From assembly GCA_964106915.2 (NCBI GenBank), contig OZ066914.1: a stretch of 64,000 nt of DNA. One strand, given 5' to 3'. Of this stretch, positions 1-64,000 are shown one piece after another (within the stretch, counting starts at the first letter, position 1; each line of letters starts with the position of its first letter). Below the pieces are notes generated by a model. It worked only from the letters and a program-made list of their open reading frames with translations. It ran no database searches and was not told the origin of the DNA. Made by a program: the position numbers and the translations under genes. The DNA comes from Podarcis gaigeae (taxonomy: Eukaryota).

Positions 1-1159
1 TTAAACTGTGGTCCCACTCACTAAAATTAACTCCTGGAAAATTATATTTGCCACGTAAGTAATTTTCAGTAAGGATAATATTGGAGTCTATTGAATGAAA
101 CTTACTGAGAATTTAAAATCCTTCCATGATGAAAGTTGTCATTAAAAACTGACACATATACAATACTTCGTTAGATTTGTTACTACACTAGGTTTGCTAT
201 GGCCAGAAAAGGGGGGGGGGGAATGAGGGGAAGCAACTATCACAGGAAGTGAAATTCTAGAACAGGCCGAGTAATGACATTTAATATGCAGCAAACAAGA
301 AAATAAAATATGAGCCACTTTACTTATTAAGCATTTTCATGGAATGAATTATATGCTGAAACTACGAAAAAAGACAGGAATAATTCTTTAAAATGGATAT
401 TCTTTGAATGCTAATTATGGTAGGTGGTGTTTATTGCATTTCAACATACACAGGGCTGCAAGAACCAATGCTTAATCATAGTCTTTTAGTGATGAAAATA
501 TAAAATGACAAACGCTTCACACTTGGCTTCATTTTACTGTTTGCAAATTCTTACGCAAATCAGTTCACCTCATTGGTTTGTGCTACTGTTAAATAAAGAA
601 CATGAATTTTAAAAGAAAATCCTGGTGTTTATGGTTTAAATGCTTTTCACATGATAGAAAAGGAACAGTTGCTCAGGTGCCTTTAGAAAGGCGCGTTTCG
701 TGGTTGGCTGTGTGTGAGTGCTGAATTATAATGCAGACTGCTTAATTCATAACTCATGATGCAATTTTGCAGGCCTGTAAATCTGTGTGTACACAAACAA
801 CACAAAGAGTGGCAGATTGGTATGGAATTTGATTTGAATAATCATAAAAACAAATGTAATTGTGCCTGTTGTGGATATCATATCTTTTAGAACACAAGGA
901 AAAAAATATATACAGAAATCTCTATCATGCAAGAAATCAGAGAAAGCGTGAAAAGTGAAGTGGTGGGAGACAGCTGCTACTGCTGGCTGGATTGTCAGCC
1001 TATTTATAATCATGAAGGCTGGGAGCTGAATTTCTGTGCTGTAACGTTTTAGATAGAAATGACTGTATGTATCTCAGTATTCTAGTTTTGAAGGAGAAGA
1101 TACACTTTAGCAGCAAATATATTGCAATAAGAAAAGAAGCTTCTGAACTTAAGATGGAG

Positions 1160-1240
1160 GAATAGAACAGAATCAAATCAAATCGTAGAGTTGAAAGGGG
1201 CCCCAAGGGTCATATAGTCCAACCCCCTGCAAGCAGGAAG
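1160..1240 (-). mobile_element. CR1 LINE 3'-terminal fragment
   Basis: Reverse complement reads TTGGACTATATGACCCTTGGGGCCCCTTTCAACTCTACGATT..., the CR1 3' stem-loop plus degenerate GATTCTAT-type tail. Confidence 0.75.
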
Positions 1241-2135
1241 CGTTTAATATGCTTTCCTTTTTTCAGGACTACAGCATTTAATAGTGCTGCACATGTAAAG
1301 GCGTTGAACCATAAAATAATGTATGCCCTTGTTTGATATAAAGTGATTTTGATTGTGCATGAAAGACTGTTATTCATGTTTTTCAAAGTTGCCTTTTTCC
1401 GTTGTTGTTGTTATTATTGTTGTTGTTTATAAATACCAAATTCTAAAAGCATGCAGAATTCTAAACACTAATTAGCATGCAACATAATTTGAGGTAGTTA
1501 GTAAGTTTCACTTCACAAGTAGAATTGTGGAAGACAGTTGGAACAGATAGTTGGCTGGGGGTCTCTCAAGAATGTCCTGTTAGATATATAATATGATATG
1601 GTCTCAGACATATTGGGTTTTGGAACAGGAAGCCTTTTTCTGGTTTGGCTCTTTGCCATATGAGAATGGATCTGTAGAAGTAAAAAGAGAATGTGTTCCA
1701 CCTTACTGGCCTAACCTGCTCCTAACCTTCAGTTTTGCACTAAAAATATTTTATTAACTAGCTAGAACATATTGTGTTTATACAGAATATGATATCCAAA
1801 TTAGCTATTTACAAGTTGAGAGATGAAAGTGAAGTGCTAAATAGGAAGGAAAGGGATTGTTGTGGTGGCTTATGAAGAATCTCAGCCAAGATTGCACAAT
1901 GGCATCTCATCTGTAGCTTTGATGCATAGCGTTGTTGGTTTGGAGCATTATAAAGTTTTCTGTTTCTTCTGTTTTCTTGTTGAAAAATCCAACTTGTGTT
2001 ACACCAGTCTTACGTATTTGAAATCTGGTCAGTGATCTTGTTTTGGAAAATATATGAAAGAATGTTGTTTAAATATCTAAGGTGTCTGGTGACTAGAATT
2101 GCAGGTACAGTATTTAAACTGTTTATTGTATCATT

Positions 2136-2170
<35 letters not shown>
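2136..2170. repeat. (ATG)n microsatellite
   Basis: About 11 perfect units. Confidence 0.95.
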
Positions 2171-2171
<1 letters not shown>

Positions 2172-2520
2172 GCTTCCATGCTCAACAATGTTGTTGTTGT
2201 TTGGTGTATGAAAGTGTTCACTCTACTTTGTTTTTGCATCCACCATGCAAAAATGTTTCATGAAACCATTAGAACATTGGCCTTAGCTCAGTGTGTGGAA
2301 GGCTGGAGAGCTATGACCTGCTTTTCATTTGCCGCATCAAGTTTCCTTTTTGAGATGGTGCCTTACCTTCTCTTCAGCAGATTCTAGCAGGCTAAAACAT
2401 ACCTTGAACAGAAGGTACGGTATCTTCTGATGACTCTTCCATTTCCAAACAATGTTTGGATGGTAGCTGGAAGCCAGATTTTCTAGATTACTAGATTACT
2501 GCCTTGACTGCTGCCACAGA

Positions 2521-2615
2521 GTATGTATGTATGTATGTATGTATGTATGTATGTATGTATGTATGTATTTAGTTAGTAGTTAGTTTAGTTTAGTTCAGTT
2601 AGTTTAGTTAGTTAG
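2521..2615. repeat. Compound (GTAT)n / (TTAG)n microsatellite, probably an old retroelement tail
   Basis: Read directly from the sequence. Confidence 0.85.
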
Positions 2616-4344
2616 TATACCTCCCTTTATCCATAGATCACAGGGCAGTTCACAACAAATTACAAAATGAGAACTTGTGCCTGGTTTTCAGAGTCCATGC
2701 TAAAGAGGGTTTAGCATTAGATTCAGTAGTTCAAGAATCCTTTAGAGGAGGCATTAGCATGAATAAGCATTGGTGTTGCATTATAAAAACTTCAGTAATT
2801 CAAAAGTAATGTTGTGATCACTTTCCCACATTTTAAAAATCAATAATTCATACAAACTCCAAGTTGCACTTATACACACATGGTCAGTTTCTTGGGATTT
2901 ACCGAGGTAATTTATCATTGGCAGTTGCATTTTAGCCTTTCTGAAGGTAGTTATGCAGTACTTTCTTACTGCATAACTACCCTCAGGTAGTTACGGGTTG
3001 TTTATACAGGGTGGGGTTTTTTATTAAAAAAAAAAGAGGTGGGGAAGCCATATTCAGGTAACTATTCATTCACCTTAAAAAAATAATACCCCTAGAAAGT
3101 CCCAAAGCTAATATTTTAGAAGAAAGCTGTCCATTCATCAAATAGCAAGGCATTGTTGAAGTGTCATGTCCTTGCTGATGTCTGCCACATTTTTAAAGGA
3201 GTTTTATATTTCAGTTGTAAAGTGTGTGAGCAGCTTGACTTGGTACAAAAAATTAAGCAATTTTCAAAGGTCACAAAACAAGGCAGTCATGGGGGAGGAG
3301 GAGGTACTGTTTACCTACTGGTGTCACAGGTACTCCCAGACAACTGCCTAGATTTTTCTCACAATTGCTATGTTCTATCTAAATTGCACATTCAGTCTGA
3401 GCAGCTCCCCTCCCCATGGGTGTTTGGAATAAGATGTGCCTAGTATGCAGTAGTGGTGAGGCTGTGACAAATCATGCCCCTGTTTTATTGCTGGCAGACT
3501 GTTAACACAAGATTTGCATGTCAGCATGTCTGCTATTCATATTGCCAATAAGTGTTTACTTACTTCAATGGCCACTTACTTGTTAAAAGCTGAATCTAAA
3601 ATAAGTGGCCATTTATACTGGAGAGCGATTTAGTCAGTTCAGTACATGCTAAATCATTTCCTTTCTTCAATGGCAGGGATTACAATTCAGTTTGCTTTTT
3701 GAAATGCTGTATAAATTATAAGTGTTGCCTATTTTACATATTTACTTACCTGATTTAATCACACATGTTCTTGAATAACTAACAGCTGATTTGAATTTCC
3801 TGTAACTTATTTAGCTGCAATGACAAGCTTATCAAAAAGTGCATGCAAACAGACATCTCTGCTCCATAAGCTGTTTAAGTGATCTCTTTCTGTATTCAGC
3901 AAAGTTACAATAAAAATCTGTTCCTTGTCCCAACTTTTGCAGTTCCTAACTTTCAAAGCACTGTGTATTTTAGAGAGCCTTCAGCAATGAAAATGTCCTA
4001 TTAAAGTTTTAATCTCAGCCATTAAAGACATGCTGATTCTGCAAGGGAAACTTTAACTGTGCTACCACTCAGACCCACTTAAGGTTACATCAACAGTTTT
4101 CTTTAAAGTAGGAAGTGATTTGTAACTAGGGAACTGTATAGAATAGAATTGAAGGAAAGCAGTTTTGTATTATGAATGCTGTAGAAAGCATCAGTTGCTT
4201 GTGCATATTCCTAAAGTTGTCGCCTTTTGTCGCCAGGCTTCATGAGTTTTGTTCGAGAACTAGTTTAATGTAAGTTTTAGAACCATCACCCAACCCACTG
4301 AGATAAGAGAATGAGTCACAACAATGATATATAAAAAAGTATAA

Positions 4345-4575
4345 ATACAGATATTGCATTTTTAACCTGTTCATCTCCAAGATGCTCAGAACAGCTTGCA
4401 AGTTCTCCTTACTTCTCACTTCACATTTTAGCGTAATAACCACCCTGGGAGATAGGTTAGGCCCAGAGAGTGGATGGTCCAAGGTCACATAGTGAGCTAA
4501 ATGGCTGAGTGGGAATTTGAACCTGGATTTCCCCAGCCGCAGCCCAACACTATTAACTGCTGCACTAGCCTGGCT
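4345..4575 (-). mobile_element. Old tRNA-derived CORE/MIR-like SINE
   Basis: CCAAGGTCACATAGTGAG...GGGAATTTGAACCTGG is the reverse complement of the B-box and CORE region. Confidence 0.7.
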
Positions 4576-4780
4576 TTCCTTGTTAGTTGTGGCTATACAG
4601 TATTTTCTAATGCATTCCTATTGACATTTTCTTATTTATACTTTACTCCCGCTTCTATTACAGTGTTGATTGTTGCAATCCCTGACCCCCAATTTTATCT
4701 TGCCCAAGCATTGCACTTTTCTGCAGCTGATCTCTGTGCCACCTCCTAAAAACAGCTTGTGGCAATACAGTGTTTGAGAA

Positions 4781-5243
4781 TGTTATGAGCCAGTGTGGTG
4801 TAGTGGTTAAGAGCAGTAGTCTTGTAATCTGGGGAACCGGGTTCACGCCTCCGCTCCTCCACATGCAGCTGCTGGGCTAATCACACTTCTTTGAAGTCTC
4901 TCAGCCCCACTCACCTCACAGAGTGTTTGTTGTGGGGGAGGAAGGGAAAGGAGAAAGTTGAGACTCCTTAAAGGGAGTGAAAGGCGGGATATCAAATCCA
5001 AACTCTTCTTCTTCCTATGTACTGAAGTTCTCACCCTGGGCCAGCAGGGGGATACTGGATTGAAAGTAACGTTCAGTGATTGGATAGTTTCAGAAGATGG
5101 TTACTGTTGCGTTGTAGTGGAGCTCTATATAAGCAGGCTGGCTGAACCCTGCAATTCAGTTCAGTTCTGTTCTGGCCTGTGAATAAACAAGAGCTGTTTG
5201 AAGAATCGCTGTGTCATCTGATATGTTCACCCACAACTTAACA
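4781..5243 (+). mobile_element. Solo LTR (about 231 bp net) interrupted by a SINE
   Basis: TGTTA...TAACA termini; GAGAA TSD at 4776-80 and 5244-48; ATTGG 5079, TATATAA 5126, AATAAA 5182. Confidence 0.8.
4788..5015 (+). mobile_element. Squam3-like tRNA/CORE SINE
   Basis: A-box TGGTGTAGTGG at 4796, B-box GGTTCACGCC at 4840, (CTT)n tail, TATG TSD at 4784-87 and 5016-19. Confidence 0.85.
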
Positions 5244-6853
5244 GAGAACATGGCCTTGCCCTCCCCCTTTCTATTTTATTTTCTTCAAGTGGGGTACTGT
5301 CTTCATGAAATAGATTGGGAATAGACTTACAGACCTCACATTTTTGTTCTTTTAGAGGCCAGTGATGTTGGTATTGGGGGAAGGAACACATCATTTGCCA
5401 GCCTCATGTGGTTCCTCTATAGATGTTGGATAACTGTGGTGCGTGCTTGGCCATAGAGAAGCAGGTCCCATATTGCTCTATTAATGCTTGAATTAGAATG
5501 GGATCTGCCTGCATCGTGTATTTTCATGTCTTTTCAAAGGAGCTACATTAGGGTTGCAACTACCTGGAACTGCCACACCAAGTTGTGTTCATTTTTCCAA
5601 AACTCACCAGGGCAAACTTCTGGTTCTAACTTCTGTGCTAATGCCAGCGTACCCAGCTGCTGCTCTGTGGAGAGAGTGTAAAGTGATTACTTGGGAAGGG
5701 GGGACCCTTTGTTCTTATTTCCAGCTCTTGAAGCACCCATTAATTAGTCATTGGCATAAGTTTTGAGGTTGTTTGAGGTGGGTGTTGTTTGCTTGAGCCT
5801 GTGTTGACCTTCTGAATTGTACCTTAAAGCCAAGAGTTGCAAACCAAGGTAGCAGCAACCAACTCTTACCATTGTAAACATGCTGTTGCAGCCACATTAA
5901 TAATTATTTTTATTACATTTTGAGGGTGAGCTATTATCAGGTCTAATAGTTTCTTTAGATACCTAGGTTGACATGGCAGCCAAGTGAATTTTATTTAGGG
6001 CAAAAACACAAAAATCTCTACAAAATATGTCATGCAGCCAAATGTGTTAGTTATCAAACATTAAATGACACATAGTTTGTATGAACTGGCCTTTTGTGCC
6101 ATTGCGTTGCTAAAAATACATTTCAAACTCCAAAATTGCTGCAAAACTCACTATATCTCAAAACTGAAACATATTCATCACTTTGTAGTCAGAAAAACAT
6201 TGAAAGGTTTAGAACTATAGAAATGGCACCTAAGGTTATCTTTTTAAAGTTATAAAACAATTCTTTATAAATTACTGTTGTTTTTATATCTGCTTTTTCA
6301 TCAGCATGTTTAGTATTTCTAATGATGTTGGTGTGTGTATGCTTCCACATGGGCTCACACACATAATTATGCACATCTTTCACATTCTCAGTCTTCTGAA
6401 CCTTAAGTATTTAATAAAATGTAATTACTGATACAGCTGGGAGTTATTTAAACATGGTCAAATTTTAAAGGATGGTAGTTAAAACTAGCTTTAGTATGAT
6501 CAGCTAAAGCTAAATGTTGTTTGAAAGGTGTAATGTGTGTGTTCATTTTTCTTTTCTCTCTCCATCCATAAATATACACAAGTGCACAGTCACCTTTACC
6601 ATGAAATATACTGTTTGTAAAAGTGCTTGATTTGTTGCTGCTAATCTTTGCAGTCCATATGTCACAGATAAATATGATTATACTAACCTTTTATGAAAGT
6701 TTTTTTTTGTTTTAATGAAAGATTTATTTATTCTTAATGACCATGTTGAATAATTTTCAGTGGTGTATATGATAAGAGGTATTTGATTTTATCAAATGTT
6801 TTCATTCAGGTGGTTCAGTAATAAACCTGATTTAATTGAAAACCTTAAGAGCC

Positions 6854-6867
6854 CCACTAGATGGCAA
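6854..6867 (+). promoter_or_regulatory. Candidate CTCF site
   Basis: CCACTAGATGGCAA matches the core CCASYAGRKGGCR. Confidence 0.5.
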
Positions 6868-9800
6868 TCTCGGCAATTGATGCTGCAATGCTTTCTGCTT
6901 AGGTTGACAACAACTTATGGAAATTAATCTTGAATTCATTTTGAGGTCACAGATCCAAGAAAAGCATTCCATATATCTGCAGTATCACAGAACCTATGAA
7001 AGAAGTGTTTAAATCTGCCCAGATTGTGAATCTGGTAGCATATTGCTCGTTCACTAATAGATATTTATATTTTAAAGCAGAATATAAAATGGTCCTACTA
7101 ACCTGCTTTTTACTGATAAAAATAAAGCTGTCTGATGGCAGTGACTTCAAAAAGTGGTTCTATTATTTCCTCTGTTTAACCTTACTGGGTGACGACTTGG
7201 CTACAGTGCAAAAAAGTTGAATCATAATTCTTAAAATCTGTAACTTCACCTTTTATCACCCACACACAAATACATATAAGCAGTCTCCATAAGTATTCGT
7301 TGTTTTTCCAAGGAGAGGGGAAGAGTGGTCTTTCAATTATAAGGATTCTTATTCATCCATATACATTAAAATATTATTCATGGGAAAGCCCAGTATGAAG
7401 AACTTTAAGGGGTTTTTTTTACTTGAATTCACCAGACCAAACTATAATGTAGTTAATGGAAGTGGGCTTCTCTCCAAGCTGATCAAACTGAGCTGGTAAA
7501 CATTTGCCAAGTTAAAATTATTTCTAGCCTGAAAATTAAGTTTGCTGTGTTTGGTATAGTATTGCTCATGGAACAGCTGAGAATCCTGATTTGTGCTGTT
7601 GATATTTTTAATTAACTAGCTATCTGTACATTTTTGTTAGAAAGATGGATTTCCATTCATTGATAAAGGGCAGAATGTCAAAGAGGGATTTTGGAGGCGT
7701 GGGGGAAGGTTGAGCTTAATTTTGAACAAAGTGTTTGATTATTTCTGTCCTGGTGCTTTTAAGGGTAGCAACTTCAGGATTGATTTGTTGGGCAGCCTGA
7801 TCACAAGGGACTGCTTCAGTTGCAGCAGTTCACACAGGCTTGTGCTGCTGCAGTTAAAAGTGCCATTCAGTTGACACACATTCAGCTCTGCTCCACTTGT
7901 CATTGAAAAGCCCTGCAACTCCCCTTACTCCAGCTACTTCCTGAGTGCAGCTACATGCTTATTCAGCAGGTTCAAGGCTGCCTGTGCCCTCAAACATCTG
8001 TTGTGTCAAGTGTGGTGGTTGTGTCAGGGTGGTGTGGATTTTTCCAAGTGCTGTCAGAGGCAGAACCTCCAGATTTTAGAAGCTGTTTCAGCAAAGCAGC
8101 TCATCGTGCTATTAAACACATTAACACACTGTGCATGCCCTTACTTGAAAATGTACCCAAGTCATTTCAGTAAAAGTTGTGGCTGGGTTTGCTTTCGTAC
8201 ACCAAAACTGTTTTACACAGCTGATAGCTCCCACCTCTGGGGAACCTGGATATGCTTTTATATTGCTATTACTGCAGTATAGTGTTGCAGATGAAGCAGA
8301 AACTTTGCTAGCGACACTTCAGCATCCCATCACAACAGCAGCTTGAGCAAGCTGGCACTTGCCCAGAAGAAATGGCTATTCATCCTGGATGAGCATTTTG
8401 CTGCAAGCCTCCAAAGTAGAGCTGGGGAACTGGTGCCTCATATTCCTGATTGGACACACTAGGTCTCCTCGAATGATACTAGGTGTGTGGCATGTAAAGG
8501 TAGGGTTTGAATGAAAGGCACTTTGCAGGCACCGCAATCAGGTGGTGCTTTCAAAGCTCCTTGCAGAAGTGCTGCCCAGGCACCGACTATCAGCGCTTGG
8601 GAACCACTGCATGCATTCCCACCCACTTTTGGCTTGATTTCAAACTGTGTGGGCAAACATGGATCACCTGACACCATTAGGCAATTGATAAGGGGGTGGG
8701 TCAACTGTCATCACACTTGGCCTATGGGCATATGTGGAGATAAGGACCTGACCCTCCCGCCAGATCCAGTTCCCCACTCCTGCTCCAAAGGAATGTATTC
8801 AGGGTTGTTCTTACAGTGGGATACTTGCTAGACATGTGAATGTCAATAATGAAAGACTTCATATAATATGAAATTTAGTAAATATTGTGGGAAATACACT
8901 GGCACATGAACACATATTAAACTTACGATTTTCAGCCCTTCTGTTGTCAGTGAACATATTTTATTAATTGAGGGTTACATCAAAAGCATATCTTTGCCAT
9001 CTTCCCTTTAAATATTTTTTCTTCCTCAACCATAAGATACTCAAACTTCAGCAGTCATATTTTTCTGTGATCCTTGATACTGCTACTAGCAAAATGGTGC
9101 TCTTTTTTTGTTTATTTTGGTCCTAAACTATCATAGCACCTTATCCCCTGCTTGTTGAATAATACAGATTATTATTTATAGATTTAATATTATACATTAG
9201 GAAATCAAGGCATATCCTGTGAAGTACAATTTTGCATTTCAAACTATTTGATAGTGTCCCTTGAATTTTCTATTCCTGCGTTCTTTGTGAGTCAGAAGTA
9301 AATTATTTGCTGTCTTTGAAGTAGATCCTGGAAATAGTTTCTACAAGTATCTTTTACAGCTGAAATTTAGCATATCAAAGCATTTTTTTTCTTATGGTGT
9401 ACACATTTATATAATGATTCACTTGTAAGATTGAAACAGTATTGTGAGTTGAAAAGTAGTAAAGGAGTTTGCATAGTTGTAAATGGCAATACTCAAAAAA
9501 GGAATTATTTATGAAGGGCAAGTATCTGGAGGTTTTAATGAAACATTTGTCCAAGATCTTAATGCTCTTTCTTGCTATTTTAAATTTTACAATATCTGCA
9601 ATTGAAGATTATTACTTTTTCCCTAGGCTCAGCTGTATTTTCTTGCTGCCATCACAATGAAGCTAAGCCTTCCGTAGCTACCTATTGCCTGAACCTGTAA
9701 TAGAATATCCTAGGTAGCTATGGATATTACAGACTGTTTCTGGTTTTTCCTTAATTGGGAACAGGAAATGTTTAAGTTTAACTGATGTAGAAATTGTGGA

Positions 9801-11047
9801 GAAATGGTTTACAACTAGGCATAGGCATTATAACCTGAAAACTTGACAACCACACTGCTCATATAGAGTAGTTTTAAAGTGATAGATTAAGGAGCATTTT
9901 ATTTAACTTTTGATAGTTGAGTAATGGCTGTGAAAACTCTCAAACTATCTGATTCAGAAAGTAGCAGCAAAAGGTCTGCTTATATATATTATATATTTAT
10001 GTATTTATATATTTAAATTGCTACTTCATTCTGAAAGTACTTTGCATTCTATATTCTTTTGGCATTGCACATGGACAGCAAATATATAAGGGCCAATTCT
10101 TATATGCATGTTCCTCACATGCAAGTTATCATCACTCAATATAAATGAAACACCACTGAAACTTTCTCATTGATCAATATCATCTTAAACACAGTGCTCA
10201 TCAGTTGAGTAAGTTCATATATTCAGTTGTTGGCCATTGACTGATGAGAAATCAAGTAATTGTATATGCATATGTGAACCAACCCTTAGTTTGCATATGG
10301 CCTCTGTGTAGTCCCACATATTGGTTCTGAGTCTATGCAGAGCACCATAGGGAATCTTCTAGCACTAACCCAGTAATGTTTGTTTTTTGGCATCAGAGCC
10401 CACCTAGCAGCCAGGGTGCATGTTTGTTAGAATATGGCCTGTGCCTTTGAAGTAGGTTCCTCTCAGGGAAGCTTGCATGGTACCAACTTCGTCATTCTTC
10501 TGATGTTTCTATTCTCCTGGACATTTGGTCAGCACTAATGATCCAGCTTTTGGTCACTTATTTTTTGGTGTTTGTGAAGTGTGTGAAGTGGTTGTTTTAT
10601 ATGTGTGTGCGTGTGTATTATTTAAAGGATTTTCTGTTTTATTTCATGTCTTTGCGTGTAAATCACTATGGGATTTCCTTTGGCTGTGTTAAGCAGTGCA
10701 TACACTGAATAAACTAACATAGAACATAATATATAGGTGAGATATATTCTGGAATAATGATTTAAGCTCCACCAAAGGACTATGAATTCAACAAACAAGC
10801 AGTGGTATATTTTTAAAGGAAACAAGCTTTTTGAAATAGAGAAAGGAAGGAGTTACTTGGACAAGGAAGAATGGAAGCTATAACGGCAACAGGAAGCCAT
10901 CTCATGATCTGCCTGAGAGACAGCAGATTGAATGCTGCCCTGGGACATGCAAATGTAACATCCACAAAGCAAAACATAAAAATGGAGAAGCAAGAGTAAC
11001 AGACTCCATACTTCTCACTCCAATGGGCATTAACTACTCTAACCACA

Positions 11048-11330
11048 GGACAGAAGAATCCCTTCTAGGTCAGACCCAAAGACCTTATCTAGTCCAGCAT
11101 TCTGTTTCCTTCAGAGACATACCAGATGCTTCCAGGAAGCCCTTAATAAGGATATGACAGCAAACATTGCTCTCCTACTGTTGTTTCCCAGGAACTGGTA
11201 GTTGGAGAAATGCTGCGTCTAATTTGGGAGTGTAGCTTATAACCACTGTAACTCGTAGCCATTAATAACCTTGTCTTCCAAAAATATGGCAACTCCAGAG
11301 TGGCCACCTGGCTTACACATTGGGTAATTG
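11048..11330 (-). mobile_element. Degraded CR1 LINE 3' fragment
   Basis: ATCTAGTCCAGCATTCTGTTTC...CCAGATGCTTCCAGGAAGCCC...GTAGCCATT resembles the antisense squamate CR1 3' end as recalled. Confidence 0.65.
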
Positions 11331-14300
11331 CTGTAGGGCTCATTTATGAGCTGCATTAAACTGGGAGTGGGGAAGATCCTCGTCTCATTGCCCATTGAAC
11401 GGAGGCCAGAGGAACATGGTGATGGTAATGAGTCGTGAGCTGCTGCCACTCATGTTTGTTCATTTCTTTTCTTACATTTTTATAGGCACTCCATAGCAGG
11501 AGTTATTTGGGCAAGCTCACAAATTAAAACAAACATTAAAATGCAGTATAAAACAGTAATAACCAAAGCAAATTAATTAATCTGAAACACAACTGAAAAG
11601 AACTTTAGTCACAACGCTTTGTCACAGGCATTCATTAGGTGTTGGTGGGTGCATTCTTGAGAGAAGATACTTCAATTTGGTAATTTTTTCATTCTCTGTG
11701 TCTCAGCCTAGCTCCTCACCGGTTTCCCTTGTGTCTGTGTTCAAAGCTTCCCCTATTGTGACAATACTCTCCTATCTAATGTAGGGAGTTGCACTGGAAT
11801 TCTGTCTGGTTTCTTCCTCCCCCGCTTTCCATGTGCCCTGGTGTAGATTACCTGGAATGGCTGGCATTCGCCAATAAAATATATCTTGTGCTTCCCCATT
11901 GCCTGCACTGTTACATAGTTGGAACTTACTGTATGTTGTGGTTCATGGCCATCAGGACCCTCTTACAGAAGTTGCAGGTATGCATTGTGAATGGGACGCT
12001 ATTCCTACCCATTGCGTAAGGGAGAATTATTGCCCACCCACTTTCCCTCTCACAGGTAGGAAGCAGGAAAGACACAGTCTCCAGTTATGGGCATTTGAGT
12101 GTTCTCTGTTGACCCACCCATACACGTTCTTAGTTGTCTGGGCATTCCTTGTCCTTGAAGCCCAGTTATAGCAGTGGAGTTAGGGTTTCTGTTTGGGTGT
12201 GCTGAGGTTTCGTTTGCAGGTTGGAAAGGAGTTCTGAGAAGACAAGTGGGTGATCTTAGTGCTGGCAGAGTTCTCATCTGGCTAATTTTTCTTGACTACT
12301 CAAGTTCTTTAGACATGAGGACCGAATGATGTAGCCCTCTGTCATGTGCAGGCAAAGTTAAACTGTATACAGTAGTAGTATAACATAAATGTAATGTTAG
12401 CACTGTGTCAGCATATATAGTATATAAAATGAATGAATGAATAATAACGGGATTTTGTAGCCATCCTATCCACATCTAGCAGGAGTAATTTGAGAATAGG
12501 ATTAAACTATAAGTAAGAAATATTTTTTCTAAGTTTTTCCAAGTTTAAAGGAAACATCTATTCATATTTGTTAGCTTTTAAAGAAATACGGGATAGTCAT
12601 CATTTGGATATCATGGTCCAAAAGCAATACTCATAGTACTGCTTTTAATTTTAGTGTTCTAGCTTCAACAAAGTAGTGTGAACTCTTGCTTAATTTGATT
12701 TTGCATTTCAGCATTTGAACATTTGTAAGGCTCTTCTATTGTGGCCCATCTGAGTTACCATAGAAACCAGAGACCTTCATCCTTGTTATTAGAAATGGAA
12801 TGCAAACAGGGCATCAAAGCAATGTTTTCCCTGTTTGAATGGCAGCCCTAGACAATCCAAACTTGAACGATTTTTATTGGTTCTTCTTTGTCATGGAATG
12901 TAATATTTAAAGCACCAGGCAGCCCCCCCCTCCCCCAAAAGAGTAAACAGGGCAGAAAGCAAATTTGTGGTATCAATAGCAGTTCCTTTTTGGTGTGTGA
13001 ATGTAACTTGTGGACTGGCCTATTTGCCTTGCACAGAGGGTTTGTTTTATTATCAGCTTAAGGTGTTCTAAGAAAGCTGCTCTGCAAATAAAATGTGGGA
13101 GCAAGTGCTGCTGCTGCAAGTTGAGTGGCTTTGGGTAAAAAATATCCAGTGAAGTGCCTAGTGTATTCTTTTACATAAAAAAGCCTGTTCACTACTTCTC
13201 TTTAAGAACGAGATGTAATTTTAAAAAATGTAATCATTCAGGAGACTATCCATCTGACAGATGTGTTTACAAGATTTTATACAACTTTCCATCCTCTGTA
13301 TATGACTGTGCATTCAGCAGTATTTCAGGGAATATTAATGCCTGGTCTCCATGACAAAGAACCTCTGAAATGCACCACTAAATGCTGACTGACTCAGCTG
13401 CCTTTGTGCCTCAAAATGAATTTCTAATATAGACTAAGAATATGTCTTTCTAAACAACTTGCTCATCAACAAAAAAGCAAGCTCAGTCAGCACCGTCTGT
13501 GAGGATAGGGACATTTTAATGGTGTGTTTATTTGGTGGTTGTGAGTGGAGGAGAGAATAATAATCTAGGGACACTTCACGTATGATGCTTTTTTTAACCA
13601 ACGTCACTTATACATGGGACATGGGCTCAGAACAGAAATCACACCCATGGCAACATTTATTTTCATGAGGTGCCATGAGGTACTTTAATATTAAACTTGC
13701 TGTTTTCCCTAACATTTCTGTCCATTCTTTATTAACTCAGGGTGGTCCTTTAGACACCCATGTGGGTAGACAGAGGTATTAATTCAAATTCCTATGCAAA
13801 TATAGGATCTCTAACCTTGTCTTAGGCAAGTCACTGTGAAACCTTCTTATTTTCCCTCCAGCCCATCCATGCCTTCAAAGACACACATGTTTGCTTAGCA
13901 GTACATTCTCCAAATTTCATTCTTTGGAAACATTTTCCATGTTGATGGATAAATATCTGTAACTAGTGATGTTAGTGAGGAAGGTGTTCTTCTGCACTCC
14001 AAAATTTCGTTGCTAGAGGTTCCTTTGAAGGTACTGTTTATTTCCTCTGCTTTTCCCTAATGGTTTTCAGAATTCACAATTCCAGTGGTTGGCTCTGTGC
14101 TCTATGAAATTCTTAAATACTTGATATTTTTGTTAGGCATTTGGGGTTCTAATCCCCCTCATGTTTTTGTAGTAGTTAATTTCCTTTACAATAAATTATA
14201 CTCTGATATCTCTGAAGTCATGTTTGTTACTGTTTTGTGATGAAGAGGTATGTATTCGTGTATATACAATTGTTATTTAATTTGTTAAAGTGAACGTTTG

Positions 14301-15553
14301 GGGTCCTCAGTATTCTGTTTGGGTTGTAGACACTGGATAACCAATTTAAACACAAAACAGGGCAGTGAACTTCTAGAAAACATTAACTAGTGTGAACACA
14401 AATCTGTGGAAAGTGTAATATAAATAAATACATGCATTAACTGGCTGATAAAGTAGCACAAAGACAATTAGCTCTGAGCTAACTTTTTAAAATCTGGTGG
14501 AACAGAATAAACTCTGCTCCAGTAAGGGGGGGGGGAAGGCTAGTGATTGAAAAACAATAACCCTGCAGTAATACACGAATAAATAGGTAGAACTAATATC
14601 TTCACTTGCTGCAAGCACACAACCTCCCCCAAGAAATTTGGAAGCTCTAAGGGTTATAGGAATTGGAGTTCTGTGGGGGGGTAAACTATGGTTCCCAGAA
14701 TTCTTGAGGGGAAGTCATGTACTTTAAATGTATGGTGTGTACTCAACCCAAGAATGAGTCAATCACTAGTGGTTGAGCACAGCAACCACAGAATATTACA
14801 AAACCAGTTATGGACATTTGTATTGTTGCAGTTCACACATTTAAGAAGTGGAGAATTTGTCCACATTTTCCCTGTGGTAAATTGGTTGGCTGTATTTATC
14901 CAGAGTGTACAACGCTTAAAAAACCTCTGATCATATTATGGATTGTTCAGTTCTGTGTTTCTTGTGTTTTGTTTTTCATTTTTGTGTAAGGGGGGACCAG
15001 CAACACTTCATCATTATAAACAAGCATAAGGAAAAATAGTATTCTTGACACAGAGGTAAAACTCCAAGGTAGGCTGTCATTTATATGATCAGTGTTGAAA
15101 AACAGATAGATCTAATGTTTGCTAACCAGTTTTTATTTAGACATTTTTACTGGAAAGGGAAGGGAAATTATATTTTTTTTAAAGTTTTATTTTACATTCT
15201 CATTGGACAGTTATTCTGTAATGTCATGCTTGATTTGCTGAACACTCTTCAGTTGGGAAGATTCCACAATGAAGGGAGAGCACCTCAACGTGCATTTTGA
15301 TATGATGAATAATTTCTCAGTTGTGAAAACCTGCATTTTTGGTAGTTGTTTTCATTTGCTTGAGCTTTATGGAAAGGCAGGGAGAGCTAGCCATTGGCCA
15401 TTACCAAGATCTGGGTGGACTAGACCCAGCTTAGCTCTGCTCGCTTAGGTATTCATGGCAGCACCAATTCAGATGAGGTGGGGGGATGTTTCAGTTTTCC
15501 ATAAAAATTCCATGCCTCTCATTAGGAGACCAAAGAAATAAAAAAATTAAAAA

Positions 15554-15787
15554 ATTGTCCAGTAGCACCTTAGAGACCAACTAAGTTTGTTTTGAGTATA
15601 AGCTTTCATACTCATGCGCACTTCTTCAGATAAATGGTGTCTTCAGATGGTATTTGAAGAAGTGTGCATGCACACGAAAGCTTATACCCAAAACAAACTT
15701 AGTTGGTCTCTAAGGTGCTACTGGACAATGTTTTAAATTTATTTATTTATTTCGTCTGCTTCAGACCAACACGGCTATGTACCTGAA
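15554..15787 (+). mobile_element. Penelope-like element remnant with inverted pseudo-LTR arms
   Basis: 79-bp arms at 15554-15632 and 15651-15729; GAAGAAGTGTGCATGCACACGAAAGCT motif; CAGACCAACACGGCTA tail shared with the copy at 54291. Confidence 0.8.
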
Positions 15788-15986
15788 TTAGGAAACCAGT
15801 CTGCCTAGGAGCTGGGTTTGAGGCTCTGAACCTGGTGTTGAGCATTACAGACAGAACAGGGATGCTGTTGGTTTCCCTCTGCCCAGTAAGCTCTCTGACT
15901 TGAGAGTGAGAGTGGTCTGTCATGTGGACTTGGAGAACTCCAGGACAGTGGTTCTGGGGGACTCTAACATTCATGCTGGGCTTGCA

Positions 15987-16053
15987 TAATAATAATAATG
16001 ATGATGATGATGATGATAGCAGCAGCAGCAACAACAACAACAATAAATAATAA
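15987..16053. repeat. Compound trinucleotide microsatellite (AAT)(GAT)(GCA)(CAA)
   Basis: Read directly from the sequence. Confidence 0.9.
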
Positions 16054-18505
16054 TTATCAATATCTTTATTGTTAAGTAAAAGAACTTTTTGGCTTGTGCT
16101 TAAGTCTGAAATATTAAAGTGCTTTGGTTTTTGTTGTTACACGTACTGGTCTTGTAGACTCCATAAAGACTTATCAGATGTGGACAGTTGGTGTTCTTGG
16201 TATGAAAGCACAGGGGAGCTCTCATGTAGAAGGTTAATGGAGTGTAATTATAAAGAAAAATGGACTGTTTGCCCACTCTGTCTCACTATACCTGCTCTGA
16301 GAGTGACAAGTACTTGATCTTGTGTAAACCCTAGAGCAGAGGTTCAACTGTCTAAAATTACGACAGTGTAGCTGTCAGACGACCACATTATGAGATATGT
16401 GTGAACTTGGTAGGAAGGTTTTCATTCCATTTCGTAGGGCCTCCTTTTACAAAAGGCATTCTTAGAAAGCTCCTGTAAAATATAGTAGTTCTTCTAATTT
16501 CTTCTCATTCTCTCCCCTCACCTTCCAAAAATGTTCTGCTTATCTCATATTATACTTGTTTCTTTTACATGGTAAAAGTTTGTGATAGTGTGTACATAGT
16601 CAGTCATTCTCATATTTAAAAAATCACTTTTGAATTTGGGATTCCTTATACTAGAAGGTTGAGGAATCATTGGGGTGTGTATTCACTCCTGCCAGTATTT
16701 TTTTAACTCTGTAAGTTTCTTTTATTCTTATTCTTTCATTCTTATAACTATTCTAGAATTTTATCTCTCCAACTATTTAGCCTCCATTTAGTTGTTGATT
16801 AGTCCTTGTACCGATAGCTTTCCTTAACCTGAATTCACCTCACCAAAATTAGTTTTTTGCAGAATGTCATGATTTAGTCATATATCTGGCAATGCTTTTC
16901 CACCCTAAAACAAACAGCCAAATCATTTCAGCCTGCTGATAAGATAGGTTCTTTCAGCCCGTGACTTTTTTAAAAATAAGTTTAACTTCAGCTTTCTCGA
17001 ACACAGATGAACAGTGGCAGAGCATTCCCTGCCAGAGCCCAGGGCGGCATGGCACACTATGGGGGCTGGCGAGACCATGGGCCAAAGCAGCGCTGGGCGG
17101 CATTGAGAAGGACACAACAGTTGATGATGGGGCAGGGCACCTTGGTGCACTCCCCAAAAAACTGTGCCTGGGGCAATGGCCCCCCTCAGTCCCCCCATTC
17201 TACACCCCTGCAGATGACCATAACTGGACAGAGTATTTCAGATGATACCTTATTAGATTATGCTTGGGTGATGGTTTTAATCTTTGTCCAACTTCCTGGA
17301 GGTGCTCTCTGTAGTAGGTCAAGTTGGTTGGAGTTTTGGGTAATTATTGTGCGAGTCAGAAAGAGACTTGGTGTACAAGTTTTGGCCACTCTTGAAATTG
17401 AGACTTCAAGTGACCACGACTGCAAAGCAATTTGTTTTGCTAAGTCTGTACTAAACATTTATGTGGTGATAAGTATTATTGCCATCTCATCAGCTAAATA
17501 GCATAATGTTAAATAGTCAGATCAATTCCCTCTCAAGAAAATGAACATGTGGGGCTAATTTCAAGAGATTTTGTGTGGAAGTTTAAGGCAGGACATGTAC
17601 CACATCAGTTGGAGAGTCCATGACTGAGTATCTCAGGACCATAAGTCAACAGATCTGTCAGGACCTAAATCAGGATACAGCAAGCCAAGAATTTTCTTTT
17701 TTGTTCAGTTCATTCATGAGAAATTACACTAAAAATATTGTAACTAGTTCGCTGCTTAAAGAAAACCATCATTCTATCCTACTTAAACCTTCTTGTTTTT
17801 ATATTGCCTCATATTAGACACAAAATTTTTACCCAGTATTTGTTTCCTGTTTGCACAAGGAGTCTGTAATTGCAATGCTACTTGGTTCTTTGCGAGCCCA
17901 GGCATAGTGAGCCCAGGTTCACTGGGGACTGGTGGTGTGAGAGTACAAAAAGGACATGACAACATCTTGGGATTAAAAATGGCCTAAAGTTTATTGATTA
18001 CAGATTCTAGTAGGCTTTGGCTTAGGCACTGGGTATGTATCCTGAATCGGTCTGACTGATTGTCTCATTAGGGTTGATCCTGTGTTAAAGCCCCCCGCCC
18101 CCATGACACAGATCAAATAGGGTAGACCCACCTGGCCACCACTGGGGAAATTTTATGGCCTGTTAGCCCCCATCTGGGCCTTCAAACAACCCCCCCCCCC
18201 ATGAGCCCATATACCAGGGCACCCTCAGGTCCATCTCCAAAACCACACCCAGCAGACTGACATACCATTTTTGGTGGGACATACCAGACGCCCCCACGAC
18301 CAGCCGAGGCTGTTAGCGTTGCTTCCGGTTGTGCAGGAGAGGACCCCCATATCCCCAAGTAATGTTGGACTTCCAAGTTTATTTGAAATGAGGGCTTTCT
18401 GAGCTCACAGTGCTTTCACAAATGGAAGTGAAGCAATGAATAACTGGCTTGTGGAGTGCCTATATATAGATAAACCTGGTATTTGGGCAGTTCAGGTTGG
18501 AACAT

Positions 18506-18632
18506 TAGGCCAGCCTTCCACAACTTTGTGCCCTCTAAATGTGTTGAACTACAATTGCCATCATCTCTGACCAAGGCTGGCTGGGGTTTATGGGATAGGG
18601 AGTCCAGCAACTTCTGGAGGGGCAGCAGGCTA
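18506..18632. mobile_element. Non-autonomous hAT-like palindromic MITE
   Basis: CCCTCTAAATGTGTTGAACTACAATT ... GAGTCCAGCAACTTCTGGAGGG quasi-palindrome; related to the copies at about 29602 and 43609. Confidence 0.55.
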
Positions 18633-21600
18633 TTTCTGTGTCTTCAGTTGTGGTTGCCAAGGGACAGTTGCTGCTTACCATTAGCAGTCAGATATGTTTC
18701 ATATTTATACTGTAGTTTTTTTGCAGTTAGCATCATCTTGTAATGACTTTTGTACACAAAGGAACAATTAAAAGATGCACTTATCTATACTGTTTTGTGC
18801 TTACGGGGTGTTTCAAAAGAGTTGCTTGGACTTTAGATATTTAAAATATGTAGACTTTAGAAACATGTGTGTGCAATTATGCATAGACTAGGAGCTGTTG
18901 ATTTTGATCTTGAATCTCCTGTACATTTAACAGCAGAAAGTGTGTTCACAAAGCGGATACAGTTCTGGCAGCTTTATCCTCAAGAATGTTGTTGAACAAA
19001 ATGTACTCTTAGCTTGATTTAAGGTAGCTTTGACAATGAAATGAAGCAAATGACATATGTCCAAGGACATGAGGTTTTCTAATATTCATGTAATTAGGAA
19101 AAGGGTGTGGTAAAAAGGAGGAAAAAGAATGTGCAAGCAATACAGTGTATGTGGAGAAAATGAACATAATGATTACTGCTGATTCAAGGAGCATTGTCAG
19201 TCACATGGTCCCCAAAATGCACAACCAGTTTGTGCCAACAAAGTATCCTTCAGAAGTGTATAATCTCATATGTTTTAATAAAAGCTGCTTAATTGTGTTA
19301 CTTGTCCATAATTGCACTCCGTTCCCTAGCCTGGTCTCATGGCTTAGCTGCTTTGATGACACGATGGCAGTTGAAGATGGATTAGTGGTATTGGGCTCCG
19401 ATGTAATGATGGCCGTAGTCCATGACAGTAGCAGCTGGTGCTTCCACACAGGTACACCAGTCATAACAAGCCAACATGGCACAATGGGCCAATGGAAAAG
19501 GTCTGGTGCATCAAAGAATGGAGCCCACATAAAATGTTAAGTTCACTTCAGTTTTGCTGCTATTCTATGTGTTCATAAGTCCTCAGCCAGCAAGCAATGC
19601 GACCTGTATGTGGTATCAGACCACCACAGGTCAACACAATGCAGACTGCAACTGCATTGAAGTAACCTAAGCACAGTGCAGGCACCTCAAGAAAGGGAGT
19701 TAAGTTACATATTATATGCATTGTGTGATGGAGGAAATAAATAGGTTGAATAATATTTTCCTCGAAAGCATTTGCCCATGTTATGCAAAGATCAAACCCA
19801 AGAGAAAGCAGACTACACAACCTTCTCTCACTCATACAGACAGAAGGGATTTCACAGCCATTCTTGCTCCTTCTGGCTCTTTCTCTTAATATCAGGTACC
19901 CTGTTTTTAAGCTTTGAAGGGTATTTGGCTGGCTACCATTTCCTAGAAAGCATGTTTGCTTATAAAATACATACACTTCTTATTAGTGTTTAGTTTTGCA
20001 ATTCTAAAACATAAAACACAGGCAGTCTCTTTAAGCCACTGGCCACCAGTGTAGTGGAGTGTGGCCTGATCCGAGGTAAGTCACAACAGGAGCGCTACGA
20101 CCATGCAAATATACGGCAAAAAATTGAGAAATAGACCCCCAAAAGCATGTTTGGGTTAAAAGTGAGTCCTGGGTCTGAAAAGGTTGAAGATGGCTCCTTT
20201 AAACTGAACAAAGGAACTGTCTTGTAATAAGTTAGGCGAGGGGACAGGAAGTGTCCCTGCATGACAACTTTTCACTCTTTATAAATGAGCAGAGAAACAA
20301 CTTTTCTCCCTCATTTTGTCTGCTCTTCATGCTAGTAGGCAAGTCTTTAGTTCTGTAAAACTAATGAAAGTTTTCAGGTGTTTCATTCCTATTTTCCTCC
20401 ACAGCTTTCCTGGGCTTTGTTTCAGGGCCTGGGGGAGGAAGAGTTGTGAATGTGATATGACTCACTTGACTCCTACTCAACCAAATTCCTGTTCCGATTG
20501 GTTCTCACTTATGATTGCAGCTTGGCGCATGAGTTATGCGAGCTTAGCTTCCCCTTCTTTCCCTGCTGTTTTTGTTTTGTGATAAAGGACACTGAGCAAA
20601 TGAATGCTAGCTCTCTGCTGCTGGCTTCCTTGATTAGGGAACTGGTAGAAAATCACCCTTATCCCCGAACTTCATAAATATAGCTATAGAAAATAAAAAA
20701 GAGGCTGTCTGATCTTGTTCGACACAGTAATGTAGTCTCTGTGATGTTAATAGGTGGAGTCATTGTTTGGCAGGTGTAACTGGTTTCTGTTCTATTACTT
20801 CCTCTACATTTCTCTGCTTTCTGGAAATGTTCCTTTTGTTCCTGTCTCTGCTTGCTGACATAGCATTTTAAATAGCTTGATAACAGACTTGATGTTTCAG
20901 AAAGCAACCTTAAATGACTGATCAATGGTTGAATGCACATATAAACTCAGATATGGAGCAGATTTCTTTGCTTGATGTCAGCTGTCTATATTTCATTTTC
21001 ATGTGTAAGTTTTCAGGTAAAGTAGTCTAATAAATTCAGATAGTGCAACGTGGTTTGATAAACTACAAACCAGTCTTTTAAATAGCCACTTGCTTGGTTG
21101 CCTGATAAGAATCACGAATAGGTAGCCAGACAAGGCACTGACATCCACCTGTCTTGGGAGACAATGGAGGAGTGCGCCTTTTGGGGGCAAAGACCAACTG
21201 TGGGAGGTTGCAGCAACTGATAAGAATCACCCATAGGTAGCCGGGCAAGGAAAATAACATACTTTCAGGCCACCACTGAGCCACAAATGGTCAGCATAAG
21301 TAAATGTGGGGTTCTAAAGTTAGCTAGTGACTGAATTACCTTATTTGCATGTCTGAGATAAGCAGTCATTTCAAAGGACCCAAGTGCCTAGAAATGTCAC
21401 CTAGATAGGTCAGGAGCCATAGAGTTCTAGAACAGATGACAGAAGTCTGGAATATACACCACTGTAAAGTGATGACGGCGGGGGTGGGGTGGGGTGGGAG
21501 AACTTGATAAAAGAATGGACTGAGAAGGCAATGTCTGAGTGGATTGAGTAGGCAATGGCTGAGCAGTTTTAAGAGCTGGCCAATGGCCACCAAAGGGGAT

Positions 21601-22671
21601 TGGGGGGGGGGGGGAGAGAAATCCAAAGAACCTGAAACAGATTCTGCTGTAGCAGAAAACATACGGAGTTAAAATTTGTAGGGAATTGGGTACTCTTAAG
21701 AGTTCAGGGTTATTGCTGTATGAAACACTGAACTACTTTTAAGACAAGAGTGTGGAAACATTTTTTTGCTTGAGAGTGCTCCATTTTCTTACATACAATC
21801 TTTCAGGGACCTCATGCTAGCAGTGGGTGGGGATGAAGCCAAATGTGGGTAGGACACACTCATTCCTTTCTCCGCCCTATCTCTCATTTCCCCCTCCTTA
21901 CTGCCTGCATGAAATTAGCCTGATAGGTTTGTGCAGGATTGAAAACCAGGCAGGTTGCTTGAACTGTGAATGCCCTGGCTGTACCACAGATTCTAGGATG
22001 AACTGTGTAGGAACAATAGTGCATGGGGGATTTCAATTTAAGTGCATGTAACTTCTGGTTTGAGGGCTGTATTATTATTGCTTATCATATTTGATGGTTT
22101 CTGCATCCAGCCATTTGGGGAAAAATGAGTTCTCTAATGGATGTGTGCAGTGTTTAATTTTTTTAAAAGAGTTTTTAAAGTTGCCAATATTTGTTAATCC
22201 ATCTTGAGACGCCTTCTGTAAGTGGGGGAAAGTAACTGGTAGCACTTTGGCCTAATGAACCAGTATATTTTTTTCATTTATTTCCTTGATCTGAAACATG
22301 ACCATACTTTTAGGATCCCTCTTGAATACTCGGAATGCATACTGAGGAGTTCATTAAGTAGCACCCAAGTAGCTCGATGATCCTACAGATATGTGTAACT
22401 GTAGTGCCATAGTTAATTGCTAAATTACATCTTGTTTGAAGTACATGTCTATTCTGCCACTGCTGCCTGTCAGTTACACTTTCATTGTAACAGCTACTGT
22501 ATCACACATAAGGGACAGTGCCGATGCAGTTGGCTTGGACCACCTATATTAATCCTTTGGAAGCCCGACAGTAAATGGATTTATACACTATAAATTAAAA
22601 ACAAGTGTATATAGTGTTTTGCAAGTTAAATAATGTAATGCCTTGTATTTTTGTGTCTGTTTCCATGATAG

Positions 22672-22845
22672 AAAAGAGTGGTTGAACAGCTGCGGAAGAA
22701 TTTGATGGTAAAGCAGGAACAGCCGGACAGTAAGTTTCAAATACAACCATTGGCACAGTCAGAAAATAAAATACAAACTCCACAGCCACTACAGCTACAG
22801 CAGCAGCAAACTACTGCAGCCTCTCCAAACCTGCTTGGATCACAG
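22672..22845 (+). CDS. PHF21A: PHF21A coding exon ([11 protein letters not shown]...SPNLLGSQ), first exon inside the window; upstream exons lie outside
   Basis: AG at 22670-71, GT at 22846; 174 nt, phase 0/0; translation matches the recalled PHF21A N-terminal coiled-coil/Q-rich segment. Confidence 0.95.
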
Positions 22846-24079
22846 GTAAAGTGGTTGAAGGTGTTACACTAATTTTCAAAATGTATTCCTTTCTTAGAAT
22901 GAAATGTATCACTGTATAAAGAAGAGAACACAAAATCAGAGTTAACCTATCATAATCCAGTGCACACTTGCTAGAGAGTAAGTCATATTGAATTCAGTAA
23001 GGCTCAATTCTGAATCAACATGTGTAGTAAGATTGTGCTACAAAGCTATCAGTAGCATTTAAGTGAAACAAGAGCACTTTATGAACTTGAGTCTAAGCAT
23101 GGATCACTCCCTGCTTCCTCAGAAAGCTAAGTCAATTGCTGGATTTTGAAGTAACAGTATTATATGAATCTTGCATGCTTTAGTTTTTATGTTTTTTTTA
23201 GGACCCTCATGATGAACTGATGTGCATCACTGCACATCAGGTTAACCAGGTTGTCTTTAACAGTTAAGGCACAGCTAATCTGTGCTTAGTGTTCTGAGTA
23301 TACACTCTTGCTTTAAGAACTGGATCAGAATCCACCTTGCAGCATTTTCTGTAAGGAAATGGAAAATAATGTGGAATTGTCTTGAGTTTTCTCTTTTTGT
23401 GGAAATGATTGCCTTCAGAAGTTGTTAACTAGGGAACTACAAGTGTCCAGAGATCTTAGTTCAATATGCTTCAGCAGCATGAAACAGAATACCAGAAATA
23501 ATAATATAAAACCAAACAGGCTATAAACAAAGAAATACATAGAAAGGATCCACATAAACTGCTCCCACTGTCTTCTCCCCACAAATACAATAACAGAGAT
23601 TAATGTAGTTGCATCTATAATTGCTGAGGGCATTTGCTGCAATTTAAGTAAGCTTGAATCACATAGTCAGTTTAGAAAGCTAGTTGCTTGAATTAGCAAA
23701 AAAATAAGTTATTTGTGGGTAGACATTTGGCAATCTAGCTTCTGATATATGGCTTAAAATGAGGCAGAGGAGAGTAAACTCTCATCTCAACAGGGAACAA
23801 CTATTCCTCTTTCTGTTCTCAGCATGATAGAGACTATACTCTAGAAACTGGGAAATCTTACTGAAAATGGTGGCCCCTTGTTAAAGAAAACCCTTTCCCA
23901 TCAGTAACATGCCATGACACTGTGTTTCCCTATCAGCAGCAAAATATATGGAGCAGAAGCAAGGAAGTGATGACAGGGTGATGACATCTGGACACATGAT
24001 GTTACAAAGGAGGAGCTTGACATGAGGCATTTGTTTTTGGCATTTATTTCATTTAGTTCTGTTCTTGGAAACTTTGTCT

Positions 24080-24302
24080 GGGGAGCCACAGCTCAGTAGC
24101 AGTGATGCTTTACATACACAAGGTTCCAGAGTCAACCTGTGGCATTTCCAAGTTAGGGTTGGGAAAGACTCCTGCCTGGAAATCTCTGGCATCTCCAAGT
24201 TAGGATCAGGAGAGACTACTAACTGGATTGCTTGAAAAATCACTGCTAGTTAGTGCAAATGCTAAGCTAAGTGCACTAGTGGTCTGACTTCATGTAAGGC
24301 AG
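24080..24302 (+). mobile_element. Degraded Squam2-like tRNA SINE with an internal duplication
   Basis: AGCTCAGTAG head; TGGCAT(T/C)TCCAAGTTAGG occurs twice; TGGTCTGACT...TAAGGCAG 3' end. Confidence 0.6.
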
Positions 24303-26450
24303 TGTGTTGGCCCTTTTGGACAGCAGCATATCAGGGTATCATTGCTCTTAATATATACACTTTTACCTCACTCTTCAACTGAAGAAAGGGCCCCAAAAAG
24401 GCTTACAGAGATCAATCTTTGCCCTTTGGCTTAAAACTTAAACTAAGTGACACTAAAGAGAATGGGAATTGGTGGGAAGGCGAAGTGGAAAGCCAACTCG
24501 GTCATTAGTATGTTGTTACAAAGTTCTTATAAAAATCAACTGGAATGGAAGTAGTTCAAGGACAGAAAGCAAGCAAAAAACTGCTGCCCCTCCTTTCCTT
24601 CTCTCCCTTGGTTTCATTCAGCATGATGGAATGGACATTGCTAGATCATAGCTGGGAAGAGAGAAAGCTTCATCAGAAGAGGAGAAAGATCGGGATTGGC
24701 CTGCTATGAATATCCTACCATCAATTCATGTCTATACAGAGAATTGCAGGACAGTTGGTGGAATACTTACTTTTTAGTTCGCAAGGCTCTGCTTTGTATG
24801 GGAATTGTTCACCTGGAAGTCGATATATATTACTGACTAGGACCACTTCAGATATTGCTCTAGGAATTCAGAATTGTCGGACTCTCATCTGATTTTTCCA
24901 CTTGATGTGCTTTTAAAGTAACTGAAGCAAAATAATATTTAAAATGTGAGAGAGCAAAGTGTGCATTAACAAGGTTATCTTTCAGGTAGATTGTGAGTCA
25001 TTTTTTAATTACTGGTGTCTGCTTTTATCTAGAGTTTTGACTGTAAAGGGACACTCATGTTCTTCTCTGTATTCTGTGCTGTGCACTTTGAGATTAACTT
25101 CCAGGTCATTTCTGCATTTGTACAAAGTTATGTTCAATGCTAAAGAGCCCTCTAGTGACACTGTATTGAAATTGCTTCTACTCTTTCCTTGCCAGCATCC
25201 AATTAGGGTGTTTCTTAGAAAGCACTGAATCTGCAACCCGTTCCTTTAATGTGTATAGAGAAAACTAAGTTATAACTTATGTTACACACACATGCATCTC
25301 TGAATTGTCTCCTCGGAAATTTGCAATGCTTTCCAAATTAGTCTTCTTTAAAACTAGCTAAATATGTGCTTTCTCATTTGAAATAATTATAAACAAAGCA
25401 TTTTCCACATTGTGCAACAACCACAATAAGTTCTTCAATAAGGGATTTTAGCAGACCTGATTATTTTTAGTTGTGGAATGTGTTGTGTAAATCATAAGAA
25501 CTAGTGAAAACACTGTCATAATAGTGTTGCTAAAATGTAGTTGTGATGTGCTTTTACTGATTATGCTGAAAGCCCCTCATTTTAGCCCTGATACTTTAGC
25601 TTTGAAATATCAAAGGAAATTGAAGGTGTTTCAACAATATAAAATTACATAAAATACCAATTCAATTAAATCTGATAATGAAAAAGGAACATTAGAGCAA
25701 CAGCAAAAACAAAAAAACTCAATTCAATATCAAATGCTTGGAAAATTCTGCTAAAGTACACATTGCATCTACTTTGCACCTCAGTGTTCCTGGTTCCATG
25801 TTTGCTGAGTACAAGCACACACACCCTGCTGCTCCTGCCCAGTACATTGTGCCCACTATTACAACTGTTGGTGGCCAAGGTTCTCAGACTCCTGTCTGCT
25901 ACTGAACAGTTAGTTCAACACTCTGTCAAGGACATTTCTAGGCAAATTCTCCTAAATTCCCTAGCAACCAAATGTCCATCTACCTGGATTCAGTATTAGC
26001 CTGTTAACTCTTATCCATTTGACCACAGCCTACAAACACTGGTTCAAAACAAATCCCATTTGACACTGCCTATGGCATCGTATAGATACACTAATGTTTG
26101 GGGGACATGGAATTGACAAGAGACATGGGGACATTATATGCACCAAAGCATGTACTATCAAGACATGATTGATTTCACACACAGTTCACCAATGCATTAA
26201 GCAAGCCATGGCGTGGTGTTTCCTGTGTGGTTGCACGTCTATATGTGGAAGGTTTATTGAAAGTATTTATAAAGGAGTAGGCTGATTCCATACAGCTTTG
26301 ACAGGTAAGAAATCGGTGTTTTAAATCTTCCCAGTTGCATTTCCCTTGCATTTCAGCTTCTGCTTTCTCACTTGTGAATTTCTAGAGCAAACTCTGTCCA
26401 GTTTGCGATGAATAGGTTCCAAAGTGTTTTTTCTTTTTTGTTTCTCTTAG

Positions 26451-26705
26451 AAGACGGTAACTACAGCTTCTATGATCACCACTAAGACACTACCTCTTGT
26501 CCTGAAAGCAGCAACAGCAACCATGCCTGCCTCCGTTGTGGGTCCAAGACCTACAATTGCCATGGTGACTGCCATCAATAGCAACCAGAAAACTGTCCTT
26601 AGCACTGATGCACAGAACACGCCAGTCAACCTCCAGACAACAAATAAAGTCACTGGTCCAGGAACAGAGGCAGTTCAAATAGTGGCAAAAAATACAGTCA
26701 CATTG
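26451..26705 (+). CDS. PHF21A: PHF21A coding exon ([31 protein letters not shown]...KNTVTL)
   Basis: Polypyrimidine tract + TAG, GTAAG donor at 26706; 255 nt in frame; near-identical to recalled PHF21A. Confidence 0.97.
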
Positions 26706-27925
26706 GTAAGTGGTCTTTGTTGCCTAATGTTCTAAGGACGTGAGCCATTTTTTTAAAAAATCCCTTGTTGAAACAGAGATGCATACCCTTTGGGGCATAT
26801 ACAGGTATTGAGAAACTTTGTTTAATGTGAGAAAATACTTTTGCTCTAATGGGTTTCAATTTTTAAAATAATTTACTACTTTAACAAATGATTACTATCA
26901 TATCATATTTTTCCTTGGTGTGCTGAAAGATAATTGACAATGCACCTTCACTCCAACTTTTTACAATGCTCTGCTTGCCAATAAAGGCATGTAGGACCTT
27001 ATGTAGGTTATGGTTTTAAATGTATGTTCCCTTCACTGCTTATATTAAAATTATTTTAATGAGGCTCACCAATGTTTTCTATTTTTTGCTGCTGTTGGAT
27101 CCTCAAACACATCATCCTGCATGACGGGATCTAGCAAGCATCTTCCTGAACCTGCGAACCAGTCTTTCTCAGGGGCGCTTTTGTGACTAACTAGTAACTC
27201 TGTTAATCAGTTTCACAAAGTACTAAGCAGTTGAAGCCCGCAGAAATGTAAAAAGTAACTTGAGTGGAAAATATATCCTTGTGAGGGAGGCCAGGCATTT
27301 AAACGGGGTTTTGCTGTTTAAATAAGAATTGATCCAGAGCTGCAGCTGTAATGAAATCCATTTATACCCTAAAGTATTTCATTCCCAAAGCAAATTACTG
27401 TATATGAAAACAGTGTTCTACACATTTAAGAGAGAACCAGAGTCCTAATGTACTAAATTATTTATCTAGTACCTAACACTTATCCTTCCAGCATTTTTGA
27501 ATATTATTGTTTATGCCCTCTTATCAAATATTTCAAACCATCCCCCCAAGTTATGAAGCCTTAGCACAATTAAGCATCATGTGCAGCTCCATTTGAATGG
27601 GCAGCCAAACCTGATTATTCTTTGTGGTTATTTGTAGCGCATTGACTCGTAAAACAAAGAGGAGAATTCTGAAATGTCAAGGATGAGGGCATATTTTTAA
27701 AAATAGTAGAGTTCTTGGGTTTTACATGCTGGTGAAACAAAAGGATACTTAGCTTCATTATGCCCATGAAATGCCATTTTATTTCAGAATGGCTTGAAGA
27801 GCAAGAATCTATTTACTGTGAGAAAGGTAGGCTGTGCCTGAATAGCTTTGAAGTTGCTTATCACACCTATTCCCTTTGCTTAAATTTGTCTGCCTTCCCA
27901 CACGCCCCACTCTTATTGTTAGCAG

Positions 27926-28012
27926 GTTCAAGCTACACCTCCTCAGCCCATCAAAGTGCCACAGTTCATCCCTCCTCCCAGACTCACACCTCGTCCAAAT
28001 TTTCTTCCACAG
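27926..28012 (+). CDS. PHF21A: PHF21A coding exon ([29 protein letters not shown]); alternative start 27923 via NAGNAG
   Basis: TAGCAG acceptor at 27920-27925, GTGAGT donor at 28013; 87 nt. Confidence 0.96.
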
Positions 28013-28776
28013 GTGAGTTTGTCCAAAACAGGGAAAGGGGTAGGAGTGGGGAGTTTGTCCTAAAAGTGTGACTTTGATTGGAAGAAGTACAACACCAGAT
28101 GTTTCGTATACTTGGTAATAATTGAACACTAACTAATATGCTTTCCAGATTAAATCTCCAGCTTTGCTATCATATTTTTGTTTCCCTGTCAGCTCTCTAC
28201 CTTGCACTAGTTCTGTAAGAACTGAATTAAAGACGAGATGATGAAGAAATGCCTTTCTTGTTAATAACCTTTATATTAATAACCTGAATATTTTTCATAA
28301 TTTCTTTGATTAAAGAGACCCTATTTAATGTGAATCCTTAGCCTTTTTGCTAAGCAAAACGTAACTGTAATCTAATTAATGTAGTTTCTAGCTTCCTGCT
28401 CCTTTCTTCCAAAGAGGAGCAGATTTTATCTAGAAATAACTTGAGCTGCAACCTTTTTGAAAAAAATCTGATCTTTTACCCAAAGATGAAGGCATTATGT
28501 AATAGATTGTTTGCAGTATTTTAAATTACTAGAATTAATATAGTTGCTCTCTCTCAGAGGATGCCATCTGTATCTCATTGAAGCTACATCTCTTCTCCTA
28601 CCCACACTGTTGATTTTTAATGTAGTTGTTATTCAAATTCCTAGTTGTAATGTCAACAATCATTAACCAGTTGTAATGGGTAATGAAAGAGAGGAAAGTG
28701 TGAAAATATTAACTGCTGCACTATAGATATGCCCATCCAATGCTCTAGTCACCTGCATTTAACCCAAAGAAAGTTA

Positions 28777-29139
28777 AAGGTAAAGGTAAAGGTACCCCTG
28801 CCCGTACGGGCCAGTCTTGCCAGACTCTGGGGTTGTGCGCCCATCTCACTCAAGAGGCCAGGGGCCAGCGCTGTCCGGAGACACTTCCGGGTCACGTGGC
28901 CAGCGTGACATCGCTGCTCTGGTGAGCCAGAGCCGCACACGGAAACGCCGTTTACCTTCCCGCTGGTAAGCGGTCCCTATTTATCTACTTGCACGCGGAG
29001 GTGCTTTCGAACTGCTAGGTTGGCAGGCGCTGGGACCGAGCAGCGGGAGCGCACCCCGCCGCAGGGATTCGAACCGCCGACCTTTCGATCGGCAAGTCCT
29101 AGGCGCTGAGGCTTTAACCCACAGCGCCACCTGCGTCCC
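28777..29139 (-). mobile_element. Full-length young Sauria SINE (Squam1, lacertid type)
   Basis: 5' GGGACGCAGGTGGCGCTGTGGGTTAAAGCC, B-box GGTTCGAATCC, (ACCTTT)n tail; perfect TSD AAAGAAAGTTA at 28766-76 and 29140-50; CpGs retained. Confidence 0.93.
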
Positions 29140-29601
29140 AAAGAAAGTTAGATGGGCTCAAAAATGTAATCCCTGATTGGAGGAGAGGGCTGTGTAATTC
29201 AGAAACTAGCTACTCTTGCCAACACAGTTGATCTAATAATAAATTAGAATGCATAGCCATTTGTATCCAATTTAGACACCCTAGATTTTAGAAATACTTC
29301 AAATTAACAGACCTTTGAATTCCCCCAGATCTATCCAAAGATATTTTGGTAATGCAATTGTATTTGATAACCTGCTTAGACTCCCCTCAACACTCAATAT
29401 TCCTTGAGAATATAGCATTGCAAGTTGTGCTTCCAGACCTGTGCTTCCAGAACCAGTATATCCTTTTAAAGTATGATTAACATTGAATATGTGAAGATAC
29501 AAAATGAACAAACAAAATGTAACATACAAAATGATGGCAGTATTGTAGAAATGTACAAGAATGTGTGGTTAACATCTGCGCACTAGCAGTTAATGCATAG
29601 T

Positions 29602-29738
29602 GCAGCCATCACTAGCCTGGCAACTTTCAAGTGTTTTGGACCACAATTCCCTTCAGCCACAATCACAATGGGATATTGTGAAGGAGAATGAAAATCATAG
29701 TTCAAAACCTCTGGAGGACAGTAGGCTGTGGAAGGCAA
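29602..29738. mobile_element. Degraded hAT-like palindromic MITE
   Basis: GTGTTTTGGACCACAATTCCC ... ATAGTTCAAAACCTCTGGAGG arms. Confidence 0.5.
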
Positions 29739-30378
29739 ACACAGTGCAACAGTCATAGCTGGAATTAAAAAGATTTGGGGTGGTTTTAAAAGTGTGGTAG
29801 GCCTGAAATGTATGTGAGGGTTACATTCCAGGAGTCTACATGCAAAGACAAAATCATTCAAAGTCAGGAAACCACACACTCAACCTGGAACTGCCTTCCT
29901 CTGCAAATAATTCCTACCCATCTTGATATCGGCGCACTGAGCGGGCAAGATCTTGGGAGCCTTGCAGAGCCTTCCTGGACCCTCATGCAACCTTCTGAGA
30001 GTCCTATAAGTAAGGCAGAGGGCTTAAAAACTCTTTCCATGGCAGGAAAACTGGGTGCTGAAAGAGCCTTGTTTTCCAGGCTTTGGAAGGTCACATGAGG
30101 GCTCTGGAGGCTTTTGTGAGAGATTGCATGGCCCCTCCTGACGGTTTTTTCCAGTCTCCCACTGCTTTCTATTTGTTTTTTGATGAAGTACGCAAGGCTG
30201 CAATTGTGTAAGTTTTGGGCCTACTGTAGTTCTTTCCAGTGCAGATGTGTAGCACTACATAATACAAACACTATTGTAATCTGAGTCATATTTGTTGGCC
30301 CAGCCTTAAGTTATGTGTTAATTACTATATCTTATCTATGCATGTGGTCTGATATGGGTTTTTCTCTCTCTTATGTAG

Positions 30379-30678
30379 GTTCGACCTAAACCTGTTGCCC
30401 AGAACAACATTCCTATCGCCCCTGCCCCACCTCCTCCTATGCTCGCTGCTCCTCAGCTTATTCAGAGGCCTGTGATGCTGACAACAAAATTCACACCCAC
30501 CTCCTTACCTTCCTCTCAGAATTCCATACACCCAGTCCGTGTAGTGAATGGGCAAACAGCAACCATAGCCAAAACTTTTCCAATGGCACAACTCACCAGC
30601 ATTGTTATAGCAGCCCCAGGTACCAGACTTGCTGGACCTCAGACTCTACAAATCAGCAAACCAAATGTTGAGAAACAG
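30379..30678 (+). CDS. PHF21A: PHF21A coding exon ([30 protein letters not shown]...KPNVEKQ)
   Basis: TAG acceptor, GT at 30679; 300 nt; overlaps track ORF 30439..30924. Confidence 0.97.
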
Positions 30679-30921
30679 GTACAGATGGAGAAATGCATTA
30701 GTAGTTTAAACTGTGAATCGTTTCCTTCTCCTAAAGTCAATAGAATTAATGGAGATACAAATGCAATTAACCATAACATAAGACCTGTCCTCTCATTGCC
30801 TCTCCTGTGGTTGGGAATCTTGTGTGACCGAGAGCAGGGCTGTGCCCACTCGCCCTTCCACCACCACTTAGACTGTCCATATGTTGGAGAAACCTGGGCA
30901 GGCTTCCTGCACAATTTGGAA

Positions 30922-31281
30922 TAGGGATGGGTGGATCAGTCCATTTCCAGCCTGTGTCCATTTCCTGTGTGTGTTCATAAGTGCATTCCATCCTGTTTCC
31001 ATATTAAGCTGAGCAGTTTTTAAAAGACTGTCCAAAGCTCTGCGTTTAAATACATAAATATGTATTTTAATATCAAAATATGTATTTAGTTGTGTATTTT
31101 CCAAACTGGCGTTTGGAAAGCCTATTTTATCCTAAAGCAAATTCCCAATTTTTAATGCATTTTGATACTTTTTTAGAGCCAAGAACTATATTGCAAAATT
31201 TGGAGAAGTGCAAAATCCAAAGTATAATTATGTTTCAATCTATTTAAAAATGCAAGCCAAGTGAAATTTTCCTCCATCCCA
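30922..31281. mobile_element. Non-autonomous DNA transposon remnant
   Basis: Imperfect TIRs TAGGGATGG / CCATCCCA around an AT-rich interior. Confidence 0.45.
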
Positions 31282-33281
31282 AATTTATAATCCTGATTTC
31301 ACTGGATTCTATATCACAGGGGGCGGATACACATATAGGGTAGGCTCTCCTGTTCCGAGGTTTCTTGCAATGTATAGATGGGGCAGGGTTGGCAGGAGAG
31401 GATGCGGGTGGACAGGCCAGCAAGTCACAGCACTGTTCTCTGTCTCATGCCAATCATGAGATACAATGTGTGAATAGAGATGGTTGATAATACCTTGTTC
31501 CTCAGACAGGGATTGGGAATGTACCAATAATTCATAACGAGTGAGCAGTTAATTTGTGATTTTATATATAGTACATCAGAATAATTAAAATTTACTCGTT
31601 TTCTGCTTTTTCTGCTGCTTCAGCATAAAACATTAACCATCAAATAATATTTATCCATAATCTTGCTGACATTTATGATGAAGCAGACATGCAGATGACT
31701 TAATTACCATCAGTTTCAGCTAACCTTTTGTAAGTAGTTTGTAATGCTGGACATTTGAGAATTTCCTCTAATTCAATCTATCAGATGTAGGCCTTTTTGT
31801 GCAAATGCACTTTAAACTGACCTTTGAGTCTACTGATCTGTATTCTCAAAAGCTTGCTTGGTTTCAGTCTTTTAAGCTTGACAAATTTGCCATGAGCAGT
31901 TATTTTTTAAATAGACAGAAGTGTGTCACCTTTCCCCCAAAAACTTACATTATCGTCCTCTCTACAAAACACTCTGAAGCAGGTGCAAGTTGATATGGCT
32001 CTGCAACAGGTGGCAATGTGCCAAGACTGGCCACAACTCTAGGTTCCATAGAAGCAAGGACCTTCAGCAAAAACCCTAGTGCTTAAATGTGGACGAGAAG
32101 CCTATACATAGTACCAGTGCAGAGAAACTGCTTTTCAACCCTTATGTACTGAGGAAGGCTGCTTCCAGTCTGGTCATGGCTTTTCTTGTCGTAAATAGGC
32201 AGAAAGTTTTCTCAAGTGTGAACAGAGCCAGACCTCTCTTTTCCACTTACCAGTCTTAGGAACAAAAACACACACACATGTATTTATTTATAATAAAAGG
32301 TATACCCTCCTACTTTTATTTTCTAAGTGAGATGTCCAAATTGGCCACCGTCATTTCAAATAAAACAATTAAGAAACAAGGTTTCATCCTCACTTGTCAA
32401 ACCATTGGTCTATTTGCGCAAGCCACAAACCATAGTTTAGTGTTAGGTTCTTGAGTTTCCCCCTCTGCTCTTCCAGCACAACTGCAGTTATAGTGTTAGT
32501 TGTGGTTCATCCAAACAAGCAAGTGGGATCACACAGTCTAGTAAATGGGACCGAGAAGTAATTCAAAATAATTCACAATTTCAAACAATATGGTTCAAGT
32601 TATTTCTTTATGTTTCTCTTATTTCTGAGTAAACACATTGAAAACATATTTGTCATCTTAGAACAGATGGATCTAATTTTGTGATGTCACAGCTATGTCA
32701 TAAAGTGGGAATCATTGGGCAGGCACTTATGATGCAATATGCAGGGGATTATGACATCACTAAGCAGGAATGGGTTTCAGGAAAACCCAGCACTTGGGAA
32801 TTCTGGAGAACTTATCTTCAGGCAAATTCTTGTTATAGTGAATAATGAATGAGAGAGATGCAAGGTGCATCTCTCAGACAGATTGTTGTCTGGACAAGCT
32901 TTTCATGGAATGTTATTCCACAAAACGTCACCCCATCTGTAGTTATTCTGTTTGCCAGGTCTCTCTTATACGTAGCCCCTCTTATCCACAGCTTAGATGT
33001 AAAGTTATTCTTATTGCATGATCTAGTTGCTGAATTGGGCTACTTAAGTGTTGCAGTTGTACCCTTGCTGTTCTAAATAGTAATTTTTATTTGGGATTGT
33101 GTTTTCACTACTTAAAATGTACCACACTTTTTAAAGGAGCTCTTGGGGAAAATATTTCGTGTATTATTCGGATTCCTTTCCATCCGTTTCTTCATTTTGG
33201 TAAAGAAAAACACTGGCCGCTGTTTTTGTTTGTTTAGGAATTTAAGAAACCCGTGTTCACTTGCTGTTGATTCCCTTTCAG

Positions 33282-33380
33282 ACTATCAAGCCCCAAGCGG
33301 AAACAGAGGAGAAGCCAACAGAGATTCATACAGTTGCTCCTCCTGCACCACCCAAACCAAAACGAGAAGAAAACCCACAG
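33282..33380 (+). CDS. PHF21A: PHF21A coding exon ([11 protein letters not shown]...[10 protein letters not shown])
   Basis: TTTCAG acceptor, GT at 33381; 99 nt. Confidence 0.95.
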
Positions 33381-34059
33381 GTACTAGTACAGATATCTAC
33401 AATATCCTTTTGTGGGGTTGGGCAGATTTTTTTAAAAAAATCTGTCTTTAGAAATGCTTATTTTCATCTACATTTTAATGCCGCTTTTCCTCTTAAAAGA
33501 GATTCACATTCTTCACAGTGTTATTGCTGCAATGAAGAGGTCTATATGTCTGAGGAATGCTATATCTAGCCACAAATTCCTGTTCACCAAATATTTTCAG
33601 GGCTGGAAGAAAGAATGCAAAAGCTCCTGACTTTATGATAATGATGCTTGTATGTAGCACCTAAGGGTGTTCAAAGTGCTTCATGTTTTCTTAGTAATTT
33701 TTGCAATAACCGTGTAATGGAGGCCCCATATTCCAGAAAGGAGGCTGAAAGAATCTAGCCTTGCTTTAAGTTCTTGTCTAAGGTAAGGCTTGAACAGTGG
33801 CTTTTCCAGCTCGCTCTACTGTGCTATATACATAGAAATCCCAAATTGCCCTTAGCTCTTTTGAGTGTTCAGATTGCATCACGCAAGGCAACTTCTCCAA
33901 TCTCACAGGCACATTTTAAACATGTTTCGGTTGGCCTTGTTTGGCTAAGGAAAAGTTGTATTCGCTGGCGCCTTGACTGCCCCTCCCCTTTGCAAAGGTA
34001 GCATGGGGGCTTAAGGATGTCCCAAGAGATTTTGTGCAAGGATGCCCAATACACTCATC

Positions 34060-34061
<2 letters not shown>

Positions 34062-34102
<41 letters not shown>
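34062..34102. repeat. (CA)n microsatellite, about 20 units
   Basis: Read directly from the sequence. Confidence 0.95.
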
Positions 34103-34104
<2 letters not shown>

Positions 34105-34635
34105 CCTTTCCTGAAAGCTGAGCGTGTCCTGACACCTCGGCTTGAAGGTGCTCCAAGGGTCTCCAGCCCTCCCTTCCCAGGCCTTTCATAACCTTTCCTG
34201 TTATGAAATGCCAAAGATGAACATACACCCTGTGAAAAATCTCATAATTATGGTTTGTATAACAAATAATAAGACCCAAATTATATTCACATAGTAGATC
34301 TATTGGACTGGTACATGTTTTAATACCTATACAAATTTAACAATAAAGCTACAGCTCTCTGGTAACCATCCATTTCAACAAATAGGGTTTTTGTTTAATC
34401 AAGCTCCTGAACATTTGCATCATGTAAATTTGAAAATAACACATTATAAATAACATAAATGCCTGTGGATTTATTTTGTTTTCTGTGGGACAATGACACA
34501 TTTAAGTGAGTGTGTGAAGGTTCCCCCAGCTGTTAGAAAAGAGATTGGGTGAGTTTATTCTTTCCTTGGGTGAGTGGAGTTATAATAGCATTTCAGACAG
34601 CTTGTTTTCTATGAATACCTGCAACTCAGAAAAAT

Positions 34636-34780
34636 ACTTCTGATGAAATGAGCTGTAGTCCACAGAAGCTTCTACCATAATAGATTTGTGAGTCTTCAAT
34701 GTGCCACAATTCTTTCTTTTCTTTTCTTTTCTTTTTCTTTTTGTTGCAAGAGGCTAACATAGCTATCACCCTGCAAATCT
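34636..34780 (+). mobile_element. Degraded Penelope-like pseudo-LTR of a second subfamily
   Basis: CTGATGAAATGAGCTGTAGTCCACAGAAGCTT...GTCTTCAATGTGCCACAA...GCTAACATAGCTA has the same layout as the other Penelope remnants. Confidence 0.6.
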
Positions 34781-36396
34781 TTCAGAAAGCGCAAGTTAAG
34801 AAACCTGGATTTTGGCAGCTTGAGCAACACACAAAATCAACTGGAACTAGTGAATCTCCCTTGGGGCCCATTTAGACAATATTCTACCATCAAAATTCTG
34901 ATATTTTTTTTTTAAGGGGGAGATCTTGGTTTCCCTCTCTGCACAGGGAGAAGATATTAAATGAGCCAAGAGACTTTACTTTTTACTAATTTACTTAGTA
35001 TTGTCAGAATCTGAAATACTTTTTTGCTCCACTGTGGCTGTCCTTTTGCAGTCCATGTGATTTATGTACAGTGAAAGGGAATGAGGCCAAACATCATCAC
35101 ACAGGTCTAGTCTCTTGAATTCTAAAACATGGTTCGTGGAGTTAAGAAATCATAGACTGCAAATACTTGACCTGAACAGTTGTGCGAGATGAGATGAAAG
35201 TGAACTACTGCTTTTTGAATCTGACGGTTCTCATGCCCTAAAACTTTTTATAGCATTCTAAGAATAGCATAACTTGGCTGTCTCTTTAAAATAGATACAT
35301 ACAGCTGTGATGTTCTGAGCAAACAGCTTATGCAGCAATCATCTGGACAGTTCAGAAATCCCTGTTTGTGCTGGAAGGCTTCCATGTTTTCAGGTTTTGA
35401 GTAATCTCCAGTTAGATAACTATGGCTTTCTTAATTCAAATCACACTATGTTCTGTTTTCATTTTCATAAAGTATAATGTTATTTATTATTTTATTCATT
35501 TATACATTGCTTGATTGTAAAAACAAACAAACAAACAAACCTCAAAGCAATTTTCAAAATGATAAACCATAAAATCATGAGAATTTTACAATATATCTGA
35601 TACACATGCAAGTTTATACAGGGATTTTTTTTTTAATTTTTCAAATTAGTTTTGAATGGACAGCAAAGGCCTAGGGTGCAGCTGAACTGCTAGGTGCAGA
35701 GTTGGGGGCTATTTGTAAATAGTGGTCAGAGGAAGCTGAAATGCAGAGAAGTACAGACAGTGTATCTAATTAGCAGTGGTAATTCACAAAGCAGTTGTTG
35801 GTAATACAGACATCCTAGCATAGTTATGCTAATTATCTTACTCAGTATGCTAACAAATATTTCGTCTTAGGTCAGTCCACAAGTGATAGCATTGTGCTTG
35901 ATGTATTGTAATTCAGCAGTTACAGGTGCAGCTGGTTTTAAATTGGTGTTTCTCTGCAGCAACACTTGTGTCTGCATCTTTTAACTAACAAGTCCATGCT
36001 TCTGGGAGCCCTGGCCTAGTCAGACTTTAGGAATCACCTATATGCATCTATGTTGTCCAGCCTTTATGAGGTTGCTGTAGAAAAAACTAGTGTACCTGCT
36101 GCATAAAGATTTCTGTGTAAAGTGTGGAGCTGCCTTCAGTCTCATAGATCCACAGAGATGAGCTTGCCAACCCTCCTCTTTGAACTAAGGGATATGCAAG
36201 TTGTATAAAGATACATAGTGCTGTTATTTGCTTCATTTTATGAAGTGCCATTTGAGATATACAGGTGATGCATGTTTTTGAAGAATTGCTCAGTGAAAAT
36301 TGTATCACTTTTTTTTAAGCTACTATTTCACCTTAAAAGAAGTTTAGTTCCTCTCTTAATTTGATTGAATTGTTTTCTTCTTCTTTTCTGATACAG

Positions 36397-36448
36397 AAAC
36401 TTGCCTTCATGGTGTCTCTTGGACTGGTTACACATGACCATCTAGAAG
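36397..36448 (+). CDS. PHF21A: PHF21A coding exon (KLAFMVSLGLVTHDHLE-E)
   Basis: CAG acceptor, GTAAG donor at 36449; 52 nt, phase 0/1; missed by the ORF track. Confidence 0.96.
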
Positions 36449-37780
36449 GTAAGAAAAATGACTATGGCTGCAATCTTTGCACACTATCAAGGAAAAAGTT
36501 TATTTGACCTAATGGTGCTTACTTCCAAGTAAATAAGTTTAGGATTGCGCTGCATAAATTCCAGAGCTCTGGAATTAATGTACAAGTTTCAAATATTTCT
36601 GCTTAGAGTGCATACTTTCCCATGTATCAAAGTTTAAAATATCAGTTTTAAAAAGTGAAATATTTTCTGTTCAAGGTTCTGGGTTGTTTCCTGGAGTTGA
36701 AAAAATGACCAAATAGGATGATGATCCTAAATGCTAGTCTGATTTTTAGGTTTCTGACTAGGAGATCTAAGGCCACAAATACGGTTTCTTCAATAGCAGA
36801 ACCACCACAGTACTATTTTTCAAATAACTTAATTTCCTTTATCAATTAATTAGCACATTGTTTAAACTGAGGGAAATTATTCTGACTGGCGGGCTGGATC
36901 CTAGGTTCCCTCAACCCTGGCAGCAACTCTGCCAATCAGCTGGTCTCACTATGAAGTCAGGTGACTAATTTTTCATTTCTGTGCAACAAAGCGTGCTGCA
37001 AAAGAAAACATGAGGCTTGAGGTTTTACCCATCAGCTGAAAGGCAGTGACCCCAAGTCTCTTTTCTGTAAGGATCAGCTGTGTTGCCAATTCAGTGGGCA
37101 GTGACCCCAAGCCTACTTTGTGCAGAGATATCATCTGCACAGCAGATCCATCAACCCACTGCAGTTCCATCTGCTCCACTTTGAACAACAGGGAGCATGC
37201 TTTAAGCTCTCAATTGTGCTTTCGCAGCCACATCTCTACCTGCCCCATACCTGTTGTCACATATAAAGTCAGGTGTGGGGCACATGGGTGTGGTTTGGGG
37301 AAAGCAGCCTCCCATGGCCTGGAGATTCCTCACCCCTGGGTTAAATATATTTAAATGGTTTTGTACCTTAAAAAAAAGTTTGCAGTATTTTGATATGAAG
37401 TTGTTATAATCCACCTTTGGCTCATTGCATTGAGAAATACTGGGATATAAGTCAAGCAAATAAATCAGTCTTCAAACAACTCCCTGCTTCTGGCAGAAAA
37501 AAGTTGCCAACAACAAATTTTGTGTGGCACAGAATGTGGAAGATAAAAATATCAGCTGAGAGGTTTTGGAAGAGCAGGAAACGCTTTCTTAAGCTAATTT
37601 ACTTTCTTTTACTTAACTTTCCACTTTACTTTCAACCCATTTATATAATATGGATGTTTCTTCAGAATTAAGTTTGCAAAGAGCATTTCAGAAGCCATAG
37701 TTCCTGACTCCTAACTTGCTCATACTAGATATTGAGGTCTTTGAGCGCTAAAATGCTTTTATTTCTACCCTTTCCCCAAG

Positions 37781-37860
37781 AAATACAAAGTAAGCGACAA
37801 GAAAGGAAACGAAGGACAACAGCAAATCCAGTGTACAGCGGAGCTGTCTTTGAGCCTGAG
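37781..37860 (+). CDS. PHF21A: PHF21A coding exon ([27 protein letters not shown]), basic NLS-like segment
   Basis: AAG acceptor, GTAAC donor at 37861; 80 nt, phase 1/0. Confidence 0.96.
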
Positions 37861-38319
37861 GTAACAATTTTTGCTTATAAAATAAGTAAATAACTTGCTG
37901 AAAAGCATTTTGCTCATTGCTTCAGCATTCTAGGTGTATGAAAACAATCACATTCAAAGCTAGACAGTGGGACTGTCATCAAGAGAACATGAAGGACAAT
38001 TATAAATGGAAAGAAGTTTCCTACTTTATACTTTCTTTCCCTTATATCTTCCCTCCTCCTCCTCCTTCTCTGGCATGATTGCAGACTTGGCATTGAATTT
38101 TTTCTCTCATCACAAGTGGGATCAGCATTGCCTGTAATTGTGTGAAAGACGAGCTTTTCTACAGGGTAGTATCCAAACACTGAAACGATAATGGACATAA
38201 TCTGAAGAAAGTTAAACCTACATTTGATTCTTACTGAAATTTATGGATTTAAGTGCAAAAGCCTGTTTGCTTCAATGGGACTCAACACTTGTGCTCTTCC
38301 AGATTTTTTATATAGTCAC

Positions 38320-38325
38320 TCTGTG

Positions 38326-38372
<47 letters not shown>

Positions 38373-38398
38373 TTGTTTGTTTGTTTGTGTGTGTGTGT
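38320..38398. repeat. Compound (TGTC)n(TTTG)n(TG)n microsatellite about 60 nt upstream of a PHF21A exon
   Basis: Read directly from the sequence. Confidence 0.95.
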
Positions 38399-38459
38399 AG
38401 ATGTAGCTTTTACTTGCCAAAACAGTTGACTAACTACTTTCTTCCTTTCTTCTGTAAAG

Positions 38460-38520
38460 CGCAAGAAGAGCGCAGTCACATACCTGAACAGCACAATGCA
38501 TCCTGGGACACGTAAACGAG
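38460..38520 (+). CDS. PHF21A: PHF21A coding exon ([20 protein letters not shown]-), N-terminal half of the AT-hook
   Basis: GACTAAC branch point, pyrimidine tract, AAG acceptor; GTAGGT donor at 38521; 61 nt, phase 0/1. Confidence 0.96.
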
Positions 38521-40244
38521 GTAGGTGTCTCATAATAGCACCTCCTTGTATGTTTATTTCCCTTTCTTTTGGACTGAAATATAACAATATAGAAAATAGT
38601 TTTGTGGTACTGAATACACATCGTAGGTATGCTGTAACCCTGGTAGGCAGCTACTCTACAGAAGCATCCTTTGTTGGTAGGCGTTGGGGGTAATCTGGAA
38701 TGAATAAGGATATGAATGGGAGAATTTCCTGTGTGTAAACTGTCTTGGGCCAGTAAAGATTCCCAACCCAGATTAGTAAATGTAACCCGTCATGCAGACT
38801 AGAAGGGGGATGCCAAGGTGGTAATTGAGCTCCCATTCTGAGACTTTTCCCTTGTAGTGACTAAGTGAGTTTGGTCCTATGTTAGGACTCACTGTTTATG
38901 AAATGAAATTATTTCTTGTGCTGTTAAGAACATGTTCAGGTTTCTTTGAAAGGCGAGTTACTTGATCTTTGATGAAATCGTGTAGCAACCATGGTACTCT
39001 TAAAATTATTACACGGATGCTTGCAAAATTCTTCCCACCCAATTTTCTCCTTAGATTTCAAGGTTCCGAATTCTTGATCTTGCTTGTGGAATGGCACCAG
39101 TAATCTGCCATTTTTCTGTTTTTAACGTACAGACTTTGTTTAGGCTGCTACACATGCAGTTCGCTAGTTTTCCATTTGCATACTCCTCCCCCCCTTTACA
39201 GGTTACTAATCCATGCCAGCAAAGGCGAACGTTGATTAAAATACTAACGAAAAAGGCAGTAGTAACATGGTCATATCTATTCATGTGCCCTAGTGTGTAT
39301 CTGTAAACTGTTAAGGGTTAGGAGTAATGTTGCAAATGAAAAACTCTGGCAGACTGCATATAAGCCAGTCCTGAGATGTATTTTAGAAATTGTCCATGTA
39401 AAACTGTAAGGCAGGAAAAGCAGACCATGGGGCTGCCAATCCATGGAACAAGAAAAGAACTTGGGATCTCTATTTTATCCCTAAACTGTGCTGCTTCCAC
39501 TGTGAACAATATATCTAGTATCTCAAAAACACTTTTCCTTGAGGAGGGAAGGTTTCTGCATTCTCCCTGCATCTTGAACCTTTAAGTGTTGTTTGGTCTC
39601 CAAGAAGCAGATGATGCACAGTTTTTGAAGTTTTGAGATGAAGCCCTCTGCTTCAGTAGGTTGTGACAGCTATCGACATGGTTGAGTTCAAGAGAGGTTA
39701 AGTTAATTCCTAATGCTTTGGGTGACCCTAAGATCACCAGAGAATGTATGTTGGTGGCCAGGAATCAGAGAGGTACTATATCATCAATGCTTGTTGTTGC
39801 TAATACATCACCAAGCATGTCTGTTTTGTGTCTGAGACAAGTTACTACTGATCTGCTCTCGTGTGGTGGTTGCTGTGTTCTTAGAGCCAGCCAATTGCAC
39901 AGTAGAACTAAGCTTGGCTTTGAGATTAATTTATTTTGACTCTGTTCAGTGCTAAATATCTTGGGTGAGCACTGAATGCCCTTTCTGTAATGCTTTCTAA
40001 TGTTTGCTCTGCTCCAGGGCCTGTTGTTCAAAAACAAATGGCCAGGTCAGAGGACATAAGTTGTATAATACTTGATATTTCAAATGTTAAAAGATATATG
40101 CACTATGTACCTAGTAGGATGAGTGTGTTCATGCACATGAGTGTTTGGGTGAGTTATTAGGTAGCTCAGCAGTTTCAGTAGAGTGCATTTGTCTCTTTCT
40201 GTTTAGCCCACTGATTTGAATTTGCTTAAAATGATAGTGCCTGT

Positions 40245-40245
<1 letters not shown>

Positions 40246-40292
<47 letters not shown>

Positions 40293-40317
40293 TATTATTA
40301 TTATTATTATTATTATT
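40246..40317. repeat. (AAT)n immediately followed by (ATT)n, a palindromic microsatellite
   Basis: Read directly from the sequence. Confidence 0.95.
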
Positions 40318-41411
40318 TTATTTATTAGTCTTTGGCAGCTTTTGGCATTTTGAAAATAAGGTGATGGTCTCATTGCAGTTTATATTGAGCAGGCTTTACT
40401 TTACCCAAAAATTGCTGCCATAACTGCTCAGTTCAGCTATTAGTGCATTTCCCCAGGAGCTCAGATGTTCAGAGGAGCCCTTCTTTCCTTGCATAATTTG
40501 TTTCTCACCTGAAGCAAAATTGGATGTACTGGGTTTTTTTGCACTGATGTTGGCTTTCTGTCCCTCAACACACAGAGGGCATTGGCCTTCAGTGCCACTT
40601 TCCATCAGAGTTGTTAGGTGCCATTTACTGAAGATAATGATTACAATGCATGTTTAATTTGATCTTCCTGCCTCTTTTCTCAGTCTCTAGCTTCACTTAT
40701 TGACTGCTTAAATATCTTTATATATATATATATATATATTCCTCTCTGAGCATATGCCTCTCATCAATCATCAGAGTAGTGGTAATGCAAAAGACAAAGA
40801 TTGGTGTCTCCTACAGTGTTGTGATTTCACTTGGAATAATAGCACAATTTATCGTTGAGTTATATCTTCCTACAGTCAGCAGGATAGGATTTTATCTTAA
40901 CTCTTCATACTTGCAGATTTGCTTTGTTGAGGCTTTCTCCCACCTAGGCTACCATGCAGCTCCTTTTGCTGAGAGAGATCTCATGGGGTTGCAGGCTGTA
41001 ATTTTCTCTGGCATTTGTGGAATGTTGAGTTTTTCTTAGCACAAAGGTGGTATTTAGATGTAGGTTTCACCTTAGGCTCACTGAGGGTGATTTACCAATG
41101 GTCATAACAATGTGATGGAGATACCATGATAAATTAGAGTGGTAGAAATCATGGCAGCTTTTCTTTGCCAGTGGAATTTGGGGGTGGTAAGTTAAAAGTT
41201 AAAGACATTAGTGTGGTTATAGAGATATATTGGGAGTAGCGCTCTTTCTGAAGGCATGTGTTTTCTCTCTTGTGATACCATCCTTCCTTACACATTTCTC
41301 CTTTAAGTGCCATAAAAATAACTTTACAGTCCTGACTTGGCTTTCTTTCACTCGTGACTATAATACTAACTTCTTCTCTGTACTACATCACTTCCTTTTT
41401 TTTCATGCTAG

Positions 41412-41434
41412 CCAATGAGGAGCACTGGCCAAAG
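41412..41434 (+). CDS. PHF21A: PHF21A alternative 23-nt microexon (ANEEHWPK), neuronal isoform, mutually exclusive with the next exon
   Basis: TACTAAC at 41364-70, long pyrimidine tract, TAG acceptor, AAG|GTATGT donor; phase 1/0 like the next exon; peptide matches the recalled mammalian neuronal PHF21A exon. Confidence 0.9.
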
Positions 41435-41486
41435 GTATGTAAGATTATTTCCCCTCCCCTTTTTGTTCCCTTTTGTTAATGTGTAG

Positions 41487-41650
41487 GTCGTCCACCTAAA
41501 TACAACACGGTGCTGGGGTTTGGGGCTCTGACCCCCACATCCCCTCTGTCCAGTCATCCTGACTCCCCTGAAAATGAAAAGACAGAGACCACATTTTCTT
41601 TCCCCGCAACTGTTCATCCTGTGTCCCTGCCCAGCCCCAGCTCCACAGAC
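41487..41650 (+). CDS. PHF21A: PHF21A canonical exon completing the AT-hook ([20 protein letters not shown]...SPSSTD)
   Basis: TAG acceptor, GTAAGT donor at 41651; 164 nt, phase 1/0; joins the previous exon to give RKRGRPPK. Confidence 0.96.
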
Positions 41651-43608
41651 GTAAGTAATTCTTCCTGAGAGGTTTGCTGTTTGAAGAGACCGTGGAGACT
41701 TCAGAATTTGGTTCTTTAGATGCACTGGTATTATGGTAAACTGCAATAATATGACCCCCTTCTTCAGCCCCCTACACTTCTACTTGTACCTATTCACCCC
41801 CCACCCAGACTCTGGAGTAGTATATATATATATCTATATGATATCCACAGGACATGCCAGAATGTTCATATCCTAGAATCATAGAATTGTAGAGTTAGAA
41901 GGGGAAATATTTCAAAGTTCTGTAAGCCCTTCCCAGATGCACAGTGATGCAGTGAATTAAAGACAGTGCATTTGTGATATATTTCAGCAATCTAATGGCA
42001 GGAGAAGAACGGATCCTGTCACACAGAAGCCTTAGGAACAATTACGTATTATTACTGAATCAATAAAGTAAGGAGAAATTCTTGCTCAAGATAGTTGGAC
42101 ACAGCATTAGTGGAGTCAGAGTGAGTGCCTTCACTGACACCTGGCGGTTGCTTCTCATTTATGGATTCTGCATACCTATATGGGGGAAAGTTTTCTTTTC
42201 TGTGAAAGTATCCTCCTGGTATGTGAGCCCAGTTGCCTATTCTGCCAGTTTAGCACAAGCTGTTGCTGAATTAAAGTTGATCTATCCCATAGCTTGATCT
42301 GCAGCATTGTCTGTTTTTGGAGGGTGTGGGTGGTAATTTTTTATTACTCAGAAGGGAGGTAAATCCATCCTTCTCATGATAGCTGGGTTGGAATTGGAAG
42401 TTCTGGACTCACAACCTTGGTCAAGTCTCATCACTTCTCTGTACCTTCGTTTCCTCATAATAAATAGCTCCATGGTTATAAGACCCAACTAATGAACACA
42501 TTTTACACACAATCAGACTTGCATAACTTTTATGTTCTAGTGGGCTGCACTAGATGTTCCTCCAATCTGTTTTTTATGCTGCTGAGCTAAGAGCCTCTGC
42601 ATCTCATTCATGAAATATGCAGCTTGAGGATTGCTCTAACTTACATAACTGTATCTGTAGCCTCATTGTTGAAGCAGCCAAGAATAGCCAAATCAGGAAC
42701 ACCATCAGTATCTTTTCTGCACTGCTGGGTATTGCAAAAGATAAAATCAACAGGCAGCATTCCTATAGGATGCAAGTTCTGTGTTAAGAGCCATAGTCAT
42801 TCATTCTCTAGGTATTGTATTATTCATGAAATCTCCCAAACTATCAGAAGGCAGTAGTAAAAATTGATCCAAACAAAGAGGACTTTCCTGCTGATTCAGC
42901 ATGGCGTGCTCACATGTACGTGAACACATTCTACTTATAACAGGTTTGACAAAGGTTGCTAGATTCTTAAGCACATTTGTTTTATAAATAAAGCACTAGG
43001 ACAGTGAGCTCATTGTCATTCCAGTTGATGTCTGTTGCACATTTTTACATAATGTTCTGAGCTTTCGGTAATGATGTAATTCTGATTAGCCATCAGCCTT
43101 CAAGCCTAGAGTGTTTTGTTAAATATCCATCCACCAAACATGTACACACATCACATGAATGTATTGCTTCCTCCAGAAATTCACCTCCTATTTCACTTCA
43201 GTGGTGTGTGTTTTTCAGAGAATTTATGGTAAATAGGTTTGTTTTCAGTTGTGTCGCTCCACTCACCAAAGACTCTTTAATCCAACATAGGATTCCTTTA
43301 ATGGAATGGGGGCAGGCATTGTTTGCTGATTTCCCCCAATCTCTCTGCAGTCCCTAGACCTCCCCTGGTCTGCTCCAAAGGATTGTGGAGGTTGATGGGG
43401 CAGGTGGCCCCCAGAAGATAATGAAAACTGCTTCCCTTCCATTCATGGAAACCTCTGCTAGTGCAGGGTACTGCCCATTAATGGAGAGAGACAACTGAGT
43501 ACAACCTTCTGATCTTGTTAGCTTCTGAATATCTTTAACTTCCGTAATCAGTTACTCAGATTAAGATGCTCATTAGGTTTCAGCTCCACTTCAACAGGCG
43601 CTCTAGGG

Positions 43609-43745
43609 CTAGGATGTGGGATCTGTGGCCTTCCAGATGTTGCTGTACTCAAACTTTCATTAGCCTTGGCTAGCCTAGCCAGAGGTCAGGGGATTTTGTA
43701 AGTTAGTTCAGTAGTATTTGGAGAGCTACATGCTCCCCACCCCTG
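43609..43745. mobile_element. hAT-like MITE with an 8-bp TSD
   Basis: CTCTAGGG (43601-08) and TTCTAGGG (43746-53) flank a quasi-palindromic 137-bp element ending CCCCACCCCTG. Confidence 0.65.
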
Positions 43746-46199
43746 TTCTAGGGAAACCTCATTGTGTTTTTCCTCCATGCAATCACAAAATACAAGAAAA
43801 AAGTAGGGATTTGAGTTTGAGTAGTCATAACGCTTCAAGAGATACATGAAAGTTTAACTCTGTTGAGTGGACAATATGAAACTGGCTGTATTATTATAGA
43901 TTGAACTACTTTAGAACCCAACAATGCTCAAGTCACAGGGGATCCAACCCCCTTATATTTTGTGAAACTCATATTAGCTACTACTACTACTACTACACTG
44001 TAGAAAGCTACAGAGAGGAGTATGACTGGCTTAAAAGCTGGGGTGGGGGTTGAGGGATAAAATGTGAGGTTTTAATTAAGTCCCCCCCTTCCCCCCATAA
44101 TTTGAACATTGGAATCCAGCACTCATTTGATATGTAGAACTTGCAAAATCAAAGCATCTTTACATGCCAAAGTCAGGATAGCACAGTAAGTTTAGGAATT
44201 AATAGAGAGAGGTTTCCATCAAAGTGTGAAGGCTTGGTTTTCAATGTCAAAGTTTAAGCCTCAGCTAATGTTTGTGGGTAATATCCTCCCACCCACCCGT
44301 GGTTGGTATTCTGGCATCATTTAATATGTATTCTTAATAAAGATTGGCACATTAGCATGCTATGCAAGGCAGTAGAAAACATCTGGCATAATTCAAATCC
44401 TACCACTGCTCAGTTTGATATGGAAGATTAAATTACATACTTTAAGGAGGCTGTGACACTTTTATTTCTTTCAAATTTTATCCCTATATTCTGAATTTGA
44501 AGAAAGCTTTAGAGATTGGGATTTGGATGTAGCAATTTTCCAGAGCAGCCCTCAGTTGATTGAAATTCATGTATTAAGCCATTTTCTGTTACCTTATTTC
44601 TGTTCTTTTTAGCTCTTCTTCTCTTTCTGCATTTCTGTACAGTGATCTACAAATAAAAATAGTAACTATGAGATGGAAACAGCAGAAGGAAAGAGAGAAA
44701 AGGAAACTAAATGGCTTTGCTAAGAATTTTGCATCCTAAAGTGAAGAGATAAGGAAGGGAAAGTAATGGAAAGAGCCATGCAAAACTGAAATGTTCTTGC
44801 TATTAAAACTAGTACTGGGGCCTTTGTTGACATTTTACAGCTGGGGATGGTGTTTTGTGTTAGTCTGGTTCGGTCAAGGTTTTCCATCTCTTCTTTCGAA
44901 AGGCCAAGTTTACGTAAGATAAATCAGAAAAAGTATGCCTATTACTGGATATTGCAGTGATGCACCAAGGTTAAAGTTATATTAGGCTTAAAGTGGTGCA
45001 TTAACTTACCGTAATTTTGCAACCAGTGCCTTCTACTTCCAAAATATTGAAAATATGATGGCCCATGAAACACATTTCTTAGGAAAGACTGTAGCTACCT
45101 TAAGAGGTAGCACCCAGGTGAAATTATGCTTATGCTCATGCTAAGCATGCCCAAGGCTATATTCCATAGCCTTTTGCAAACAATAATTTTATTGCACAAT
45201 AAATATGTAGATCTTACTCATATTTGCAGAGAATCCAGGCAGCCTTTCTCCTCAGTGCTGTTCCTCTGATTTTGCCAACGTGTAGACCACAGTTCTTTTG
45301 CCAATAGAGAGCATTAATTTAATATTTTATCTCGGGCCCCCACCTGCCTAACCCATCCCCTTGCTTTCTTGTTTTGATTTGGCGTGCTGCGTGGAATGAG
45401 GCTGTACAGATGTCACAGGCACCTAGAAATGGCCATGACTTCACTGCTCACAATTGGTACAATTTTCTGCCCCTATAGCTGTGCAGATTTTGCTTAGAGG
45501 CTTATCAATCCAGTGTGGTCATATAGCCATTGAAAATAAAGACATACAGTAGCAGCAGCAACCACCACAGCAAATCTCTCTTATCCATCATGGTTAATGA
45601 TACCAGCTTTTATTCCTTGTATATGTGTTAGTTTCACTCCTCTCCAGCACTGGAATATTCATATTCACTATTTGATTTATGTACTCTGTCCCCAAACAAA
45701 ATAAGCACCTCAGTATAGTGAGCTCCTAGTGTTGGATCGGGCTACTAATGTTGGATTTAAATTATTAGTTGCTTACTACAAAAGTCTCTAATGGAGCAAT
45801 CCTAACTATAGAAAGCTAGCATAAATAATGCTGGCATGTTACAGTGGCAAAAGTTACCCCTATTCCAAACTCAGTTCAGAAGGAATAGGACACTCTTTGC
45901 CAGCTACATTCGCTGGGCTGCTGGGTCACTTGACTGAGCCAGAAGGTGTTTGGAAGAGGTGTAAGTCTCTCCTTGCTCTGCCACATCTCCAGAATGCCCC
46001 CTTCTGGGGGGAACTTGTGCTAGTGTAAGTGATACCGTCTTAAGATCCACCGGCTGAGCACCCATTGAGATCTGCCATATCCAAATTCTTTCATCCCAGT
46101 GGATCCTAGGTTTCAATTACACTGCAAGTGACTTACAATCTTTTGGTTTTTAACTTTTTTGTAACAAAAAACAGAAGCTAAAGCATTCTGCACTACCAG

Positions 46200-46540
46200 G
46201 GCCACCTGTCCCTCAAGTGACAGCAGTGGAGCCAGGAAGACACTCAGACTATGGACCTTTCAGAATGAGTCTCACCCTGTCTAGAGCAGATTGCATGCCA
46301 TTCACCTGGTCAGAAGATCCACCTGCTAATCCATCTTGGCTGGATTAAGACTCATGCCATTGGTCCTTATCCAGTCCATTATCATGACAGGGCACCAATC
46401 AGCAGATCCACTGCCTACCTGCAGAAGATGACATAAGAGCTGTGTGTCATCAGCATGGTGATGACAGCACACTCTCAGATGCTGTCTAATCCCACCCAGC
46501 ATTAAGTGAAACGTGGATGACAAGTTCTGCACCTCCTGGA
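46200..46540 (-). mobile_element. Degenerate L2-clade LINE reverse-transcriptase fragment
   Basis: Track ORF 46326..46532 reads CHHHADDTQL...WIRTNGMSLNPAK, a decayed CHQYADDTQL...WMxxNxLxLNPxK. Confidence 0.8.
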
Positions 46541-46927
46541 GAACTGAACCTATTGCGGCACTTTAAAAATGTTTTCCATATAGTGGATCACTGGGACTTT
46601 CACCCCACATTTAATTTCACTTACTTGGAAATAAGATGAGTGTGATCCTTAACTATATAAATAAGTGATCTGTGCTATATAGTTTGAAATTAGGGTACTA
46701 GGGTAGACATGGTGGCATTTGAAGAAGCTGTGGCCCTTGACGTTCCTTGTGGTTCTTTTCTGTCTGAAGAAAGTGGATCTAATCGCCAGGCACCCTTTGG
46801 TAGCTTTCTTTCTGTGTTTCATGAAAAGGATATTATTTTGGGGATTTCATTCACTTAGGACTTTACTTTGAACTGGAATTTAGTTTTCAAAGTTTGTAAG
46901 TTCCCTTTCCCCCCTCTAATTTTATAG

Positions 46928-47083
46928 GGTGATATCCATGAAGATTTTTGCAGTGTTTGCAGGAAAAGTGGGCAGTTGCTGATGTGTGACACGTGCTCAC
47001 GTGTGTATCACTTGGACTGTCTGGACCCACCTCTGAAAACTATTCCCAAGGGCATGTGGATCTGTCCCAAATGTCAAGACCAG
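46928..47083 (+). CDS. PHF21A: PHF21A PHD-finger exon ([52 protein letters not shown]), unmethylated-H3K4 reader
   Basis: C4HC3 PHD pattern; TAG acceptor, GT at 47084; 156 nt. Confidence 0.98.
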
Positions 47084-48821
47084 GTATTGTTTAACACAAA
47101 AGGGGAAGCATCTCGCAATGGTTCTCTGCTTTTGACAAAATGGGTGGGGCACATGGCTTAGACTTTGAGAGGGTGACAATATCTGTCCTGAACTGAAATG
47201 GCCTCACAAATTCAAAGCCATCAAACGTTTGCTTTTCTGTACCACATCTCAGGGTACTAAACAGCCATTTATTTGCCATGGCAAAGCTCGAAGACTTACG
47301 GGGAAGATTCCCTTTGATCCACTTGCATCTTTATCTATTTCTGCTTCCACAATATATATATATATAATGTTAGCTTCATTCTACAATATGTGTGGTGGAA
47401 AGTCCAGTATTTTAAGGTCTAGGACAAAGCTGCATGCTGGAAAACCAATGTTTGCATGATAATGCAGGGATATAGGACATTTTACAGGTGAGAGTTAGCA
47501 GGCATGAGATAGATGCTAAATCTTTTCCCATAGCTGGCTCTGAGAGCAAAAATAAGCCCAGCTGGGGAGGAACGTTTTGTGATGAATAACCACATGATTA
47601 AACACCCGTCTCCCACTCACCAATTCTCTTCTGGAAATGCCCCGCTACTCCTGCATTGCTGTTAACCAACAAACACATTTGTGGGAAATGCATGTTTGCC
47701 AAAGTAACATGTAGTTTTCTCCACGGAGACTGCTCTTTGCTATCAGAGTGTTTTTCCTTTAGCTAATTAGATCAGCAGTTTGTGAATCATGAAGTCACAA
47801 TCCTCTCTACTAGCACGTTTTAAGATCAGATATGTTGTCTCTTCATTCCTGTTCAGCTTGTTAAAATTTCATCAGCAGAAAATGTTTGTAGATGCAAGGG
47901 AATGTACAAAATTGCTGACATGGTGATTAAACAGGCTTCCCTTGTGGGAGGTTTAGCACAGATGTGTGAGTATTTCATGCTATTAAATCTTGAGGGTCTT
48001 CCCAAACTATTGTGGAGGTTTTTGTGTGTGCAGTAAATGCAATGTTTACTTGCTTGAGGTGCGTGTTGAGTTGTGGATCAGGCATCTTTTTTGGATAATG
48101 CTTCTGTTGAAGAATTTCCCCAGTACTCAAACCTCAGTATTCTTTTGCTTGGAATTTCCTCCTCCCCCCCCCCCCATTTCAGCATACTATTGTGAGTGCT
48201 GTGTACAAGCTGGTTGTGAATATCACAGGCACATATGTTTTAGTGATTAGTAACACAATTCCCCTTCTTCCTACCAGTGCTTCACTATTTTGTTATCCAT
48301 TTAGGGATTATTATTTTTTTTTAATTAATTCTTTAGGGGCTGAATGCTTGCCTGCTGAAACAACCAAGCATAGAAATGATCATGTAATTGCCTTCATCTT
48401 GTTTTTTAATGTAGGCTTTAAAGCAACAAGGCTACCCTTCCTTACCATTTCATGAAATTTGTGTTTTTTATTTAGTTCTTGAAAGGTTATGCGTTATCCC
48501 CATGCACTTGATAGCACTGCAGCACAGTCTTACTCTCCTTCCTTTTGATATGTGGATATAGTCTGGTTCATTTCTTTATCCCATTGGCCTCCCAAATCCA
48601 TCACATGTCAACAAAGCATCAGGCTTCTTGTCCCGGACCAGAACTAACAGCATCCCAAGAGTAGAACAAAGGGGGATTTTAAGTTGTTTTATTGCCTGTG
48701 GAGGGCCTAAGAAGAGAATGGCATTGATTTTAATAGTTGTTGTGAAAGAAACCCTTTAGCGTGTGTCATCTTTCCTAGAGGTAGAACACGTCAGCCAAGT
48801 GTTCCTTCTCCTTTCTTTCAG

Positions 48822-48897
48822 ATGCTAAAGAAAGAAGAAGCAATCCCGTGGCCAGGAACTTTAGCAATTGTTCATTCATATATTGCATACAAAGCAG
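48822..48897 (+). CDS. PHF21A: PHF21A coding exon ([25 protein letters not shown]-)
   Basis: TTTCAG acceptor, GTAAG donor at 48898; 76 nt, phase 0/1. Confidence 0.97.
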
Positions 48898-49174
48898 GTA
48901 AGAAAATGGTGCACGGCTTGGCTTGGTTTTCTTTTCTTTGGAAAATGTTACTTTTGAGGAAGGGAGTAGGATGTTTGTTTTCAGAAGGAAATTAAGAGCT
49001 GACTGCATGATAGCCCCAGTAATGAAATGGATATGACAGCTTCATCTAACTCTCTTTATGTCTGCACCTGCAGCTTCAGGTATGGTCCAGTACTGGCTTT
49101 CCATTGTGCAAAAGCAGCTGAGAGATCCCATCTGCAGGACATAATTGATACAATTGATGTACTCTCTTTCACAG

Positions 49175-49278
49175 CAAAAGAAGAGGAAAAACAGAAATTA
49201 CTGAAATGGAGTTCAGATTTAAAACAGGAAAGGGAGCAGCTAGAACAGAAAGTCAAACAGCTCAGCAATTCTATAACA
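49175..49278 (+). CDS. PHF21A: PHF21A coding exon, C-terminal coiled coil ([35 protein letters not shown])
   Basis: CAG acceptor, GTAAGT donor at 49279; 104 nt, phase 1/0. Confidence 0.97.
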
Positions 49279-49725
49279 GTAAGTATTGCTGTGCTAAATG
49301 ATGGTTTGTTTATCCTCTGTGTTCCACTAGAAGCTACAGCCGTGAATCTTAGAAAATGACTGTTTACTGTGACCAATCACAGTATCAGTTCTGAGGCATG
49401 CTTCACCACAGCTTTGTCGTGGTGGTGTTTTTTAAAAGTCTCAGCGGCTTCTTATGTTTGTTAGAGCTTCTTTTTCTCTGCTCAGTCATAGTTGTAATCT
49501 ATATGCTGTAGTCGTGGCTGTGAAATAGCATTTGCTTTCTTTGAACTCTTTGGTTTGCTATGTGGGCTATATTTGGTATGGGAGCCATGTTGTAGCCACC
49601 AGGTGCTTTGACAAAGAATCTGTTTTTGCAGTCTCTTGTGGATCTTGGGATCCCTTTGCTTTCTCGTTTGGGCCTTTTTTTTATGAGCGCACTCATTAAT
49701 GCAATGTCGTTCCAATCTGCTTCAG

Positions 49726-49983
49726 AAATGTATGGAAATGAAGAACACCATCCTGGCAAAACAGAAGGAAATGCACAGTTCATTGGAGAAGGTAAAACAG
49801 TTAATTCGCCTCATCCAGGGCATCAACCTTTCAAAACCCATAAACTCTGAGGGCAGTTCCGTCGCCATCTCCAATGGCATGGACTCCACCAATAACGCAA
49901 AGGCTGCCACCGCCTCCACCCCAGCCTCTTCCCCCTCCCAGAGCTGCATGGTGAACTGTACCAAGGGCGACGAGACTAAATAA
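49726..49983 (+). CDS. PHF21A: PHF21A last coding exon ([32 protein letters not shown]...KGDETK*)
   Basis: TTCAG acceptor; TAA at 49981-83; matches the recalled C-terminus. Confidence 0.97.
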
Positions 49984-50185
49984 CATAGCACAGGAAGAAG
50001 GAGCCGGGGGAGATGGCGGCGAGGCAGAAGAGCAAAACAATAAAACTCTAGAAAAGAAAAGCTGGATTTCTTCTGGAAAGCGCAGAACTCTTTGGTTCCA
50101 GAAAGAGCGCGAAGAGGCTTGTGCCAGGCAGCACCAGAGTTGCCAATCGATCCTCCTTATTCTGTGTGTACGTGCAAAGTTTGGA

Positions 50186-50361
50186 NNNNNNNNNNNNNNN
50201 NNNNNNNNNNNNNNNNNNNNNNNNNNNNNNNNNNNNNNNNNNNNNNNNNNNNNNNNNNNNNNNNNNNNNNNNNNNNNNNNNNNNNNNNNNNNNNNNNNNN
50301 NNNNNNNNNNNNNNNNNNNNNNNNNNNNNNNNNNNNNNNNNNNNNNNNNNNNNNNNNNNNN
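50186..50361. other. Assembly gap (176 N)
   Basis: N run. Confidence 1.
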
Positions 50362-51180
50362 GGGAGGAGGAGCAGGTTTCAAATCTTATCTGCAGACCAG
50401 TTTGTTTAGCTAAGGAAACTTCAAGTCCAAAGAGCCTGTGGGCTTTTCCTGTTTCTGAATTCTCCGTACTACTAAACCAAAAATCCAGAAATATGAATTA
50501 ACAAGTCCTAGGGTCCAGAGGGGGTGGGGTGGTGGGAGTGGGGACCAAGCCTATCCAATAAGCAGTATTCACTATTGTTTTGACAGGAGAGACAAAAAGG
50601 AATGGGGAAGGGTTTTTCACTAAGTATCTAGTGCGCACTCAGGCTGGGGATTACTAGATTGGCAGCTTTGGGTTTATCCACTTTTTCCCCCAAATAGACA
50701 AGTGAAATAAATTGCTGGTTTGGGCATCACATTGGCCCAGGAAGCTTTTGCTGAGGAAAAGGAGAAGGGAGGGGGACTAATATAATCAGCCTGGGGTTTC
50801 AGAAAAGTGGGTCACGACTGAAATGAAAATTCCAACTTTTTTTTTTGTACACTTGTCAAGCAAAAGTGATATTCCAAACAGTACAGCACATGTCCCAAAC
50901 ATATGGCCCAAATAGTAAAAAAAACCACAAAAAAATTAAAATGCCTGTTTCCTTTGTTTCCTTTCTCTTTTGGTTACAAATGTAAGGAATAGAAAAGCTG
51001 TTTTTTCAGGCTGACAGTCCAATTAAAGAGGTAGATGGGACCTTGCATGGTATAGATTAGAAGTAATAGTGTCAGTGAGATACAGTGAGTCTTTGTGAGT
51101 CCGTGTGTCATCGTTTTGGGCACTGTTTTTTATGCAAGGGCAAAATCTTTGTATCTGGGGGAAAAACAACTTTTTTAAAT

Positions 51181-51332
51181 NNNNNNNNNNNNNNNNNNNN
51201 NNNNNNNNNNNNNNNNNNNNNNNNNNNNNNNNNNNNNNNNNNNNNNNNNNNNNNNNNNNNNNNNNNNNNNNNNNNNNNNNNNNNNNNNNNNNNNNNNNNN
51301 NNNNNNNNNNNNNNNNNNNNNNNNNNNNNNNN
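51181..51332. other. Assembly gap (152 N)
   Basis: N run. Confidence 1.
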
Positions 51333-54290
51333 TTAGAATTTTTTAACACAGGTTTTGCTTATGATGTTGCCATTCTGCTGTGTTTCTGTTTGGAAAATGC
51401 CTTGGGGGTGAGTGTCGAGAGATTGTCATGCCATTCAAATAGCCTGTGGGGTTGAACTGCATCCAGTCTGCAAACCTTCCTCCAACTGGTGGAATTTCTC
51501 CTCTGTTAAGCTCTCCTAATTAACTCTTGTGCTTAAAAGCACAAGAGAGCATTGGCAGCATTTAAAAATCTTTGTCGTTATAGCACCTAGATTATAGGGA
51601 GAACGTGGAGACAAAGGATTTTAGCGTTGAGATCTGGCTCTGCTTAGCACAGCTTGTCTGTCTTCTGAAGCAAATTGTCGCAGTAATTTCATGCTATTAA
51701 AATGCTGGTGCTGGACATGAGATGAGCGAGTCTGAAATAGCCACCTTTGCATAGACAAGTGCAAACGGCCAATATTTCATACCCTTTCACTTCCATGGCA
51801 GCACTCATGTTGGCGTAAGTCATGGCAGTCAACCCGGGTCCATGTTAGAAAGTCTCTCCTCTGTCAGACAGCCAGTGATGGTGCTGCCATGCTTTTACTA
51901 TTCTGTGTTGAAGAACTATGCATCCTAATGCACTTTATTTACATAATCACCTGAATTTTGTTCCTGCCACTCATGGTTTGTGGTGGTTTCTTTACTTCTA
52001 GCCTCCAGTCTTGTCCCTCAAGGACTCCTCAGTGACACTCAGTTATGTTCACGGTCCAGCAGCTGATTTTTTATCACTATACATATCAGTGAAGAGTAAG
52101 GACAATTCGTGTCAAATAGCCTTAGCTTTACGTTTGAAAAAGATCAGGCCTTACCATTTGACTTTTGATACTCCGTAGTGAAGTTGGCAGCTTTCTAAGT
52201 ACCTGGTGTTATTAGCAAGTAAAGCCAGAAGGCAGCCAATCAGGAAAATTGCTCAGAGGAAATAACACTTTTTATAGCAATACACAGAGCAAAATATTGT
52301 TGGAGGCATGTTTGAGAGGCCTTTTCATCTTGTGACCTACCAAGACAAATGTAGCCCACCAGATCCCTGATAATCCTCCTGGTTTTGCCTGCCTTTGAGT
52401 GCAGCAAACAAGCAACCGTGTGTGTTGGGTGGTTTGCATTTGGCTTGATGGGTCACGCAATTTGCAAACCTACATTTAGATATTCTGAGTGTAACGGGTG
52501 AAAAATAGACAAGTCCTCGTATTTCAGGCCAGAAGCTGGATTTCCAGCAGCAAGGAACAGGAGGAAGCCAATTACCCTCTTCTGGTTGATAAATTGGTGT
52601 TGGCTGTTGACAGAGGCAGGCGAATGGGATTTCTGATTTCAGCTGTTCCCATGTTCATGTGGCCCTTCCTTCCCCTCACCAAACACACTTGCCATCCTTG
52701 TATTCTTTTCCCTTAAAGCCATAGGTTCGTTCAGAATGGCCACACATGCATGAATTTGGGCAATGGCCATCATGCCCTCTTAGCCTATGATGTAAAGTGC
52801 AGGGAGTGCAGAACTATTCGCTTTATCTTAAACATGGAACAGGTGCCAAAAATAGTGATCTTGTGTTGAATTCTTTGCTTCCTTTGTGTTCTGCAAACCC
52901 TGCAGTGTCGTCAGGTCATGAAAAGTTGTACCACACAGTGCAGAGAGGGAAGACGAGAGCTCAGTGCAAGGCAGTTGTAAGGGGAAGGGGAAGAGAGTCA
53001 TGTGTTGATCTGCCCTGAGGAAGGGGCATTTGTCTGCTACCTTCCACTTTTAAGCAATTTAAAAACTGTGCCTCAGCAAAGTAGTATTAATAACATGCTA
53101 CCTTTATGCCCCCACAATGGGGCTCACAGTTAACCCCTGGTACTTTCTGAAGGGAAAACAATTTATTATACTAAGGTCTCCCATGTGTTGAAACCTTGCT
53201 TTGGATTTAGCCATGGGTTTTTTATTACTTTACATTTGGCCTCTCATGACTAGTGACATCTGTAGTACAACTTTGCTTAGCCTGCAGCACTGGAGTGATC
53301 ATCTAGTTTAAAGTGAAGAGCAGCAAGGTACTCTTGTGAATCTTTAATTGTGTCATTCTTCTGATTTTGTGTGTACTTCTCTCCTTGCCCCTTCTCCCCC
53401 GCCTCGCTGGCGTCTCCTGTCCTGGAAATGCCACCAGCTAAGTTTAAGAGCGATTTGGCTTCTGGAAATATAGCAGAAGGAGAAAATAAAGTTTGGGCAT
53501 GTTTTGTCTGGCTGTGCAGAAAGATCCTTGCTTGGGTAGCAGATGTGTCAGATTTCCTTTTGCCTTGAGAAAACGTAGGGGAACCACAGTATCTTTGTTC
53601 ATCAGGGTAACAAGTTTGTCACCCTGATTTTCTTAGAATTCAGAAACATAATTAGTACTATGAGAGGACAATGTTCTGCACCTGAAGGCTGGATCCTGGC
53701 TGGTTGCTTGCATGCAGATGACATTGCCTATTTACATCCTACTCCTAAACATTCTGCAGGAGTTGCCTGCTGCTGCCTTGGCTCATTTGTGGTACGCTGT
53801 GTGAATGTCAGGGTGTATGCTCATGGGCTGGTGCAGCAAAGTCCAGAGAGTACCCATCCATATTTGAGGATGCAGCTGGGAGTTTTTATTTGCAATTGAA
53901 AATGGAAATAATGGATTGTGTGGTCAGACTCCATTAGTTGTTGTAAGGTGGAACCTATTTGAACTTGTGACTTTTCTGGTGCTAAAGAAGTCTTGTACCA
54001 GATTTAATCTTTTTTTTTTTTTTTAACTGAAGAGACATTGTCACAAGAATAACTACAGCTTCCTAGTTGTTGGGAAATTGCAGCAAGCATAGCCCATGCA
54101 TTTGTGATTGGAAAATACAAATTAGAAGATGATAGGCAGTACTTGTGCAAAAACATTTCTCTCATTGGGCCCATCAATTCTGTGTACTTTCAACCCCCCC
54201 AGCCCCAGCACTGTAACATTGCTATTTTAGTTTGGTGCCCTTGGTCAATCCAGCAATGCAGTGTACATCTAACAGCGTCCCCATTCAAAC

Positions 54291-54462
54291 AGCACCTTAA
54301 AGACCAACTAAGTTAGTTCTTGGTATGAGCTTTCGTGTGCATGCACACTTCTTCAGATACACGAAAGCTCATACCAACAACTAACTTAGTTGGTCTTTAA
54401 GGTGCTACTGGAAGGAATTTTTTTTGACTATGGCAGACCAACACGGCTACCTATCTGTAACT
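54291..54462 (+). mobile_element. Penelope-like element remnant with inverted arms, inside the probable PHF21A 3' UTR
   Basis: 48-bp arms at 54291-54338 and 54359-54406 (1 mismatch); CAGACCAACACGGCTACC tail. Confidence 0.85.
54323..54360 (-). ncRNA. Minimal type I hammerhead ribozyme motif (Penelope-associated)
   Basis: - strand reads GUAU-CUGAAGA-A-GUGUGC-AU-GCACAC-GAAA-GCUC-AUAC: stem I GUAU/AUAC, stem II GUGUGC/GCACAC, palindromic AGCU in place of stem III. Confidence 0.7.
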
Positions 54463-56141
54463 GGACCCATTCAAACAGGTTTGCAAATGCAGCTATTTCC
54501 TGTGTCCCACACACTTCTAAGTATAAGGGGGGAAGTCCCACAGTTGTATCTGGGTCCAGGGTAAGCAGAAATGCCTCGCCCTCCCCCCAATAAAGTTTAG
54601 GAGGCTTTTTTTAAAACTTGTTTTCTAATATGTATGCAGGTTACAACAATGCTCAATTATGTGCTAAATCCCGGTTTAACCCTCTGCAAATGACATTGCA
54701 GGTAAAAAAACCAGAAAGGCCTAAACTCAGTGACAATTACAGCATCTAATTTCCTTCCCATCAGCTGAGGATGATAAGAAGCCTCTTTGTTATGGGGTCT
54801 ATAATTTTGCCCAGGTGCTGAGTGTTTCTTTACGTGACCAAGAATGGACAACAGCAAACATTCCCAGGTGAAGCTGTCATTATCTGCATCAGTGTTGGCA
54901 GCTTTTAGAAATGGCTCTGCACAGCACCTCCATTTTTATTGTGGTTGGAATAAATAGTTATTGACCCTGACATTTATCATCCCCCTTCCCCTAGCACATG
55001 CTCCGCTTGAGTTTAGCCAGGGCTCCCTTTGCAGCTCAGTTACGTGAGCCTAGAGGGTGAGTGTTGAATCCACCATCCACTCCCCCAGCAATAAGTGCTG
55101 TACCTGCATCCCAATCTGCTGGGGAGTCTGCTCACTCCACGGTGCCACACCTATACATCCCCACAGTGAAGGAAGGTGCATTGTTGAGGGAACGTGCTTT
55201 TTCAAGGATTGGGCTAAGCTGGTCCTTCACTCTTCACTCTTCCTATGGGATTGAACAGCAGGGGTCTACACACCCTTGCTGGTTGCATTGGAGTCTTTCA
55301 GTAGTAAACCAATTGAAAAGTCCTATTAGTGCCAATTTACATTAAGAACAACAGGCCTGTGAGAAGTGAACCAAGACTAAGAACGGGCATTATCAATAAA
55401 GTTTTATCTTGAAATTGTATGTCAGTTTGGTCATATCTGAACTAGCAAATACTGAATAGTCCTTAGCTTTTCTACTCTGTCAAGTCCAAGTGGTTTGTTG
55501 GATGTTACACTCACCTGTGGCTTATGTTGTAGTTTCATTCCATTCTTCGGTAGTAGAGGAAACGGCAGTGGGCTGCTTACTAGCCAACTATCCCATCTGT
55601 GTCTCAAGACCATTGTTGAAGCCAGAATATTTCTAGTAACTGGAATAAGGACTCTTTGAAATAAGTGGTCTGTGAAAGAGGCCATGACCCTAAAAGGAAA
55701 TTCACAGCCTTTGTTTTTAAGGCAGTGGGTTTCTAAACCCTCCTCCCCCATGTACACTGATGTATTGATTCATACATAGCCAGCATCCTCCCATCTCTTC
55801 TTCTCCTGATGTTTGTGCCAGATAAACTCAACCTCACTCGTACTGCCTCTGCATCCATCCTGAGTTCCCATACCGTTAAGTGAACTGGGCACAATATTGC
55901 TTTCACAGATCAACACCCTGTGAATGTTATATGGATGCATGACTTCTGTTGGTTAGGTGGGTTTCTTTTTTGTTAAGTTTTTCTTTTTCTTTTTTTTAAG
56001 AAATTGAATAGCCTGGTGCTCATAGTGATTTGCAGTCTCTTTGCTGCCTTCTTTTCTGTAGCCTTCCAGTCCCTTGTGGGTTTGGTACAATTGTGTCTAG
56101 ATTTTAGTCTATTAAGGTGGGAAGAAAAAGAAGGGGTCCAG

Positions 56142-56185
56142 AATAAACGATCAATTTGTATTTATTTAACATTTTACTAAATAAA
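56142..56185 (+). terminator. Candidate distal poly(A) signals of PHF21A
   Basis: AATAAA at 56142-47 and 56180-85, TGTA between them, downstream TTGTCTCTAGTTGTTT. Confidence 0.5.
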
Positions 56186-57409
56186 ACTATGAAATCTATT
56201 GTCTCTAGTTGTTTATCATGCAGCTGTGTTCATGTGTGCTGACCCCCCCTTTGCTTTGTCCACACTGAAGCTGCAAACAAAGAGAAATGCAGCTTCTCCC
56301 ATCAAAGCTGAAGGTTTAACTGCAAACAGGTATGTTGTGCCACACCCTAGAGGTGCAGACACTGCAGGCAGATCAATATTGGCACTTCCAGGATTTGGAA
56401 AGGCGGCTGCTTGCCAATCATGGCAGGGGTACTGCCAGGGAGCTAAGAATACATAATTGAATGAAACTAAGGCTAGCCCGAGGCCTAATTCTGTCTTGTA
56501 TTTCTAGTGTATGCCCCATATAAATAGAAAACACTCAGAGCTGCGTTTCAGCTCCCCTCTCCCATCCTTTCAATTCTCCTCACTTGGCCTTTTCCCCTGG
56601 GGCCCCATTGCAACAGTTTTCTTCACCATCGCATGCTTATAGTATAGGCAAGAGTCTTTTGTCCATTTAGTGCTCTGCTATCCTATATTGAGCTCTTTCT
56701 CCCATTTTCAAACTCCTCCAATGCAATGTGGTCTTTTCCCAGCTGTACTGACCTTATGCTTCCCTCCAGTCCTCCTCATTCTACACTTTGAGGCTGTTCT
56801 TCTGAGCAGTTAAAGGTTTGCAATATCTACGATATCACAGCTGATTAGCCACAAAAGCAGGTAGGGGACCTTTACAGCACGCCTGCAAAGCTGAACCTCT
56901 CCTATACTTATTATTTCTTGGCCTGTAGAAAAATAAAATATAAAGTTTTATCATGGTAAAGAGTCTGGGCTTCAGTTTCCCTTCTTTACAGAATTTAAAG
57001 CTCCCTGGACCTGCAAGGAGAGTTGGCAATGACCTGAACTTGGCAAAGTCTACTGCAGTCACTGACAGCTTGGTCCTATAAGGGCTGTAGAGTAAGTCAA
57101 CTGGGCTACAACTTCTGGGAATAGCTTCCTGTATGGATTGTGCCAAGTGGGTGGTAACTAAGTTTTACTCAGAAAGTAGACCTGTTGAAAATGATGACTA
57201 ATTAACTTGTCGAAGGCTCCCTAACTTCAGTGGATCTACTTTGAGTAAAAGAAAGTTGGATACCATGCAGAATACTTTCCTGTCCCTGGCAGATTTGTGG
57301 GTTGTAACCAAGAGTTCTCTGAAGGAATTGTTTCTCTAGTTTGTTCTCTCCCCTGTTCCTCATTTTCATGACTAGTAGAAATGAGGAAAGCATTAATACT
57401 ATGTGGACA

Positions 57410-57465
57410 TAAAAACCAAACAACTCTCACAGCAGCTTGAAAAGGATTTTCCTCAAAACTTTAAT
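57410..57465 (-). terminator. Candidate LARGE2 poly(A) signal
   Basis: ATTAAA on the - strand at 57460-65 followed by a GU-rich element (GTGAGAGTTGTTTGGTTTTT) at about 57411-57430. Confidence 0.4.
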
Positions 57466-59802
57466 GTTTTTTAAAAAGGAATACTTGTGCCCATGCTGTA
57501 CAGTGCTCAGTGTGGGACAGTTTCAGCATTTACATCAGCCTGTCTAGAGGGATGGAAAACTAATCCCAGCACTTTGGAAGCTCTTGAATTCCAGGAAATC
57601 AAAGAAAAAAAGAGTCCAGCAGCAGAAGACCCTAGACAAACTCCAGAACCAAAGAGAGAAACTACCAGAAAATCTATGACACCCAAATCATTTACAGCTT
57701 GTGAGAAATCACCTTAAATTATATAAACAGCAAGGAAAGAGTTCTCCCGTTACATCTCCATCCTTGTGCTCCAGTGTTTGATAATTGTGGACCATGGCTG
57801 GGCTGAAGCTGCTCCCAGCACAGACATTCAGCTGCAGCATTCATTAACAGACCCCTACGTCAGTTGCAGATGTGTTCCTTTTTTCAAGAAGTGGAATTAG
57901 TCCCTTCGAGCATCAGGTTCACCAAGCAGCTATCAGGACGGCAGCCTGCATGCAATGACTTGCCTACTTCCATGGTTGCACAGACTTAATCTGTAATCAG
58001 CTGTGACACTTAACTGCATCTAGACTGAAGACAATCCGATTCCATTATGGACTCCTGCACAAGGCCCAATTGTGCAGTCCTTGGTCCTGATCATACAAAC
58101 ACAGTTTGAGCTAATATTTACTCAGGAAAGCAGCTGATCAAGGCCATATTCCAGCAGATATAGGAAGGGCAAGACTTGCGTTCCTCCATGGGAGGGGGAA
58201 AGTATGTTTGGCAATGATGCGCAACATCAAGCTAAACAAGATTTACTGAGTAGTAGTCATGATAAGAGGTTCTATTTAGCTTTGGTGAGATGAACTACAC
58301 CCACATTTTAGATGTGGGGGTGGGGGGCAAATAGGCAAGCAGGGTTTGGGCTTTTTCCAAAATGCCCTGCTTACACATTTTCAAGGATCCTCGCCTGACC
58401 CTGTTGGAAAGAAGTTCGTTTGGACTAAAGGGATCTTGGTTTCAGCCATGTACTCACAGCAAAGCATGTGCGCTATATAGCCCCCGGAACAAGGACCTGG
58501 TTTTTCTTACACTAGGCTTCTTTCTAGATAGTAACGTTATCCATGAAGTAAGCACAAGGCAGGTTGGAGAGAAGGTTCCTTACCAACACCCCTGACAGCC
58601 ACATTTCTTGGTGGTGGTCAATAGCACCAAAGGCAGAATGTGGTTGAAGCAACAGTTGTGACTCTTCTTCCTTGTGTAGTTGTGTGTGTGTAGGGTAACC
58701 CTGTGCTAAAATATTTTCTATTCCAGTGCAGGGCTTCTCTACACACACATCATGAAAAGGAAAGGAGAGGCCGCACCCATAGAGATAAGCAGGGTCACAT
58801 GCAGCCCCTAGACCTCAGGTTCCCCACTTTAAACTCTTTCAGAATAGGTCCCACATCATCCTTTTCCCATCAGTAAAGCCCTGATCCATGACCAACAGGA
58901 AGGCTATGCAGATTTGTAAAAGGCAGGGTACAGGCAACTCCTGTTTTGCATGGGTTCAAAGAATGTGCAACTGTGCACACATACACTGGTTGTGGACCTG
59001 CAAGATGGTGTGACAGGGCGGGGTGGGCTTATGCATGCTCCACCGACATGCACAGTACCTTGAAACACAACCCATGCACAAATTGGGTTGCCTGTATATG
59101 CATACAGTCCCTCTTGCCACATGTATAGGAATAGCTCACATAAGATTTTCTAGATGCTCACTTTATATGATTTAGTCATAATTGACTAATTGGTTTTGGC
59201 TTGGAGGGGACAAATGAAAGAGCTGGAAATAGGATGGGGCTACTACACTGATAGAGGGACACAACACATTAGTAGAAGTCTCAATTTCCACAACCAGTCT
59301 ACCTTTCTACCACAGGAAACGGGTGACTGTAGCTGTATTAAGGCATCAGGCTCATGGGGTGGGAAAGGCCCACCTTCAAAACAGCAAGAGAGGAAGTTGC
59401 CTTAGAGTCAGGCCACTGGTCTGTCCTCATTACCGTCTACACCAACAGGAAGTGGCTCTCCAGGATGTCAGCTCAGGAGCACACCTTCCCTCCTCTTCAT
59501 TCCCATGCTTCCCCCCTCAATTTGGAAACAGATGTACACAAATGTAGGTAACTTGCCTGATTTAGATTGGGAGCATTGTTTTGATTGGCTCCATAGCCAT
59601 GAATGATATGCCACCTGCCCCAACCCAACTGGCTACAATTGTACCCACAACTTAGACAAAGTGTGTAGCACCCGGCTACCATTGGGAGGGTGGCTCTGCC
59701 GTAGGTCTGAACTGCTCCAGGACACGAGTGTGGTCCGCTGTCCCTCCTCTGCAGGGCATGAGTTGCCTTGCACGGACTGTCCTTTGGTGTGCGTCTTGCC
59801 GT

Positions 59803-60000
59803 TCACAGGCTTCTCTCGGCGGTGAGGTATTTGAGTGCAGCGGCGCCGTACTTGCGCGACAGGTCCTGGTGGAACTCCTCCCGCAGGGTCTCCAGGCAGT
59901 CACGGTAAGTGGAGCTCAGGCGGAACTTGGAGATGTCAAAACTGGGTGCGTGAGGCATATGGATCATGAAGGCATTGGGCAAGACCAGCAGCTCATTCTC
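59803..60000 (-). CDS. LARGE2: LARGE2 last coding exon ([36 protein letters not shown]...[13 protein letters not shown])
   Basis: TAG acceptor (AG at 60001-02), TGA at 59803-05; 198 nt; LARGE-family C-terminus; tiny introns and position next to PHF21A indicate LARGE2 rather than LARGE1. Confidence 0.95.
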
Positions 60001-60122
60001 CTACAAAAAGGCATGAAGTTGCTGGAAAGGCCGGCTCCCTCGGAAGCCACACACCCCAGCCCTGGATTTCAGGGAACGCATAAAGAGGCAACCTTGTGGG
60101 AGACATTAAGCATCACACTCAC

Positions 60123-60318
60123 CTGGGCGTCAAGCTCCATGATGTGAGAAACCTTGTTCCAGCCAAAGCCGACAAATCTCTGGTCATACAGGGGGCAGTC
60201 GCGCCTCACTACAACGTAAGGCTCAAAGTGCAGCTGCCACTCCACGCGATAGGGCACCGTGGCTGTCCGCCACTTGGCATAGTCCGTAGGGGCATGGCCC
60301 TGAGGCCACACATGGTAC
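60123..60318 (-). CDS. LARGE2: LARGE2 exon ([16 protein letters not shown]...[35 protein letters not shown]), glucuronyltransferase (GT49) domain
   Basis: CAG acceptor, GTGAG donor; 196 nt, phase 2/0. Confidence 0.96.
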
Positions 60319-60454
60319 CTGCACACAGATACACAAGGGAGCTGAGAAAAGTCTGCACTTCGGACTCCTTGTCGCCTAGTATGACACTCCGACCACTGCA
60401 CCACACTGCCTGGGGTAGCCAGCCTCTTAGAGCCATTCTGAACCTCTTTAGTCA

Positions 60455-60580
60455 GCAGGGCAGGATTGGGCTTGGATGAGGGAGATCGGGCTTCATGTCT
60501 TAGCTTTGCCACAGACCCACAGCATGGCCAGGGCAAAGTCACTTTGTCTCAACTCCCCATCTGTAAAATGGCAATGATGC
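60455..60580 (+). mobile_element. Old MIR/CORE-SINE fragment in a LARGE2 intron
   Basis: GGGCAAAGTCACTT...CCCCATCTGTAAAATGG CORE signature. Confidence 0.6.
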
Positions 60581-61026
60581 AAATATGCCCCTGTGAGTAC
60601 ACAGCTGTGCCCTAACAGGTGGCTGGGAACTGGATGAGCCCAGGACTAAGAAAAAGGGCATGAGGAAAAGCAGAAGAATCATAGGATCCAACAAAGAGGT
60701 GGGGGGGATGGAAATGAGGAAAGGGATTATTTATTTAAAATATCTATACCATGCTCAGCACGGGGCTCCAAAGCAGGGAGAGGGGACAACATGGAATGAA
60801 AATAAAGAGGGGGCAAATTGTGCCCCTACATCCCAACAGAAGAATGAATGCACATATGCCAGTTACAAATGGCCAGTCAAATCTTAGGCTGCAAGCCACC
60901 ACTAAGAAGGGTTAAGTGCTGGGGCTGGTCAGGCCTGTTATCTGGTTTCAGAGGGCAGTCCAGCAATTGGTTGAGCCAACATTTCAGCTGCTAGCGAGGG
61001 GTTTTTTTTTTTGTCCCAACACTTAC

Positions 61027-61173
61027 CTGAAGGTATAGAGGGAGCCCATGTCCAGCATGGAGAGCAGCTCCGCTTTGGATTTGGGGAAGGTGAGGCGGTA
61101 ATGCAGAGTCTCAAATGCAGGCACAATGAGGGCTGCCTTCCTTTGGGGCAGCTCAAGCTGCAAAATGGAGGTC
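61027..61173 (-). CDS. LARGE2: LARGE2 exon ([49 protein letters not shown])
   Basis: CAG acceptor, GTAAG donor; 147 nt, phase 2/2. Confidence 0.96.
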
Positions 61174-61364
61174 CTGAGGCACAAAGGGGAGGGGGAAATG
61201 CTGTTGGTCTGTTGCTAAATGGAGGAGTCCAAGCATCCTGTATCCCTTCCCCATGAAAAATGTTCAGTGCTGGCATGGGACCGACACATACTGGTGGAGC
61301 CATCCTCTCCCAGTATGGAAGTGTCTACCGCTTTACACAGGCTGGGAAAGGGCAAATCACACAC

Positions 61365-61643
61365 CTGAGATAATCATAGAGGCCATACATAGGCAGGAAG
61401 TCAATGTCTGTCAGGAAAACGTAAGATGTCTGTGCATTCTTCAGTGCTACGTTGCGCAAGAAGTTGACCGGGTAAAACTGCCCTTCCTTGTACACAATGT
61501 GATAGGCAACGTTCCTGCGGTTACTCAGCACTTCCGAGGCCTGGGCATAGCGCAGGAATTGCTGGGCCTCTGCATCTGACATATACAACGCCAGACTAAT
61601 GGGGCCTGTCCAGTGTTTGCATATGGCCTCCAGCATCTGTAAC
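61365..61643 (-). CDS. LARGE2: LARGE2 exon with DXD motif ([20 protein letters not shown]...[19 protein letters not shown])
   Basis: CAG acceptor, GTGTG donor; 279 nt; DID motif of the GT49 domain. Confidence 0.97.
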
Positions 61644-62445
61644 CTGCAAATCAATGGGACAAGTCAAGAGTGCAAGACACCCTCAGTTGGCAACAACAAA
61701 AAGCCACAAGGCTGAGCCACCCAGGCCTGAAGGAACATGAGAATCTGCATCCAGTCCTACAGTGAGATTTTCCTTCCTGGTTTCTTGTGTGTGCAAACTT
61801 CTGTTGATAATTGTATCGGAGGGGGCTCTCTACACTACGTCCTGGAAGCTGCCACCATTTGCACACGATTCCTTGGCTTCTTAAAATATAACCTTACAAA
61901 CCTTGGCACAACTGATCTGGACAGTATTGGTTTTGTGTTGCCCCTCTTCCTAACTATTGCCCAGCCCTTCGGCCACCATCAGAACCATTCTTTTAATGGC
62001 TGACTTGCACCATTGCATCCATTTTCTGACTCATGCAGCTAGTTATTGTTCCTTTCATAGGTTTTATCTTCTATCCATTCTTCATAATCCTCAAGATTCT
62101 TCCTTCCACCACATAGAAAACTGCCATAGTTCTTCTATTCTAGTATTCAAGAGATACTAGTAATCTTTTGCTAAATATTTCCCAGCAACTCTGGGTGATA
62201 GAAACCCATTCTAAAAAATAAATAAAAGCAGAATTCTCTGGAAAGGGTAGTCACCCTCTCAGCTGGGCAGTGAGAATATTGCCATAGAGATTTCCAGTTT
62301 GATTAAGTCAGCTTGGGCACAGAGGCCTCCTGGACCAATAAATTCATATAAAAGAGCCACAAGCTGGCTGGACGTTTAGCTCCCAAGCAGAAGAATTTAT
62401 GCTGGAAGACACAACATCTCCCCCTCTTCCTTTCCCATCTGGTAC

Positions 62446-62609
62446 CTGTCCATGGAGAGCTGAGCTACAAGAGTGACATCAATTGCATCAGCCAAGATCG
62501 GGAAATCGTACTGCAGGAAGAAGAGATGCACCCGGTGCTGAATAAGGCTCTGCCTCCGAAAATCATAGCAAGGATCGTCTTCATCCAGCTCCTCTAGGGC
62601 CTGCTGGAG
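62446..62609 (-). CDS. LARGE2: LARGE2 exon ([34 protein letters not shown]...[12 protein letters not shown])
   Basis: TAG acceptor, GTACC donor; 164 nt, phase 0/2; missed by the ORF track. Confidence 0.94.
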
Positions 62610-63087
62610 CTAAATTTTACGCAGGGGTGAGAGGACAAGGAGAGAGTGATAAGGCTAAGTTGGCAAGTTGACCGAGAGTGAAGCACAGCCACAAAGCAGC
62701 TTTAAAAGACAGGGTTTCTAGAGCCTGAGATACTACTGGGAGAGGGGGAGGGTCCGGAGTTTTGTACCAAGCAGAACATAACCTCATCAGTCCACTAATC
62801 CTAACTGAAATAATATGAGTGCATTGTTCTGAATGTGGTGAAAACATGCCAGATTTCTTTAGGTTTGCCATTACATTTTATTAGGAATAAAAACTAGAAG
62901 AGAACAATGAAATCGAAGCAAAATATAATGGGTGCAACCAGCTATCTTATTTTTAAAAGACATCTGAAGGGAGCCCTGTTTTTTGAGCTACACACCCCCT
63001 CCATTTAATAGAGCAGCTAAATAAATGGGAAGTCTGGAGGGATTTTCCATTTCAGGCATGAGGAGAAGGGAGAAGGATAGAAAATTA

Positions 63088-63330
<243 letters not shown>

Positions 63331-63429
63331 CTAACATTGTCCTAGAATGGCGATGCCTGGAAGGCTCAGCCAAGGGTCACCGTTGCAAAAGCAATTCAGG
63401 GAAGACACAGCCAGGGAGGAAATACCCAC

Positions 63430-63555
63430 CTTAAGATCAGACACCTCTGTGTAGCACTGCTCTGCGCGGGTGTGATCAGAGAGCTGCACGTTCCAGAAGC
63501 AAGGGAGTTGGTATACCAGCGTTGGGCTCTGTTTGATCACTGCATTAAAAATGTC
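63430..63555 (-). CDS. LARGE2: LARGE2 exon ([42 protein letters not shown])
   Basis: TAG acceptor, GTGGGT donor; 126 nt. Confidence 0.96.
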
Positions 63556-63756
63556 CTAAAAGAGAGATTGCAGTTTGCACACTGGGCACTCTGGAAGAGG
63601 AGAAAGGCCCAGAGTAAAATCAAGTGTGAAGCCAAACGAGGAAGAAATAAATAGGTCTTTATCCCACTACAACCCACAATGTCTGCAGGAGACAAAAGGT
63701 GTGTCCGGGGGCCCAGGCTGGAGGACAGCGGGGCATGCAGAGCTCAGAGCACTTGC

Positions 63757-63869
63757 CTGGTCGGCCAGCGAGGTGGACAGCATGCTCATGAGCTCCCGCT
63801 CGGCCGTCAGGCGCCACATCTGCTCCCAGCCGATTCGGCGCAGGCGCTCCAGCAGCAAGAGGATCACTC
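63757..63869 (-). CDS. LARGE2: LARGE2 exon ([38 protein letters not shown]); earlier exons lie beyond the window
   Basis: TAG acceptor (AG at 63870-71); non-canonical CAG|GCAAGT donor; 113 nt, phase 1/0; ADQ joins DIFN of the next exon. Confidence 0.94.
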
Positions 63870-64000
63870 CTAGGAGAAGAGGAAACCATAAGCACCACCA
63901 CGATTGGACAGAAGCAACCTCAGCTCAACTCTCAACAATGCACTTCCACAATGTGCATCTTTTTGGAAGTGGAAGAGGGCTCTGTTTTCCTGGATCCCCA

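Follow-up and report, generated by a model that had tools for sequence, protein, structure and literature searches.

The 64,000-nucleotide stretch of Podarcis gaigeae DNA analysed here (the window) contains, within PHF21A, the lizard orthologs of the mammalian neuronal microexon and of the AT-hook exon that it replaces. In the account that we consider probable, the joining of the two exons is likely blocked because the predicted branch point of the AT-hook exon lies on, or next to, the microexon donor, and mutual exclusion also needs a regulated choice between donors and the decay of by-products. PHF21A is a neurodevelopmental disease gene, whose neuronal isoform limits synapse formation in mice. 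In the literature found, seen in part, the exclusion of its two exons is so far unexplained, and one minigene failed to reproduce it. The overlap of donor and branch point, taken together with a composite exon described below, provides a testable account, under which a variant at any of the 13 leading positions of the spacer is expected to affect both isoforms. The isoform switch itself is already published and catalogued, and the lizard ortholog, which is already annotated in databases, adds little; the interest of the case comes from the predicted overlap of branch point and donor, from the composite exon as a third product and from a microexon in the paralog PHF21B, rather than from squamate conservation.

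Anatomy and identity of the PHF21A switch region

The features of the region are collected in Table 1. On re-reading the sequence, the exon coordinates, the 52-nt gap and the shared phase 1/0 that had been proposed in a first-pass annotation were all exact. The AT-hook core R-G-R-P, with its basic flanks, spans the 38520/41487 junction as RKR-GRPPK, and the use of the microexon replaces this with RKR-ANEEHWPK, so that the hook is broken and removed as that annotation had claimed. A Pfam search of the canonical exon alone did not detect the AT-hook. The two exons are unlike each other (23 vs. 164 nt, with unrelated peptides of 8 vs. 55 residues), and a mutually exclusive pair of the duplicated-exon type was ruled out by this dissimilarity of length and sequence.

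Table 1. Elements of the PHF21A switch region, numbered as in the window
Feature	Position	Strand	Remarks
Upstream constitutive exon (equivalent of mammalian E13)	38460..38520	+	ends ...RKR + G, phase 1; bears the first half of the AT-hook
Perfect TACTAAC, predicted microexon branch point	41364..41370	+	A at 41369, 43 nt 5' of the acceptor; 7/7 to consensus
Long tract rich in pyrimidines, set back from the AG	41371..41404	+	
UGC adjoining the AG, SRRM3/4-type enhancer motif	41406..41408	+	meaning of the motif taken from the literature, seen in part
PHF21A microexon, 23 nt, (A)NEEHWPK, phase 1/0, E14-n ortholog	41412..41434	+	between TAG and GTATGT
Spacer, 52 nt, starting with the microexon donor GTATGT	41435..41486	+	
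Canonical exon (E14-c), 164 nt, GRPPK...STD, phase 1/0	41487..41650	+	between TAG and GTAAGT; completes the AT-hook core R-G-R-P
PHD-finger exon, beginning in phase 0	46928..47083	+	best PDB match 2puy, PHF21A, E 3.6e-33

Candidate exons were scanned in the whole window as YAG..GT pairs enclosing 3-27 nt (3273 and 2621 for the + and - strands, respectively), with four filters (donor, pyrimidine tract, UGC and branch motif) that were picked after the locus had been seen. The acceptor at 41412 was the sole one on both strands to clear all four, and it did so twice, with the 23-nt donor and with an overlapping 27-nt donor. The latter lies within 41435-41444, 4 nt 3' of the microexon donor, and gives a 27-nt microexon that is out of frame.

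The microexon acceptor has a UGC between branch point and AG, a set-back branch motif and a pyrimidine tract, and the exon falls in the 3-27 nt range. It shares these traits with the SRRM3/4-dependent neural microexons (10.1101/2024.09.17.613571, PMC12871342), which are described as having a strong set-back branch point, a long pyrimidine tract, a UGC beside the AG and an unstructured acceptor region; the predicted branch point is 43 nt from the acceptor here, as compared to reported medians of 45-47 nt, and the region is likewise unstructured when its folds are compared to those of shuffled sequences. Unlike those microexons, that of PHF21A is 3n+2 in length and is swapped for another exon, instead of being a frame-preserving cassette. 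The mammalian PHF21A microexon has been linked to SRRM4/nSR100 (10.1101/2023.10.20.563357, PMC3464207, PMC5891588) and is listed as nSR100-dependent; the first of these sources links it to PTB too. SRRM3/4 may control the exon also in the lizard. Counts of RBFOX, NOVA, QKI and PTB motifs in the flanking introns, made without conservation data, gave no informative signal. Single TGCATG sites of the RBFOX type occur at 40647 and 46292, in the distal upstream and downstream introns, and are candidates for the distal elements invoked in the minigene study discussed below.

The gene is PHF21A and not PHF21B. In fact, named PHF21A gave 1127 summed tblastn bits on the window and 241 on the paralogous locus, while named PHF21B gave 248 and 789, respectively. 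Squamate PHF21A maps over the remaining exons at 74-100% identity, the peptides of microexon and canonical exon are of the non-snake squamate type, and the microexon peptide is the same in the annotated Anolis, Hemicordylus and human isoforms. The feature is almost certainly real and the lizard ortholog of the known mammalian PHF21A switch. With the E14-n/E14-c pair of mammalian PHF21A/BHC80 (PMC11864812, PMC11605454, PMC12234916) it shares gene position, exon lengths of 23 and 164 nt, phase 1-0, microexon peptide, split AT-hook core and upstream UGC. The human pair is catalogued in PMC5740500 as MXE cluster 544 (23 and 164 nt, frame 1-0), and PMC11605454 terms the two PHF21A exons mutually exclusive. 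The earlier statement that mammalian neurons use a microexon isoform of PHF21A is borne out for mouse and human by PMC11864812, which also reports that the change of GRP to ANE causes the loss of DNA and nucleosome binding in mammals.

A survey of the best 120 of 1531 homologs, which reflects database annotations and not tissue data, showed that the segment between upstream exon and PHD finger is the 8-residue one in 62/120 proteins, the canonical one in 42/120 and a two-residue one in 1/120; the remaining 15/120, without the upstream pattern that was used, include two canonical forms and one read-through model. The lack of doubly included proteins among these best 120 was discarded as evidence, because a frameshifted join would escape annotation. 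Proteins of the microexon form are annotated in 8 squamate species, namely Anolis, Hemicordylus, Sphaerodactylus (with the peptide ATEEHWPK) and five snakes, as well as in birds, turtles, monotremes, marsupials and human, and 8-residue equivalents are found in two named teleost PHF21A proteins. The proposed conservation of the switch in squamates holds for annotated proteins (8 species). In snakes the microexon peptide is ANEEQC[PQ]K (P0061, P0070, P0103, P0111, P0114 and P0120; five species), with replacement of the His-Trp pair that is kept in nearly all other amniote matches. The fish-type PHF21A models P0166, P0171, P0173 and P0179 have the 8-residue segment followed directly by the exon that comes after the PHD finger, without the PHD exon.

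Reading frames, spacer and donor choice

The frame stays open when only the microexon is used (RKR-ANEEHWPK-GDIH) and when only the canonical exon is used (RKR-GRPPK...STD-GDIH), and meets a stop in the next codon when both are skipped. The joining of the microexon to the canonical exon produces a premature stop at 41529, 119 nt 5' of the next junction. The frame logic of the first-pass annotation, according to which joining both exons shifts the frame, is thus right for joining, but it overlooked a product that retains the spacer: the composite exon, in which the microexon runs on through the spacer into the canonical exon, measures 239 nt (3n+2) and also preserves the frame. In Podarcis gaigeae this composite meets an in-frame TAA at 41477-41479, 171 nt 5' of the next junction, unlike in bats and cats, where the retained spacer is an open frame.

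The composite is present in annotated proteins. In a set seeded by one bat read-through peptide (P0126-P0160), 29 of the 35 show splicing from the upstream exon to the microexon, followed by the spacer, which is left in, and by the canonical exon, all in frame, and the RefSeq models come from Myotis, Hipposideros, Desmodus, Sturnira, several cats and Crocuta. These models were annotated automatically, and it may be that they derive from RNA that was not fully spliced. In the third form of bats and feliforms (P0126, P0131-P0155, P0157, P0159, P0160) a 73-nt spacer is kept, and the AT-hook core is broken while the other canonical residues are retained.

The adenosines of the lizard spacer are at +3, +7, +8, +10, +13, +44, +45, +51 and nowhere else, and the stretch from +14 to +43 is an A-free pyrimidine tract; as a whole, of the 52 nt of the spacer 8 are G and 36 are pyrimidines. 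No adenosine is farther than 13 nt from the microexon donor unless it lies within 9 nt of the canonical acceptor, and therefore any branch point within the spacer would lie 13 nt or less from the donor, or too near the AG. The threshold distance between donor and branch point is given as about 50 nt (PMC5740500, PMC7969005), and for every usable spacer adenosine the distance is below it, the branch point itself being weak and predicted. In fact, the candidate canonical-exon branch points in the spacer match the consensus at 3/7 and 2/7 positions, and considering this poor match the canonical exon might branch elsewhere.

The distance from donor to branch point is a likelier and stronger block than intron size. 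That the gap is below the usual minimum intron size is accurate as a measurement (52 nt) but weak as an argument, considering that human introns of 37-65 nt do get spliced, 12/15 of the validated ones being G-rich (PMC4463651), and that the gap is longer in mammalian models. A comparison of the spacer across amniotes had been called for in the first-pass annotation; the comparison made here, with mammalian models, showed that 52 nt is not general, since these have 70, 71, 73 or 74 nt (22/141 stored proteins, comprising gene models and unnamed ORFs). These lengths were read from read-through protein models of mammals other than human, a set that is biased to species with a stop-free spacer in a suitable frame; the commonest, 73 nt, comes from bats and cats. 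The short gap likely prevents the joining of the two exons, yet alone it does not make them exclusive.

The 5' end of the spacer is conserved: VCK opens the mammalian read-through peptides and that of the window alike, and a mouse guide for intron 13 given in PMC11605454, compared by eye with the donor region of the window, matches it at 18/20 bases, including the adenosines at +7, +8, +10 and +13. According to the same source, the neurons of mice that lack the microexon produce the canonical form at a comparable level. Its return on deletion of the microexon means that mouse neurons do not silence the canonical exon independently. The deletion probably leaves the spacer in place, since the guide would cut at the donor, and canonical splicing after it fits a branch point inside the spacer and an exclusion exerted in cis by the microexon.

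A human minigene with native spacer and shortened flanking introns gave both exons in most neuronal products (PMC12234916). Its authors invoke distal intron elements that were removed from the minigene, and the text of that paper, in the part available, is silent on spacer removal in the products containing both exons. We infer that these products correspond to the composite exon; if the spacer was instead spliced out, the steric block fails in mammals. The spacer cannot stop the composite from forming, because the latter requires no spacer splicing. A steric block halts joining, and the choice between microexon donor and canonical donor must still be regulated. The first-pass reading of a switch enforced both sterically and by frame thus survives in that the joined product frameshifts and joining is likely blocked; as a complete explanation it falls short, since the composite is in frame in bats and cats and the minigene included both exons. 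Its term "hard-wired" is overstated on the same grounds: the composite is annotated in both groups, and a minigene with the native spacer was not exclusive.

In the mechanism that we propose, the microexon would be skipped outside neurons and a weak branch point at spacer positions +7 to +13 would serve the canonical acceptor, whose use would yield RKR-GRPPK and a DNA-binding hook. In neurons, SRRM3/4 would act at the UGC to bring the microexon acceptor into use, and U1/U6 assembled on the microexon donor would cover or crowd the spacer branch point, turning the canonical acceptor off in cis. Should the canonical donor be chosen over the microexon donor, the composite 239-nt exon would be formed, with a stop and predicted decay in the lizard and with an open frame in bats and cats. 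Anatomy, frames, stops and orthology come from this analysis, neuron-specific use and loss of DNA binding from mammals; branch-point position, steric occlusion, SRRM3/4 control and decay are what we infer for the lizard.

Exons that exclude each other sterically are known (alpha-tropomyosin 2/3, alpha-actinin and OGDH 4a/4b, PMC7969005; 57 predicted human clusters, PMC5740500), and most of them are duplicated exons similar in length, whose branch point lies far off in a longer intron. PHF21A differs from them in pairing a microexon with an unrelated exon, and in a predicted branch point that overlaps the very donor. The gene is absent from the supplement of PMC7969005, and a spacer or branch-point mechanism for PHF21A was not found in the literature searched, as far as its accessible parts go; the 57 steric cases of PMC5740500 may include it.

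Alternative accounts of the exclusion

A fully hard-wired switch, in which short spacer and reading frame alone are enough for mutual exclusion, would agree with a gap of 52 nt, shorter than the 65 nt given as a threshold for the lengths of human introns (PMC4463651), with the frameshift on joining and with the return of the canonical form after deletion of the mouse microexon. We consider it unlikely, because the composite annotated in bats and feliforms keeps the frame without spacer splicing, the mammalian spacer models reach 70-74 nt, and the human minigene lost exclusivity in spite of its native spacer, which its authors blame on the removed distal intron segments. Somewhat less likely still is the opposite view, that the spacer is a spliceable ultra-short intron and that exclusivity comes from trans-acting regulators and decay of the frameshifted double inclusion alone. 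The splicing of human introns of 37-65 nt (PMC4463651) speaks for it, the minigene sentence of PMC12234916 can be read as true double inclusion, and the stop of the joined product, 119 nt 5' of the next junction, means that decay would hide this product. However, the G-rich composition of 12/15 validated ultra-short introns contrasts with a spacer that has just 8 G among its 52 nt, 36 pyrimidines and no A from +14 to +43, and the composite models retain the spacer though both flanking introns are removed.

An RNA secondary structure, either a local hairpin or a docking/selector pairing, might hide one of the exons; the minigene outcome, as reported, points to distal intron elements, and one MFE structure would allow pairing between the C-rich spacer and runs of G in the canonical exon. 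This possibility appears improbable, since four folds of the region were not more stable than shuffled sequences (z +0.61, +1.87, +1.02 and +0.89), and the 25 longest of 147 inverted repeats between 38400 and 47100 are mostly simple repeats, with no arm in 41340-41650. A head-to-head (AAT)n/(ATT)n microsatellite at 40246-40332, in the intron 5' of the microexon, forms a long perfect inverted repeat. It is hardly credible that this lizard keeps the microexon as no more than a silent remnant: the drift of the peptide in snakes (ANEEQC[PQ]K) speaks for it, but here donor, acceptor, UGC and a perfect branch motif are all intact, the peptide is identical to the human one and microexon isoforms are annotated in 8 squamate species. 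The occlusion of a spacer branch point, combined with regulated donor choice and decay, is the reading that we retain.

A homologous microexon in PHF21B

The PHF21B gene of the same genome contains a 23-nt exon of phase 1/0, encoding ANEDPSWQ (G000:C9:3580643-3580665, locus L015), in the same place as the PHF21A microexon, with the matching upstream exon (phase 1) before it and the PHD exon (phase 0) after it. It ranked best among 100 open 23-nt candidates and has a CTAAC, a UGC-AG and a GTATGT donor; across the acceptor, 17 nt are identical between PHF21B and the PHF21A window, as compared to 9-12 nt in 200 overlapping control stretches. Unlike in PHF21A, no AT-hook exon follows: it was searched in the 4596-nt interval of PHF21B and not found. 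As read from the sequence, skipping of the PHF21B microexon would lead to a stop in the second codon, and the exon is needed to keep the frame.

The proteins of the PHF21B cluster (alligator, monotremes, sea bass and trout) are consistent with this arrangement. Both flanks are present in 18/21, the 8-residue segment occurs in all 18 of these, and the hook core RGRP/KGRP is found in 0/21. The AT-hook is present in named brachiopod, hemichordate and lamprey homologs, and in many of the unnamed ones among the 45/146 with both landmarks. These comparisons suggest that the hook is ancestral, that the microexon predates the A/B split and that PHF21B lost the hook exon; on the same sequence evidence, it is likely that the microexon is older than the duplication and that PHF21B froze the neuronal form. 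A published description of the PHF21B microexon was not found in our search of the openly accessible literature.

More tentatively, and with rather less confidence than doubt, we suggest that the microexon was gained by an AT-hook ancestor and that the two copies then took different paths. PHF21A, with both exons kept, would have become a switch that sets U1 against U2 over the same few nucleotides; PHF21B, having lost the hook exon, would have kept the microexon as an on/off gate. SRRM3/4 would then at once remove the hook of PHF21A and turn PHF21B on in neurons, with bats and cats adding a third hook-less form. PHF21B is reported in PMC9431697 to be mainly neural; its microexon, a possible reason for this, would also be a clean example of a single splice form becoming fixed after gene duplication.
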